A DNA stretch of 63,056 nucleotides, the filler included, from Atractiella rhizophila (Eukaryota): assembly GCA_021432655.1 (NCBI GenBank). It is 9 parts of 7 records of this genome, joined end to end, with 100 filler letters (N's around TTAATTAATTAA, not from the genome) between each part and the next. Parts side by side here need not be neighbours in the genome. Positions count along the whole stretch, not along the records: positions 1 to 9,736 come from MU271618.1; 8 more parts are not named here. The stretch is one strand, 5' to 3'. Position numbers and translations under genes: made by a program. The notes below the pieces were generated by a model. It was not told where the DNA came from. It was given only the letters and a program-made list of their open reading frames with translations, and ran no database searches. Each line of letters begins with the position of its first letter. Position 1 is the first letter of the stretch. Of the stretch, positions 1 through 63,056 are shown in pieces.

Positions 1-215
1 AATTAAGCCAGACCTGAGGAAACAGATCTGGGAAGCGGGAAGAACTGTAGTGACGGGAGGATGACTTCCCCGGCTTCCCCCTTCTCCACCAAATTCCCAA
101 GAGTCACTCGACCATCTCTGCTTTCCCAACTTGCCTTGCCTCTGCTTCCCTGTCCGCCAGTCTCGCCAATTATATCTATCAATCAAATCGCTCCGATATC
201 CTGACTGCTGGCGAA

Positions 216-3096
216 ATGTGCGGCATAGCATTCGCCTGTCGCTCCTCGTTCGTCACAGCTCCCTCTCCGTGCCTCCTTTCCCTTCCCTTAAATCATTATA
301 ATAACTGTTTTATTCTTGCTCATATTACAATTCGTCTAAACAGCCTTACTCTCGAGCCATTTCAACACTCTGTCGTTGTATTATCTGTTTTCTGTCTTGA
401 TCTATGTGCCTAAACTTCATTTCAGTTATCACTCAAACGATGAAAGGTGGCGCTGACTGGCTGACTTATCTTTTCTAACGACAGATTCTCTTACATGTCC
501 ACTGGCCCTCCGCCGTCCTCCCCATCGTCACCGCGTTCCCATGCCTCTTCCTCACCCGAAGGTGCAATAAATGACCCAGAACTTGGTATACCATTCGAAG
601 ATGGCTCCAGGCCTACAATAGACAACATGCTGAGGGCAGAGGAGGTCTGGAAGGAGGTAACCAATGCAGTTTCTCCGAGAGGTTTGTGCATTTCCTCTGA
701 CTTGTTTTCCTTCTACTACACTGCCAAATTTTGTCTTTCTTTTCCTTTAGGTAGTTCTGATTCTCTCATTTCCTCCACATTTGGTTCTTCTTGTCTCTTC
801 GCATCCTTTGACTTCGTTTATTCATTTGCATCATTGCTCGCCTTGTGGATTCAGACGTCGGGATCCTTAAATTCGTTCTAGATTCATTCCTACATCAACA
901 ACTCATTACAACGGATGGACTAATGGATGAGGGAGCAGGTCCCGACTTACACACGGATCACATCAAGGAGATTTCAACCCGAAAAGGCTTCACCTTCGAG
1001 CTCAGGTTCCACGCCTCCGTCCTGCACCTCAGAGGGGACACCGTCGCTAAGCAGCCCTTCGTGGATCCCGAAAGCGGCGATGTGTTGATCTGGAACGGGG
1101 AGATCTGGGATGGACTCTCGGTGCGGCCGTTTATTCCTTCACTCCTCATTCCATTCATTTCATGACATTAACGATTTAATGATAACCTACATGGCTAACA
1201 GTCAGGTGATGACTGTAGGTCCTGCCACATGAAAACGACGGTGCGAAACTGTTCCAGCGCATCGTAACCGAAGGTCCTGGCAATTTCTTTTCCATCCTTC
1301 GCTCGATCGAGGGGCCGTACGCATTCGTCTACTTCCAATCCTATAATAAAAGGATTCTGTACGGTCGGGATCCATTAGGTCGACGATCGCTATTGATGCA
1401 CAGGCCGACGGCTGTCAACCCTTATTTATTGTTTTCTAGCACTGCCACGAGGAAGGAGTATGCGTTGGGAGATTGGGAGGAGGTACCAGCTGATTGTGTC
1501 CATTGTTACAATCTGCTCGATCTTAAGGGTAAATCGTGGCTTGTGCGTGCCTCTCGCCTTCTTATGCCTACCACTTTTTCTATCGCAATGTTGTAATTGA
1601 CGACTGTGTGTAGGTGGATGGAAAAAGAGGAATGGGTCACTACTCCCGACATCCAAAATCGCTAGGGCGGACACAAGATATTCTCATCTATCCCTTTGAT
1701 CGAATGTCCACTCTGCTCCCCTCCAATCCAAACATCCTCCTCCCCTACCTCGACGCATCTACAGTGACCATCACTCCCGAGCTCCAGCAGGCATTAACCG
1801 GCTTCCTTGGCGTATTGGAGGAGTCAACACGGAAGCGAACGACTGATGTCCCGAGATTGAACGGCCCCAAACCGCCTGAACCCCGAATTGCAGTCCTGTT
1901 TTCAGGAGGCATAGATTGTACTACCCTCGCTCTCCTCGTCGACAAATTTCTCCCCGCTGAAGAAGGGGTGGACCTTTTAAACGTCGCATTCGAGAATCCT
2001 CGTGCACTCGCTGCAAAAGCAAATGCTCAGGAGCGAGCACGGAGAGGACAAGGATCAGCGGGTTGGGGAGGAGCAGGAAACGGTAAAGCAGATGGAGGAC
2101 TGAGAGGAGGGGAAGGCATCTCAATGGATATAGACTTCGACGAACTCATAAGAGGATTCATCCCTTCTCCACTTCCTCTTCCCACCGCCCAGCCACCTCC
2201 ATCCAATTTAAACGGCAACTCTCTACAACGACTAGACGAAATTGAGGAGTCTGCTCCTCCAAGTTCTATCGCTTCTCCTGCCCCTGAACTCTCCGGTGAA
2301 GGGGGTGAAATCGCAGCCCTAGTACCGTATGACGTTCCCGACCGTCTCAACGCCCGTTCAAGCCTTGACGAGCTGAGGAGGCTGCGACCAAGAAGGCAGT
2401 GGAGGCTGGTCGAGATTGATGTGCCTTATGAGGAGAGTTTGACCGAGAAGGAGAAAGTTAAGGAGTTGATGTGGCCTAGTAAATCGGTCATGGATCTCGT
2501 GCGTTTCCCTCCCTTCCCATGAACGCTTGATGACACATATGGTACAGAGCATAGCAATGGCCCTCTATTTCGCTGCGCGCGGGAAAGGAACAATATACGA
2601 TGAATCGACCGATGTTTCAACTCCTTACACATCAGAAGCTCGCGTTCTCATCTCTGGTCTTGGCGCAGATGAACTCTTAGGTGGATATTCGCGCCATCGT
2701 CGCGCCTTCTCTCCCAGTGACCTCTCGCACCTGACACTAGGAGGGGATTGGGGTTCGCTCATCAACGAGATGCAGCTCGACTTGGATCGGATCTCGGTGA
2801 GGAATCTTGGGAGGGATGATCGAGTGATATCTTGTCACGGGAAGGAGGTGCGGTATCCCTTCCTCGACGGCAGTGTGGTCGAATACCTCAATGCCTTGCC
2901 CATTTGGTTGAAGTGCGATTTGAGGTTTGAGGAGGGCTTGGGCGATAAATTGCTCCTCAGGTGTTTGGCCAGTCAGCTCGGACTTGTGGAGACATCCAGG
3001 GCGAGAAAGAGGGCGATACAATTTGGGAGCAGAAGTGCGAGGATGGAGGTTGAGGAGGGCAAAGAGAAACCGAGAGGTGACATGGATGCCTCATAA
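216..3096 (+). CDS. Asparagine synthetase domain-containing protein (ASNSD1/YML096W-like), multi-exon
   Basis: N-terminal MCGI (Ntn-amidotransferase Cys2). Introns 248-484 and 682-938 splice to give RGPD. Also LHLRG..QP, WNGEI, GRDPLGRRSL, PP-loop VLFSGGIDC, SGLGADELLGGY, RNLGRDDR, EVRYPFLD, KRAIQFG. Confidence 0.92.
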
Positions 3097-3443
3097 TCAA
3101 CCTAATTCTTGGATTCGATAGGCTATAATGCGAACGAAGAGGAAATGTAACAACATTGTCTTGGTGTGCGACTGATGCGTTGTTTTGTTATGATGAACTG
3201 TGGCTCGTCTCATTTGGTGTCATTATGGAGGTCATGATGTGCAAGGGAATGCATTTCGTAGACAATTTGCGCGCATATTGAATACATAAATTGCCTGGAA
3301 CGAGTGATACCGTACATGGGCTCAAAGATTCGACGTTCGAACGAGACAAACAAAACTCTGGATGCAGAACTGTTTGGGCAAAGGTGATCAGACGGCTGTC
3401 AAAAAAAACCAGAGGAACGCACCACAGGGCTAACGAGACAACT

Positions 3444-6400
3444 TCACCTCAACGCAATCGGCCTTCGAGGCATAGGCGCCACCTTCCTTCCTCCCCTTGC
3501 AGCCCCACGACCAGGGCCACTCCCGCGGGGTAAAATAACCGTACCCCTTTTCGCCTTCCCTCTCGCAAAAGCATGAGCACTCTGGATAACTCCATCGATT
3601 GAGAGATCCGGTTGACGTTCCTCACTCTCACTCTCGCTCTCCTTTGAATTGTCATGGCCGCTCGTTTTGCGTTGAGCAGAAAGGAGATCCATCAAGTCTG
3701 TCTCATTCCCTGATTCTGATTCTTGATCTTCCTGTCCTCTGGAGGTCGATGGACGAGAATGTTTCAGTACTTTGATATGCGTCCTTTTCTTTTCTGCTAA
3801 GTCGAGGAGATCTTTCGAAGACGAGGACTCTCCTGACGAGGAGGCGCCTGTTTGTCTAGAGGTTCGGCGGATCGGTGGCTTGCGAGCGGAATGACTGTTC
3901 TGCGATTTTAGAGGAGGCGCAGTGAAAATGGTTTTTGGTTTAGATGAGATAGTTTTTAGCTGGCTCAACTGTGTTTTGGCTGAGGTAGTCTTCGTGCTTA
4001 TCGACTTTACGGGGGAAGGAGGTGGAGAGCTATCATCATCTGAATGTGACAGATGTTTTGAAGGGGGAGGTGGACGTTTCCGATGCGAAAGTGAGAGTGC
4101 GAAATTAGGACGTTTGGGAGGTGAAGGCCGGGGACGGTCACTATCTGAATCTTCCTCTTCTGAAACAGCTGGACGCTGTGGAGGTTTCCTCTTCGCCAAA
4201 GGTTGCCCGGATGGTTTTGAAGCCATGGCCTTTAGTGACGACCCCGCAGCCTTCTTCTCTGACCCATTTGCCGTCCTTCGCTGCTCCAGTTTTCGCTTCT
4301 TAACCCTCTCTTCCCTTTCGATCTCGGCGTCATCCTCATCCTGGTCCCGCTTCCGTTTCAGAATATCAGCTTTTGTTGTCCTAGCTCCACATTCCTGTCC
4401 AATTTCCCACCAATTTCCCGTTTGCACCCTCCTTCGGCTACTTGTTCGAGTCTGCGATGAAGACTGTGGAAGAATGTTTGCAGGGTTGATGCCCAAACGG
4501 CGTTTGAGAGTCGAGGTTGACAGAGGAGATGGAGTAGCGTCTGCTCCAGAACGCTGAAAGGCAGATAAACGGGGATTGACAGGTGTTTTTGAAGCGGATC
4601 GTATGGCTGGTGCATCGCCCAGGGAGAAACGTTTCCTTTTGCGTGTTCGAGTTTGCTCTGCTTCCGGTTCGTGAACTTGGGGAACGGGGAGGGAAAAGCG
4701 TTTCCCTTTCCTTTTCGCCAGTGCGCGCGGGGGCTTTAGAATGGGCTCTTCCTCTGTCTCTTGCTCCTCTTCGACAACGGCTGCAGGAACCTTGACAACG
4801 GTAGGCGAGACCTCCACTGCTCCAACTTTTCCTGTTGTCTGCATATCATCCTCTTCCGATACAGGTTCTTCGTCAACGACTGGTGCTAGTGTGGTAGCGA
4901 CATGAGGCAGAGCATCGTTCGCAGACACAATGTGGTCTTGTGCTCCTGCATCCTGCTCTGGAAGTTCCTCCTCCACAGTGATCTCCTTCGCGTTAGAACT
5001 TGCAGGTAGGGATGGGATTTGTTCAACCTCTGACTGGCCAGACGATTGGTATGGCGCCTCCTCTTCCACCTCCACCTCTGGCAAAGGTAGAGCATGATCA
5101 TCGAAGCTGGTCTCCACACCGTCTGCGCCATCACCGGGAATGCCTCCATCTTCTTCAAGGCCGACCTCCTGCTCCAAAGGATCCTCAGCCCTTGTTCTAG
5201 CAAGAGGCGCATTCGTGTCGAGATCTTCTGTGCGATGGTCGAGGTTTGTGAGAGGGTTGGGAAAAGATGCATCTGCGACTTCGGCAGGAGTGACATCTCG
5301 TAATACAGATTCTGGGAGCTGGCCAGTAGCTCTGGCTGGAACGGGATCTTCTAATCCTTCATCCTCTCGTGTCGGCATAGGGTTCCCATTCCGCGGGGAT
5401 GGATGTGGACTTGGCTCAGCAGCTGGAGCGAAGAGATCCGGCTCCGAATCTGGCAGCCTTTCTTCCTCCAGTGAAGAGGGATCTGGGCGGTCGTTTGTTA
5501 AGCTGAATAGAGCCGGTGAGGAGCTTGAAGGAGCTTGGATCGCCGCTAACTCTGTTGGAACCATAGCCTCTTTCTCGACAGGGACGGGAGGAGGTTCGAC
5601 GGCTGTCACGCCTTCGATCCCGCTCGTCCATTTATTCGACCTCAGCTTCTTCCTCATCGGCACCTCCGACTCCTCTTCCTCCCTTAAGTTCTTCTCCAAT
5701 CTCTCCTTCATCCTCTGCACAAGCCCGATGGGGACCGACTTCCCTCTATCTTTCGTTTGCTTCAGCGTCAACGTAAGGGGACCGGGCTCTGCTGCCTTGC
5801 GGCGGGGTGACTTTGATTTCGCCTTCAGTGAATTGTTCGACAGCCGCGGCGGCGAAGTTAGTTTTTCTTCTTGTGGTCTGGATCTCAATTTAGTGAGCTT
5901 GCGGGACGACGACGGAGACTTGTTAGCGACAGAGGGAGCTGGAGACTTCGACCTCAAACGCGCCGTCGAAGTCGCGAGTGGTGGAGCTGGCGACTCCTGA
6001 CCTCTCTTCCGCTTCCTGCTCTCATACCCTGGCGCACGGCGTTGATGTTGACTCTGCACTGGAGCGTCCTCGATGTCCACCTCATCCGTCCAATCTGCAC
6101 CTCCTCTTTCTTCCTCTTGCTCCGCCTCGTCAGCTGTCGAACCAGATTGCACCTCGTTCCCCGAACCGGGAGAAGACAGGGGTGACGAGAGAGAATCAGT
6201 CGTTCCTCCCGTGGAAGGAGGGACAAAGTGACGGATTTCGGAGCCGCCGAACCTGACAGAACGTTTTGAAGCAGGGAAGGGAGTGGCGATTTCGGGCGAT
6301 GGAGTGCGGGTTGGTGAAGGTGTGCGTACCCGCCGTGAGGTGACTTCTGCGGTAGCGGGTTGTGGGCGATTGAGGAGGAGGATAGAGGGACTAAAATCGT

Positions 6401-8296
6401 CTTCTGTCATCGTAGTTGCTGGAGTGCTAGGGACATTATTCTCGTCGAAGGTGGCGCTCCTTGCACGCCTGCTTGGAACCGCATTTTCTTCTTCAGGCTC
6501 TATTTGTGGTCTAGGAGGCGAAATGCCCTCCAGATCAGCAGAAGGAAGAACGACCCCCGTTTCCGGCAGTGCCTCAGTGGTGGTAGCGACGCCCTCCTCT
6601 ATTTCAGTAGCAACATGAACCGTCTCAGGTTCGGAAAGGAGCTCCGGGAGAATAAGGTTTTGTGTTTCCGGCTCAGGCTCAGGATGGAGGGAAGGGAGGG
6701 TCAGTTCCATATTGGCAGGTGTGGGGGGTCGCTCTTCTCGCGGGACAGGCACAGGCATGAGATTAGTGACGGGCTCCACCTCTCCATCATCATCTGTTCG
6801 CGCTGTCACATCCTCGCCCTGAACGGAATCGCCCATCTCTTTCGGTGCATCCGTATTGCCATCCGGGACGGTGGTCCCAGTCTCTTCAGCTGATACGACT
6901 GTCTCCATCACCACTTCCTCCTGAGTTGGGACAACGGGTAGCGATGTCTCTAATTCTTTCTGCACCGTTGGTTGTATGTGAGCGGATTCCTTGGCTGCGA
7001 CGTTAGCGGGGATGTGGCTGAGCGACCTCTCTCGTTGCTGTACTGTTGGTTCTGGTGGTGGTTGGGAGGGCGGCGCATTTGCTGGAAGGGTCTCAGCCAC
7101 AGGTGTTGGTGATGAGATATCCATGTCAACTTCAGCTTCCAGTTCTGGAGCACCCGACACTGCTTCCTGCGCCGTATTAATGGAAAGTTGCAGCGACTCG
7201 GACTCGAGGGGCGGAGGAGGCGGAGTTCGAGGAGAGAGACGATGAATGTTGGGATCTTGGATGCTCATCCCTTCTGCCTCCTTAGCAGTTTCTCCCTCTT
7301 GTACTTCTGCCTCAACGGCGCTCGCACTCCTCCCCCCTCTTCCTCTCCCTCTTCCTCTCCCTCTTCCTCTCCCTCTTCCCCTTCCCCTGGGCACGCGCAC
7401 TGTAGACTTGACCTCATTTGTCTGATCCACTTCCGCTGCTTTCTCCGCTTGAAGCCCTTTCCTTTGTCCCTTCCCCCTTCCCTTCCCTGATCCCCTCGGC
7501 CGTCCCCGACCACGCTTAGGCACACTGACTTCCTCTTCCAGCACTTTCTCATGTTCGACAGGCGGAGTAGTGTTTGGCGTCTCGTGCTCATTCTCCTCGC
7601 TCGGACTCGTCCCGTTATTCTTCCCCGAAACCGCAGACTTCTTCACTCCCACTTCCACCTCGCTCTCTTCTTCGCTCGAGAGATCGAGTGAGATGTAGAT
7701 CGGTTGTTTTGGTGGAGGGGGCGGAGGTGGACCTGCGAGTGAGGTAGGGACAAAGCGGTGGGAACGGTGGTTCTGGAGTGCGGTGGAGAGAGTGGTACGT
7801 GGGTGAGAGGTTGCTGAGTAAGATTGGGAGATGGAGACGAGACGGGAAGGGAGGAGGATGTCCCTTTCTGTTCCTTTTGATGTAGTAGCGTGAACGAAGA
7901 CGGGAGAGCTGGCCAATATTGTCTCCCAATTGTTTGGAAAGCCGTCCGCAAAGCCTTCAATCACGGAACTGTGCATTTCTACGTCGCCCATTAGCAGATA
8001 GAGGGAGGAATAGTTGCAGGAAGACTGACGAGAAGTTTCAAAAGTGCCATGGCCAATCAACGCGTACTCCTGGCCCTTCTCGCACTTCACGAGGTGGCTT
8101 CCAAGTCTCTCGACGATGGGAGTGGACGTGTGTTTCTGGCTCTCCTTTGGTTGTGCACGATCTCAGTCAACTGCTGCCCAGTTGTGGTTCATAGACGCGA
8201 GATGCGTACCCCCTCAAATGTACCCTTCAAGACCCATGCTCCCTCTCTGACCTCGTAATCCAGGCTCCAATGGCTTAGCGCTACCCTGTTACTCAT
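3444..8296 (-). CDS. SANTA-domain protein, KNL2/Mis18BP1-like, with AT-hook, long disordered region and CENP-C-like motif
   Basis: ATG at 8296; introns 8209-8145 and 8029-7979. Spliced N-terminus MSNRVALSHWSLDYEVREGAWVLKGTFEGESQKHTSTPIVERLGSHLVKCEKGQEYALIGHGTFETSQMHSSVIEGFADGFPNNWETIL fits the SANTA pattern (LxxW, V.G, S/T.I..R, G..Y.L.G, F..GFP.NW). TRTSSRRRVQTGNWWEI near 4401-4452; KRGRGRPRG near 7495-7520. Confidence 0.75.
7336..7388. repeat. Coding microsatellite (CCTCTT/CCTCTC hexamers) encoding a (GR)n tract on the minus strand
   Basis: Tandem cctcttcctctc units translate on the minus strand to RGRGRGRGRGRGRGRGRGG. Confidence 0.85.
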
Positions 8297-8475
8297 ATCA
8301 TAACACCAAAAACAGCCTGATTTCGTCGTTTGCTCAACTGGGTGGGTTGGCACTCAACCTAACAAGGTTCCGCGTCCACAACACTCAAAAAATTCCACCA
8401 ACTCTCGCCAACTGCACTCACTGTCTCTGCTCTGCTCCAGCTCATCTCGTAGCATATTCCATTGTTCCCTTCAAA

Positions 8476-9553
8476 ATGCTCAGGACTGCTTCCCGCTCTC
8501 TCGCACGCGCTGCCTTCGTCCCCCGTGCAGCAGCCAGGCTCGCCACTCCCCTTCCAAGGTCCTTCGTCGTTCCCCAGCTCAGAACTTTTGCTGCCACGCC
8601 TTTCAGGTCCGCCAGTTGTGCGTACTCACTTTCTTTGAATCTGCAAGTGTTTTGGACTGAGTTATACGTTATACGTGTGCAGCCGACCCTGAACTCTTGC
8701 GAAAGCTGGAGTCGGAGTTCAAGCATGAGCAGGAGAGCGAGGGTGGCGAGAAGGCAGAGGTACCTGAGAAGGTGCAGGAGCTAGCGAAGGACTGGAAGGT
8801 TAGTTTCTTACTTTCATAAAAATGAAAACGTGGTATTGATGGTGTGGTTGGTGTGACACGTAGTTCATTGAGAGCTCCCTTTCGGAAAAAGTGACGCTGA
8901 CGCGATCAATTGGGGATGAGACCGTCACACTTGAATTCCTCGTCACCATTCCTGAGGATGAGGTGCCACAAGAGGAGATGAGCGAGGACGAGCTTGCGGC
9001 TGAGGAGGAACCCGCTGCTTCGCTCGAGAAGAAGATGGGTGCGAGGGGACAGACGGACGTATTACCTGAGGAGCAAGAAGAGTTCGAGGGCCAGGAGCCG
9101 TATCCTTTACCGATCGACGTTACCATCGAGAAGAAGGGTATCAGCGAGGTTCTCAACTTCAAAGTCTCTCTTTCCGGTTCGCCCTTTCCTTTCTTTTCCA
9201 TCCCAGGAGTAGTCTTGACACGTTGGTGGTGATGACAGATGGAGTGTTTGGAGTGTTCGTCATCGAGCAAGTGCTTGTAGGAAAGAGCAAAGAGATCCTC
9301 CGAAACGTCGACTTCGATCCCTACGCTCCTGCATTCAACAGTCTGGACGATGCGCTCCAAGGCCACTTTTACGCATACCTTGAAGAGCGCGGTATCGATG
9401 AAGCCCTTGCACAAGCTTTACCCGAGTACTGTGATTGGAAGGAACAGAAGTATGTCATCGTTTCACGTATTAGAGAGGAGGTTCTAAATTCTTGGGAACA
9501 GGGAATATGTCAATTGGCTCAGCAACGTTAGGGACTTCGTTAAGAAGCAGTAA
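8476..9553 (+). CDS. MAM33: Mitochondrial acidic matrix glycoprotein (MAM33/C1QBP family)
   Basis: Arg/Ala-rich presequence MLRTASRSLARAAF and an acidic core. C-terminus YAPAFNSLDDALQGHFYAYLEERGIDEALAQALPEYCDWKEQKEYVNWLSNVRDFVKKQ* after splicing. Confidence 0.9.
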
Positions 9554-9736
9554 ACACGCTACGCACATTTAGGAGGCAGGAGGGAGGAGGACCAAAAGAA
9601 TCGATGTGATTCACCTTACACGTCGTATAATGACATCTCATGCACATGTCCTGTTAATTTGGCTGTTCATAGTAGTTATAATCGGGATAATACAAAATAC
9701 GCCATTCATTCACACGGAACTGACCGTATAATCCTC

Positions 9737-9836
9737 NNNNNNNNNNNNNNNNNNNNNNNNNNNNNNNNNNNNNNNNNNNNTTAATTAATTAANNNNNNNN
9801 NNNNNNNNNNNNNNNNNNNNNNNNNNNNNNNNNNNN
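9737..9836. other. Assembly linker (N-TTAATTAATTAA-N, 100 nt)
   Basis: The same six-frame-stop spacer also occurs at 16605-16704, 47238-47337, 50992-51091, 57265-57364, 58735-58834, 60427-60526 and 61819-61918. Confidence 0.97.
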
Positions 9837-9860
9837 TAAGAATAGGGTAAAAAGGCTCAC

Positions 9861-10100
9861 CTGAGAAGGGCATAACATAGGGGAACGATTTGTCGTCTGG
9901 CCCTAGAACAAGTTGTCGATTAGCTAGCTATGTGGACAACAAATCGCAGGTTATAGAGAGCCTGTGGAAGAACCCGCTCTTGCTGGCTTTAGGCAGCGCA
10001 TCATCCACGCGGTGGGACTCCACGGGAGATGGGCAACATCGAGGCTCGCTTCGCTAGCAGGGTTGTATGCACTAGATCGTTGACGCGAAAGTAGCGCCAT
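9861..10100 (-). CDS. 5' fragment of a possible membrane transporter (MFS-like), truncated by the linker
   Basis: ATG at 10100, GTGAGT donor at 10023, AG acceptor at 9903, GTGAGC donor at 9860. Gives MALLSRQRSSAYNPASEASLDVAHLPARRQIVPLCYALL, loosely like the start of fungal MFS TM1. Confidence 0.3.
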
Positions 10101-10715
10101 CTTTGACCGATACCACTTGAATCAATGACGACAAAGGGTCGAGTCGAGCATTTCATGCAGCACTTGCGCGTGCGCCGGTTTTGCTCTTCGACGCTTCAGC
10201 CGACGCGAGTACCTGATTCTGCTTCAAGCAGAACAGAAACCACCTTCTCCTTATGTTCTGAGGGTCTTCATGACGACCTTCACCTTCAAGATCTCGAGAA
10301 ATTATCTTCATATTCGTATACGATCACTTTGAACAACCTCGACCTTGTTCGATAACTGAAGCTCTTTCTTCCTCGGTCATGAACAGCTGCATACCTGTCT
10401 TTTTTTTTGTTAAAATATGGAAAGAATAAGGGGTACAAACGCCATTAGCAGAAGATCTGATGATGAGATATGAAACAAAGCAGGGTGTTGAAGGCCTGGG
10501 GACGAGACGGCGGATACATGATAGAAATTGAAAGTCTTCTTCTCCTCTTCACGAAACGCAAACTGACTTTCTCCTCTCCCGAATTCCGTACCGTAGTCTT
10601 GAGTGCAATAGGCCACGTCCAAGCGCGTCAGAGAGATGATCCAACGAAATACACTCGGTTTATGGTTCCTTCCGATCCGATCCTCGACAACGCGACATGA
10701 CACAGACCACAGGCT

Positions 10716-11857
10716 TTAATCCCTGGACCTATGGGCTGGGCTCCTGCTCCTCCTCGGCGGTGGCGATTCTTCCCTCCTCCTAGAGCTATATCTCTCCTCT
10801 CTCCCATCCCTGTCGTCATCCTTCCTCCTCTCTCTCTCTCGGTCGCGATCTCCATGCTTTTCATACCAGTCATCCCTCCTCTTCTCTCTCTCCCTCTCAT
10901 AATCGCCCCTATCTCCTCCTCTGCCACGGGAAGCGCTAGAGTCGTATCTTCCGCCCCCTCCACCATTGTAATACTCATAACCCCTCGAAAAGCGGTCATA
11001 AGACCCAGGGCCAGAGGAGCGATAGGAAGGGCGGCGGTCCTTGAAACCCATGTATTGGCCAGGGGTGGGATCGTGCGCACTCGACGTCAGAGAGTAGTCA
11101 ACGCGGATGTTGCGGCCGTGGAGCTCCTGGATCCTCAAGGTGTTAGTGAATGAGAAAGAACTTGGACGAGAGCTCACCACTCCATTCAGGCCATCAACAA
11201 CGGCTCGGGCGTCTTCAACAGTATCCATATACACGAACGCGAACCCCCTGCTCCTGGCGCTCTGACGCCGACGAATTGTGTAAGGACAGGTCGAAGCTAT
11301 CAATGATACAAAACTTACGCGCTGATCGTACACGACAACTACCTTCTCAACCCTCCCATGTTTGGTCACCAAGTCCTCCAGGTCCCTCTCTGTCGTCCTG
11401 ATGCTGAGTCCAAATACACCAACGCACTTGGAGGGCGGGTTTTGCTGACACATCCAACGGACCCAAATCAACTTCCTGCATGCCAGAATGTTGCGTAGGG
11501 AAGACATACGGACGCAGACCCATTCGTCCTCGTCCCTCTTGCAGCAGTAGAGGAATAACGCGAATCTCTATCCCTGTCCCTATCTCTCCCACTTTCTCCT
11601 TTCTCCCCATCCCTTCTGTCATAGTCACGGTCCCTGTCGCTGCGGTCACGGTCTCGTTCTCGTTCTCTTTCCCTTGAAGGACTATTCTCGCGTGATCCAT
11701 GGTCACGGTGCTTGGAGTCGAGACGGGATTCATAAGGCTCTTCGCGTCCTTTGGGCCTATTAGGCGAATCTCAGTTTTCCCTTCAAGTTTTCAAGGTGAT
11801 AAGCGAAACTTACTGAGGAGAATAAGACCTCTTCCTTTCCCTGCTGTAGTCCGCCAT
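10716..11857 (-). CDS. TRA2: Transformer-2-like SR-related splicing factor (RS-RRM-RS)
   Basis: ATG at 11857 (MADYSRERKRSYSS). RRM NPPSKCVGVFGLSIRTTERDL...SRGFAFVYM...LHGRNIRVDYSLT followed by the Tra2-typical AHDPTPGQYMG. RD/RS-rich flanks. Confidence 0.9.
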
Positions 11858-12063
11858 CCTTGTTCCTTTTTGCCTGGTTTTGGGAAGTCAAGAAAATTAA
11901 ATTTGGTGGTCGTTTTTATTTGCCTTTGACTCGCCACCAGCATCATCTTTCATCACTGCATCAACCGAGCGTCATCAGCCCGCAAGCGGTCGGAATTGAC
12001 CTGCTTGTTAGGGTTTTGGCTTTTTGTTTTTCTTCTCTCTTGGAGTTGCAAAACGGTGCAAAG

Positions 12064-12871
12064 ATGGTCAGTCGTGAGCTGCTGGCGGAGTGTATAGGGC
12101 GCTGACAGGATGTTGTGCATGGCAGGGTATCGACCTCAAGAAACACCACGTCAAATCGGGCCACCGAAAGGCCCCAGCGTCGGAGGACCCATACCTCCTT
12201 CTGCTTGTGAAGGTGCTTTTTTCTCTTCTCTTTGGGTTGCAACCCATGTTGAGTTCTGGATGGAATAGCTCTACCGCTTCCTCGCTCGCCGTACCGATGC
12301 CCCCTTCAACAAAGTGATCCTCAAACGACTCTTCCAATCCCGCATCAACCGACCTCCCGTATCAGTGTCCAACATCGTTCGTCAAACAAAAGGAAAGGAA
12401 GGCAAGACTGTCGTCGTCGTCGGCACCATCACTGATGACGCGAGGATTTACGAGGTTCCTAAGCTCTCCGTTGCTGCCCTCAGGTTCACGAAGACGGCCA
12501 AGGCGAGGATTGAGGCAAATGGAGGAGAGGCTATCACGCTCGATCAGCTCGCGACAAGGGCTCCCACCGGTGCTAATACCGTCTTGTTGAGGGGTAAGAA
12601 GACGGCGAGGGAGGCAGTTAGACATTTCGGCATGGGACCGCACAAGGTTTGTCTTCTCTTCAAATGTTTATTTTTGTTGGGCATGCTGCAAAAATAAGGA
12701 ACGGAACTGATGAGTGGGTGGTTTTGTGGGAGAATAGCACAAGAAGCCATACGTCATTTCCAAGGGAAGGAAGTTCGAGAAGGCCAGGGGACGAAGAAAG
12801 TCGCGGGGTTTCAAGTTCGTTTATTCTACCTCTCATAGGGAACTGTTTGTTGATCATGATGCAGGGTATAA
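12064..12871 (+). CDS. RPL18: 60S ribosomal protein L18 (eL18)
   Basis: ATG-only first exon, then [29 protein letters not shown] / LYRFLARRT / [17 protein letters not shown] / [11 protein letters not shown] ... [10 protein letters not shown]. Confidence 0.97.
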
Positions 12872-13303
12872 ATTGCAGGTCGCCGTCTTCGAGGCCATTA
12901 CATTACCATCATCTTCTTCATTCTGTATGCCATACTCTGGTGAAAAGTATGATCATGCCTATGCTCCATCTTCAGACAGTATCGTCTTGTTCCGAGTTCT
13001 GCTCATGATCCAAACAATTACCTCGGCATGCCTCAACGTGGCCAGCTGCATAGAGTAATTCTGAGTGAACCCGTGCCTAAGTGCAGGCTATTAGATATGC
13101 AACAAGCGAAAGTGCGGTTGGTAACGGAAAACGCAAGTGTCAGAGCAACAACCGGCCGTTCGGTACTTTGCACTGCTGATCCGACTCTAGGAAGGCAGGC
13201 GACGAAACGACCGTCTACATAACATCCGTCTCTCTTTTCTTTCCCAATCACTTCCCCCTTCTCACCCTTACCTTCCTTTATTCCTTCCTTAAAACCAATT
13301 ACA

Positions 13304-14754
13304 ATGAGGTTGCCGTTGTGGTTCTTCAACCTTTTGAATCTCGCATCGTTGAATGAGTCGGATGAGGATGGAAGCGGGTTGAGGGTCAAGACATGGAATA
13401 GGCAGGCTAGGAGATTGGTTAGGGGAAGTGTGAGAGCCTTAGAGAGGGGAGAGGGGGTGGGAGGATTTGTCAGGTGAGTTTTTGGACATGCACAGAAGGC
13501 AGGGTTGGTTGACTGCTCTGTGTCGTGAAGGTTGGGTGAGGAAGGGGGATATGCTGGCTTCGATATCCGGATGGAGCAGAACGTCGAGGAGGAGGGCATC
13601 AAATTCGTCCTTAGGACCCATGTGGACGAGTTCTTAGATACTGAGACAGGGGAGAGAGAGATTCTTCTTTCGCTCAACACAGTTGACAATTCGCTCACTT
13701 TTGAGACAAAGGTTCGCGTTCTTCTCTTTTTTCCTTTCTGGATGTTGACTTGTCGCGCTAATTGATTTTACTCAACAGACATACCACCTCCCACTCCCTT
13801 CCTACGCAGACAACTCACTGTTCCTCTTTCCCCATTCTCTTACCTACGAAACCTCTTCCCCCTTTTCTCGACGCGAGGAGAACGAGGAGCGTGCAAACAT
13901 CACAGTTTCACTTGTGAAGCTATTGAGTTCAGATGTAGAAGAGAAGGATGCTGAATGGAAGGAGATGGAGAAGAGGAGTCAGTTCCGATTCATCATGAGG
14001 CCGAAGAGGAAGGAGATGTGGACTATGCAATTGTCCATCCCTGTGCGTCACTTATCTTTCCTCATTCATGGCAATTATTTATCCCACTGGAATTGTAAAG
14101 GAAACTTCTGTCTCGGTTCCATTGTTCAACATCACACGTTCCCCTTTCACCCAGTCATACTCTCTCCATCCACCACGACGCTCATCACTCTCCCGCTCCC
14201 AGCATCGCCATCGGCACCATTTCTCCACCTTGTACCTGCTCTCCTCCCTGTTCTCTGACACTTCTCCTCCCCTCTCCACTAACGAGCCTTTCGACCTCTC
14301 CGACCTCTTACCCTCCAGTGCGAAGTTTCTGAGGATCCAGTGCAGGAAGGACGGGCGCAAAGGGATCGTTCGAGTCGAAGGAGAGAGTGACGCAGTAGTT
14401 GAGAAGGATACAGATTGCGCAGCGTGGGAGGCGGAGATGGAGCGGATGCGCTCGTTGGGTGCTCCAAATCGCCGACCCTCTTCTCGACCGTCTCCAAGAC
14501 CTGCTTCCCGACCCACTTCCACTCCCACGAGCACTCCTAGCGCGAAGAAACGAAAGGGAGCGGTTTTCAACTACTTTTACCGTCTATCCCTTTTCGCTCT
14601 CCTCTTCGGTCTCCCCCTCTTCGGACTCCTGTCTATCATCGCTTCTTGCCTTTGTACAGACGAGGAAGAAGAAGGACGGATACGACTTCCTGATGATGAT
14701 TCGGAGGCCGTACTCATTGACATCTTCGTCGACGAGGAGGAGAAGGACTCTTGA
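13304..14754 (+). CDS. Hypothetical protein with a C-terminal transmembrane helix
   Basis: ATG at 13304; donors at about 13474, 13712 and 14043. Last exon has hydrophobic LSLFALLFGLPLFGLLSIIASCLC then an acidic tail. Internal exon structure not fully resolved. Confidence 0.5.
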
Positions 14755-15281
14755 TTGATTGTGTAACTTTCTGGTTGTTTTTATGGACACTTCGTTCTTT
14801 CTCGCTGCTTTCACCGGTTTAGACTGTGCCTTTCGCAAAACCTTATCTCTGCTTTCGTTCATGCACAGCGTAGAGTTTCCCTCGTTCTTCAGCTTTGAAC
14901 GGACATTTTAGGATTCGTTTTCCCTTGCTCTTTTCGGATTGAGAAGATGGACAGTTCACTCGTTCCTTTACTTGCCAAACATTGTTTTGGCTTGTCACAA
15001 ATCTGTTCAGCGGTTGTTTGTCAAAATATAGCCTGCAGCATTCACTCATTACAACTGTCTCTCGTTTGAAGTTTACTCAAATAACTACTTTACCGCTGCT
15101 GCCTAGCCTTATTTACCACCGTGAACTAGAACTAGTAGATGGAAATAAAATATCCTCATTCTCTTGCACACAAAGTAGTAGTATTCACAGTGCGTGAGGA
15201 CTAGATAACGGAAAAGAGTCAAACATGGAATAGAACGAACGGCGCCGTGTAGCAGAAGAACTGGTTGTGATGCAAGTTGCT

Positions 15282-16604
15282 CTAGAGAACAGCAGGAGGC
15301 ATCTGCAGAAAGTGTCAACAAATATAGTGGGAGAGGGGTCTAAAATCGCACCTTTTTCATTGCTTGCCGAACTCCCAGGTCTCCCAAAACCTCCTCGGCA
15401 CCACCTAAAACGACAAATGTTCAATCTAAAGCTTTGAAGAGGAAGAGAGCGGGAGGACGAACCCAAAATTGAATCGAATTTGTAACTTCGTTGGAACATC
15501 TCGACGTGCTTGCCCATTCCGGTCTTGGTGATTCCTCTGCAAATCCAACGTCAGTTACCGTCCACTTCGTCACCTGTAAAATGGAGGAGGGATACTGACC
15601 TGCCACCGAAAATCTGAACTGCCTCGTCTGCCACCTCATGGGCAATCCTGGTGAGGTACTGTTTGAGGAGAGCAATCTGGCCAGCGACCAGATCGGATTG
15701 TTGGGCGTAGTTCATGTGCGTCACTACATCCATCCAATCAACTCGTCAAAAGGATTCTTAGATTGAAGAAGGAAGAAAACGCACTTTGATAGGTAACGGT
15801 TTCTAGCCAGCTTTGGCCGGCTTCGACCTTGGCGAACATGTGGGAGAATTTTTGGCGGATGACGGGTTGAGAGATGAGGGGTTTGCCGAACACTTTGCGT
15901 TGATGAGCCCTACGTTTCCCACAGGTGTCGGTGGAGCCCAAAAAGACGGAAGAATGCAGGAGACTAACCATTTGAAGCACTCTTCAACGATGGCTCTTGT
16001 TCCACGGGTGACACCACAGCACATGACCCACCGTTCTGCCGATTCCTTCAGCACCAGGTCATGAAAATTGAGACGGGAGACATACCGTGATTGAAGTTGG
16101 ACAAGATAACATAAATACCCTTGTTCTCTGGCCCAAGCGTGTATTCCACTGGAACCTTCACATTGTCGTAGGTGATGTACGCAGTGCCAGCCGCCTTGGA
16201 ATAAGACGTCGTCATCTGCTTCGTTTCCACACCTTCAATTCGGGGAACAAGGATGGCGGTGAGACCTTTGCCAGTGTTGCATCCCTACAGATAGGCCTTT
16301 AATTTGGTTCTTGCGTAAGCGATTGGGATGGCACATACAGTGGTGAAGTAGTCTGAGAACTGGCCGTTCGTGATCCACTTCTTCGTTCCATTGATGATCC
16401 AAAACTTTCCATCCTCCGTCTTCGTAGCCGTACACCTCAGCTGCGCGACATCAGAACCAGCGAAGGCTTTCCAATGTAACGTCAGGATTGTCCCACGCAT
16501 TCAAAGACGAAAAGCTCACCTTCTGAAATGGCAAGTGAGATGAATTTCTCTCCCTTAAGGACGGGCTCAATGACCTCCTTCTTCACCGCTGGAGAACCAA
16601 AGTT
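15282..16604 (-). CDS. Acyl-CoA dehydrogenase (5' end lost at linker)
   Basis: ISLAISE/AFAGSDVA, WIINGTKKWITNG, ILSNFNH/ERW, QRKVFGKPLISQPVIRQK, ADEAVQIFGGR, ILG/GAEEVLGDLGVRQAMKK/MPPAVL*. Confidence 0.93.
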
Positions 16605-17050
16605 NNNNNNNNNNNNNNNNNNNNNNNNNNNNNNNNNNNNNNNNNNNNTTAATTAATTAANNNNNNNNNNNNNNNNNNNNNNNNNNNNNNNNNNNNNNNN
16701 NNNNGAACAGTACGCAAGCCACACTTTCCTCCGATGAAAATCACTGTGCAAGAAAATTTATACCCTTCCTCATAAATCTTTGTTAATGAAGGATTGTGCT
16801 TGCCTCTAAACGTCTCGAACGACGAACATTACAATCCCTTTGTTTCTTCACTGTGCCCAAGTGGGAATTTGGTGTTACATAGGAATGGATCGATTCAATG
16901 ATAAAAGAGCAGGACGAGGTCTCTGGTCAAATGCTTTCCTGAGGAACGTTCTGCTTTGCCGTGTTTCTTCGGGGTCGCTCCCTTTTAGTTCTATCTCTCC
17001 CGAACTCAATGAGCCTGATATTCAATTGTGTCATAGGCCTCTTTGAAAAA

Positions 17051-19943
17051 ATGTCCACAAACGCATCCGACAAGCGCAAACGCATGCGAGCGCTACGGTC
17101 CATCCCTTCCGGTGCCTCGACGTCGACGACTCCATCCTCCTCAGCGCAAGCAAATCTCTCAGTCCCAGCCTTTCTATCCTCGCGGTCGCACGAACTCGCC
17201 TCCTTATCCCGCGCCATTCACAGTTCCAAAGAAGCGTCGAATAAACAAGCTTTCCAGACCCTTCCTCGACATCTCAAGCGAAGAGCAGCGAGCTGGAATG
17301 TCAGACGCGTGCCAGAGCGGTTGAGACAGAGGGCTAAGAGGGAGCTTGACCATAAAAAGATGGGGACGAAGAAGAAGAAGGGGAAGAAGGGAGAAGACAT
17401 GGCAAGGTTTGTACGGCCCTCTTCATGTAGGATCGAAAGACTGAGAAATGTATATTAGATGGGCCAGGAGACAAAGCGAGAAGAAGTGGCTTAACACTCA
17501 TCTGTGGCATGCTAAAAGAATGCATATGGTCGACGTATGGGGATTTAGACTAGTAAGTATCTCTTTAGTACCCATTAATTACATTCAAGATGCTTCAAAA
17601 TGAAACGAGGCAATATTGACCTTTGGCTGTCAACTGCCTGAGCTTCTCATGTTGTGAATCTTTGACGAAAGGCTATTATCAGTGGCTATCATGTAGTTGT
17701 TGTTGGTGACCTGATTCCATCATTCTGCTGCACTCCATGTAATCAAGGGCCCTGAGGCACAGTCCCATCCTCAATACTTCGATCTTAATCAGCTACTAAT
17801 GGTATCCCAGGCACACCGACCGACAGAGAAGACTCACCGCGCGACGTATCGTGCCTCTCTGCACGGATGCACCGTCCACGACGCATCCTACGACAGCATC
17901 ATCGAAGTTGAGTGGCCACGTTCCTGGCTCTTGAACCTCTTAGACGGCATCTTAGACCCTGGAGAAAGACGGTGGCTATCCTCCCTCCTTCATTCTCCGC
18001 GTGCTGATTACTCAAGCTAGCGATGCGAGCGGGAAGAGAGTGATGAGAGTTACCGCCTACGAATGGAACGCATATCCGAGAGGGGTCATTGGGCCGTTAG
18101 AGATAGTCTTTCAACCGGAGCAGGAAAACGAAGAGAGTTCCAAACTGCTTATCATTGCTCATGTCCGTTTGTTCCTTTCAATGACCTTCTATGCTTTAGC
18201 TGTCTTGACATGTTGAGTAAACAGCCTCTCCAGCAGTCGCATCTTCTTGAGGTACTTGCGGAAGGAGCAACAAGATTCTGCGAGAAACTTGGGACGAAAG
18301 ATATCGAGAGACCTATCGCCATCCGTGTTGCGTCAGATGATATTGGAGTACTTCATCTTGGTGGCGAAAGGGCACTCGAGGTTTTGGATGCGTGTGTACG
18401 CAGCACAGGCATGGCATGTGACATGGTATGTTTTATTAGCGAATGGAGATAATCTGATGCATTGCGGTGATTAGGAATGGGAGGAGATCAGAAAGTTAGG
18501 TGTCGATGCGATGCCCAATAACACGGTCGTCGGATTGCAAGTTTGGGATCTTCGACTCAGGTGACTTCAATACTCTCATTTCAGCTTGAAAGGTGAAACT
18601 GCTGACAGCTTCCCACCGAAACTCAAGCACGCCTCGGAGCCCTCAGACGGGGAACTAGATTATGCGAAAGTGTTCAATGGTACCCAGCTGGCTATGGGCA
18701 GGTTATGGGAGCGAGATGAAAGAAAAGGTCCAAAAGCGACGAAGAAAGACCTGGACGAATTACGGTCAAAGGCAAGTCGTCATAGCGCCTTCCCTTGACA
18801 AACTAAATGCCATAATCTCAGGCGCTTATCCCTTCTGCACCACTTCAACCAACCGATGGATCTGACCACCTCCCCCTGCTCCTACTTTTCTCTTCTACAT
18901 CGTTATCGAAGAGGATAACGATCCTACACCCCCGGCCTTGGACAGTCCCCCTCTTTCACTCTTTAGTGTACGTCCAACCACGTGTACTAGGACTTCACAA
19001 TGTACGGCATGTTGCCCTGGAGGCGAATGAGCCTACCTGGCCAGCAGACTGGCTAGGCGATGACAGCAGTAAGCTCGACGAGGGAGGGAAGGAGAAGTGG
19101 GGGAAACGACCTCGGGGAAAGTGCGAGCTGCCGAATGGGTTGGGAGAATTATGGGACGACGCTTTTCGGCTCTGGCCTCTGAACCAACGTCCTGATGAGG
19201 CAGTCGAAGGAGATGAAGAAGAGATGGATGTCGATCATGTCGTTGAGGAGGAGGAAGACGATGTAGACCAAGGACTCGCCCCAGAGGAAAAGGAGGAAGA
19301 GCCCCTTTGGATCCGCGGTGCTCTTTGGCAATCTCTCCCCAAAAATCCTTCCCTAGATATGCTTTCTAGTGAAATAGCTCGCCTCCGAAAATCACGAGAT
19401 ATGCCGCCTCTGGATCCTCCTCTCTCTCCATCAGACCTGAGCAATTGCATTGTTCCCGTTCGCCTTGAACCTCTCTCCCGAGGCACGGTCGAACCCTTTG
19501 CCTTCGTCTATTCCATTCGGAACCCCAAGACTTCTCCTTACCGTGAGAAAGGTACGAAGACAGGTTGGAAGGAAGTGATTGAAGTGGATTCTGAAAGTGC
19601 ATTGGATCTCATTGGCAGAGTAACGAGTGGGGGTTACTTATTAGCCGAAGGTAAAGGGGGTGGAATTGGATTTGTGAAGTTGCAGACTTGGAAGGAAGCA
19701 GCGATCTGCGTCGTTAGGAATAGGGAGAGTCCTGTAGGTTGGAAGGAAGTGATTGAAGTGGATTCTGAAAGTGCATTGGATCTCATTGGCAGAGTAACGA
19801 GTGGGGGTTACTTATTAGCCGAAGGTAAAGGGGGTGGAATTGGATTTGTGAAGTTGCAGACTTGGAAGGAAGCAGCGATCTGCGTCGTTAGGAATAGGGA
19901 GAGTCCTGTAGGGAGAATGTGCAGAATGTTAGGCATAGTGTAA
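17051..19943 (+). CDS. POP1: RNase P/MRP protein subunit Pop1
   Basis: R-box AFQTLPRHLKRRAASWNVRRVP, W-box WLNTHLWHAKRMHMVDVWGFRL, HDASY, and C-terminal LIGRVTSGGYLLAEGKGGGIG..VRN. Confidence 0.93.
17606..17781 (+). ncRNA. Candidate structured RNA inside the 258-nt POP1 intron (17553-17810)
   Basis: Intron is about 4-5x the typical length here. Nested complementary segments seen by eye: CGAGG..TATTGA/TCAATACTTCG, CCTTT..GTCAA/TTGAC.AAAGG, CCTGATT/AATCAAGG. Confidence 0.4.
19562..19909. repeat. Perfect 174-nt in-frame tandem duplication in the last POP1 exon
   Basis: 19562-19735 is identical to 19736-19909; GWKEVIEV...RESPV (58 aa) appears twice. Confidence 0.95.
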
Positions 19944-20464
19944 ATAGGCATAGTGTAAAAGAAGACCTCCATTGTTCTGCACTATTGACTTTTAGTATCG
20001 GTGGCAGCATGTCCATACTTGATGGCACCAAGATAACATGCTCTTCCCCTTGGCTCAGTCAGCTGTGCGATTACTAGTAAGCCAGTGGACTAGTGATCAT
20101 TACTGTTAGGGGGATGCAGGATCAATGTGCTGGTTACTGGAAACTATCTCGATGTCCGATGTATATGGCAGATGTCTATGGGGAAGAATTATAAAGCATT
20201 GTTTGCAGAGTCAAAGGGAGGAGAGAGGTAACTCTAAGCGAGTGCGACTATGTTGTAAGTGGTCCATCCGTGTCCTTTAAGAACTGAAGAAATGACGGTG
20301 CTGTCAACAAACCGATGCATCGCACAAAGAAATGCATCAAGGATTTCATCGTTTTGAGTGCGGATGTATTGACGAATTGTTATGTTTGCCCATAACAGAT
20401 AGCTGAAAATACATTATGATACTGAGGACAAAAAAAAACTGAATCTTTACTGACTGTTAGCCGT

Positions 20465-23133
20465 CTAAATATCTATTGGCATTGCGGCTTTTTCGTCATC
20501 TTTAGGTTTTTCGTTTTTCTTCTTGATACTGCAAGAAATAGGTTAATGCACGACCAAAGGGAATAATGAACACAAACTTGACGCTATTGATGCAAAGCGC
20601 GGATATAAAGGCAACGCCTCCCGCGCCAATGCCTATTCTCAATTGAGTCCGTCAGATCCTAAGGAGTTTTAACAACGCACCTAGTAGATAGACGTAGCTT
20701 AGCGCGTTGACATACTCGTGGACAATAGCAGGCCTCTGCTCCACGGGAACAACAGTGTAAATAGCTTGCACAGAAAGCTCGACGGCAGCTAAAACGCTGG
20801 GATCATAAGTTCCTTCCCGCGCAATGTGATCCAGGTTGGCCGAAAGCTTATTCCCAAATATTGTTGCTGCGATAGAAACGCCAACAGTGGTTCCCAGGCG
20901 TTGAAGGAAAGCAAAGCAAGCTGAGAATAAATTGAGGTCTCTGGGATCTTTGGTATTCGCTTGAACGGAGATGAGCACGTTTTGGAGGGCTGAACCGAGG
21001 CCGTACGCTAAGAGCACCTGAAAGCCGTACAACTTGGAGTCGTCATGCTAGTCCCACCACGGTTAAGTCTGGTACTACTGCCTTGGATTTATCTGACCTC
21101 ATCGATTGTGAAAAACAAGCCGGAAGCGATACAGACGACTGGAGGGCCTGAAGCGATAATCCAGAAAAAGTTTCCGGTTTTCTTAACGAGAATGCCCGTA
21201 ATAGCAGAGAACACAATGACGCCGCAGAGGAAAGGGAGCAGGTCGAGACCGGACTTGGTTGCAGAGTGGTTCTTTGCCGCCTGCCAGTTGATCGGAATCC
21301 AATAACAGAACACAATGCTAGCATCCTCGTCAGCATCACTTCAAAAAGGCTCCGCAAGAAAATAGGACACACAAGGCCAAAAACACGAAAAAGCTCGTCA
21401 CTCCAGATGCCACCTGTGTTCGGTGCGTGAAGAAGTTGAGAGGGATAACACGCTGGGGTCCAGCGATGTAGTACTCGTCTGCTCAGATGCTTAGTTCCCA
21501 GCTCGCATGTATACACAAGGGAAGCAAACTTACACGGGATGAGTACCGCAAGAATCACCCCAGAACCGACAAAGCAGCCGATGACACGACCGTCGTTCCA
21601 CGGGTAATCATTGCCACCCTGAGGTTGAACTTCGTTAATATGCATTCGAATGAGTGTAAAAAAGCTGCGCACCCATTGAAGAGCGAGTAACAGGCAAGTA
21701 ACTCCTGAGTCTCTTGTCAATTCAACTCCTTAGCAGTGTCCCAGAAACATTACCTCCGAGAAGCAGAGTGGATCCAACCCAGTCCAGTGTCATCAACCGG
21801 AAGAAGAAGTTGGTCGCGGGAATGTCTCTAGCTCCAAAGACACCAAGGAGCCATCCCATCCTACGCCTGGTCCGGTCCACCATTTCTGGTGAGAGCGCTG
21901 GTGCCGCAGCATTCTTGATGATAACGACGATAACTGCGATACTCAGACCACCAACCGGAAGATTGCTGGAATAAGTTAATGTTGAGTCCTACTCCCGACG
22001 GATGAAAGCAGACTTACACTAGGAAAAGCCTAAGATTGACCATTCATGGAAATGAAGAGGATGAAACGTACTGTAAAAACACCATCTCCAGCTAACATGG
22101 TCAGTGAACGCGCCTCCGATCAACGGCCCAATGATACTCGATAACCTGCGAAATCGCACCGCGTTATAAAATGGACATTCCAACAGCGGTGGGAAAGACG
22201 TGCCCAAAAACGCCTCCAAAGCCACCTATCATGACTTACGTCAGACAGGAAAGCAAGTTAGGAAATAACCAACCGAAGAAAACTGGTCGTTGCTCGAGTG
22301 TCGTGATCTCCGTGATAATGGATAGAATTGAGACGAAAATTGCTATCGAATGTATCAGTGAGAACACGGGAAGGAGGAAACAGCACGCATACCTGCTGCT
22401 CCTACACCGGCCACTGCTCGTCCAAAGATGAGTAGCTATGAATCCGTCAAACTTGTCACCAGAACTGCAAGGGGGAACGAACATTGACAGTAGTGGATAC
22501 ACCACATAGCAGTGATCCGATTTCGAAAATAATGACGGAGCTGATGAAGATCCATTTACGATCACAAACGTTCAGCACGGTTCCCCAAAAGAGCATAAGG
22601 CCACTCTGAGCACAACCCTTTAGGGGACATTTCCCTGATGAGTGAGAAGAAACCAACGAACTTGAGTCCTTGAATCAACGATAGGTCAGTTCATGTTTTA
22701 TGGTAGAAGAATACACCAGCTCACAGGAAGTACGCAGAGGATACCCATCCGATTTCATTGAGAGCGTTGAATTTAGAGACGATGACTGGCAGAGCAGGCG
22801 CAAGAATCGTTTGATCGAGTGCAACAAGGAAAATGGAGAAGAGGAGAGAAAAGTAAACAGCCTGTCAAACTTTTAGGATGCTTTTCACTCAAACATGGAA
22901 GGAGTAGAAGGACGGACCCAGAGCTGAAATCCATGAAGAACTTTGGAATCTGGATCGTCGACTGCTTTCTTTTTCTTTTCTTCTCCGCTATCCTTCGCTC
23001 CATCGACATCTTCGGTGTCGTTCTTCAACTGTTTCTCGTCCTTTTCAGATGAGGGGGATTGCGGTAACTTCTCATTGTTATCCTCTGAGGCACGGAGGGG
23101 CTCATCTTTGAGAGTGGCAGCTTCGTCGATCAT
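20465..23133 (-). CDS. MFS drug:H+ antiporter (DHA2, 14-TMS, azole/toxin-efflux type), copy A, apparently intact
   Basis: [12 protein letters not shown]..., [91 protein letters not shown]; many short introns. Confidence 0.9.
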
Positions 23134-23317
23134 GTTCGCTCGCGATGGGGTATAGTGGATAAGGGGAAACAATTGGAAGAAGAATGATATGCTAGAAGAA
23201 TGATATGCTAGCTTGCTCAGAAGTGCCCCAATATTTATGTCTGCTCAGTCAAAAGGACCTGACTGCCGGAGCTTGCCTCTGTACTGACGAGTCTGTCGGC
23301 ACCAGTCAATGGTTCGA

Positions 23318-23353
23318 CGCGGTTGCGTTATATAACGCGGTTACATTATATAA
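23318..23353. promoter_or_regulatory. Duplicated 18-mer CGCGGTTRCRTTATATAA containing a 14-bp palindrome and TATA-like cores, ~190 bp upstream of MFS copy A
   Basis: Copies at 23318-23335 and 23336-23353; palindrome GCGTTATATAACGC at 23325-23338. Confidence 0.45.
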
Positions 23354-24584
23354 GGAATCAGGAAATTTGTGCAATACAGTGAGGTATTTTGACAAGTTCA
23401 AGGAAGTTTTAACCCCGAAGTCGAGGAAACGTAAGCTTCTTGCAAGCATCCCGTAAACATGTGGCAGAAATAAGCACTACTCGGAACAATGGTTTCCCTT
23501 GCTGCGACGCCTTCAACGCCCATGCTCTACGATGCGGCTTTATTCCCGCTGAGTCGAGAGCTGTCATCCTCATCAAAGCTCTCGCTCGAAACTACTTAAA
23601 ATAACATCGCCGAATCTTTCCTGCTTGTGCTTCCCTTCCAGCTTGCAGGCTTGCAATTTGGAAGTTTGATGTAAAGTATGGACTACTAGTTGGCTTTTCG
23701 GCCCTGAAATACAATGCTGAGCAAGTGTGTCGGTAACCTTACGAACGGACAACAGACAATGCGCTGAAGTAGTAATATTTTTTCATTGTTCACAGTTTTC
23801 AGTAGGAGAGGAGATAGAAGCGGGGCTCCTGACACTGCGATGGCGAGCTTGGGATAGGTCTCTTTCGAATTCAGATAGCCGAGCTCATTACATTGAACTA
23901 ACCAGTCGAACAGGGTCAAATGCTAACGAAGAATCCAAATGTCAATGGGTATCAGCATGAGTTGATCTGTCATCTCCGACTGCCTCTGCGCAGATTGCTG
24001 AGAGGAGCTGAAAATGTTCGACGAAGAAGCATGGCTAAAAGGGGAGCCTCTGTTCCTACACCGCTATAGAAAGATTTCCCTCTGCATCTACTATAAACCA
24101 TTCTCCAAAATCAAGCCTAGACACAGAACCTCATCCGAAATCAAGAGGGGATTCATGAGCTGAAATACCGCTAATAGCTGCCAAGTAGCACTGTCTAGAC
24201 GAACATCAGAGTGCCTTGCAACATATCTCCATATATTTCAATATTTTTGAGGACTGGCTTCGGAATGTTCCGTAGGTAAATCGCACAGAACTCGGAGTGT
24301 AGTGTGAACAGAATATAGCGTCAACTGCGTGCTCACCTGCTTCCCAGAACGAAGACAGCTTTAGCGAGCTGAGCCAATACTCTGTCTAAAACTCACCAGA
24401 ATACCCTGGAATACTCACTACTTCAGTGTCACATATGTGTCGCATCCAGAACCGCGATTGTAAAAGCAGGACTCCGCTTGGTGTTAGTCACGTCGTAGTA
24501 TGAATCTCCGACCGCCGGCGTTCTCTCAGTTCAGCGCCATTTCCAGCTCAGAATAGCATCTCCGTCGTTCGTGCAACCTTACAG

Positions 24585-24820
24585 TTCGACGCACGCGGCT
24601 AGGATCGTGCGCAAACGGACTTGCAGACAAGCGGCTCAAAAGTGGGTTGGATTAAAGAGAAACGATTGGGTCAATGAAGACGGGAAGAATGTATGTCGTT
24701 GAGCCTATAACCTAATTTCCTGCACTTTTCGTGAATTTCGAGTATGTCAGGAGTTATGTGCATTTCTACTCTGGAATGTGTGGCCAAGGCACACAAAATG
24801 GTTGATGTGAAAATTAGGCC
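24585..24820 (+). pseudogene. Degenerate copy of the 5' exon and start of the intron of the Nudix hydrolase gene
   Basis: 24621-24820 aligns with 30420-30615 (TTGCAGAC..AAGTGGGT..CGATTGGGTC..GAAGACGGGAAGA.TGTATGT; TGCACTTTTCGTG; GAGTTATGTGCATTTC). It carries a frameshift relative to the intact gene. Confidence 0.85.
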
Positions 24821-25208
24821 GCATATTATGCTTGGCTCAGTCAGCTGTGCACTCTACTAGCCCAGTGAGCATTAGTGGGATGAGTGTGCTTCAACCAAGG
24901 TTTTCTGGTAAGTCTATGTCGCTGCTCAAGTATTGGCAGATGTCCACTGGGAAATTAAAAGGCATTGTTGGGAGAAAGGAAGGCGATTCTAAATGAGTGC
25001 GACTAGGTTCTATATGGTTTATCCTTTAAGAATAAAAAAAAGATCGTGCTAGCGAAAAATATGCATTATTCGAAGAAATGCATCCAGGATTTCATCGTTT
25101 TGAGTGCGGATGTATTGACGAATTGTTGCGTTTGCCCATAACAGATACTGAAAAATACATTATAATACTGAGGACAAAAAAACTGAATCTTTACTGACTG
25201 TTAGCGGT

Positions 25209-27431
25209 CTAAATATCAATTGGCATTGCGGCTTTTTCGTCATCTTTAGGTTTTTCGTTTTTCTTCTTGATACTGCAAGAAATAGGTTAATGCACAACCA
25301 AAAGGAATAATGAACACAAACTTGACGCTGTTGATGCAGAGCGCGGATATAAAGGCAACGCCTCCGGCTCCAATACCTGCTCTCAATTGAGTCCGTCAGA
25401 TCCTAAGGAGTTTTAACAACGCACCTAGTAGATAGACGTAGCTTAGCGCGTTGACATACTCGTGGACAATAGCAGGTCTCTGCTCCACGGGGACAACAGT
25501 GTAAATAGCTTGCACAGAAAGCTCGACGGCAGCCAAAACTCTGGGATCATAAGTTCCTTCCCGCGCAATGTGGTCCAGGTTGGTCGAAAGCTTATTGCCA
25601 AATATTGTTGCTGCGATAGAAATGCCAACGGTGGTTCCTAGACGTTGAAGGAAAGCAAAGCAAGCTGAGAATAAGTTGAGGTCTCTGGGATCTTTGGTAT
25701 TCGCTTGAACGGAGATGAGCACGTTTTGGAGGGCTGAGCCGACGCCGTATGCTAGGAGCACCTGAAAGCCGTACAACTTGGAATCGTCATGCTAGTCCCG
25801 CCCACAATTAAGTCTGTTGCTGCTAGCTTGGAGCATTTGGCTTACCTCATCTATTGTAAAGAACAAGCCGGAAGCGATACAGATAACTGGAGGCCCTGAA
25901 GCAATGATCCAGTAAAAGTTTCCGGTCTTCTTAACAATAATGCCCGTAATAGCAGTGAACACAATGACGCCGCAGAGGAAAGGGAGCAGGTCGAGACCGG
26001 ACTTGGTTGCAGAGTGATTCTTCGCCGCCTGCCAGTTGATCGGAATCCAATAACAGAACACAATACTAACACCCTCGTCAGCAACACTTCGGCAAGGCCG
26101 TCCTGAAAAATAGGACGCACAACGCAAAAAAGACGAAGAAGCTCGTCACTCCGGAGGCGACCTGTGTGCGGTGGGTAAAAAAGTTGAGAGGGAGAACGCG
26201 CTGCGGTCCAGCGACGTAGTACTCGTCTACTCAGACCATTAGTTGCCAGCTCGGATCGCTTGCATACACAAGTGAAGCAGACTTACACGGGATGAGTACT
26301 GCAAGAATCACCCCATACTCGTCTACTCAGACCATTAGTTGCCAGCTCGGATCGCTTGCATACACAAGTGAAGCAGACTTACACGGGATGAGTACTGCAA
26401 GAATCACCCCGGAACCTACAAAGCAACCGATGACACGACCGTCATTCCACGGGTAATCGTTGCCACCCTACCGTTCAACTTCATTAATATGCATCTGGTG
26501 AATATAAAGAAGCGGCGTACCCATTGAAGAGCGAGTAACAGGCAAGTAACGGCTGGCTCTCTCGTCAATTCAACTGAGTAGCGGTGCACTAGAAACATTT
26601 ACCTCCGAGAAGCAGAGTGGATCCGACCCAGTCAAGTGTCATCAATCGGAAGAAGAAGTTGGTCGCGGAAACGTCTCTGGCTCCAAAAATACCAAGGAGC
26701 CAACCCATCCTACGCCTGGTCCGGTCCGCCATTTCTGGTGAAAGCGCCGGTGCAGCAGCATTCTTGATGATGACGACGATAACCGCAATACTCAGAGCAC
26801 CAACCGGAAGATTGCTGGAATAAGTTAATATTGAGTCCTACTCCCGACGGATGAAAGAAGGCTTACACTGGGAAAAGCGTAAGATTGAGCATTCATGGAA
26901 ATGAAGAGGAAGAAACGTACTGTAAAAACACCATCTCCAGCTAACATGGTCTGTGAACGCACCTCCAATCAACGGGCCAATGATACTCGATAACCTGAGG
27001 AATCGCACCGCGTTATTCAATGGACATTCCAAAAGTGAGGGAAAATACGTGCCCAAAAACACCTCCAAATCCTCCTATAGTGAGGTACGTCAGCAAGAAA
27101 AAGCAAATCAAGAAATGACCGACCAAAGAAAACTGGTCGCTGCTCAAGTGTCGTGATCTCCGTGATAATCGATAGAATAGAGACGAATATTGCTATCAAA
27201 TGTGCCAGTTAGAACTCGGGAAGGAGGAAACAGCACGCATACCTGCTGCTCCTACGCCGGCCACTGCTCGTCCAAAGATGAGTAGCTATGAACCCGTCAA
27301 ACTTGTCGCCAGAACTGCAAGGGGGAACGGACGTTAACAGTAGTGGATACACCACATAGCAGCGATCCGATTTCGAAAATAATGACGGAGCTGATGAAGA
27401 TCCATTTACGATCACAAACGTTCAGTACGGT
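25209..27431 (-). pseudogene. MFS DHA2 copy B, 5'-truncated, with an internal 95-nt duplication
   Basis: Collinear and highly similar to 20465-22580. Ends abruptly at 27431. 26220-26314 is repeated at 26316-26410. Confidence 0.75.
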
Positions 27432-28434
27432 ATACTCGTCTACTCAGACCATTAGTTGCCAGCTCGGATCGCTTGCATACACAAGTGAAGCAGACTTACA
27501 CGGGATGAGTACTGCAAGAATCACCCCCGAACCTACAAAGCAACCGATGACACGACCGTCATTCCAGGGGTAATCGTTGCCACCCTACCGTTCACCTTCA
27601 TTAATATGCATCTCACTGAATGTAAAGAAGCGGCGCACCCATTGAAGAGCAAGTAACAAGCAAGTGACGGCTGGCTCTCTCGTCAATTCAACTCCTTAGC
27701 GGTGTTCCAGAAACATTACCTCCAAGAAGCAGAGTGGATCCAACCCAGTCAAGTGTCATCAATCGGAAGAAGAAGTTGGTCGCGGAAACGTCTCTGGCTC
27801 CAAAGACACCAAGGAGCCATCCCATCCTACGCCTGGTCCGGTCCGCCATTTCTGGTGAAAGCGCTGGTGCGGCAGCATTCTTGATGATGACGACGATAAC
27901 CGCAATACTCAGAGCACCAACCGGGAGATTGCTGGAATAAGTCAATGTTGAGTTTTCCTTCAGACGGATGAAGCAGGCTTACACTGGGAAAAGCGTAAGC
28001 TTGAGCAATCATGGAAATAAAGAGGAAAAAACATGCTGTAAAAGCACCATCTCCAGCTAACATGGTCAGTGAACGCGCCACCGATCAACGGGCCAATGAT
28101 ACTCGATAACCTGAGGAATCGCACCGCGTTATCCAATGGACATTCCAAAAGTGAGGGAAAATACGTGCCCAAAAACACCTCCAAATCCGCCTATAGTGAG
28201 GGACGTCAGCAAGAAAAAGCAAATCAAGAAATGACCAACCAAAGAAAACTGGTCGCTGCTCAAGCGTCGTGATCTCTGTGATAATCGATAGAATAGAGAC
28301 GAATATTGCTATCAAATGGGCTCGTTAGAACTCGTGAAGGAGGAAACAGCACGCATACCTGCTGCTCCTACACCGGCCACTGCTCGTCCAAAGATGAGTA
28401 GCTATGAATCCGTCAAACTTGTCACCAGAACTGC
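27432..28434 (-). pseudogene. MFS DHA2 copy C, internal fragment only
   Basis: Corresponds to about 21471-22468 of copy A. Similarity stops 4 nt into an intron at 28434. Confidence 0.75.
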
Positions 28435-29624
28435 TAACTATCAGAGACCAAATACAGTTTGAAGGTTTAAAGCTCGGACGTGCGACCTTCTCTTTCGTGA
28501 GCAGCCTCGTCCTTTCTAACTTCGCGCTCTCTCGAAACTACTCTCGACGCTGGTTAGCCTTTATAGTCCGGCGTAAAATCAGACCCTTAACCTTCGAAGC
28601 GCCGTTTCCTTTGTTAACAAGGCTCAGCACGACTAAGCAGGTGTACAAATGCCCTACGAACGGACATCGAATGCAAAGGAGCTCAAGCCCCAGCTCAAGC
28701 CCAAAATTTGAAGGAACGTGAACAGTTGTTGTGGGCGTAACATAACGTGTTTAAAGGACAGGAATATATTGCGCTGGCGCAGCTTGGCAACTACACGGCT
28801 GTCTGAGCAGTCGTCTCCCCGTTCGACGATTGGGAGGGCGTCAACGTAGGACAGGTAACTCGTCTGTAAATATTTATAACTCGTGGAGCTTGGTTCGACG
28901 TAAGAAGAAGAAGGTTAACAGGGGGGGAATAGGTGCTATGGGCTAGTGATCGTTTGTACTAGCTGCTTCGACGGTGAGAGTTCCTACTCAGGGAGGCACG
29001 GAGTCTCCTGTTGTTACTTTTCAATGGCGTTAGGGGGAGTAGACTTTTCCTGCTCTTTGTCAACTTCTTGCTGTGGCTTCTACAGCTACCTCGCTTCCTA
29101 TCGCCTCTTCTTTTTCTTTTTCTTTCGTCAGCTGCTAGGTCTAAGGTTTCAAGAAGTACCTAAAGTCGAGACCCAGGCAGGAAGATGAGTAAGGTACAAA
29201 CTCACTTTTTCGTAGGATTTTTCAAACTGTCCGACAAATGAAAAGAGAGGAGAAGAGGTAAAAAGGAGCAACGTGAGCTAGTTTGCTAAGAACGCGGACG
29301 AGACGGTCAGTAGCAGAGATTTAAGTTGCGAGAGTTACTTTAGCCTACCCATAGGAGACGGATGAAGGACACTCGGACACATAAAAGATGGTACTTTGTA
29401 GTTGACTGGAGCACCACTAAGTTCCTGAGTTCAAGCAACCAAAGAAGAGTGAGTAGTCCCTTTACGGGGGATTTCCCTACACGAGTCTCACCGGAATACG
29501 AGAAAACCCCTTGGCATGACTTGCAAACACTAGCATTTACCTAGAAGTAGTCGAGGCAGTAATAAAAGCTTTAGCCTAGCGACGATACACCACATAGGTG
29601 ATGACAGTTACAAGCAAGGGGGAA

Positions 29625-30419
29625 NNNNNNNNNNNNNNNNNNNNNNNNNNNNNNNNNNNNNNNNNNNNNNNNNNNNNNNNNNNNNNNNNNNNNNNNNNNN
29701 NNNNNNNNNNNNNNNNNNNNNNNNNNNNNNNNNNNNNNNNNNNNNNNNNNNNNNNNNNNNNNNNNNNNNNNNNNNNNNNNNNNNNNNNNNNNNNNNNNNN
29801 NNNNNNNNNNNNNNNNNNNNNNNNNNNNNNNNNNNNNNNNNNNNNNNNNNNNNNNNNNNNNNNNNNNNNNNNNNNNNNNNNNNNNNNNNNNNNNNNNNNN
29901 NNNNNNNNNNNNNNNNNNNNNNNNNNNNNNNNNNNNNNNNNNNNNNNNNNNNNNNNNNNNNNNNNNNNNNNNNNNNNNNNNNNNNNNNNNNNNNNNNNNN
30001 NNNNNNNNNNNNNNNNNNNNNNNNNNNNNNNNNNNNNNNNNNNNNNNNNNNNNNNNNNNNNNNNNNNNNNNNNNNNNNNNNNNNNNNNNNNNNNNNNNNN
30101 NNNNNNNNNNNNNNNNNNNNNNNNNNNNNNNNNNNNNNNNNNNNNNNNNNNNNNNNNNNNNNNNNNNNNNNNNNNNNNNNNNNNNNNNNNNNNNNNNNNN
30201 NNNNNNNNNNNNNNNNNNNNNNNNNNNNNNNNNNNNNNNNNNNNNNNNNNNNNNNNNNNNNNNNNNNNNNNNNNNNNNNNNNNNNNNNNNNNNNNNNNNN
30301 NNNNNNNNNNNNNNNNNNNNNNNNNNNNNNNNNNNNNNNNNNNNNNNNNNNNNNNNNNNNNNNNNNNNNNNNNNNNNNNNNNNNNNNNNNNNNNNNNNNN
30401 NNNNNNNNNNNNNNNNNNN
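29625..30419. other. Sized assembly gap (795 N, no linker)
   Basis: N run; probably hides the Nudix start codon. Confidence 0.97.
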
Positions 30420-31767
30420 TTGCAGACGAGCGACTCGAAGTGGGTGGGACTAAAGAGCATCGATTGGGTCGACGAAGACGGGAAGACTGTATGTGTATTT
30501 GAGCTGATAATCTAACTTTCTGCACTTTTCGTGCAATAAGTTATGTCAAGAGTTATGTGCATTTCCAATTTGGAAGAGGTGGCCAAAGTCAAACAAAATA
30601 GGTGAAAATCAGGCACAAATATTCTGATGTACGCTTGCCCTTGTCCTATTAGTTGGCATTCGAGTTTCGGTATTGTAAAGCATAGGGGATATCACTGCGC
30701 TCTTCGTTGGTTTACTTAGGGTAGACAGAAGGGTGATGTCTTTAGGATTTTGAGTGCTAAGTAAAGGTCTTTGATGAAGAGGAAGAAGTGAATTTCTTTT
30801 TAGTAAGAGGTTAAACCACCATGACAAAAGTTACTACCTTGTTGGCTATCATACTGTGAAGCTGCCTATACTAACGCCCCCAATGCATTCCTTCAAGGTG
30901 TTTGATTGCATGCCAATAATTGGGCCTGTCCCGTCTCCTTTCCTTGTCACATCCCACGAGAGACCTGATTTAGACTAATCCTGGTGTTACCACAGAGAAA
31001 ATGGGAATCAGCCGAAAGGAAGACTCGTTCAGAAGGCGGGATAGACGGTTCGTTCGATTCCTTCTATATCAAAGACTGTCTCCTTAAATGTCTTCTAAAA
31101 CCATTAGCTGTTTCGATCTTCACGCTACTCCAATCCACAAATCCCTCTACATCCCCAAGCACGATAATAATCCTTCAATACCGACCCCCGCTCCAAGCCA
31201 TCTGCGTAGAATTCCCCGCGGGCTTGATCGATAAAGGGGAGACACCAGAGCAGGCGGCGGTGAGGGAACTGAGGGAGGAGACGGGGTACGGAGCGGATGG
31301 AAAAGAGGACCGGGTTGAGGTTGTTCACGCATCGGCGGCCATTGGGGCCGATCCTGGTACGATTCTCTCCCTCGACATGACAGTTCGAGACTCACAGAAG
31401 ATGCTGACGGTAACTGATGGGTTAAAGGAATGTCGAACGCCAATATGAAGCTGGTCACTTTGAAGGTCACGGTCGAGGACGGAGAGTTAGAGCCCCAGGC
31501 TCAACTTGATGAAGGTAAACTCGCTTTTTCTGTTAGCATTTGACGACTTCTCATGCTTCCAAAAGGGGAACACATCGAGAAGCGCCGCGTCCCGTTGAAC
31601 CGTTCGTCGCTCCCACTCTTTGTCCAAGGAAGGCTGACTGAAAGTTGATGTGTTCAGAGCTTTACGAAGTCTTACAGGGATACGAGAAGCTTGGATATGT
31701 TGTAGATGCTCGTCTTTCTCATTTCGCGTGGGGTTTGGAAGTCGGGAAGAAGTACCTGAAGAATTGA
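30420..31767 (+). CDS. ADP-ribose pyrophosphatase (Nudix, Ysa1/NUDT5-like); 5' end in gap
   Basis: KWVGLKSIDWVDEDGKT / intron 30489-30995 / RKWESAERKTR, QYRPP..CVEFPAGLIDKGETPEQAAVRELREETGY (Nudix box), ADPG, LDEGEHIE, VDARLSHFAWG. Confidence 0.92.
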
Positions 31768-32217
31768 TTGAACAAGCCGGGCACGAACACAGTTGAGAAG
31801 AGATGTACCATTATATTCCAGTTGTAAAGACCGAATGGCGAGATGACACTCGCACTTTGCACAGAGAATGCACTGGACAAACTTAGTTACACGTTGATTG
31901 ACGCTTTTGATGACAATTAAAAGAAAGGTAAGCCAATCAAAGGCGAAGCATTATCAACAAAGATGAAGTAGGCACTGAAAGCGGAGAACTACTACTTGAC
32001 ATTGAAGTGCTCGATATCAACATCCAACTTGATTGCGACGTATGGGAAAGAATCAAGAAGTATGAACTGAATATAATAAACATGTTTTGCTTGATTTGCT
32101 TGGTTATACAATGCATGGGCTGGCAAGGGTGATGTTAGAACTGAGGCGAAATGTGCGAGTCTGGACGGAGAAAAACATCGGATGGAGAGGATGCTTGAAG
32201 CTCTAAACGGCAAAATG

Positions 32218-35200
32218 CTACCGTATCGGGGATCCTGCAATTCTTCGCTTCACCTTCTCGATACTGATAATGAGCTGTGCCTCCATCACAGGCCTGTTTC
32301 CTTGCATCAGCCCATAGACTAGCGGAATATTCAGCAAAGACGCACTTCGTTAGCACCTCGTCAGCACCTTTCCGCAAATATTCCTCTTGGTCCTCTTTCA
32401 GAGCGTTACCCGTCACACCCACAATCCAATCTTTCCTCCCCGCCTCCTTTATCTTGGTTGAAACCACCGTTCCATTGAGTACCGGCATTTGATTATCCAT
32501 GAAGATCACATCATAATGCCGTGGCTCCCTCCCCTTCGTGCCCAAACAGAGATCCAGTGCGATTTGCCCATTCTCGGCCTGTTCTACATCCAAACCCAAC
32601 CGCTTCAGCATTCGCCCCATGAGCATCCGCGTCACGGGATCGTCCTCCACGATAAGGCATCTCAAGCGAGTCGAAGATCTCGGATCTAGCTCTCCGACAG
32701 AAGAGTCGGTCCGCGATGTCGATGGTCGTTTGAGATCGAGGAAGGCAGCCGAATCCATCGATCTCCTCTTCACCGATACCTCAGAGTCAGACGTTATCTC
32801 TCGTTCGTGAGGCTGTGCTTTGGACCCCTTGTCCAATAGGATGGGAAGGTAACCATATTCCGTGTTGTAACTTGAAGGCGTCGAGATGCTGCTGCCAATC
32901 TTCGACAAAGACCCAACCGGAGTCAAAGACGGACGAAGTGGCGGACGTTTGGGACGGTCAACAGGTTCTGTAGCAGCAGATATTTCGCTCAAGAGTTCGC
33001 TGACTGGCTTGAAATCGTAATGACTACGATAATCTAAACCTGGAGTAGGGGGAGGAGCCGAGGAGCAGTCTGCTATTCCTAATCCGAACTCGACCCAAAA
33101 GCATGACCCTACTCCGTATTTACTTTGGACTCCTAGTCGACCTCTCGAGTGTTGGACGATACTTCGAATCAAGGCGAGACCAAGGCCCGTCCCCTTTCCA
33201 CCTTGCTCTAATCCTTGATGTGTTTGAACGTAAGGAGAAAATAGCCGGTTAGCCTTCATCTCTTCTGATTTGATTCCCGGTCCTGTATCATGTACTTCGA
33301 TACGGACGCCAATGTGTGAGGGGAGAGAAGGGATATTGGAGCTCCCAGATGACTGGTCACTCGGAAAGGGAGGGTAAGGGGTGAGAAGTTTGGTGACGAT
33401 GTTGATGGTTCCGTTTTCTGGCGTAAATTTGATAGCATTGCTGATCAGACTGCCGCAAAGAAAGTTAGAAAAAAAGTAGCAGACAGCCGGAAAAAACTGA
33501 CTTGGTTACTACTTGACGAATCCTGATTTGATCACCACAAACCAAACCGTCTGAGCAACACTCCGCCTCATTCTTCCTCCCCAATGCCAAACAGCCAAGA
33601 GCTCTCGCCGAAAGCTCCACCCGTTCATCCAAACTTTCGATCAACGTCAATTTTTTGTTCTGGCAGCCGACTCTTGCGCTCCCTAGCAAGCTCTTGATCA
33701 GTTTGTGGAACGAGAATGGGTTGTACGAGGTGGCGAATCGACCCGCTTCCATCCGATTGAAATCGAGCACGTCATTCAGTACATTCTGGACCATGACAAG
33801 CGAGCCTTCAAGAGCGATGAATTCGACGTTTTGATCGCTTCCGTCTAAGTTGTCAAACACTCCAGCCGCTTGCATGTTCTGAAACAAGATGAGAATCGAA
33901 AAGAATGCACTGTAGCCACATACCTGGACCGCGAGAAGAGCTGTGTTGAGAGGAACCTGATCCAATCATCGTTAACCACCTTAATATTCAATGCCGATGA
34001 TAGCTTACCCTGATCTCGTGAAAAAGATAGTTGAAGAACCGCTTTTTGCTGTCAGACGCTTTACGTTCTCTGACTTGTGCCTTCGCTAGTGCAATATGTT
34101 GCGTTTTCAACTGTTCTTTGAGGTTGAATGTCTTGCGTAGGTTAGTCTCTTGCATGTATGCCTGGAGAACGAGGATAGCGTTAAAGATGGTGAAATTGAC
34201 GACACTGCCGAGGAAATCTCTCAATACTGCCTTATAAACATGAGATGAAGCGAACATACTGTCGAATCCAGGTATACCGATAGGGGAGAATGAGACCGCA
34301 TGTCAGTCCAACCCAGTAAGCCGTACCTAGGATGGAAAAAAATCGGGATTGACCCATTGCGAGAAGGGCCAGTACCGGAGCTTGAAGGCCGTAGAAAAAT
34401 GTGGCAAGAAAGTCACGACCATGGCAGGACATCTTTTTGGGGTCATAATAGCCGCAGAAGTACAGGTCGTACAAACTAAGAATCCCAGTGAGCAAACTAG
34501 GGGTTAAGGGATGGAATGTACTTGGTCGAAGCCCATAACCAGGTTTGAACGAAGAGAGCGATTTGCCATCTGCTTGCAACTCAGTTTTAAAGGAAGGGAC
34601 ATGTCAGAGAAACTTACATCCACCACCTTTTAAGAGGGAAGTCGAAGTATACAAAGACAGGCAAGGCGACAAGGAGTGGCGGGCAGATGTAGCGGTAGAC
34701 GATGATTTCGACCTCTGTCCACGGCTCTGGGAGGAGCGCAAGGACAAATATCCAAATGACGACTTGAAAGAGGGAGACGCAAAACGCGATCCTTTTCTGC
34801 GAGTGCCACCACTACTCAAGGCCTGTAAGACGAGAATAGTAGACAAAACAGGCGACACACTTCAGTCTGAAATGCCAACTCGCGATCACGATCTTGAAAC
34901 GTCTGGCCCCAACAGAACCTCCAGATAACTTTTTCAGACATCGTTAGCCACCGGCTCTTCTTATTCACATCCATCTCTTCCAACTTCTCTTCGTTATCTC
35001 TGGAACTTGCAAACTTCCAGCTAGTGGGAGGCGGAGGTGGAGAACGGTCAGGCGATCGAAGAACATTGTCTACGATGATCTCATCCACCTCGTTGTCGTC
35101 GACTTCGGGGAGATCGATGACAATGGGAGCGGGAGAGGGATTCTCTTTTTCATCCGCTGAGTTTTCGAGGGAGTTGAGTGTTGCGAAGTGGGTGTCTGGT

Positions 35201-35626
35201 AGGGGAGGAGCTGGGATAGCAGGAGAGTAAGCGTAGGGGTTTATATGGCGGCGGGTCAGGAAAGCAGAGCGCTTTTGACGCTGAGACATCGTGACTTTCT
35301 CTGAAAGTCGGTGATGTCTGGGGAGCATAATTTTCGGAACACCTTGGGCTTTTATACTATCCCAGGCTGGATTAAGGCGTGCTCCAGCCACTTTTGCGCC
35401 AGGAGGCCGGATGCGGGTCCCATCCCAAAACCGGCACGACAGCTGAAGTAACAACAAACTCACCTCTCAGTCCAGTCCTAAACCGTTTCCATCCTCTTTT
35501 TATCATTCCCACGACCCCAGCTGACTCCCCATTCACATCTTCATCCACTCGTGAACCCCTGGTGGATCCTGACCGCTTTCTGCTGTTGTGGACTGGTTTT
35601 TGTGATTCCAGATCAATTTTTTGCAT
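32218..35626 (-). CDS. Membrane-bound hybrid histidine kinase (TM region + HisKA + HATPase_c + receiver)
   Basis: H-box FNYLFHEIR/VPLNTA, LNDVLDFNRMEAG, N-box GDQIRIRQVVT, EVHDTGPGI, F/G2 LFSPYVQT..GKGTGLGLAL. Receiver LIVEDD..IFMDNQMPVLNG..GVTGNA..LTK/P. Confidence 0.93.
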
Positions 35627-38194
35627 AGTTGCGTATTCACAAGTGGAAATGAGAGGACTGGGTCTAAAAGAGAAGTTCAAGGTCAGCACTTTGCCTCTGC
35701 ATGCAGCGGAATTCGAGCGGTGGGAAATAACCCAAACAAACTCATTGCAAGAGGCATGAAAGAATATTCGTCATTTCAACACAGCTTAGAGGGACTGCAG
35801 CAGCGAGAATTGATGATTGCCCAGGACCAAATCCGTCAAAAGTTGAAACTCACGATAGCTTGTTTTGATTTCTTCGCACCTGCACTTTTGATACCAGCAG
35901 CCGACGGCAACTCACCGTCCCAGGCGTCCTCGATGCTGAATGTGCTGCTACGATGGATGGCTGAAGGTGGCTGAGGGACTGAGGTGTCAGCGCGAGAATC
36001 TCGCGGGCGAAGGACAAGCTTTGCCGTGATCGGCAGGATCCACAAGGATCTACCAGATCGAAGCTAAACATAAATATGTACAAATACACGCAGCATCCAG
36101 GATTCTGGTTTAGTGGTTTCTTTCCACCGGATATCAGTGGTTTCATTTCAAAGATTATCGCAATGGTCGAATTATCGTTGTGCGAGGGCTACTAGCTTAT
36201 ACTGCGTTAGAAGGTACACTACGGGACAGAACTGTGAGACCCAGCAAGTGCGTATAGCTCACACACATTGAAGAGCTAGCAGTAAAAATAAACAATAGTT
36301 TACATTTGAGCGCTTTGAGCCATCTTAGACCACCCTTCATGCATGATGCATGATAGCCTATTGGCTTTAAAGAGTCTGGGTTGTGTGACGGACGACCTAC
36401 CTCGTGAGCGGGAATATAATGGACCAATCTCAGATTGTTCGGGACATCTTTGTCCTTCCTGGAGCTCGGAACGTTAAAGTATTCTTGGTTAATTTGCCAT
36501 CAGAAGTCAATCCACGCTCAGATACTCTCTTCAAGTGAACAGGGACAAGGCATGCACATGTTTCTAATCGATTTGTCTTCTCGATTTTTCTTGATGGCTT
36601 CCTCGTGGGAGGACAGAGGGTGAACTTACCATATCTGACGAGCGAGGGGAATCCTGTACCTCATGAAATTAGATGGTTGTAGGTAATCTACTCCAGGAAG
36701 TACTTTCCGTGGAGTATCCTCGCCGTCCCAATCAGAAGAAATAAGAAATTTGACACTTTTATCATGTCGCGCTTGCCCAAATATCATGTACTCAGTAGTC
36801 GTGCCGCGAGTAAAAAACGTATACTGAAAAGGGAAATGAAGCAGAGCAAGAAGCCTCATACTTTGAAACCCTGACTGCGGTGGCTGAAGCTCTGAAGTCG
36901 AATGTGTAAACTGTAAGTGTCGTCATCATTCCATGCGAGACGTACAATAATGCGATAAAACTCTGTCTTGGACGTCTTGGATCTAATGAGATGGCTTGGT
37001 TTATTCAATCGTAACCGAAGCCTCGATGTGGCTTGTTTCCCTCATCGATATTCGATCTCAAATGGGCATTTTCCAATAATTCCCCACCAAGTGAAGTTGA
37101 ACAGAGAGAGGATTATAAAGCACAATGCGGTATCCGATTCCTTTTACACAATGCTGTGAGGAGGCGACTCACAGAATGTTATCCTAAACAAGTTCATCTT
37201 TGCATATGCACCCTTGAAAGCTTTAAAACTGACAGTTTAAACGGTATTGGTAACGTCTGCCGCTCATAAATCTTTAAGCGCAACAATGTCGGTAATCTGG
37301 TACCCATTTCGTGACGAGCATCGCAAGCTTGATCTATAGATCCAGGGTACCTTCGTTTGACCGTTATCCTTTCCGACAACCAAGGATACTCATGAAAAAT
37401 CAGAATGAAAGCGAAGTTGACTGCATGAGTAGTACCTTTCAAATTGCAATATAAATGCAGATTCGTTGGCCACCCAATTGCGTATGGATGCTCCGTTTCA
37501 GAATCACTACGGTTGCAAGATGTTGTCGGTGCTAGAGAAATTCATTATCGTTAGACACGGCGAGAAGTTATAATGTCAGAGAACAAAGAACAAAGGCAGC
37601 TTAAGCGCTAGGATGAGACTTAGCAATCTGTTTACGGAAGTACTGTGTTTAGGAACATAAGTGGAGACAAACAATGGCATCTGACGAGCATTCTCAGAGG
37701 AGGCGCAACGTATTCATTTCCATCAAAGCAACTTGTCACACACCGTTGCATATTATTGCTATGAGACTGATAGAACATCCAGAACACTTCCTAGAACTGA
37801 TCCAAACCGCTTTCAAACCAGCTTCTTTATCCCTCTAGTCAAACCGGTTAGAGATGCAAGACTGCTCCTTCCGGAAAAAGCGTTTTTCTCTCGAATTCAG
37901 AATCGATGAAACCAAAGAATCCAATTTGCAAAACGTTGATGTTGAGTCGGAATAACAACAGCGTCTCTTTTCTTCGTTCCCCGCTGCATTCCTTGTCCTT
38001 CTCCTGTAAGACTGTGTGGACCCAGTCACTGCGGGTATTTCTTCGGGAGAGGATGCGGACCATCTTCACTGGCAGCGCCACAAGCCTGTGGGATCGGGAT
38101 TGTGAAGGATGAGTTCCATCCTTCCGCATTGTTCTCCACAAAGGATATCCCGTATTCGAAACAGCGAGTGACTCCCACATCCAAGCCCTATCCA

Positions 38195-38201
38195 TATAAA
38201 A
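38195..38201 (+). promoter_or_regulatory. TATA box of the small secreted peptide gene
   Basis: TATAAAA about 60 nt upstream of the ATG at 38256. Confidence 0.6.
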
Positions 38202-38255
38202 GGGACGCTCCTCTGCTGCCCTGAAGCAAGAAGAAAGAAGAAAAAGAAGTCCAGA

Positions 38256-38492
38256 ATGAAGTTCTCCCTAGCTTTCCTCGCTGCTCTCGTCGCCCTCGTA
38301 GCCGCCGACCCTCTCCCTTGGTGTGATTGCACGGGAACGAACGTCGCTTGCTGTAGGTCTTTCCTCCTCTGCTTCAACCAGTGAAATAACGATTAACCCG
38401 ATGGCATGCATCGTGCAGCCGGCACTGCTTGTACGAAGGCTCAACTCTCTGCTGGATGCAAAAACGTCCTCGCCGAGAACCCTGGATGTTAA
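38256..38492 (+). CDS. Small secreted cysteine-rich peptide, 56 aa, two exons (not in ORF track)
   Basis: Exons 38256-38352 and 38419-38492; intron GTAGGT..TTAAC..CAG. Protein MKFSLAFLAALVALVAA-DPLPWCDCTGTNVACSGTACTKAQLSAGCKNVLAENPGC*: signal peptide and six Cys. Confidence 0.85.
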
Positions 38493-38890
38493 GTGATGAA
38501 GCAAGGTGGGTGCGATCCGTGTTCACGAATTGTGCTGAAGCTTTTGGGTTCCAGGGTGATGGATGGGATGTCTGCTATGGAGCGATGATTGCTGTAGCTT
38601 TCTAGAACATGGATGAATATGATGTTCGTGGCACGCTCGTAACAGAACTCTCTAGCTGTGGCCACAGAAGAGCTTCTAGCAAGCTCCAAACTCATGACAG
38701 GATCCAATAATTTAAACATGTCAGAACCTGGGAATATAAGTAAGATTTAGAATAATTCAGTTTGATAGGAAGAGGAGTGACGATAACACAAAATACTACA
38801 TTAAAATACAACTCTAGCTAAGAGTACGTCTTCGGAACTGAACCTTTAAGCTCAAGTTCTGCAGCAGAAATCAATAAAGATGCGCTCACC

Positions 38891-40075
38891 TCACCAACGC
38901 CCCTGACCCCACCGTCTTCTGTCCTCCTTCTGTTTCCCCTTTCCCTTTCCATTCGCTTTCTCCCACATCTCATCCGTCCTCCAATTCTCGATCGCCTCCT
39001 CCAACTCGCCTCCCTTCCTCACAAACTCCTCCATCCCCTCCTCCTCCTCCTCATCTCCCTCTTCCATCCTCAACCCCACCTCCCTATTCCTCCTATTCCT
39101 CCACACGAACCTCGCCTCCTTCCTCCTCCCAGCCAGCACCTGTTCCACGTACACCTTGGCAAGGGCGTATTCGGAGACTTTGGTCGCCATTTGGAACCGA
39201 CGGATCAAGAGCCGCGTGCGCTCGACCTCTTCGGAGTGGGTTGGAGAGGGAGAAGCAGATTGGGCGTTGGGAGGGAGGAGGAGGAAGGGTCTGGTGTGGA
39301 GGAGAGCGGGGGTGGTGGAGAGTGTGGAGGGAGGAAGAGAGTTGAAGACGCAGAGGTGGTGACCCTGAATCATTCTACTGAATTGTGGTAAAGAGGGAGA
39401 GAGGAGAAGACGCACGTCTATCCCGTACTTTAGAGCGATGCCTCGCAATGTTTCTTTCGGCTGGATGTAATGCACGGATACTCTGTCCTCCATCCCACTC
39501 TTCTCTCTCTTGTGCAGCTCTGGCTCTCCCGCTAAGTTTCGAGGTTTGAAATCCAAATAGCTGAGGTGCTTCAGGTCCTGATTCACAAGATTTCTATCGT
39601 CTATTGTTGGTGGTGGCGGAGGAGAAGTGGGTGGCGAGGGAGGTAAGCTATACGCTGGTGGATCCGAGAGAGTGATGACATCCGCATCCCATCGCCCTCC
39701 CACTTCATCTCCAACTTCTGTTCGAGCATCTTCATCATCCGAATCCTCTCCAATCACAAAGTCCCCCCTCGCCACCTTCTCGACATCGAGTTCACTCTCA
39801 TCCTCCTCACCCTCGCCGAGACTCCACTTCTCGCGCTCATACTCCTTATCCACCTCGCCGTCGCCCTGTCCGGCGTCCTTGACCACGTCCTGGCACCTGA
39901 CGCAGTAGAAACGCAGCGACTTGACCCGGGAGAGACACCGGTTGCAGATGGGACGGTTGCAGCAGGGCGTCGTGTAGGAGGAGTGGGACGGGTTCTCGTG
40001 CTGGGACTTGGGCGCGGAGGAGCTGGAAGAAGAGGGCAAGATGGTGCTCGAACACGCGAGGCAGAGGGCGTCCAT
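38891..40075 (-). CDS. LysM (CBM50) domain protein with an N-terminal Cys-rich zinc-finger-like region
   Basis: CLAC...PCCNRPICNRC...YCVRC. LysM HYIQPKETLRGIALKYGID/GHHLCVFNSL after removing the in-frame intron 39365-39415. Confidence 0.8.
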   Translation of the reverse strand: MDALCLACSSTILPSSSSSSAPKSQHENPSHSSYTTPCCNRPICNRCLSRVKSLRFYCVRCQDVVKDAGQGDGEVDKEYEREKWSLGEGEEDESELDVEKVARGDFVIGEDSDDEDARTEVGDEVGGRWDADVITLSDPPAYSLPPSPPTSPPPPPTIDDRNLVNQDLKHLSYLDFKPRNLAGEPELHKREKSGMEDRVSVHYIQPKETLRGIALKYGIDVRLLLSPSLPQFSRMIQGHHLCVFNSLPPSTLSTTPALLHTRPFLLLPPNAQSASPSPTHSEEVERTRLLIRRFQMATKVSEYALAKVYVEQVLAGRRKEARFVWRNRRNREVGLRMEEGDEEEEEGMEEFVRKGGELEEAIENWRTDEMWEKANGKGKGKQKEDRRRWGQGRW

Positions 40076-40301
40076 GCTGATGTGTTGACTTGGTTGTGGT
40101 TGGGGGATGACGCTGTTGCCTTCTTGTCGCAGAAAGTCACGTTACCAAAAACAATCTTGCGCGACAACGCGACATGCACAATTCAATTCATTTGGTTGGC
40201 ATTTCAATTTTCAACAGAAGGACATCAGCAAAGCGAAGGATACAATAGTTCAGGGCAACCACATGCCATCCTGAAAGACCATTGTAACACACTTCAAAAC
40301 T

Positions 40302-41595
40302 ATGCCGTGAGCTTCAGTTATCTGATCAACCAAAGAAAGGAGTGGGGTGACACTGTCCCGTTTGCGACAGACAAGTTCCCTCTCATGGTGTCGAGGCGTC
40401 CATCTTGGTCGATGGGAAACCACTGGAGGAATACAAAGTAGAGATTGACGGAAACAAAGCGAAGTGTTACGTCGAGTCCACCAGCGGAAAACAGTTTCAG
40501 GTGCGCGGAGAGGAGGAGTTCAAGTTCTCCACAAACTGAGACTGATGTCTCTTTCTTGGTCGAATAGATCATATATCAACCCATCACTGCAGCCCTCACC
40601 GGTGACTATGACCTACGCGTCAAGTTTGTTCTGGATGGAACCGGCATGGATTCCGTAATTGGTTCGAAACATAAACGAGATGTTTCGAAAGGTCGACGAG
40701 TCACACAGTCATCGAGACAACCATACCTTTTCTCCAATCTCTCCCTTTCGGGTGAGTTCTATGTTCCCCCTGGCTTCGATTTGCCTCACCGCTCATTTGG
40801 ATAGATGAGGATAATGCTTGTTCCTCGGAAAAAGTCATAAAACATGTCCGTTAGATCATTCTTCAACTTCAAATACCTCAGCTCAGGATATTGCATCTGC
40901 CATTTAGCTGGGCTGCATCCAGATCAAGCTCTACCGCGTCATCAAGAAGCGTTACATACCCTATCCCTCCACTCGCCATCAAGCAGAACGAGAGAACAAT
41001 GTGTTTAACGAGAACTCCAAGAAAGCGCGATTGTCTCATCAGACGTGGTGTGTCTCCTCCTCCTTCTTGCAGTGATCTGGAACGCTCATCTATTTCTTGT
41101 TGTTGTGGTTAAGCTTAGGGAAAACTGTGCCAACCAAGAGTGTCCAGCGTTGCGTTGAATACGATGCGGTGGACAAGAGGCACTGGTTCGAGTTTCAATT
41201 CTTTTATCGATCTCGCGGTGCGTCTCCCTTTCTCGACCATCTCATCTTGCAGATACTCACCCCATGTGTTTGGGGATAGTGCTCCTAGAGTTGGAAGGCA
41301 TCATTCCCCCAACCGTCGCCCACGCAGTTGAAGAACTACAGGAAGTGGCTCCTATCCATCAGGTGAAGGGGACCGATTTCATGGATGTTGACGTAAAGAG
41401 GGAAGTGAAGCGTGAAAAGAAAAAGAGGCCATTGGGAAAGGTACGCGCCATTTCTATATCCACCCATGAAAAATTGGGTTATTGTTCCATTGACACTTCC
41501 TCGAACAGGTTCAGGGAGAACCTATTGATTTGGACGATGATGAACCGCCTGTTAAAAGAGTGAAGAAGGAGAAGACAATCATCGTCATCGACTGA
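40302..41595 (+). CDS. Hypothetical protein of a fungal unknown-function family (VDG.PL.EY...CYVE...F.F.YRSR..L...GII pattern)
   Basis: 5-nt first exon ATGCC|GTGAGC. Spliced MPQVPSHGVEASILVDGKPLEEYKVEIDGNKAKCYVESTSGKQFQ ... FEFQFFYRSR / LLELEGIIP ... IDLDDDEPPVKRVKKEKTIIVID*. Confidence 0.7.
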
Positions 41596-41987
41596 ACATC
41601 CTTTCAGACTCATCACTCCGTTAACATTCGTTCACAAGCCAAGGTTCATATACGTTTCATCGTTGTCGGTTGTGTGCTTTGTTTTGTTGTATTTCTTTCG
41701 CATTTGTGCTAACGAACATGAAGCAATATCATCCCCATCACGCACTTCTTCTCAGTCGTATGCCTTAGTGTGCTACTGGACGCAACATGATTCAAAGCGG
41801 GTTGGTACAGAAATTCAGGGTATAGAAGGAAGAAATCTTATCATCATCGTCTTATTCTCAATGGCAATCTGCTTCCTATCATCATATCAATGTTGTGGAA
41901 CAAGGTATCCGTACATTCAGCGTACCTTTTAAGGCTGTATGTATATACAATCCACTCGCTCAAGGCGACACCAATTCACGTCCGGCC

Positions 41988-44049
41988 TCAAAGGTCTCCA
42001 TTACCCACTCCCCTCCCTCTCTCCCATCTCCCCCTCTTCACCCTCGCGCTCTTCTCTTCCTCTCCAACAGCATTCACGAACTTGAATACTCTTACACCAT
42101 GCCCTTCGACCTCTGCTTCTAAGGTGTTCGTCACATTCCCGATCGAGGTTGCGTTCGCCCAGAGGTCATATACCTTGATTCAGTTACCAGATGTCAGTGG
42201 ACATGGTCATGACATAGCAGTAGGTAGGACGAACAGCAAATGTGTCCGAGGCGTCACTGCCTAAGAAATCGGGGAACGGAGCTGATTTTAATCATGACGG
42301 CTCAGTTTCTCATCACGATCACGAATTGACGAGAACCGACCACTGATGGTTGTGCTTTCAGTCCCACTATTCAATAACGCGACGACATAGCTCCTATTCG
42401 GTCGCTTAGTATCTACTAAAGTCCGTAATGAAAGGAAGGGGGACAGACGAATTAACCAGACTTCCAACCCAGAGCTCTTGAGCTCCCCTCCTCCACACCC
42501 TCCTCGCAGGAGAGCCTTGGGGATCCTGGTTGACTGCTATGATGTGCTTGTTGGATATGATGTCTAGGTCTTCCTGTGATCTAGTGACAACGTATGAGTG
42601 GTCGCATTTATCAGTGTCTCAATCTCAATCAGATGAGGGAGAAGGAGAAGGAGAAGAGGAGAACGAACATAGCGGTGATGTCGTTTCCAAGGATGAGAGG
42701 GGACTTGACGAGCGCCCACATGCTGAAATGGGTGATGTATTCGGTACGCGTCATTCCGCCATTTCCAACTTCGAGCATGTCCTATCCATCCGTGAGTTAG
42801 AGGCTCCACGAGGCAGGGAGGAGACGGACAAGATCGTTCCATCCTCCAGGTCCGGCTTTCTGACCCAGCGGTGATGCCTTGTTGAGAATGTTCATCACTG
42901 CCATTTCAAACTTCTATGAGCCGACGAGCACAGAAGTAGCAGAAGGAAGAGGCGAACTGGAACAGTGGAAACCTGGGAGCCAACAGCTGGTCTCGTTGTA
43001 ACCGCAAGGACAGCGCTCGTCAGGCGTATCGAAGTTGTCGTATATCTATATATGACCGCTTCAACGTTTGGAACTAACGAGCAGGGAAGGACGAACGTCT
43101 CCTGACATCCTCCACGAGTTTGCCGTCGTGGGTCCCCACATCCAAACTTGATCTTCTCCCTGCACCGCGTTCCATTAATGCTACGACTCGGAGAAAGCAA
43201 TAGAAGAGAGGAAGAAGGGGACGGGACTCACCCAGTTGCACAACGAGTAGAATATCTCCCTCCCCGTCGCGTTTAACGCCTTCGCCATCTTCTCATATCG
43301 GGCATTAGTAACGTATGGGGAGCCAGATTGTCCGGCGTTATAACAGTTGTCATACTTCAAGTAGCTATTCCATACCCAAGTCAATGAAGCGAAAGAATCG
43401 AAGAGAAAGGGCAGACTCGATCCCCCACTCGGCATACGACTCAGCGTCCTCTTTCTCGTAGCCCAACGAGCCTTCGCGTCTTCCACACGTGAAGACTGTG
43501 CATCCCGTCATGATCTCGTTAGTCGGAATGGAAATGGAATGGTGATGGCTAGAAAACACTGACTTCCTGCGGACGAATAGATGCCCACCTTGAATCCCAA
43601 GCCGTGCAACTCGTCAGCGATGTGTTTGATGCCCTGAGGAAAGCGTGAGGAGTCGGCGCTGATCTTTCGCGTCTTGGGATCCCGGGTGCCTTGCCAGCAG
43701 TCGTCGATGTTGACGTCTATCCATTCAGCCAAGTCAGATGTACTCTCATTGACCACGAAGGTGTTCAGAAGATCAGGAGGCATGGAACCTACAAGTGTAC
43801 CCCAGATCCTGCAGTCCCAACTTCTTGATTTCCTTTGCCGTCTCGAGGATGAGCTCGTCTGATATATCGCATCCAAACTTATTCCCTGCGATACTCTTCA
43901 GACACAGACAGACTGGGGAAGCATGGATGGAGGAAGGAGGACGAACAAGTGTTCCATCCCATTTGGGGTGTCTTTCCCAGCGAGTTATATATTGACCCAT
44001 GAACCAAACCAGCTGAGAGGAGCAGCAAACAGAGTGAGAGTCGTGGCAT
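41988..44049 (-). CDS. Secreted alpha-galactosidase (GH27)
   Basis: Signal peptide [87 protein letters not shown]. Confidence 0.94.
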
Positions 44050-44426
44050 TTCGCTAAGTACGAGCAAAGCAGAGTTGATTGATGTTATGGGTGCTCCAGA
44101 CGAGGAAGAGGCAAGAAGGCTTAATATATCAAGGCAGCGGAAGACGGGCCACTAGCGCTGCTTGGACAGATGGGGTGACGCTGCGTTAATGATTTTGCGC
44201 GTTCAACTTGAAATGAGTGGAGAATAGTCGCTGGTCTCGGTTAAGCCATGCTCGGGAAGCGGGTGGGGTCAGCTTTGGTTCTCCTTTCAATTTCTAGATG
44301 GTAAATGCGGCACCATCACGTCATCACAATCTTACGGGTGCATGTTGTTCAAGCATATTGTAAGCTAGGATGGTTTCTGGAGAGCTCACCCTTATTTTGT
44401 GCTAGCATAGTCAGTGAAACAGTGAA

Positions 44427-45664
44427 ATGGCACGACAGAGCATTCCAGAAGGAGGCTTCGCCCTCGCCGTCTTGGACGATTACCAAAACCTATCGCTGTC
44501 GCTCTCTCCCGCTCTCGCTTCGCTCCTCTCGCACCAATCCATCAACAAAAGCAGATCTAAAGTATTCACATCCCAGCTCTCTTCCCCAATCGAGGACCTC
44601 CAGCCGTTCCACATAATCCTCTCCATGCGCGAGCGCACCCCGTTCAGGCGAGAGATGGTCCACAAGTTGCCCAACCTCAGGCTGATGGTCACCACCGGCA
44701 GGAGGAATGCGGCCCTCGATTTGGAGGCGTTTGAGGATAGAGGCATCCCTGTGCTAGGATGTGAGGGTGGAGGAGAACCGACAGTGGAGATGATTTGGGC
44801 ACTGATCATGGCTGGGATGCGGTGCATCTCTCTCGTATCTGGTGTGCAAAGACAATGATTTGATATGCATGATTATAGAAATATCGCGCGAGAAGATAGG
44901 ACCATGCGCTCCTCCCCGGCTGCTTGGACCACACAGGGATTGATGGGGAGAGAGCTGAGGGGAGCAACAATTGGGCTTGTTGGGTACGGGAGACTGGGGC
45001 AAGCCACTGCTCGGTCCGTCTCTCCTCCTCTCTCAGTGTCCTCACAAGCTGAATGGTACAGGCTGCACAAAGTCTCGCCTCCGTCTTCGGGATGAACATC
45101 CTCGTCTGGTCCCCCAACCTGACTGCCGACAAACTATCAACGCTCCCCTCCAATACCAACACATCCCTCGCTCCATCCCTTCCATCGCTTCTCTCCTCCT
45201 CAGATATCGTCTCACTTCATCTCGTCCTTTCCTCCTCCACCAGACACATATTTTCGACCGCGGAATTCAAGTCCATGAAGAAGGACGCGCTGTTCGTCAA
45301 TACCTCCCGTGGTGGATTGGTCGATACGACTGCGCTGCTGCAGTGGCTCAAAGAGGAGGAGGTGACAAAGGAAGGAGGACGAGCCGTGTTGGATGTTTAT
45401 GAGAGCGAACCGCTGGGAGAGGAGTGGGCAGAACTCAGATCGTTGGAAAACATAACGCTGAGTCCACACGTATGTCTCCTCAGATCCCTCCTGTGCTGTT
45501 TTGGACCTTGAGATGTGGCATTGGGACAGATGGCATACGTTACGGAGGAGAATATGAAGGCTTTCTACGATGCGCAGGCGAAGAATGTGACGACTTGGTT
45601 GGACGGTGGACCGTGGGAAGAGGAGATGATTACGACTCGAAAGAGTGGGTATGAGAAACGGTGA
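44427..45664 (+). CDS. D-isomer-specific 2-hydroxyacid dehydrogenase
   Basis: AVLDDYQ, MRERTPF, TTGRRNAALD, Rossmann GLVGYGRLG, SLHLVLS, FVNTSRGGLVD, LDVYESEPL, LSPH. Confidence 0.92.
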
Positions 45665-47708
45665 GCGTGTGAAGTGGAAAGGGAGAGGACACTCAAACGG
45701 ATTGTATTGTACACTAACAGGCTCATCGAATGTATGTGTATACTTGCCATGCTATTTGACCACGATAGCAGACAGTGGCAGTGAATGACTACAACGAGAA
45801 AATGAAGCTGTACAAGGATAATGATGGATTTCTGTAAATTTACGAGCATGAACCTGAAGAACTGCAACAATCAGAATATTAAACGAAGAGGATCCTGTAC
45901 ATGCATAAGAGGAATGGGAGGAAAGAACCATGGTGAAAATACAAAAGCAAGTCGCGCTAAAACATAAAGACCTAATTGCAGTGCAACCTTTTTAGCCATA
46001 ACGAAATGATGCGTTGGCAATGCACCTAGGAAATGTCCGTGTTTGAACCTAGTTGGTGACGTCGTAGAGCAGCAATTGGGGTAGACCCTCCTAACATGCT
46101 TGAGCCACCAATACAGGTAAAATATGTCACATCTGTCTCTTGCCCCTTCCCGCCGCTCAGTGATCCTATCGAGTATGCTAGAGTCGGAACTCATCGGACA
46201 ATGGCCATGCTTGCTTCGGGTGGATAGCAAGCTCGATGGATACCTATACAGTATTTTTCTCGTCGGAGTGACGATGACGACGAACCGAAAGATTGGTGGG
46301 TGCTTGGGAAAGCTCCACACGGCCGCCCCCTTGGGGATCAAGGGATTGTGTCTTGCGTTCGAAAAAACAAAGATGCATGCGAAGATGAGTAGAGTGGTGG
46401 GAGATGATCACGATACGGAAGGGCAGATATGAGAAGCGTTGAGGGTGGGAAGCGGAAAGAACGTAAATGGTCCGTCCTTTCCGCGTCATTACCTTTTTGT
46501 ATTTTCAATGTTATGCTTGTTGATCAAACTGGAACTTGAAGATTATTGTCTCATGCGTAAAAACGCCGTCAATCTAGCTGTACATGTAATGATCAACTCA
46601 GGGTCTCACTCTGTACTTTCTGAGATACCTAAACATCTTGTGTCAATCAGTTCATGTTTCTTCGCTGGAGCATAGTCCCATTGTTCCTATTCAATCCTTT
46701 CGTTTCTTCTCCTTATTCCGCTTCCACCCAGGTCCGCGTCAATCGACACCAATTATGCATCATGATTGATGACTGTCAAGGTCAGTTCGCCCACACTCTC
46801 TGAATTATCCATCTGAATTCGAATTGATGGCAACGTTGTTTCCATTCTTTGGTGTAATGCGGCACTTGTCAAAGTGTCAAAGTTTGTTTTCTGTGTTTGT
46901 TCGCTCGTGTACAAAGGATGTCCCCCTTCTTTGTCGCCACAAAGTTAAAGCTGAAGGGCTTCACGCGCCTTTTCTGCCCCTCCTACATTCCGCCACCGCC
47001 CCATTAGTTGAATCGACGATCCAAATGAGCTCGACAAATCTTCACCAAAGGAGACCTAGCATCCCATCCCTTACCTCACATTCTGATGTGTTAAAAGAAC
47101 TGCATCAGTGTATGAAGATCTTACCGGTTGCTGTCCAGCACATTGAAGCTATGCTTCAATCTCTAGCTCCTCCTCCTACTTTGAACTGCTTATACCAAAT
47201 TCACCTCTATCTTTCTCTCCTGTACGATGTCCTGCAGNNNNNNNNNNNNNNNNNNNNNNNNNNNNNNNNNNNNNNNNNNNNTTAATTAATTAANNNNNNN
47301 NNNNNNNNNNNNNNNNNNNNNNNNNNNNNNNNNNNNNCATTGCGTTAGAAGGATGTGACAGAGCTCTGGGTAGATGGGATGGCGGTCATCATTCGTGAAG
47401 AGGAGGAAGAGTTTGGAAGGTCCACTCTCTGTGGTTTTTGCTGACCCTATCGCCATCTTGGTTCGATAAATGCACATTCCTAGGATGTTGACAGCAATTT
47501 GTCGGTTTCGAAGAGTTCTTATATGCCAGAAGCTTTGGGTTTGGAAATCCGAATGTTTGGAGATGAGAGAATGAGTCGCTGCAAGATAAAGTTACAACAC
47601 CCAGCCTCTGACTCACCAGGCGTGTTCCACCGCAGCGTCATCGGACGTCGAGGTCATAAAGACCTTGCTGCTTTTCCTGTCACGGTTTTCGCTCTCAGCA
47701 GCTCTCCA

Positions 47709-50203
47709 ATGATTTACCATGTACGCGATGTCCCAGAGTCCGATGGTGGAGGTGGTTCTGGGGAGCACTTACCGCCTCTCATCTTGACGCTTTCGACATT
47801 CTCCTCTCTATTTGCGACAATTCTAAGCATATATACAATATGGCTACAGCTCAAGAATTATAGAAAAGTGATGCTTCAGCGGTTTGTTGTGCGGATATTG
47901 GTTATGTAAGTCCTGTTTTGAGACAGAGGAACAGGTTATAACTGGTCGTGTGCTGGGCAAAGGGTGCCGATCTACGCGTTATCGAGTCTCATTTCGCTTT
48001 ATTCGCTCGATATCGCTTTCTACCTGGACGCAATACGAGACGTCTACGAAGCCTTCGTTATATATTGTTTCTTCACACTCCTCGTCGAGTATTTAGGCGG
48101 TGAACGATCCCTTCTTCTCCTCCTCCATTCAAGACCTCCAATACGTCATCCGTGGCCTATATCCATCTGTTTACCACCAATGGACGCTTCCGATCCATAC
48201 ACCTTTCTAGCTTTGAAGAGAGGTATACTGCAATATGTCCACCTCAAGCCAGTACTCGCAGCCGTCACAATGATTCTCAAGGCTACAGGCACTTATCAGG
48301 ATGGAAACTTTACGGCGAACAGCGGATACACCTATGTATCTATCGTGTACAATTTCAGGTGAATTCAGCTTCATCTCCATATTCTATTACTGTAGCTAAT
48401 TCGCCTACAGCGTTTGCTTGAGTTTGTACTGCCTGGGAATGTTCTGGGCAGCCACCAATTCCGATTTGCGACCCTTCCGGTAAGCTGATCTATCCGTACA
48501 AGCTGGAGATTACTAACTGTGCGCTAGGCCTGTGCCAAAGTTCCTCTGTGTCAAAGGAATTATTTTCTTCTCTTTCTGGCAAGGGTTGTTCATCTCCCTT
48601 CTCGTTGCGGCAGGAATTGTGACTTCCCGTACGTCACTGTCTCTTCCCGCTCGTCACACAGACATTAATATACGCGACAGCCAATCACACTTCTGAGACG
48701 CTAGGTCTCGCAGCAACAGACACACTGATGTGCTTCGAAATGCCTTTCTTTGCCGTTCTCCACCTCTACGCCTTCTCCCATACAGACTACATCCCTCAAA
48801 ACGCCCTTTATTCCGGCCGGCTCCCCTTCTCCTTTGCTCTTCGTGACTCGCTCCTCGGATACAAAGACGTGCTAAACGACTCGATCACAGCACTCAAAGG
48901 TACAGGGTTCTCCTATCGTACATTTGAACCTGTCGAAGGCGGCGTTCACGTTGGACCCGGGCGAGAGAGGCGAATCAGAGCGGGACTGAGATATGCTGAG
49001 GGAGGGACGAAGAAATATTGGATGCCCATGCCTGGTGGAGGGGACGGAGTCGGAACATCGAAAAGAAGATGGCTATCAAAAGTTATTGGGCGGCCAGTAA
49101 CGGGGCTGACGGATACGATGGCGGAGCGAGAGCGCCAGAGGGGAGGCTACGCCCCTCTAAGTCAAGAACAGGAGCAAGAGGTCTGGCATCGAGATCCGAA
49201 TGATAGACGGAGGAGGGTGGGAGAAGGCATGAATGGGATCACGACTGATTTGGTGGGCGATTTGGATGAGAGGGAGAGGGACAGCGATGAGGAAACTGAA
49301 GAGAGCCTGGAATTTGAAGGTGTGGATGAGGAGGAAGAAGAGACCTATAGGAGTTCGAGAGCTCTTGAGTGTGTTGTTCAGTTTGACTGCTTGCAAGAGT
49401 GTACATTGATGCGTGGATGGACAGGTTTGGAGATTACAATTACCCATGCGTTGATGCGTCGAAGGAAGAGGCACGTCGAAAGATGTTTGAAGACGAGGAG
49501 CGTGCGATATATGGCGAACAAATCGGCTCTTCTCGCATGCCTCAAGAATCCTTCGCTCCTTCCTGGCTCAGTAAAGATCATCGATTACGGAAAGATGTCA
49601 ACAACGGGAAGCGAGAAAATTCCTCTTATGGTCGTTTGGCGGACGCTTCGAGCGTTGAAGAAGTCGAAACGGAACCGGGCAAGTTTGTGATCGATGAAGA
49701 GGTTGAGGCAGACCTAGATGACGCAACCAAACCAAAGAAGGACAAGGCGGAGGATGAACTACCGGAGGACTGCGTTGACATTTTGGTGGAGGACCAAGAA
49801 GCTGAGGACGATGAGATGGTTCGAGAACGTCTAAAAGGAGAGCCAACATTCCGATCAAGAAAGAAGATTTTCAGACGCAAGTATATCCCAGACTTCTCAC
49901 CCTCCAACTCTCCATCGACTTCTGTTCCAGGGACGCCAGATGATATTGCGGATCGACGCGGCAGTGGTGGTGACAGCATCAGAGAAGGACAGCGTCCAAG
50001 CCATTCCCTCCTCCCAGCTAAGTTGACGGACCCCAAGGATGCGACAAAAGCTGAAGAAGTGGTTGTGGAAGATCCAAATTCAGAGGAGAGGAAAGGGAAA
50101 AGATGTCTTGGCGCAAGGAGACAAACTGACGAGGGAAGTTGAGCGTCCGGAATGGACAAAGGTAGTCACCCCGGAGGATGACACGGACAATCCATGGCGA
50201 TGA
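47709..50203 (+). CDS. TMEM184/DUF300 (Ost-alpha-like) membrane protein
   Basis: QLKNYRKVMLQRFVVRILVM/VPIYA, DAIRDVYEAFVIYCFF, LKRGILQYV, PKFLCVKGIIFFSFWQG, CFEMPFFAVLHLYAFS. The stop is at 50142 as assembled, or at 50203 if a 1-nt indel near 50100 is corrected. Confidence 0.92.
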
Positions 50204-53200
50204 CCTTGCGACAGCCAGCCGGTTCTACGGCTTCTCTCTTATGAAGAAGATGTACATTATCAACATATCAATAAGGGTTACCACCCTCAAGCTTCACTTG
50301 GCCGCGCATACCCGCCGAACAGTTCTCCTGATTCCCCAGCAACTTGTATCTATATTCAATAATCACCATTGCTGATTTGTCATTCTTTGCCAGCCTCCAC
50401 ACAGAGTCCACGGGTCTGATCTGCATCATGATCCTACCATTCTCTACTTCATGAGTACACGAGTATTTTCACGCGGCGCTATTAGTTCATTTTATATTCT
50501 TCGCCGTGGGCACTCTTATGTCCACGACCCATAGCTTCATCAAGTCACGTCAATGATTGAGTTTCGTTTTTTATTCATGTTCATGTTCTAGTTTTTGTGT
50601 ATTCAACATTGTCTTCAATTCAAATTAATCGCCGCCTCCAACGAAACAGTGTTGAAATACGTTGTTCTTCTCAGGTGGGCTATGAAAAAGCCCTTATTCG
50701 ATCACATGCGAGAGGGTGTGACGAATCCATGCCCGCGAGCTTCCACTTTCAAGCGCTTCTTCTGTTGCCCGTCCTGACAGGAAGTGCTGTCAAGTTGTTC
50801 TTCGTCACTTCCTGGGAGGACTGCACAGCGATCGTCGAGCACATCATGATCCTGTGAAGGACGGTCTGGTCGGCGCGACGACCGCTTGAAACTTATCAAC
50901 AACTATACCGCCCGTGCGGCTACCTAGCACCTAATGGCACTCAGCCCACAATTGTTCGACGGACTTCGCGTCATCAGCCCCTCCGGAATCGNNNNNNNNN
51001 NNNNNNNNNNNNNNNNNNNNNNNNNNNNNNNNNNNTTAATTAATTAANNNNNNNNNNNNNNNNNNNNNNNNNNNNNNNNNNNNNNNNNNNNCACCACCAC
51101 CAGCGATCGTCGCTCGAATCAGTGAATCTATCAAACATCACAATCCGACTGAGTTGAAGATATAGGAGAGAAATGTCAACGCACCGAGTTCCTCATCACC
51201 CCTTATCGCAAGCTGGATATGCCTTGGAGTTATCCGCTTCACCTTTAGATCCTTCGACGCGTTTCCTACCCATCCAAGCAATACCCCTCAGTCCTTTCGC
51301 TTCGGATGATATGGAAGGCAGAGGGTATACAACTCACCAGCCAACTCCAACACTTCCGCGGTGAGATACTCTAAGATCGCAGAACAGTAAACGGCCGCTT
51401 TCGCGCCGACCCTCATGTTGTATTGGGTCTTTTGCTTCAGGTACCGGTGGATACGTCCAACTGGGAACTAGGATAGAGGTCAGCTTGTGCTGTTCAGAGA
51501 CAAAACTGTCGATATATCCTAGTGAGAAACAGAGGAAATGCTCTGCGCGTTGGTTGGAGTGAGGGCAGACCATCCGACGAACCACCACCCCTATGAGACG
51601 CGACTGTAAAACATCGCTTCTGCTCGTTCTATCCACTGTACACAATTACCACGGCCCTAAGCAGTCAAATAAAGAGACCGATTTGCTCTCAAATCCCATT
51701 TGTCACAACGATACACGAGCTTCGGGTCTCGATAGCATAACAAAAGGCGCGTTCGTGTTTCGTCTCCTCCGCTCGTAAATTCCACCTCTACGAGGTCCTT
51801 GACATACAAGAAGAATTACCGCACCCACTTCTGCCCCCCAAAAATGGTTGAAATGGAAAAAAACAAGGAGCATACCTGCAATCCCGCTTTCTGGCTCCTC
51901 GTCTGCTGAATCCGATGCTCATGCGTACCCTTCGTCTTTCCACCCGATTTACCGCCAGTTGACATTTTTATCGATATTTGGCCTTTGCGAGCTAGAAAAG
52001 TGTGGGATTTGGTTTAAAGAGGGAGAAGTCGATGGTCGATTTTCTTCGGAGTTGAATAACAAAGTCACGTGTTACAGTAAAGTTCTCATGGCAGACTACC
52101 CTATGACTAAGTCACGTTGGGAGCATTTCTACTCGCCATGTGTAAAGCGAAGTAGCTACAACGCGTGATAGACTCTCTCTAGAGCATAAAATTTTACAAT
52201 CTAAACTGCCTACAATCTGTGCTTGAGTGAGTCAAAGTGTTGTTGCTCCCGCTTCCGGCAGAATTCTACCCAGTTCACAGGCTCAGGAGCCTCTTTCAAA
52301 CGTCTCCCTCAAAACAATACCAACCCAAGCATCGTGGACCCCCTTCTCTCCGTTGAAGAAAATTCCACCTCGTTCTTTACCCTAGTCGACTCTCACGAGT
52401 ATATGTTTAAACTTTTTCATCGTGGTACTCTTCATCTCTGTTGTCCTGTGGTGTCTGCGCATCGTAATGGCACCATGCCCAGTGCGACCTACTCTCGTCC
52501 AAATAGAACGAACCCCGATGAGCGAAAATGTTTGAGAACAGGGGTACAATCCTGTGATTGCTCCAGACTCATGCGATAAGTAGAAGCCATCAGAGCTCGC
52601 CACCAAATCACTTTGTTCAACAGAGGAACTCTTCCCCCTTTATCTTCGTCTAACAGATCCTATTTACAGTCGATCCCTTCCTCACGGCGCGTGCATAGAC
52701 ATAAAACGAAGGTGGAAATGATGCTCCGCGAGCCTTTCCTATGCACACTTGATTTCATCTAACAAGGATTCATTTGTGCCAAGGAATCACTCATGATTCA
52801 ACATACGACCCAACCATCTCCGCCGCCTCCATACCCTACGGACAGCATCTCACCATCCCAAAGCACTATTTCCAGAGAAAAAATTCGAACTACGAGCCAG
52901 AAAGTGGCGTGAATGCAAGCTGTCTGGTCCTACCAACTGGAGTTACCGCGAGAAAGCTGGACTTTCGGGGGGCACCTTCTTGGGCATCGTCGAAGTTTGC
53001 AATTAGAACTGCCATGAGCACCAAATGTCGCAGTGCTGGTGATAAAGGAGTCATCCACTCGCTTTGAGAAAGGAAGCAAAGGTTGACCACTCAGCCGGTG
53101 CTTCAACACCCAACACCCGAATAATGAGGAAAGGCGCTTCGTATTTCATGCTCCTATCATCGGACGAGTTGGATGTTTTCATGTCTGTCTGTTCTTCCAT

Positions 53201-53209
53201 AAATCTCAG

Positions 53210-53603
53210 ACTAAGATAAATAGCCCTACTATCCAGCCAGATCTGACCCTTTCCATCCGCAAGGCCACTACAGAACAGCAATCATAATTTGCATATTGGG
53301 TGAACAGTCGTTACCCCGGCAGACAATGTTTCAGCATTAATATGTTGAACCTCAGACTTCTGTGCATAACCTCTCCGTCCCAAGACGGGTCACGATTACG
53401 CTACCTACTCCTCTGAAGAGGAGTGGAAGGAATCAAAACCGACATTGGCTTCAAACGACACAGACGAGAGGACTCCTCTACATCAAGATCTTCACTCTCC
53501 TCCTCGTCATCCCTCTCCCCATTCTCCTCTCCTGCCTACTCACGACCGTCGTTGGTATCTTCAGAAGGGTCCTTCATGTATGGGAGAGACATCCAAAGAT
53601 TGA
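53210..53603 (+). CDS. Probable 3' exons of a hypothetical gene; 5' structure unresolved
   Basis: Exon-like pieces ..HYRTAIIICILG and ..GHDYATYSSEEEWKESKPTLASNDTDERTPLHQD...ETSKD*, followed by a T-rich 3'UTR-like stretch. Confidence 0.3.
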
Positions 53604-54448
53604 TTTGAGATGTGGCATAATACGCCCTACTAATGCCATCCTAGTTTTTGTTTTGCGCAAGGCTTTCTCTTCATGAAAGAGATCCCTGTTATCTTATCTT
53701 ATTTTTTCTGTTTTCTTCATCAAGGTCTGTGTTCGCCTTACGCTTGTTCTCAAGCCCGCAGCATTGTATCAGGTTCTAGGTTGTTCTTGGTTCCCTGTCT
53801 TATGCATTCATAGATCCGTCTCCTCAATGTTACCTTAATATTTCCTGACTTCTTGGTCAATGCTTGTTAATGTAGATAGAATGTCTCACATTGTCTTCAT
53901 CTTTGGTCGTCTGCTCATTATTGTAAGGCGTCCACTACTCTCCTTAGTGTTGAGTGTTGTCTTTTACTTCAGTACGACTTCATAAATCTGAGTGCACCAT
54001 TGCCCACTGTATAGCAGTTAAATAAGCAACCGTACTTGATTCCAATGTTGTTATGTTAAATAATATCGGTATCCATCACCAACCCTCCAATCAGCACCGA
54101 AAAACAAGTAAAAAAAAACAGGAGCACAGGTGACTGTGCCATCAAGTCAAGAAAGTAAAGAGACGGGGTATGATTGTAAGTGAAAGCACAACAGTTTGAC
54201 CAAAGGAGAGAAATCAACATATTCGCTTATCGACTAATCAATCACCTCGTAGGAAAGATCGAGAAGAAAGGCATAGGTTTTCGCTCGGCCAGGCTTTCAC
54301 CTGGACCGATCACAATCACAAGAGAGAGAATAGACGGGACGCATAGGTGTTCAGACTTGAGGTATTCTCGAATAAATAAGAATCCAACGCACGCTTCCAA
54401 GAACCTTCGACGAGTGTAACGAGAGGGCGGACGAATAGACCGGAAGGC

Positions 54449-55857
54449 TCAATAATCCCCAAACGGGTTCCTACCATTCTCATAGTAGCCCGTCTCATTT
54501 TCTTCCTTGGCCTCCTCGACCTCCTCCAACTCCTTTCCTCCCCTCTTATCCTTCGGGCTTCCAGCGGCATAGCCCACCTTCTCCGCAGTACCCTTCTCCA
54601 GATCATTCTCCACGAACGAGTCCCTCATACCTTCAAACTCCCCATGGGCCGCCGTATCCTCGACCAACGTATCCCTCGGGCCGCTCATCATCCTCGCCGG
54701 CTTCGACCTGCTCGCGATCGAAGCAGTAGGCGTACCACTGGCCACGGTGGGAGGCGGGGGGAAAGCCGACCTCGATCCTTGTCTCGACGCACGCCTCGCA
54801 TGTCTAGGAGCGGGAAGGCCAGTCAAAGCAGGTTCGGGGCCGACGGAGGCCTTTCTCCTCGGAGCGTTGGCCATCTGTCTGGACGTGTCTTTGTTGGAGT
54901 ACGGGTTGAGCATCCGTCTGAAGTTGCTCGCCCAGCCACCGCGAGCGCGTTCCTCGCCGGGTTGGGGGGACGGGGACTCGTCGAGCGGACGAGGGTCGAA
55001 TGGGTTCTCAGGCGAGCCGACGAAGGACGGTTGCTTCTCGTCGTATTGAGCGACGGAGGCGCGAGCGATGCGTTGGGCGCGGTAGGCGCGGCCGCACATG
55101 TCGTAGGACGGTTCGGAGAGCACGTCCTGGTCGAGGTAAAGGAAGGTGTAGACTGCGAGCGCGGTGATGGTGGACATCTGCAGGGCGCTGAAGCCGAAGG
55201 CGACCCAGGCGACGGGGATCGTGACGTTGATGTATCGGCAGACGTCTCCGAAGGATGAAGGGCGTGGCCAGTGGTAGTATCCGTCCTGCACTGCCGCATG
55301 AGAGGCGGAACATTGGACGGAGAGGCGAAAAGAATACGGACCCAAATACAGTTCTCGTATCCTCCCAAATCCACGGCCATGGCCAACGCACACCCGCACC
55401 AGATGACCGCGAAAGCGAAGAGGAGGAAGAGCTCACTCCTGACTTGTCCGAAGAAGGCATCGGCAACGCTTCCCCTCCTGACTATCCTCGGAATTACGAG
55501 ATACTGAGCAGCGAAGACGACTGGGGTGAGGAATCCGACGACGATGAGGGCGATGCATGAGCCCCAAGAGGGTGCTATGGAAGGAGTGTGTGAGTTGTAC
55601 CAGACCACGACCTGCAGCGCGAGGATGGCCGTTGCGATGGCGGCGAGCGAGGTGAGGAGGAAGAGAAACAGGCGCAGAAGGCGCACGAGCGAGGGAGAGG
55701 GGACGTAGTGCCTGGAGTAGTCCTCCTGGACCTTTGTGAGCCTCGCTTCCTGGGTTGTGATGGATCTTCGATCGTCCGCGATGCTTCTCTGCTGGTGAGA
55801 AGATCGCGACGAATGGAAGCTCTGCTGGCTCGACGTTCGTGACGCTGAACGATGCAT
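54449..55857 (-). CDS. Four-TM (MARVEL-like) membrane protein with a disordered C-tail
   Basis: ORFs 54823-55857 and 54449-55399 are joined by intron 55341-55286 (ENCIW/DGYYHWPRP). Four hydrophobic segments. Confidence 0.75.
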
Positions 55858-56234
55858 GATGCTGCGTGTCCTGTCCTAGTGAACCTGCGAATCCAGATGC
55901 CTGCTGAAGAGCGTCGGTGGATCTGGGGAAAAAAGAGCGTGGTGGTTCGTTTTCTACCCCACAAAGCCGCTTGCCGCTTTACCGTTTTCAGCTTGATCAC
56001 GTATTCAGCCCTGACCCTACACAGATCTTGGCTTCTTCCATTTTCGTCAATGGAAGCAGAAACGCAACAACGCAACGACGAATTTGTCTTTCCTTGTACA
56101 GTTACGTCTTATCCCCTTAGACCATTATAATATTATCGAGAGGGCACCATCCGAATCGATATAAGACTTAGTGTAGAGGGTTCGGTCATTTTCAAGTTGT
56201 GAGCTTTTGAAGATCAGTGTTTGTGCGAGTGGAC

Positions 56235-57264
56235 ATGCTGGGCAACCTTTTCTTCACCCTTTCCTCCTCTCCTGGTCCACTTCAATCGACCTATCTGTCA
56301 GCCAGTCCTCAAAACAACTCCGCCGTAAAGGGCAGTCTGAGCGACAGCGATTGCAATCGCCCAGACGCCAACCAGGACCAACCGCTGCAAACTTTCTTCC
56401 TCCAAAGCGTATTAAACCTCGCTTTCAACTTTCTCTCTCGCTTCTTTCCCCTCCCGTTCTCCAAACTTTGGAACACCTCCTTCCTTCCCGCTTTCGCTAT
56501 CCCTTCTTTCAACAATATTCAGTTCTTGGAACACAACGATATGGACCCGCTTTCTGTCTCCTTGATCGCCTCTGCAATCGTCGGAGCGGCGGCGTTTCAA
56601 TTGGGCAGAAAGGTACGTTGACGTCTGCCGTCATGTGAGGGATGCGGGCTGACGACTGGTGCAGGAGAGGGATATCTCCCAAACAATCAAACAATTGCGA
56701 TACACCTCATTCGTCAGTCTATCTCGCATCTTCCCTTCCCGACATTGACTTGACTGTATGAGCAGTCCCAGACCATTTCTAACCTCCTCAACCTCCCCAT
56801 TACCGTCTCCTCTCCTCCAAAACAACCATCCATCCGACTTGTGCGTCACTCTCACATCTTGTTACTTAAAGCAACTAACTAATTGTGTTGCAAAGGTCGA
56901 CCTTTCTCAGCGAAATGACGAGAAGACAGTCCTCCATCGCGAGGCGAATCCCGTTTTCAAAAGCAAGAGGACGGAAGCTTTTTACAGAGCAGGAGGCTCA
57001 AAAGACGTTGCTCTCGCCGCGCTCAGCGTTGTCTTCAGCTGGCTCTCCTCGCTCCCTCCACCATCACCTCCGTCATCAAAAGAAACAGAAACAGAAACAG
57101 TGGTTGAGCCCCCCGCCGCATCTAACCAGATCCCCTGAGAGGCTGCCACATCCGTTGAGGGAGGAAGTGATGATGGGAAGCGAAGTGGTGGAAGAGAGGG
57201 AAAAGGAGAAGAAGAAGGAAGAGATGGATCCCCCTCTCGGTTCATCGAACCAAAGTTCTCCAAC
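56235..57264 (+). CDS. Hypothetical protein, truncated by the linker
   Basis: MLGNLFFTLSS... with hydrophobic SLIASAIVGAAAF, a GTACGT donor at 56612 and further exon-like segments. Frame not fully resolved. Confidence 0.35.
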
Positions 57265-57364
57265 NNNNNNNNNNNNNNNNNNNNNNNNNNNNNNNNNNNN
57301 NNNNNNNNTTAATTAATTAANNNNNNNNNNNNNNNNNNNNNNNNNNNNNNNNNNNNNNNNNNNN

Positions 57365-58734
57365 GTGGGAATGAATTGGGTCGAACTGCCACGAAAGAAA
57401 TACTCATTCGTCGACAAGCTTGAACAAATCTCAGTCTGTCAAATCGAAGTCGAATGTGACGCAGAGCATCTCATCTCTCACGCCGCCGAAGGGGAATGGT
57501 CGAAGATCGGTCCGCTGCGAATATTCTCTTACGACATCGAATGCGCTGGACGGAAAGGTATCTTTCCTGACCCGAAGCACGATCCCGTCATTCAAATAGC
57601 CTGTATGGTTACACGGCAAGGAGAATCGGCGCCATTTGTCAAAAAGATATTCTCTTACGGTACCTGTGCTCATATTGCTGGAGCGGAGGTCGCGCAATGT
57701 GACACGGAGGAGAAAACCCTCAGTCGGTTCCAGCGATTTATAAGGGATGTCGATCCTGACGTTGTCATTGGCTACAATACTTCGAATTTCGATATGCCGT
57801 ATCTAATGGATAGAGCAAAAGAGCTGAAGGTTAAGAATTTTGCAAAGCTTGGAAGACTCAGAGGTGTGTGCGCTGCATTCAGCCTGCCCGCTCGCTCACG
57901 GTACAGCAGATGTCAACGTGGAAGTGAAAGAAACGCACTTTTCATCTAAGGCTTATGGGACAAGAGACTCAAAAGAGACTCACCTAGATGGACGACTCCA
58001 ACTTGACATGCTTCAAGTCATGCAGCGGGACTACAAGCTGCGAAGTTACACGCTCAATGCAGTCTGCGCCAACTTTCTCGGTATGGCTTCTTTATGAGGA
58101 AGACCGTTGCTGAAGGCGATGCAGGGGAACAGAAGGAAGATGTGCACCATTCTGACATCACGACACTGTGGAATGGAACCCATGAAACTCGACGTCGTCT
58201 TGCGGTTTACTGTCTCAAGGTAGATCCCTCATTCATGTCCTACAATGAGCTGACAGCTGCATTAGGACGCCTACCTCCCTCAAAGGCTCATGGATAAGTT
58301 GATGTGCTTCATCAATTATACGGAAATGGCTCGTGTAACTGGCATCCCGTTCAACTACCTTCTTTCAAGAGGTCAACAGATCAAGGTAATCTCGCAGTTG
58401 TTCCGTAAAGCCAATGCGGAAGGATATCTTGTCCCTGCTATGAAACAAGAAGGTACGTTATGCCTTGGCCAAGCAATTTTGAGCACTGAGAAACGATAGG
58501 ATCGGATGAGCCTTACGAAGGAGCAACTGTCATTGAACCGGAGAAAGGATACTATGACGTCCCCATCGCGACTCTGGATTTCGCTTCGCTATACCCGTCC
58601 ATTATGATGGCGCACAACCTCTGTTACACCACACTGCTAGAAGGGGGCATACACAGTAGACTTGGTTTAGTCGAAGGCGAAGATTATGTTGTTACTCCTA
58701 ACGGGGACCGTTTCGTCAAGGCATCGAAGCGAAA
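57365..58734 (+). CDS. POL3: DNA polymerase delta catalytic subunit, internal fragment between two linkers
   Basis: Exo[15 protein letters not shown], Exo[58 protein letters not shown], region [20 protein letters not shown]. Confidence 0.96.
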
Positions 58735-58834
58735 NNNNNNNNNNNNNNNNNNNNNNNNNNNNNNNNNNNNNNNNNNNNTTAATTAATTAANNNNNNNNNN
58801 NNNNNNNNNNNNNNNNNNNNNNNNNNNNNNNNNN

Positions 58835-60370
58835 TTTTAAGGTCAATCCGCGGTCGAACGAGCGATCCTCGAAGCCCTGCATAATTGCACGGTCAATTCC
58901 TGCTTCGGAGTCATGGGACAGTATATTCGAGAGGCGCAGCACTGCCTCGGACATCACGCAAGTGCGTCAGGTAGATAGTGATTGTGCCAGAATGTGCGTT
59001 GACAAGCAGCGTTCGGGCAGTGAGGAGATAACATCGAAGGGAGGAGAAAGAACAAGGTGGAAGTTGCGGCCGTCATACTGAGAGACCTGCGACAGAATAT
59101 CTGAGCTAGAAAGTAAAAATGTGCTTCATGACTTACACCCCTCCCATCAAGTCAGTCACCTACGTACTTCTTTCCCGCTGTTCAAAGTTGCCGTATGCGA
59201 TGATACGTCGACTTATGGACATGGTTACTCCTTCCGCATTGGCTGTAGGTCGTCTTCTTGCTTCAAGAAGTTATCTAACTTCGGCTTATCGGCCTCAAAG
59301 TAGGAGCTGAAAATTGCGGAAGACAAATCGATGTCTTCCTCTTCTCTTTCCCATTTCCAGAACAAACTTTCTGGAGAGGGAGACTGTGCGGGAGTTGATT
59401 CCGTTCTTAGGGTAGAGATCACGTGCAAAATCTCTACATCCAAGCCTTCCAAATTCCAAGAGGTACTTACTGAATCCTGGGTCGGATCATCGTACAGAGA
59501 TGGCAGGGGAGCAGACACGTTGACCGGTAAAGGTGCACAAAGTATGTTGAATGACGTAGGTGTAGGCGTCGGTTCTGAAGGCACGGAACTGGCAATCGTG
59601 CTGGTTTCTTCCTCAGTTCCTTTCTTCGAAAGCACTAAGGATCCGCGACTCGACGTCGCGGTAGAAGCTGTTGAAAGCTCGAGTGAAAAAGGATCGTCCA
59701 TGGTGGATGTGCTCATGGCCATCAATTGCGAGCGTTTAGACGGAATGCGAATCTGCAAAGCAGTGGTTGCGGAGGGGAAAAGGAGCACCCCGAGTTCCTT
59801 TTCAAGCTCCACGACGATAGTCCTTTCTTCCTGAGAGCTAGCAACGTTCAGGTTGTCGATAGAAGAAGAGACAGATAGAGGCTCTCGTCCTTGTGTTGAC
59901 GCCCAACTCGTTTTTGCAGCAGGTGAAGTCAGCATCTGCTTATCACGTTCACCTCTTGACCCAAGTGCCTTATTTCTCCTGCTTCCAACCATCTCCTCCT
60001 GTTCTCTAGCCAGCCGCAAGGCCAACCGACTCATCCCTCTTCTGCGCACTCTGGAAGATGATGGTGCAGTAGCAGTGCGCACTGGCATTTCTGAAGAATT
60101 TTCATTTGATGCTCCTGAAGGTGAGCGACAGATAGTAATGCTTGACGGAAGTGAAGTGTTCATGGGCCCTTCGAAGAGAGTTGCTGCGCTGTGAGGAGCG
60201 AGGTCAGCCTCGTAGATGAGACCGAGTGGTGTGACTGTATGATTGTGAGGTGTTCGATGACGTTCAGTTGTGGCATTAGGCTCGAAGATTGACGGTCTTG
60301 GACGGGTAGCAGGCATTCGGGACGGTTGAGGAGTTGGTAAAGTGCGCTTCTCCTGGAAAATAGGAGACAT
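58835..60370 (-). CDS. Hypothetical Ser/Thr/Pro-rich protein, partial
   Basis: 381-aa open exon, followed by GTAACC and GTACGT donors and more exon-like sequence up to the linker. No family recognised. Confidence 0.5.
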
Positions 60371-60526
60371 GCTAACGGTCGGGGAAGGTATATTGAGGGT
60401 AAGCAGCGTAGCGGTAACCCCTAGAGNNNNNNNNNNNNNNNNNNNNNNNNNNNNNNNNNNNNNNNNNNNNTTAATTAATTAANNNNNNNNNNNNNNNNNN
60501 NNNNNNNNNNNNNNNNNNNNNNNNNN

Positions 60527-60739
60527 GATAGGTATATGGAAAGGATGGAAGAGTTAGTCGTCAGTGAAGAAGGGAAAGAGAATTTTCAGTTGACGATGGA
60601 GTGGATCTATGAACGGACACCAGAACTGAAGGCCCTAATCAAGAGAGGTGTGAAGCTAACCTTCTTCAATGCTGGACAAGGAGCGAGATGGAGCTGGAGG
60701 GAGAAGCAGAGAACTATACTTGAACCTGAATCAGGATGA
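60527..60739 (+). CDS. 3' terminal exon fragment of an unknown gene
   Basis: Open frame from the contig edge (..MERMEELVVSEEG...ILEPESG*), convergent with the sugar porter. Confidence 0.4.
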   Translation, partial: DRYMERMEELVVSEEGKENFQLTMEWIYERTPELKALIKRGVKLTFFNAGQGARWSWREKQRTILEPESG

Positions 60740-60839
60740 ATTTGTACTGCAGCGTATCAATTAACATGTCGTTTTAAACGTTAAAATTACTGCACTCCAT
60801 CATCAATTCACAGTCCCAAAGCGAACTAAGTCCTTGGAT

Positions 60840-61818
60840 TCAGTCTATGTGATCGACTTCTCCTTTGAAACTCAATCCGTCAGACTTCTCGTCTAACGAT
60901 CTCAGATCACCCGCGTTCTTCTTCCATTTGGACAACACCAAGGCCGGCAAAATGGCCCTCATCCTGGAATGTATAGCCTGAACCCATGACGGATAAATAT
61001 CTTTGTCTGAGGTAGTGAGTGAGAATCGTACTTTGAAAGCGCCAGGGATGGACTTTGTTCGTAAATAAAACATCAAGTTTCTCCAAGCTAAGATTCTTCG
61101 TTTCCGGTAAGAAGAGCAAGACGAAAACGAAAGTTATCAGGTTACTAGTTCCCCAAATGTAACCTAGAGAGCATTGAGCAAGGATTTGGTTTCAACGTGT
61201 GTGAGTAATTACCGATCTTCGGTCCCCAGTTCAGCTCTGATTCCCCAATGAAGTAAGGGGTGGTGAATGTCGTAAGCCATGCTCCAACAAAACCTGGAAC
61301 ATTCGTGGTCTAGAGAGGTCTTCTCGAAAAGCACGCAGCGGCAACTCACCAACTGACATCCCCACTCCAAAAGTCCAGCTCCGCAACCGATTACTACTCA
61401 TCTCTCCTGCCGCGACCTTTTCATGACATACGTAAGTGCTTCCAGTGTTACTTAAGCACCTACCCATGCGAGGGGCCCGATGGTGCATGAATACGTGAAC
61501 CCTTCAATACATAGACAAGCTGTTGTTTTGAGCGAGCATCGCATGAGCAAACTAGATCACTGAACGAACGCGGCGACTCACCGACCATCGCTCTTCCAAC
61601 TGCTTGATTCGTGTCTGGAGCCACGGTGTACAAAATCGCTACTGTATACATGGTAAACTTGATCAATGTCAGTGTAGTCCATTTTGGCGAAGGAGAGAGA
61701 AGAGCTTACAACCCCTACACCGAAGCCTGTCGAAAGCAAGAGCCTTCTGCCAAGCCACCTTGCCAGGAAAACACTGATCAATGCTCCGACAGAGTTGAGA
61801 GTTCTGTTGAGCAGTAAC
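60840..61818 (-). CDS. MFS sugar porter family transporter, C-terminal half
   Basis: WLGRRLLL, GFTYSCTIGPLAW, AGEMSSNRLRSWT, FTTPYFI..LNWGPKI, FLPETKNLSLEKLDVLF. Confidence 0.9.
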
Positions 61819-61918
61819 NNNNNNNNNNNNNNNNNNNNNNNNNNNNNNNNNNNNNNNNNNNNTTAATTAATTAANNNNNNNNNNNNNNNNNNNNNNNNNN
61901 NNNNNNNNNNNNNNNNNN

Positions 61919-63056
61919 AAGTCAGGACTATGCTCAGCACCACACTTAAGCATTGTATAGTAGGGGTTAGTAGGTATGAGATCTGGGATGTGAGGATTGG
62001 CTTCGAGTGTGGTAACGATGCGAGATATAATCCCAATCCCTGTCGTTGAGAATTAGCGCTCTGTTCAAGCATGCAGGGCAGAACTACCTGTGTGAGCGGG
62101 AGGTACAGACGAGTGACCTATCTCTACCATTGAGTGGCACAATTTGAATCAAGCCTAAGGTCGTACCTCCTTTCGTTGACAAAGTTATCTGTCACTTGTA
62201 TCAGCACACGCAGGATTGGTTGAAGGGAGCAGCGCACGTTAACATCAACATATCCCTTTTCCCCGGCCCCAGGCAAAGCAAATGTCTGGCCAAAAAACTC
62301 GCCAACTCCCATCCCACCTTCATCAACGATAATTTCAATACTATCCTCCCCATATTTCTCCAACAAGTATTCTCCAATCTTCCCAGCACCCTGGAATGCC
62401 GACCAACCTGTTAGTGATGTTTCAGTGGTTTAGAAAAGAAAGTACACGAGTGCCTTTACTTTCTTCATCGAAGCCAAAGGAGAGTATGACTGTCCGACGA
62501 GGAGTAAAACCTTGCTTGATAAGGAGCGTGACTGCTTGTAATTCGCTGATAAGAAGCGTCTTGCAATCACTGGAGCCTCGTCCCCAAACGAAAGTTCCAT
62601 CGTAATGTCCACTCCACGGAGCTTCAAGACTAGTCAGATGTGCTGTCTTATAAAGAGCAAAAGACCGCACGATGATCCCATTGGTCCAAAGTAGCCATGT
62701 TGACGGGAACCTTCGCGACTTTAGTATGAGGTCAGAGAGGAAACGAGCCTATTTACAGTGTCCTGATGCGCCATCAGCATGATTGGCTTCTTGCTCTTGT
62801 CACTTCCCTCCCAGGTGTAGACGAGACCATGAGTGTTGACGCGGGTAAGCGTGAGGGTCGAGTGGAGGAGAGGAAACGCGTTTTTGAGGTATTCGGAGAA
62901 CTATGGGGGAAGAGCCTTAGTTGTGTTGGAGCTGAGGAGAATAACATTGTGTAGAGAGCTGGAATATCCACCAATCAAACGCTCCACATAATAAAGAACT
63001 CAGTCACTCTCCTCAAAAAGCTCAACAATAAGGCAGAAGAGAGTGGCACTATCATG
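61919..63056 (-). CDS. M20 family Gly-Xaa carboxypeptidase (carboxypeptidase S-like), partial
   Basis: YLKNAFPLLH..VNTHGLVYTWEGSDKSKKPIMLMAHQD, PWSGHYDGTFVWGRGSSDCK, RRTVILSFGFDEE, IVDEGG, EKGYVDV. Confidence 0.92.

Follow-up and report, generated by a model that had tools for sequence, protein, structure and literature searches.

The candidate gene and its transcript

The locus described here lies in a window of 63,056 nucleotides, which is the whole stretch of Atractiella rhizophila DNA that was analysed (filler included), and its minus strand carries a KNL2-like gene of three exons. An open reading frame at 3444..8090 (minus strand) codes for 1548 aa from a GTG start, and the sequence-only reading of this DNA had claimed that it lacks its first exon and runs through a 51-nt in-frame intron. 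Both claims hold. Exon 1 (8210..8296, minus strand, 87 nt) starts with an ATG at 8296 that begins 29 codons, in a frame differing from that of the 1548-aa ORF, up to a GT, and a stop codon is found in frame 5′ of this ATG. It is followed by intron 1 (8145..8209, minus strand, 65 nt, GT..AG, phase 0), which has the ends GTACGCAT...AACCAAAG, and by exon 2 (8030..8144, minus strand, 115 nt), which codes for the middle of the SANTA domain. Intron 2 (7979..8029, minus strand, 51 nt) has GT..AG ends (GTCAGTCT...CGACGTAG); the 1548-aa ORF reads through it because its 51 nt are in frame and free of stop codons. Exon 3 (3444..7978, minus strand, 4535 nt including the stop codon at 3446-3444) codes for the end of the SANTA domain and for a tail of about 1490 aa with low hydrophobicity. 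Once joined, the three exons give a CDS of 4737 nt that forms a single open frame of 1578 aa.

Two public sequencing runs matched the window, namely X2 (0.71 of sampled words, type not on record) and X1, a root metatranscriptome (0.06), and their contigs were compared with positions 3300-8700. One X2 contig joins 7978 to 8030 and skips 51 nt, which is intron 2 to the base. In one X2 contig, 8143 is joined to 8209 and 65 nt are skipped; with the cut moved by +1, 8210 is joined to 8144 and the skipped segment is intron 1 to the base, the shorter side of this joint being 72 letters long. Both joints read CT..AC on the plus strand, that is GT..AG on the gene strand, and X2 contigs are thus spliced at both sites predicted from the sequence. 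A third joint (3369 to 3423) skips a 53-nt GT..AG segment at 3370..3422 (minus strand) that begins 21 nt past the stop codon. Since the contig bearing this joint is colinear from 3423 to 4656, the stop codon is kept in the mRNA and the 53-nt intron belongs to the 3′ UTR. From 3423 to 7978 the X2 contigs are colinear, with no further joint reported in exon 3, and a poly-A loose end is present in the run. With GT..AG joints at three sites, all on the same strand, and this poly-A loose end, X2 is naturally read as cDNA. X1 contigs cover only 3677-4776 and the neighbouring gene, and span neither intron of the SANTA region. The KNL2-like locus is a transcribed and spliced three-exon gene. The intron lengths, 51-65 nt, fit a fungus.

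The genes recognized in the window are common eukaryotic housekeeping genes, among them those for asparagine synthase, MAM33, eL18, POP1, a hybrid histidine kinase, a NUDIX protein, alpha-galactosidase and Pol delta, and an Rfam search over the whole window gave no match. Two of these genes make it likely that the DNA is fungal. For the eL18 fragment, chains of S. cerevisiae and K. lactis were among the top-scoring ones (the others at the top we take to be from fungal ribosomes as well), with plant and animal chains scoring lower. The Pol delta fragment scored 196.5 bits with 3iay and 173.3 bits with 6s1m, which we take to be the yeast and human enzymes, respectively. In an Atlas search, the same fragment matched nothing but generic polymerase clusters.

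The SANTA domain

The product starts with a SANTA domain that exceeds the Pfam cut-off. The domain is placed at 7915..8296 on the minus strand (spliced residues 1 to about 89), with direct Pfam support for 7920-8144. When an 87-aa piece made of the unspliced exon 2, intron and exon 3 sequence (8162-7900) was compared with Pfam, it matched PF09133 (SANTA, profile length 92) with 34.3 bits and an E-value of 3.4e-8, the gathering cut-off of this family being 21 bits, while the whole 1572-aa frame matched the same family with 24.4 bits. No family besides SANTA was found at E ≤0.1 for the piece or at E ≤1 for the frame. In the alignment, residues 7-81 of the piece correspond to profile positions 31-91 of 92 and end in the GFADGFPNNWET stretch; that 75 residues are aligned to 61 profile positions fits the 17-aa insert encoded by the intron. 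Exon 2 by itself gave 14.3 bits (E 0.057, profile 33-62) and the first 25 residues of exon 3 by themselves gave 18.7 bits (profile 73-92), SANTA being the sole family matched in both cases. The SANTA domain proposed in the sequence-only reading is therefore well founded, as the piece passes the cut-off and two exons match the family separately. The match begins with residue 7 of the 87-aa piece, the residue with which exon 2 opens, and so breaks at the exon border. With the profile entered at position 31, the 29 aa of exon 1 fit the missing 30 positions, and this exon, which has no Pfam match by itself, presumably supplies the N-terminal 30 or so positions of the domain.

Other comparisons of the domain were less informative. 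A language-model Atlas feature search, which we use as a lead only, placed two SANTA clusters at the top (scores of 0.85 and 0.79). Single-sequence AF2 modelling of the exon 2-intron-exon 3 piece, intron-encoded residues included, reached a pLDDT of 42.2 and a pTM of 0.31, values too low to use, and a PDB sequence search with the SANTA piece matched no solved SANTA chain.

The sequence-only reading had also seen a SANTA signature at the end of the domain. This stands as far as the PF09133 alignment reaches into the GFADGFPNNWET stretch, but the string GFxDGFPxxW did not prove to be specific to SANTA. A degenerate DNA pattern for this string found at least 118 loci in metagenome contigs, 12 of which were dropped (nine whose motif frame held a stop or an X and three that were too short). 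None of the 106 remaining ORF pieces matched SANTA in Pfam, and 38 of them matched bacterial alanine racemase among the matches listed. GFxDGFPxxW is not diagnostic of SANTA by itself, and this route yielded no SANTA relative among the 106 pieces.

The carboxy-terminal tail and a candidate CENP-C-like motif

The tail of about 1490 aa looks disordered. Ser, Pro and Glu are abundant (11.3, 11.2 and 10.8%, respectively), and the tail holds 36 Ser/Thr-Pro sites. In 40-residue windows, where the hydrophobic fraction averaged 0.19, the N-terminal 120 or so residues of the protein were the sole extended stretch at 0.30 or above, and three short stretches beyond them also attained 0.30. A regex scan found an RGRPR core at 7494..7508 (minus strand, residues 225-229), which we take to be AT-hook-like, and an (RG)9 repeat occurs at 7335..7388 (minus strand, residues 265-282). 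There are four basic clusters in the tail. Three of them, RKRKR (residues 1180-1184), KRKR (1275-1278) and KKRK (1294-1297), lie within 4290..4643 on the minus strand, around the motif described below, and are possible NLS or DNA-binding patches. When the window was compared with the contigs of X1 and X2, 35 differences fell in exon 3 among the 40 of 110 differences listed, and 21 of these 35 are non-synonymous, which indicates that the tail evolves fast.

Within this tail, a candidate CENP-C-like (CENPC-k) motif of the form R-x-S-x-R-x-R-(5)-W-W is found at 4407..4448 on the minus strand (residues 1245-1258). Its residues are R1245, S1247, R1249, R1251, W1257 and W1258, the last two being the sole aromatic-Trp dipeptide of the tail, at the right spacing from RxR. 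Against R-x-S-x-R-x-[RK]-x-x-P-x-x-[FYW]-W, which we assume as the CENP-C motif template, six of the seven positions are matched, with T1254 where the canonical motif has Pro. A score of at least six out of seven was reached in 11 of 20,000 shuffles of the whole tail, in 16 when shuffling was done within 60-aa blocks and in 14 with 30-aa blocks, corresponding to p of about 5.5e-4 to 8e-4 for a template that was applied after the sequence had been viewed. The strict pattern with Pro had no match in the tail, and phmmer with the 41-aa region of the motif found nothing in the PDB at E up to 10. Among the 40 of 110 differences listed between the window and the X1 and X2 contigs, the one that falls within the motif is S1248G, at an x position; that six nearby non-synonymous changes, among those listed, all miss the six motif positions is not significant.

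In a passage of PMC5371998, the CENP-C motif is likewise laid out with a basic cluster first and a pair of aromatic residues after it. Such motifs have been described, in the parts of the literature consulted, in plant alpha-KNL2 and in non-mammalian vertebrates, and are not universal among KNL2/M18BP1 proteins. Chicken and Xenopus M18BP1 carry a CENP-C-like motif. Human M18BP1 is without one and uses CENP-C/CCAN (PMC13501546, in part). From its residues and spacing, the tail likely bears a CENP-C-like nucleosome-binding motif, and such a motif would strengthen the KNL2 reading of the gene.

Probable family membership and known systems

All known KNL2 proteins carry a SANTA domain, the role of which is called enigmatic, and the Xenopus SANTA domain binds CENP-C, as stated in passages of PMC11503545. 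The tie between SANTA and KNL2/M18BP1 that the sequence-only reading took as established agrees with this, and the defining domain is present in the candidate as a PF09133 match. The same reading had budding and fission yeast lacking KNL2/M18BP1, and for S. pombe this is in line with part of PMC7618776, where M18BP1 is given as absent from S. pombe and Drosophila. Fungi as a whole are stated to be without KNL2/M18BP1 in a passage of PMC8351560, whereas a passage of PMC9210943, with Kral 2016 and Sandmann 2017 as its sources, attributes a CENPC-k-bearing KNL2 to chytrid fungi. The text of Kral 2016 contained no fungal term, and van Hooff 2017, a survey of the kinetochore, mentions none of Mis18, M18BP1 and KNL2. 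Our search of the literature on the SANTA domain and fungi returned no paper about a fungal SANTA protein. Domain databases list SANTA matches in fungal proteomes.

Searches for relatives of the candidate returned none. Word-index homologue searches with the whole frame (and residues 1-400), with the SANTA piece against longer proteins and with residues 1185-1290 gave no relatives, the whole-frame query being blank probably because it was swamped by low-complexity words. When the SANTA piece was run through phmmer against a set of 1.84 billion representatives, no true relative was found; both matches obtained were rejected as spurious, being proteins with multiple repeats that aligned over 5 and 11 stretches. 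A protein-guided scan of metagenome contigs gave 458 pattern matches, none of which was confirmed. No Myb/SANT family was detected on the 1572-aa frame at E up to 1, which does not exclude membership in the KNL2 family since plant KNL2 is also without Myb/SANT. Taken at the level of sequence, the SANTA gene is probably a fungal member of the KNL2/M18BP1 family.

The closest layout is that of plant alpha-KNL2, which, in the available parts of PMC11879092 and PMC9210943, starts with SANTA, continues as a long disordered region and has a C-terminal CENPC-k with basic flanks, but no Myb/SANT; these flanking basic regions may bind DNA (a passage of PMC11879092). As predicted from the arrangement of its elements, the architecture of the candidate is of the plant alpha-KNL2 type. 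In contrast to the plant proteins, the candidate has Thr for the Pro of the motif, an AT-hook-like core and the (RG)9 repeat, and it is too dissimilar for phmmer to detect any relative. Plant alpha-KNL2 is, we presume, also much shorter than the roughly 1578 aa found here.

With vertebrate M18BP1/KNL2 the candidate shares the SANTA domain. However, the vertebrate proteins have an N-terminal Mis18-binding region, SANTA in mid-protein and a SANT/Myb domain at the C-terminus (passages of PMC13501546 and PMC11879092), whereas the SANTA domain of the candidate starts at about residue 6, leaving no room N-terminal to it for a Mis18-binding segment, and no Myb was detected. Chytrid KNL2 is also a fungal SANTA protein; it bears CENPC-k (PMC9210943, in part) and is known from bioinformatics alone. 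As for CENP-C (Mif2), the order of a basic cluster and two aromatics is the same (PMC5371998, in part) and the spacing is identical, but the candidate has no cupin dimerisation domain and no match to any CENP-C family. The possibility that it is CENP-C itself was rejected because Pfam found neither a cupin nor any other CENP-C family match. The central region of human CENP-C has a Trp-Trp pair.

Proposed role and rival readings

Our preferred reading, to which we give a probability of about 0.6, is that the gene codes for a KNL2/M18BP1-family protein of a fungus with a CENP-A-licensing role at centromeres. In such a role, the protein would recognize existing centromeric chromatin and bring in the machinery for deposition of CENP-A (CenH3). 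As the CENP-C motif does, the R1249/R1251 cluster and the W1257/W1258 pair could engage the acidic patch of H2A/H2B and the hydrophobic C-terminal tail of CENP-A. The AT-hook, the RG repeat and the basic clusters beside the motif might raise the affinity for DNA in a non-specific way, an effect reported in plant alpha-KNL2, and the N-terminal SANTA domain could act as a protein-protein module for CENP-C or CCAN, perhaps also for Mis18. It is a more tentative proposal, a little short of an even chance, that a fungus outside the chytrids has kept KNL2 from an ancestor and, through a CENP-C-like motif of this protein, reads CENP-A nucleosomes directly. That A. rhizophila may use an animal/plant-style pathway for CENP-A deposition, as the sequence-only reading suggested, is something we purely infer.

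In one rival reading, the candidate is a true KNL2/M18BP1 homologue that arrives at centromeres solely because SANTA contacts CENP-C or CCAN, as happens in mammals, and the CENP-C-like string is a coincidence in an Arg/Ser-rich tail. The canonical Pro is absent and the strict pattern unmatched, the motif region was blank against the PDB, and human M18BP1, without a motif, relies on CENP-C/CCAN (a passage of PMC13501546), all of which would suit such a mode. However, six of seven positions were matched in just 11-16 of 20,000 composition-preserving shuffles, the only aromatic-Trp dipeptide of the tail is correctly spaced from RxR, and basic clusters stand beside the motif as they do around plant CENPC-k (PMC11879092, in part), so that we hold a coincidence to be distinctly improbable. 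In another reading, the product plays no part in CENP-A loading: it would be a scaffold protein of chromatin or the nucleus in which SANTA has been reused for a different interaction, while the basic, AT-hook and RG elements serve general chromatin or RNA binding. This is unlikely in our estimation: CENP-A nucleosomes are the specific target that the candidate motif suggests, the SANTA proteins characterised so far are all KNL2/M18BP1 as far as passages of PMC11503545 and PMC8351560 go, and KNL2 with CENPC-k is reported in chytrid fungi in part of PMC9210943. Yet what SANTA does is still described as enigmatic (PMC11503545, in part), and fast-evolving low-complexity sequence makes up more than 90% of the protein.

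There is very little to recommend the idea of a non-functional gene, in which the locus would be decaying or mis-assembled and its Pfam match due to chance, or else the "introns" would be deletions between strains. It is true that whether run X2 is RNA or DNA is not on record, and that the word-index, phmmer and metagenome searches gave no homologue. But a frame that stays open over 4737 nt when spliced, three skipped segments that all have GT..AG ends on the gene strand, a poly-A loose end in X2, contigs of an RNA run (X1) over 3677-4776, and a Pfam E-value of 3.4e-8 with two exons that match SANTA independently make decay or mis-assembly hardly credible.

Reviews and research articles often regard fungi as being without KNL2/M18BP1 (PMC8351560; for S. 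pombe, PMC7618776), and the recruitment of Mis18 in its absence is studied as a peculiarity of yeasts. If the more tentative proposal of an ancestral, nucleosome-reading KNL2 outside the chytrids is true, the statement that fungi lack this family would hold for the yeast models only, at least some fungi would use the plant and vertebrate type of licensing route, from KNL2 through Mis18 to Scm3/HJURP, and the fungus would offer a system for dissecting it. A fungal gene that is transcribed and combines SANTA with a plausible motif for binding CENP-A nucleosomes suggests that the loss of KNL2/M18BP1 was lineage-specific rather than kingdom-wide, and the gene described here is a concrete candidate for centromere localisation and depletion work. 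The locus also holds a lesson for annotation, as a reading at the level of the ORF loses exon 1 and runs through an intron that sits in frame within the domain; exon loss and intron read-through of this kind could help explain annotations that are missing or truncated.

The GFxDGFPxxW string and the SANTA domain

The peptide string GFxDGFPxxW, which the sequence-only reading had proposed as the SANTA signature, is also a conserved feature of bacterial alanine racemases, where it lies in the C-terminal domain. It had this position in 38 of the 106 ORF pieces that we scanned against Pfam, taken from at least 118 metagenome loci matching a degenerate DNA pattern for the string. GFxDGFPxxW is not specific to SANTA and should not serve by itself as a signature of the domain.

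Origin of the X2 contigs

When the contigs of X2, the public run spliced across both introns of the SANTA gene, were compared with the window, 36 of the 64 that aligned were at least 99% alike, while 20 fell between 95 and 99% and 8 between 90 and 95%. Since many positions differ from the window, the source of X2 is a different strain or haplotype, or a close relative. In exon 3 (3444-7978), 21 of the 35 listed differences between the window and X2 or X1, a root metatranscriptome run, alter an amino acid.

Neighbours of the SANTA gene

The SANTA gene (minus strand) is divergent to a plus-strand gene for a MAM33/p32-type mitochondrial glycoprotein (8477-9530; PF02330 on two exon pieces), which lies about 180 bp from the SANTA-gene ATG, is covered far more deeply in X2 and encodes an N-terminus that looks like a presequence. 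A two-codon upstream mini-ORF (ATG ATA TGA; 8294-8302, minus strand) overlaps the SANTA start codon and may be part of the transcript. At the 3′ end, an X2 contig of 2807 nt reveals a 53-nt GT..AG intron (3370-3422, minus strand) starting 21 nt past the stop codon, and extends about 1.5 kb more over an asparagine-synthase gene on the opposite, plus strand (Pfam match 2470-3093), which suggests either that the transcripts of the two convergent genes overlap or that the assembler fused separate contigs.

Other features of the window

None of the nine listed runs of N overlaps the SANTA gene. Eight are pairs of 44-N blocks with 12 bases between them (9737-9836, 16605-16704, 47238-47337, 50992-51091, 57265-57364, 58735-58834, 60427-60526 and 61819-61918), and the ninth is a single gap of 795 N (29625-30419), because of which ORFs seemed to run through all six reading frames around 29.5-30.5 kb. 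A single minus-strand ORF (32138-33505) combines HATPase_c with a response-regulator receiver domain, a pairing that marks hybrid histidine kinases and is consistent with a fungus or other non-animal eukaryote.
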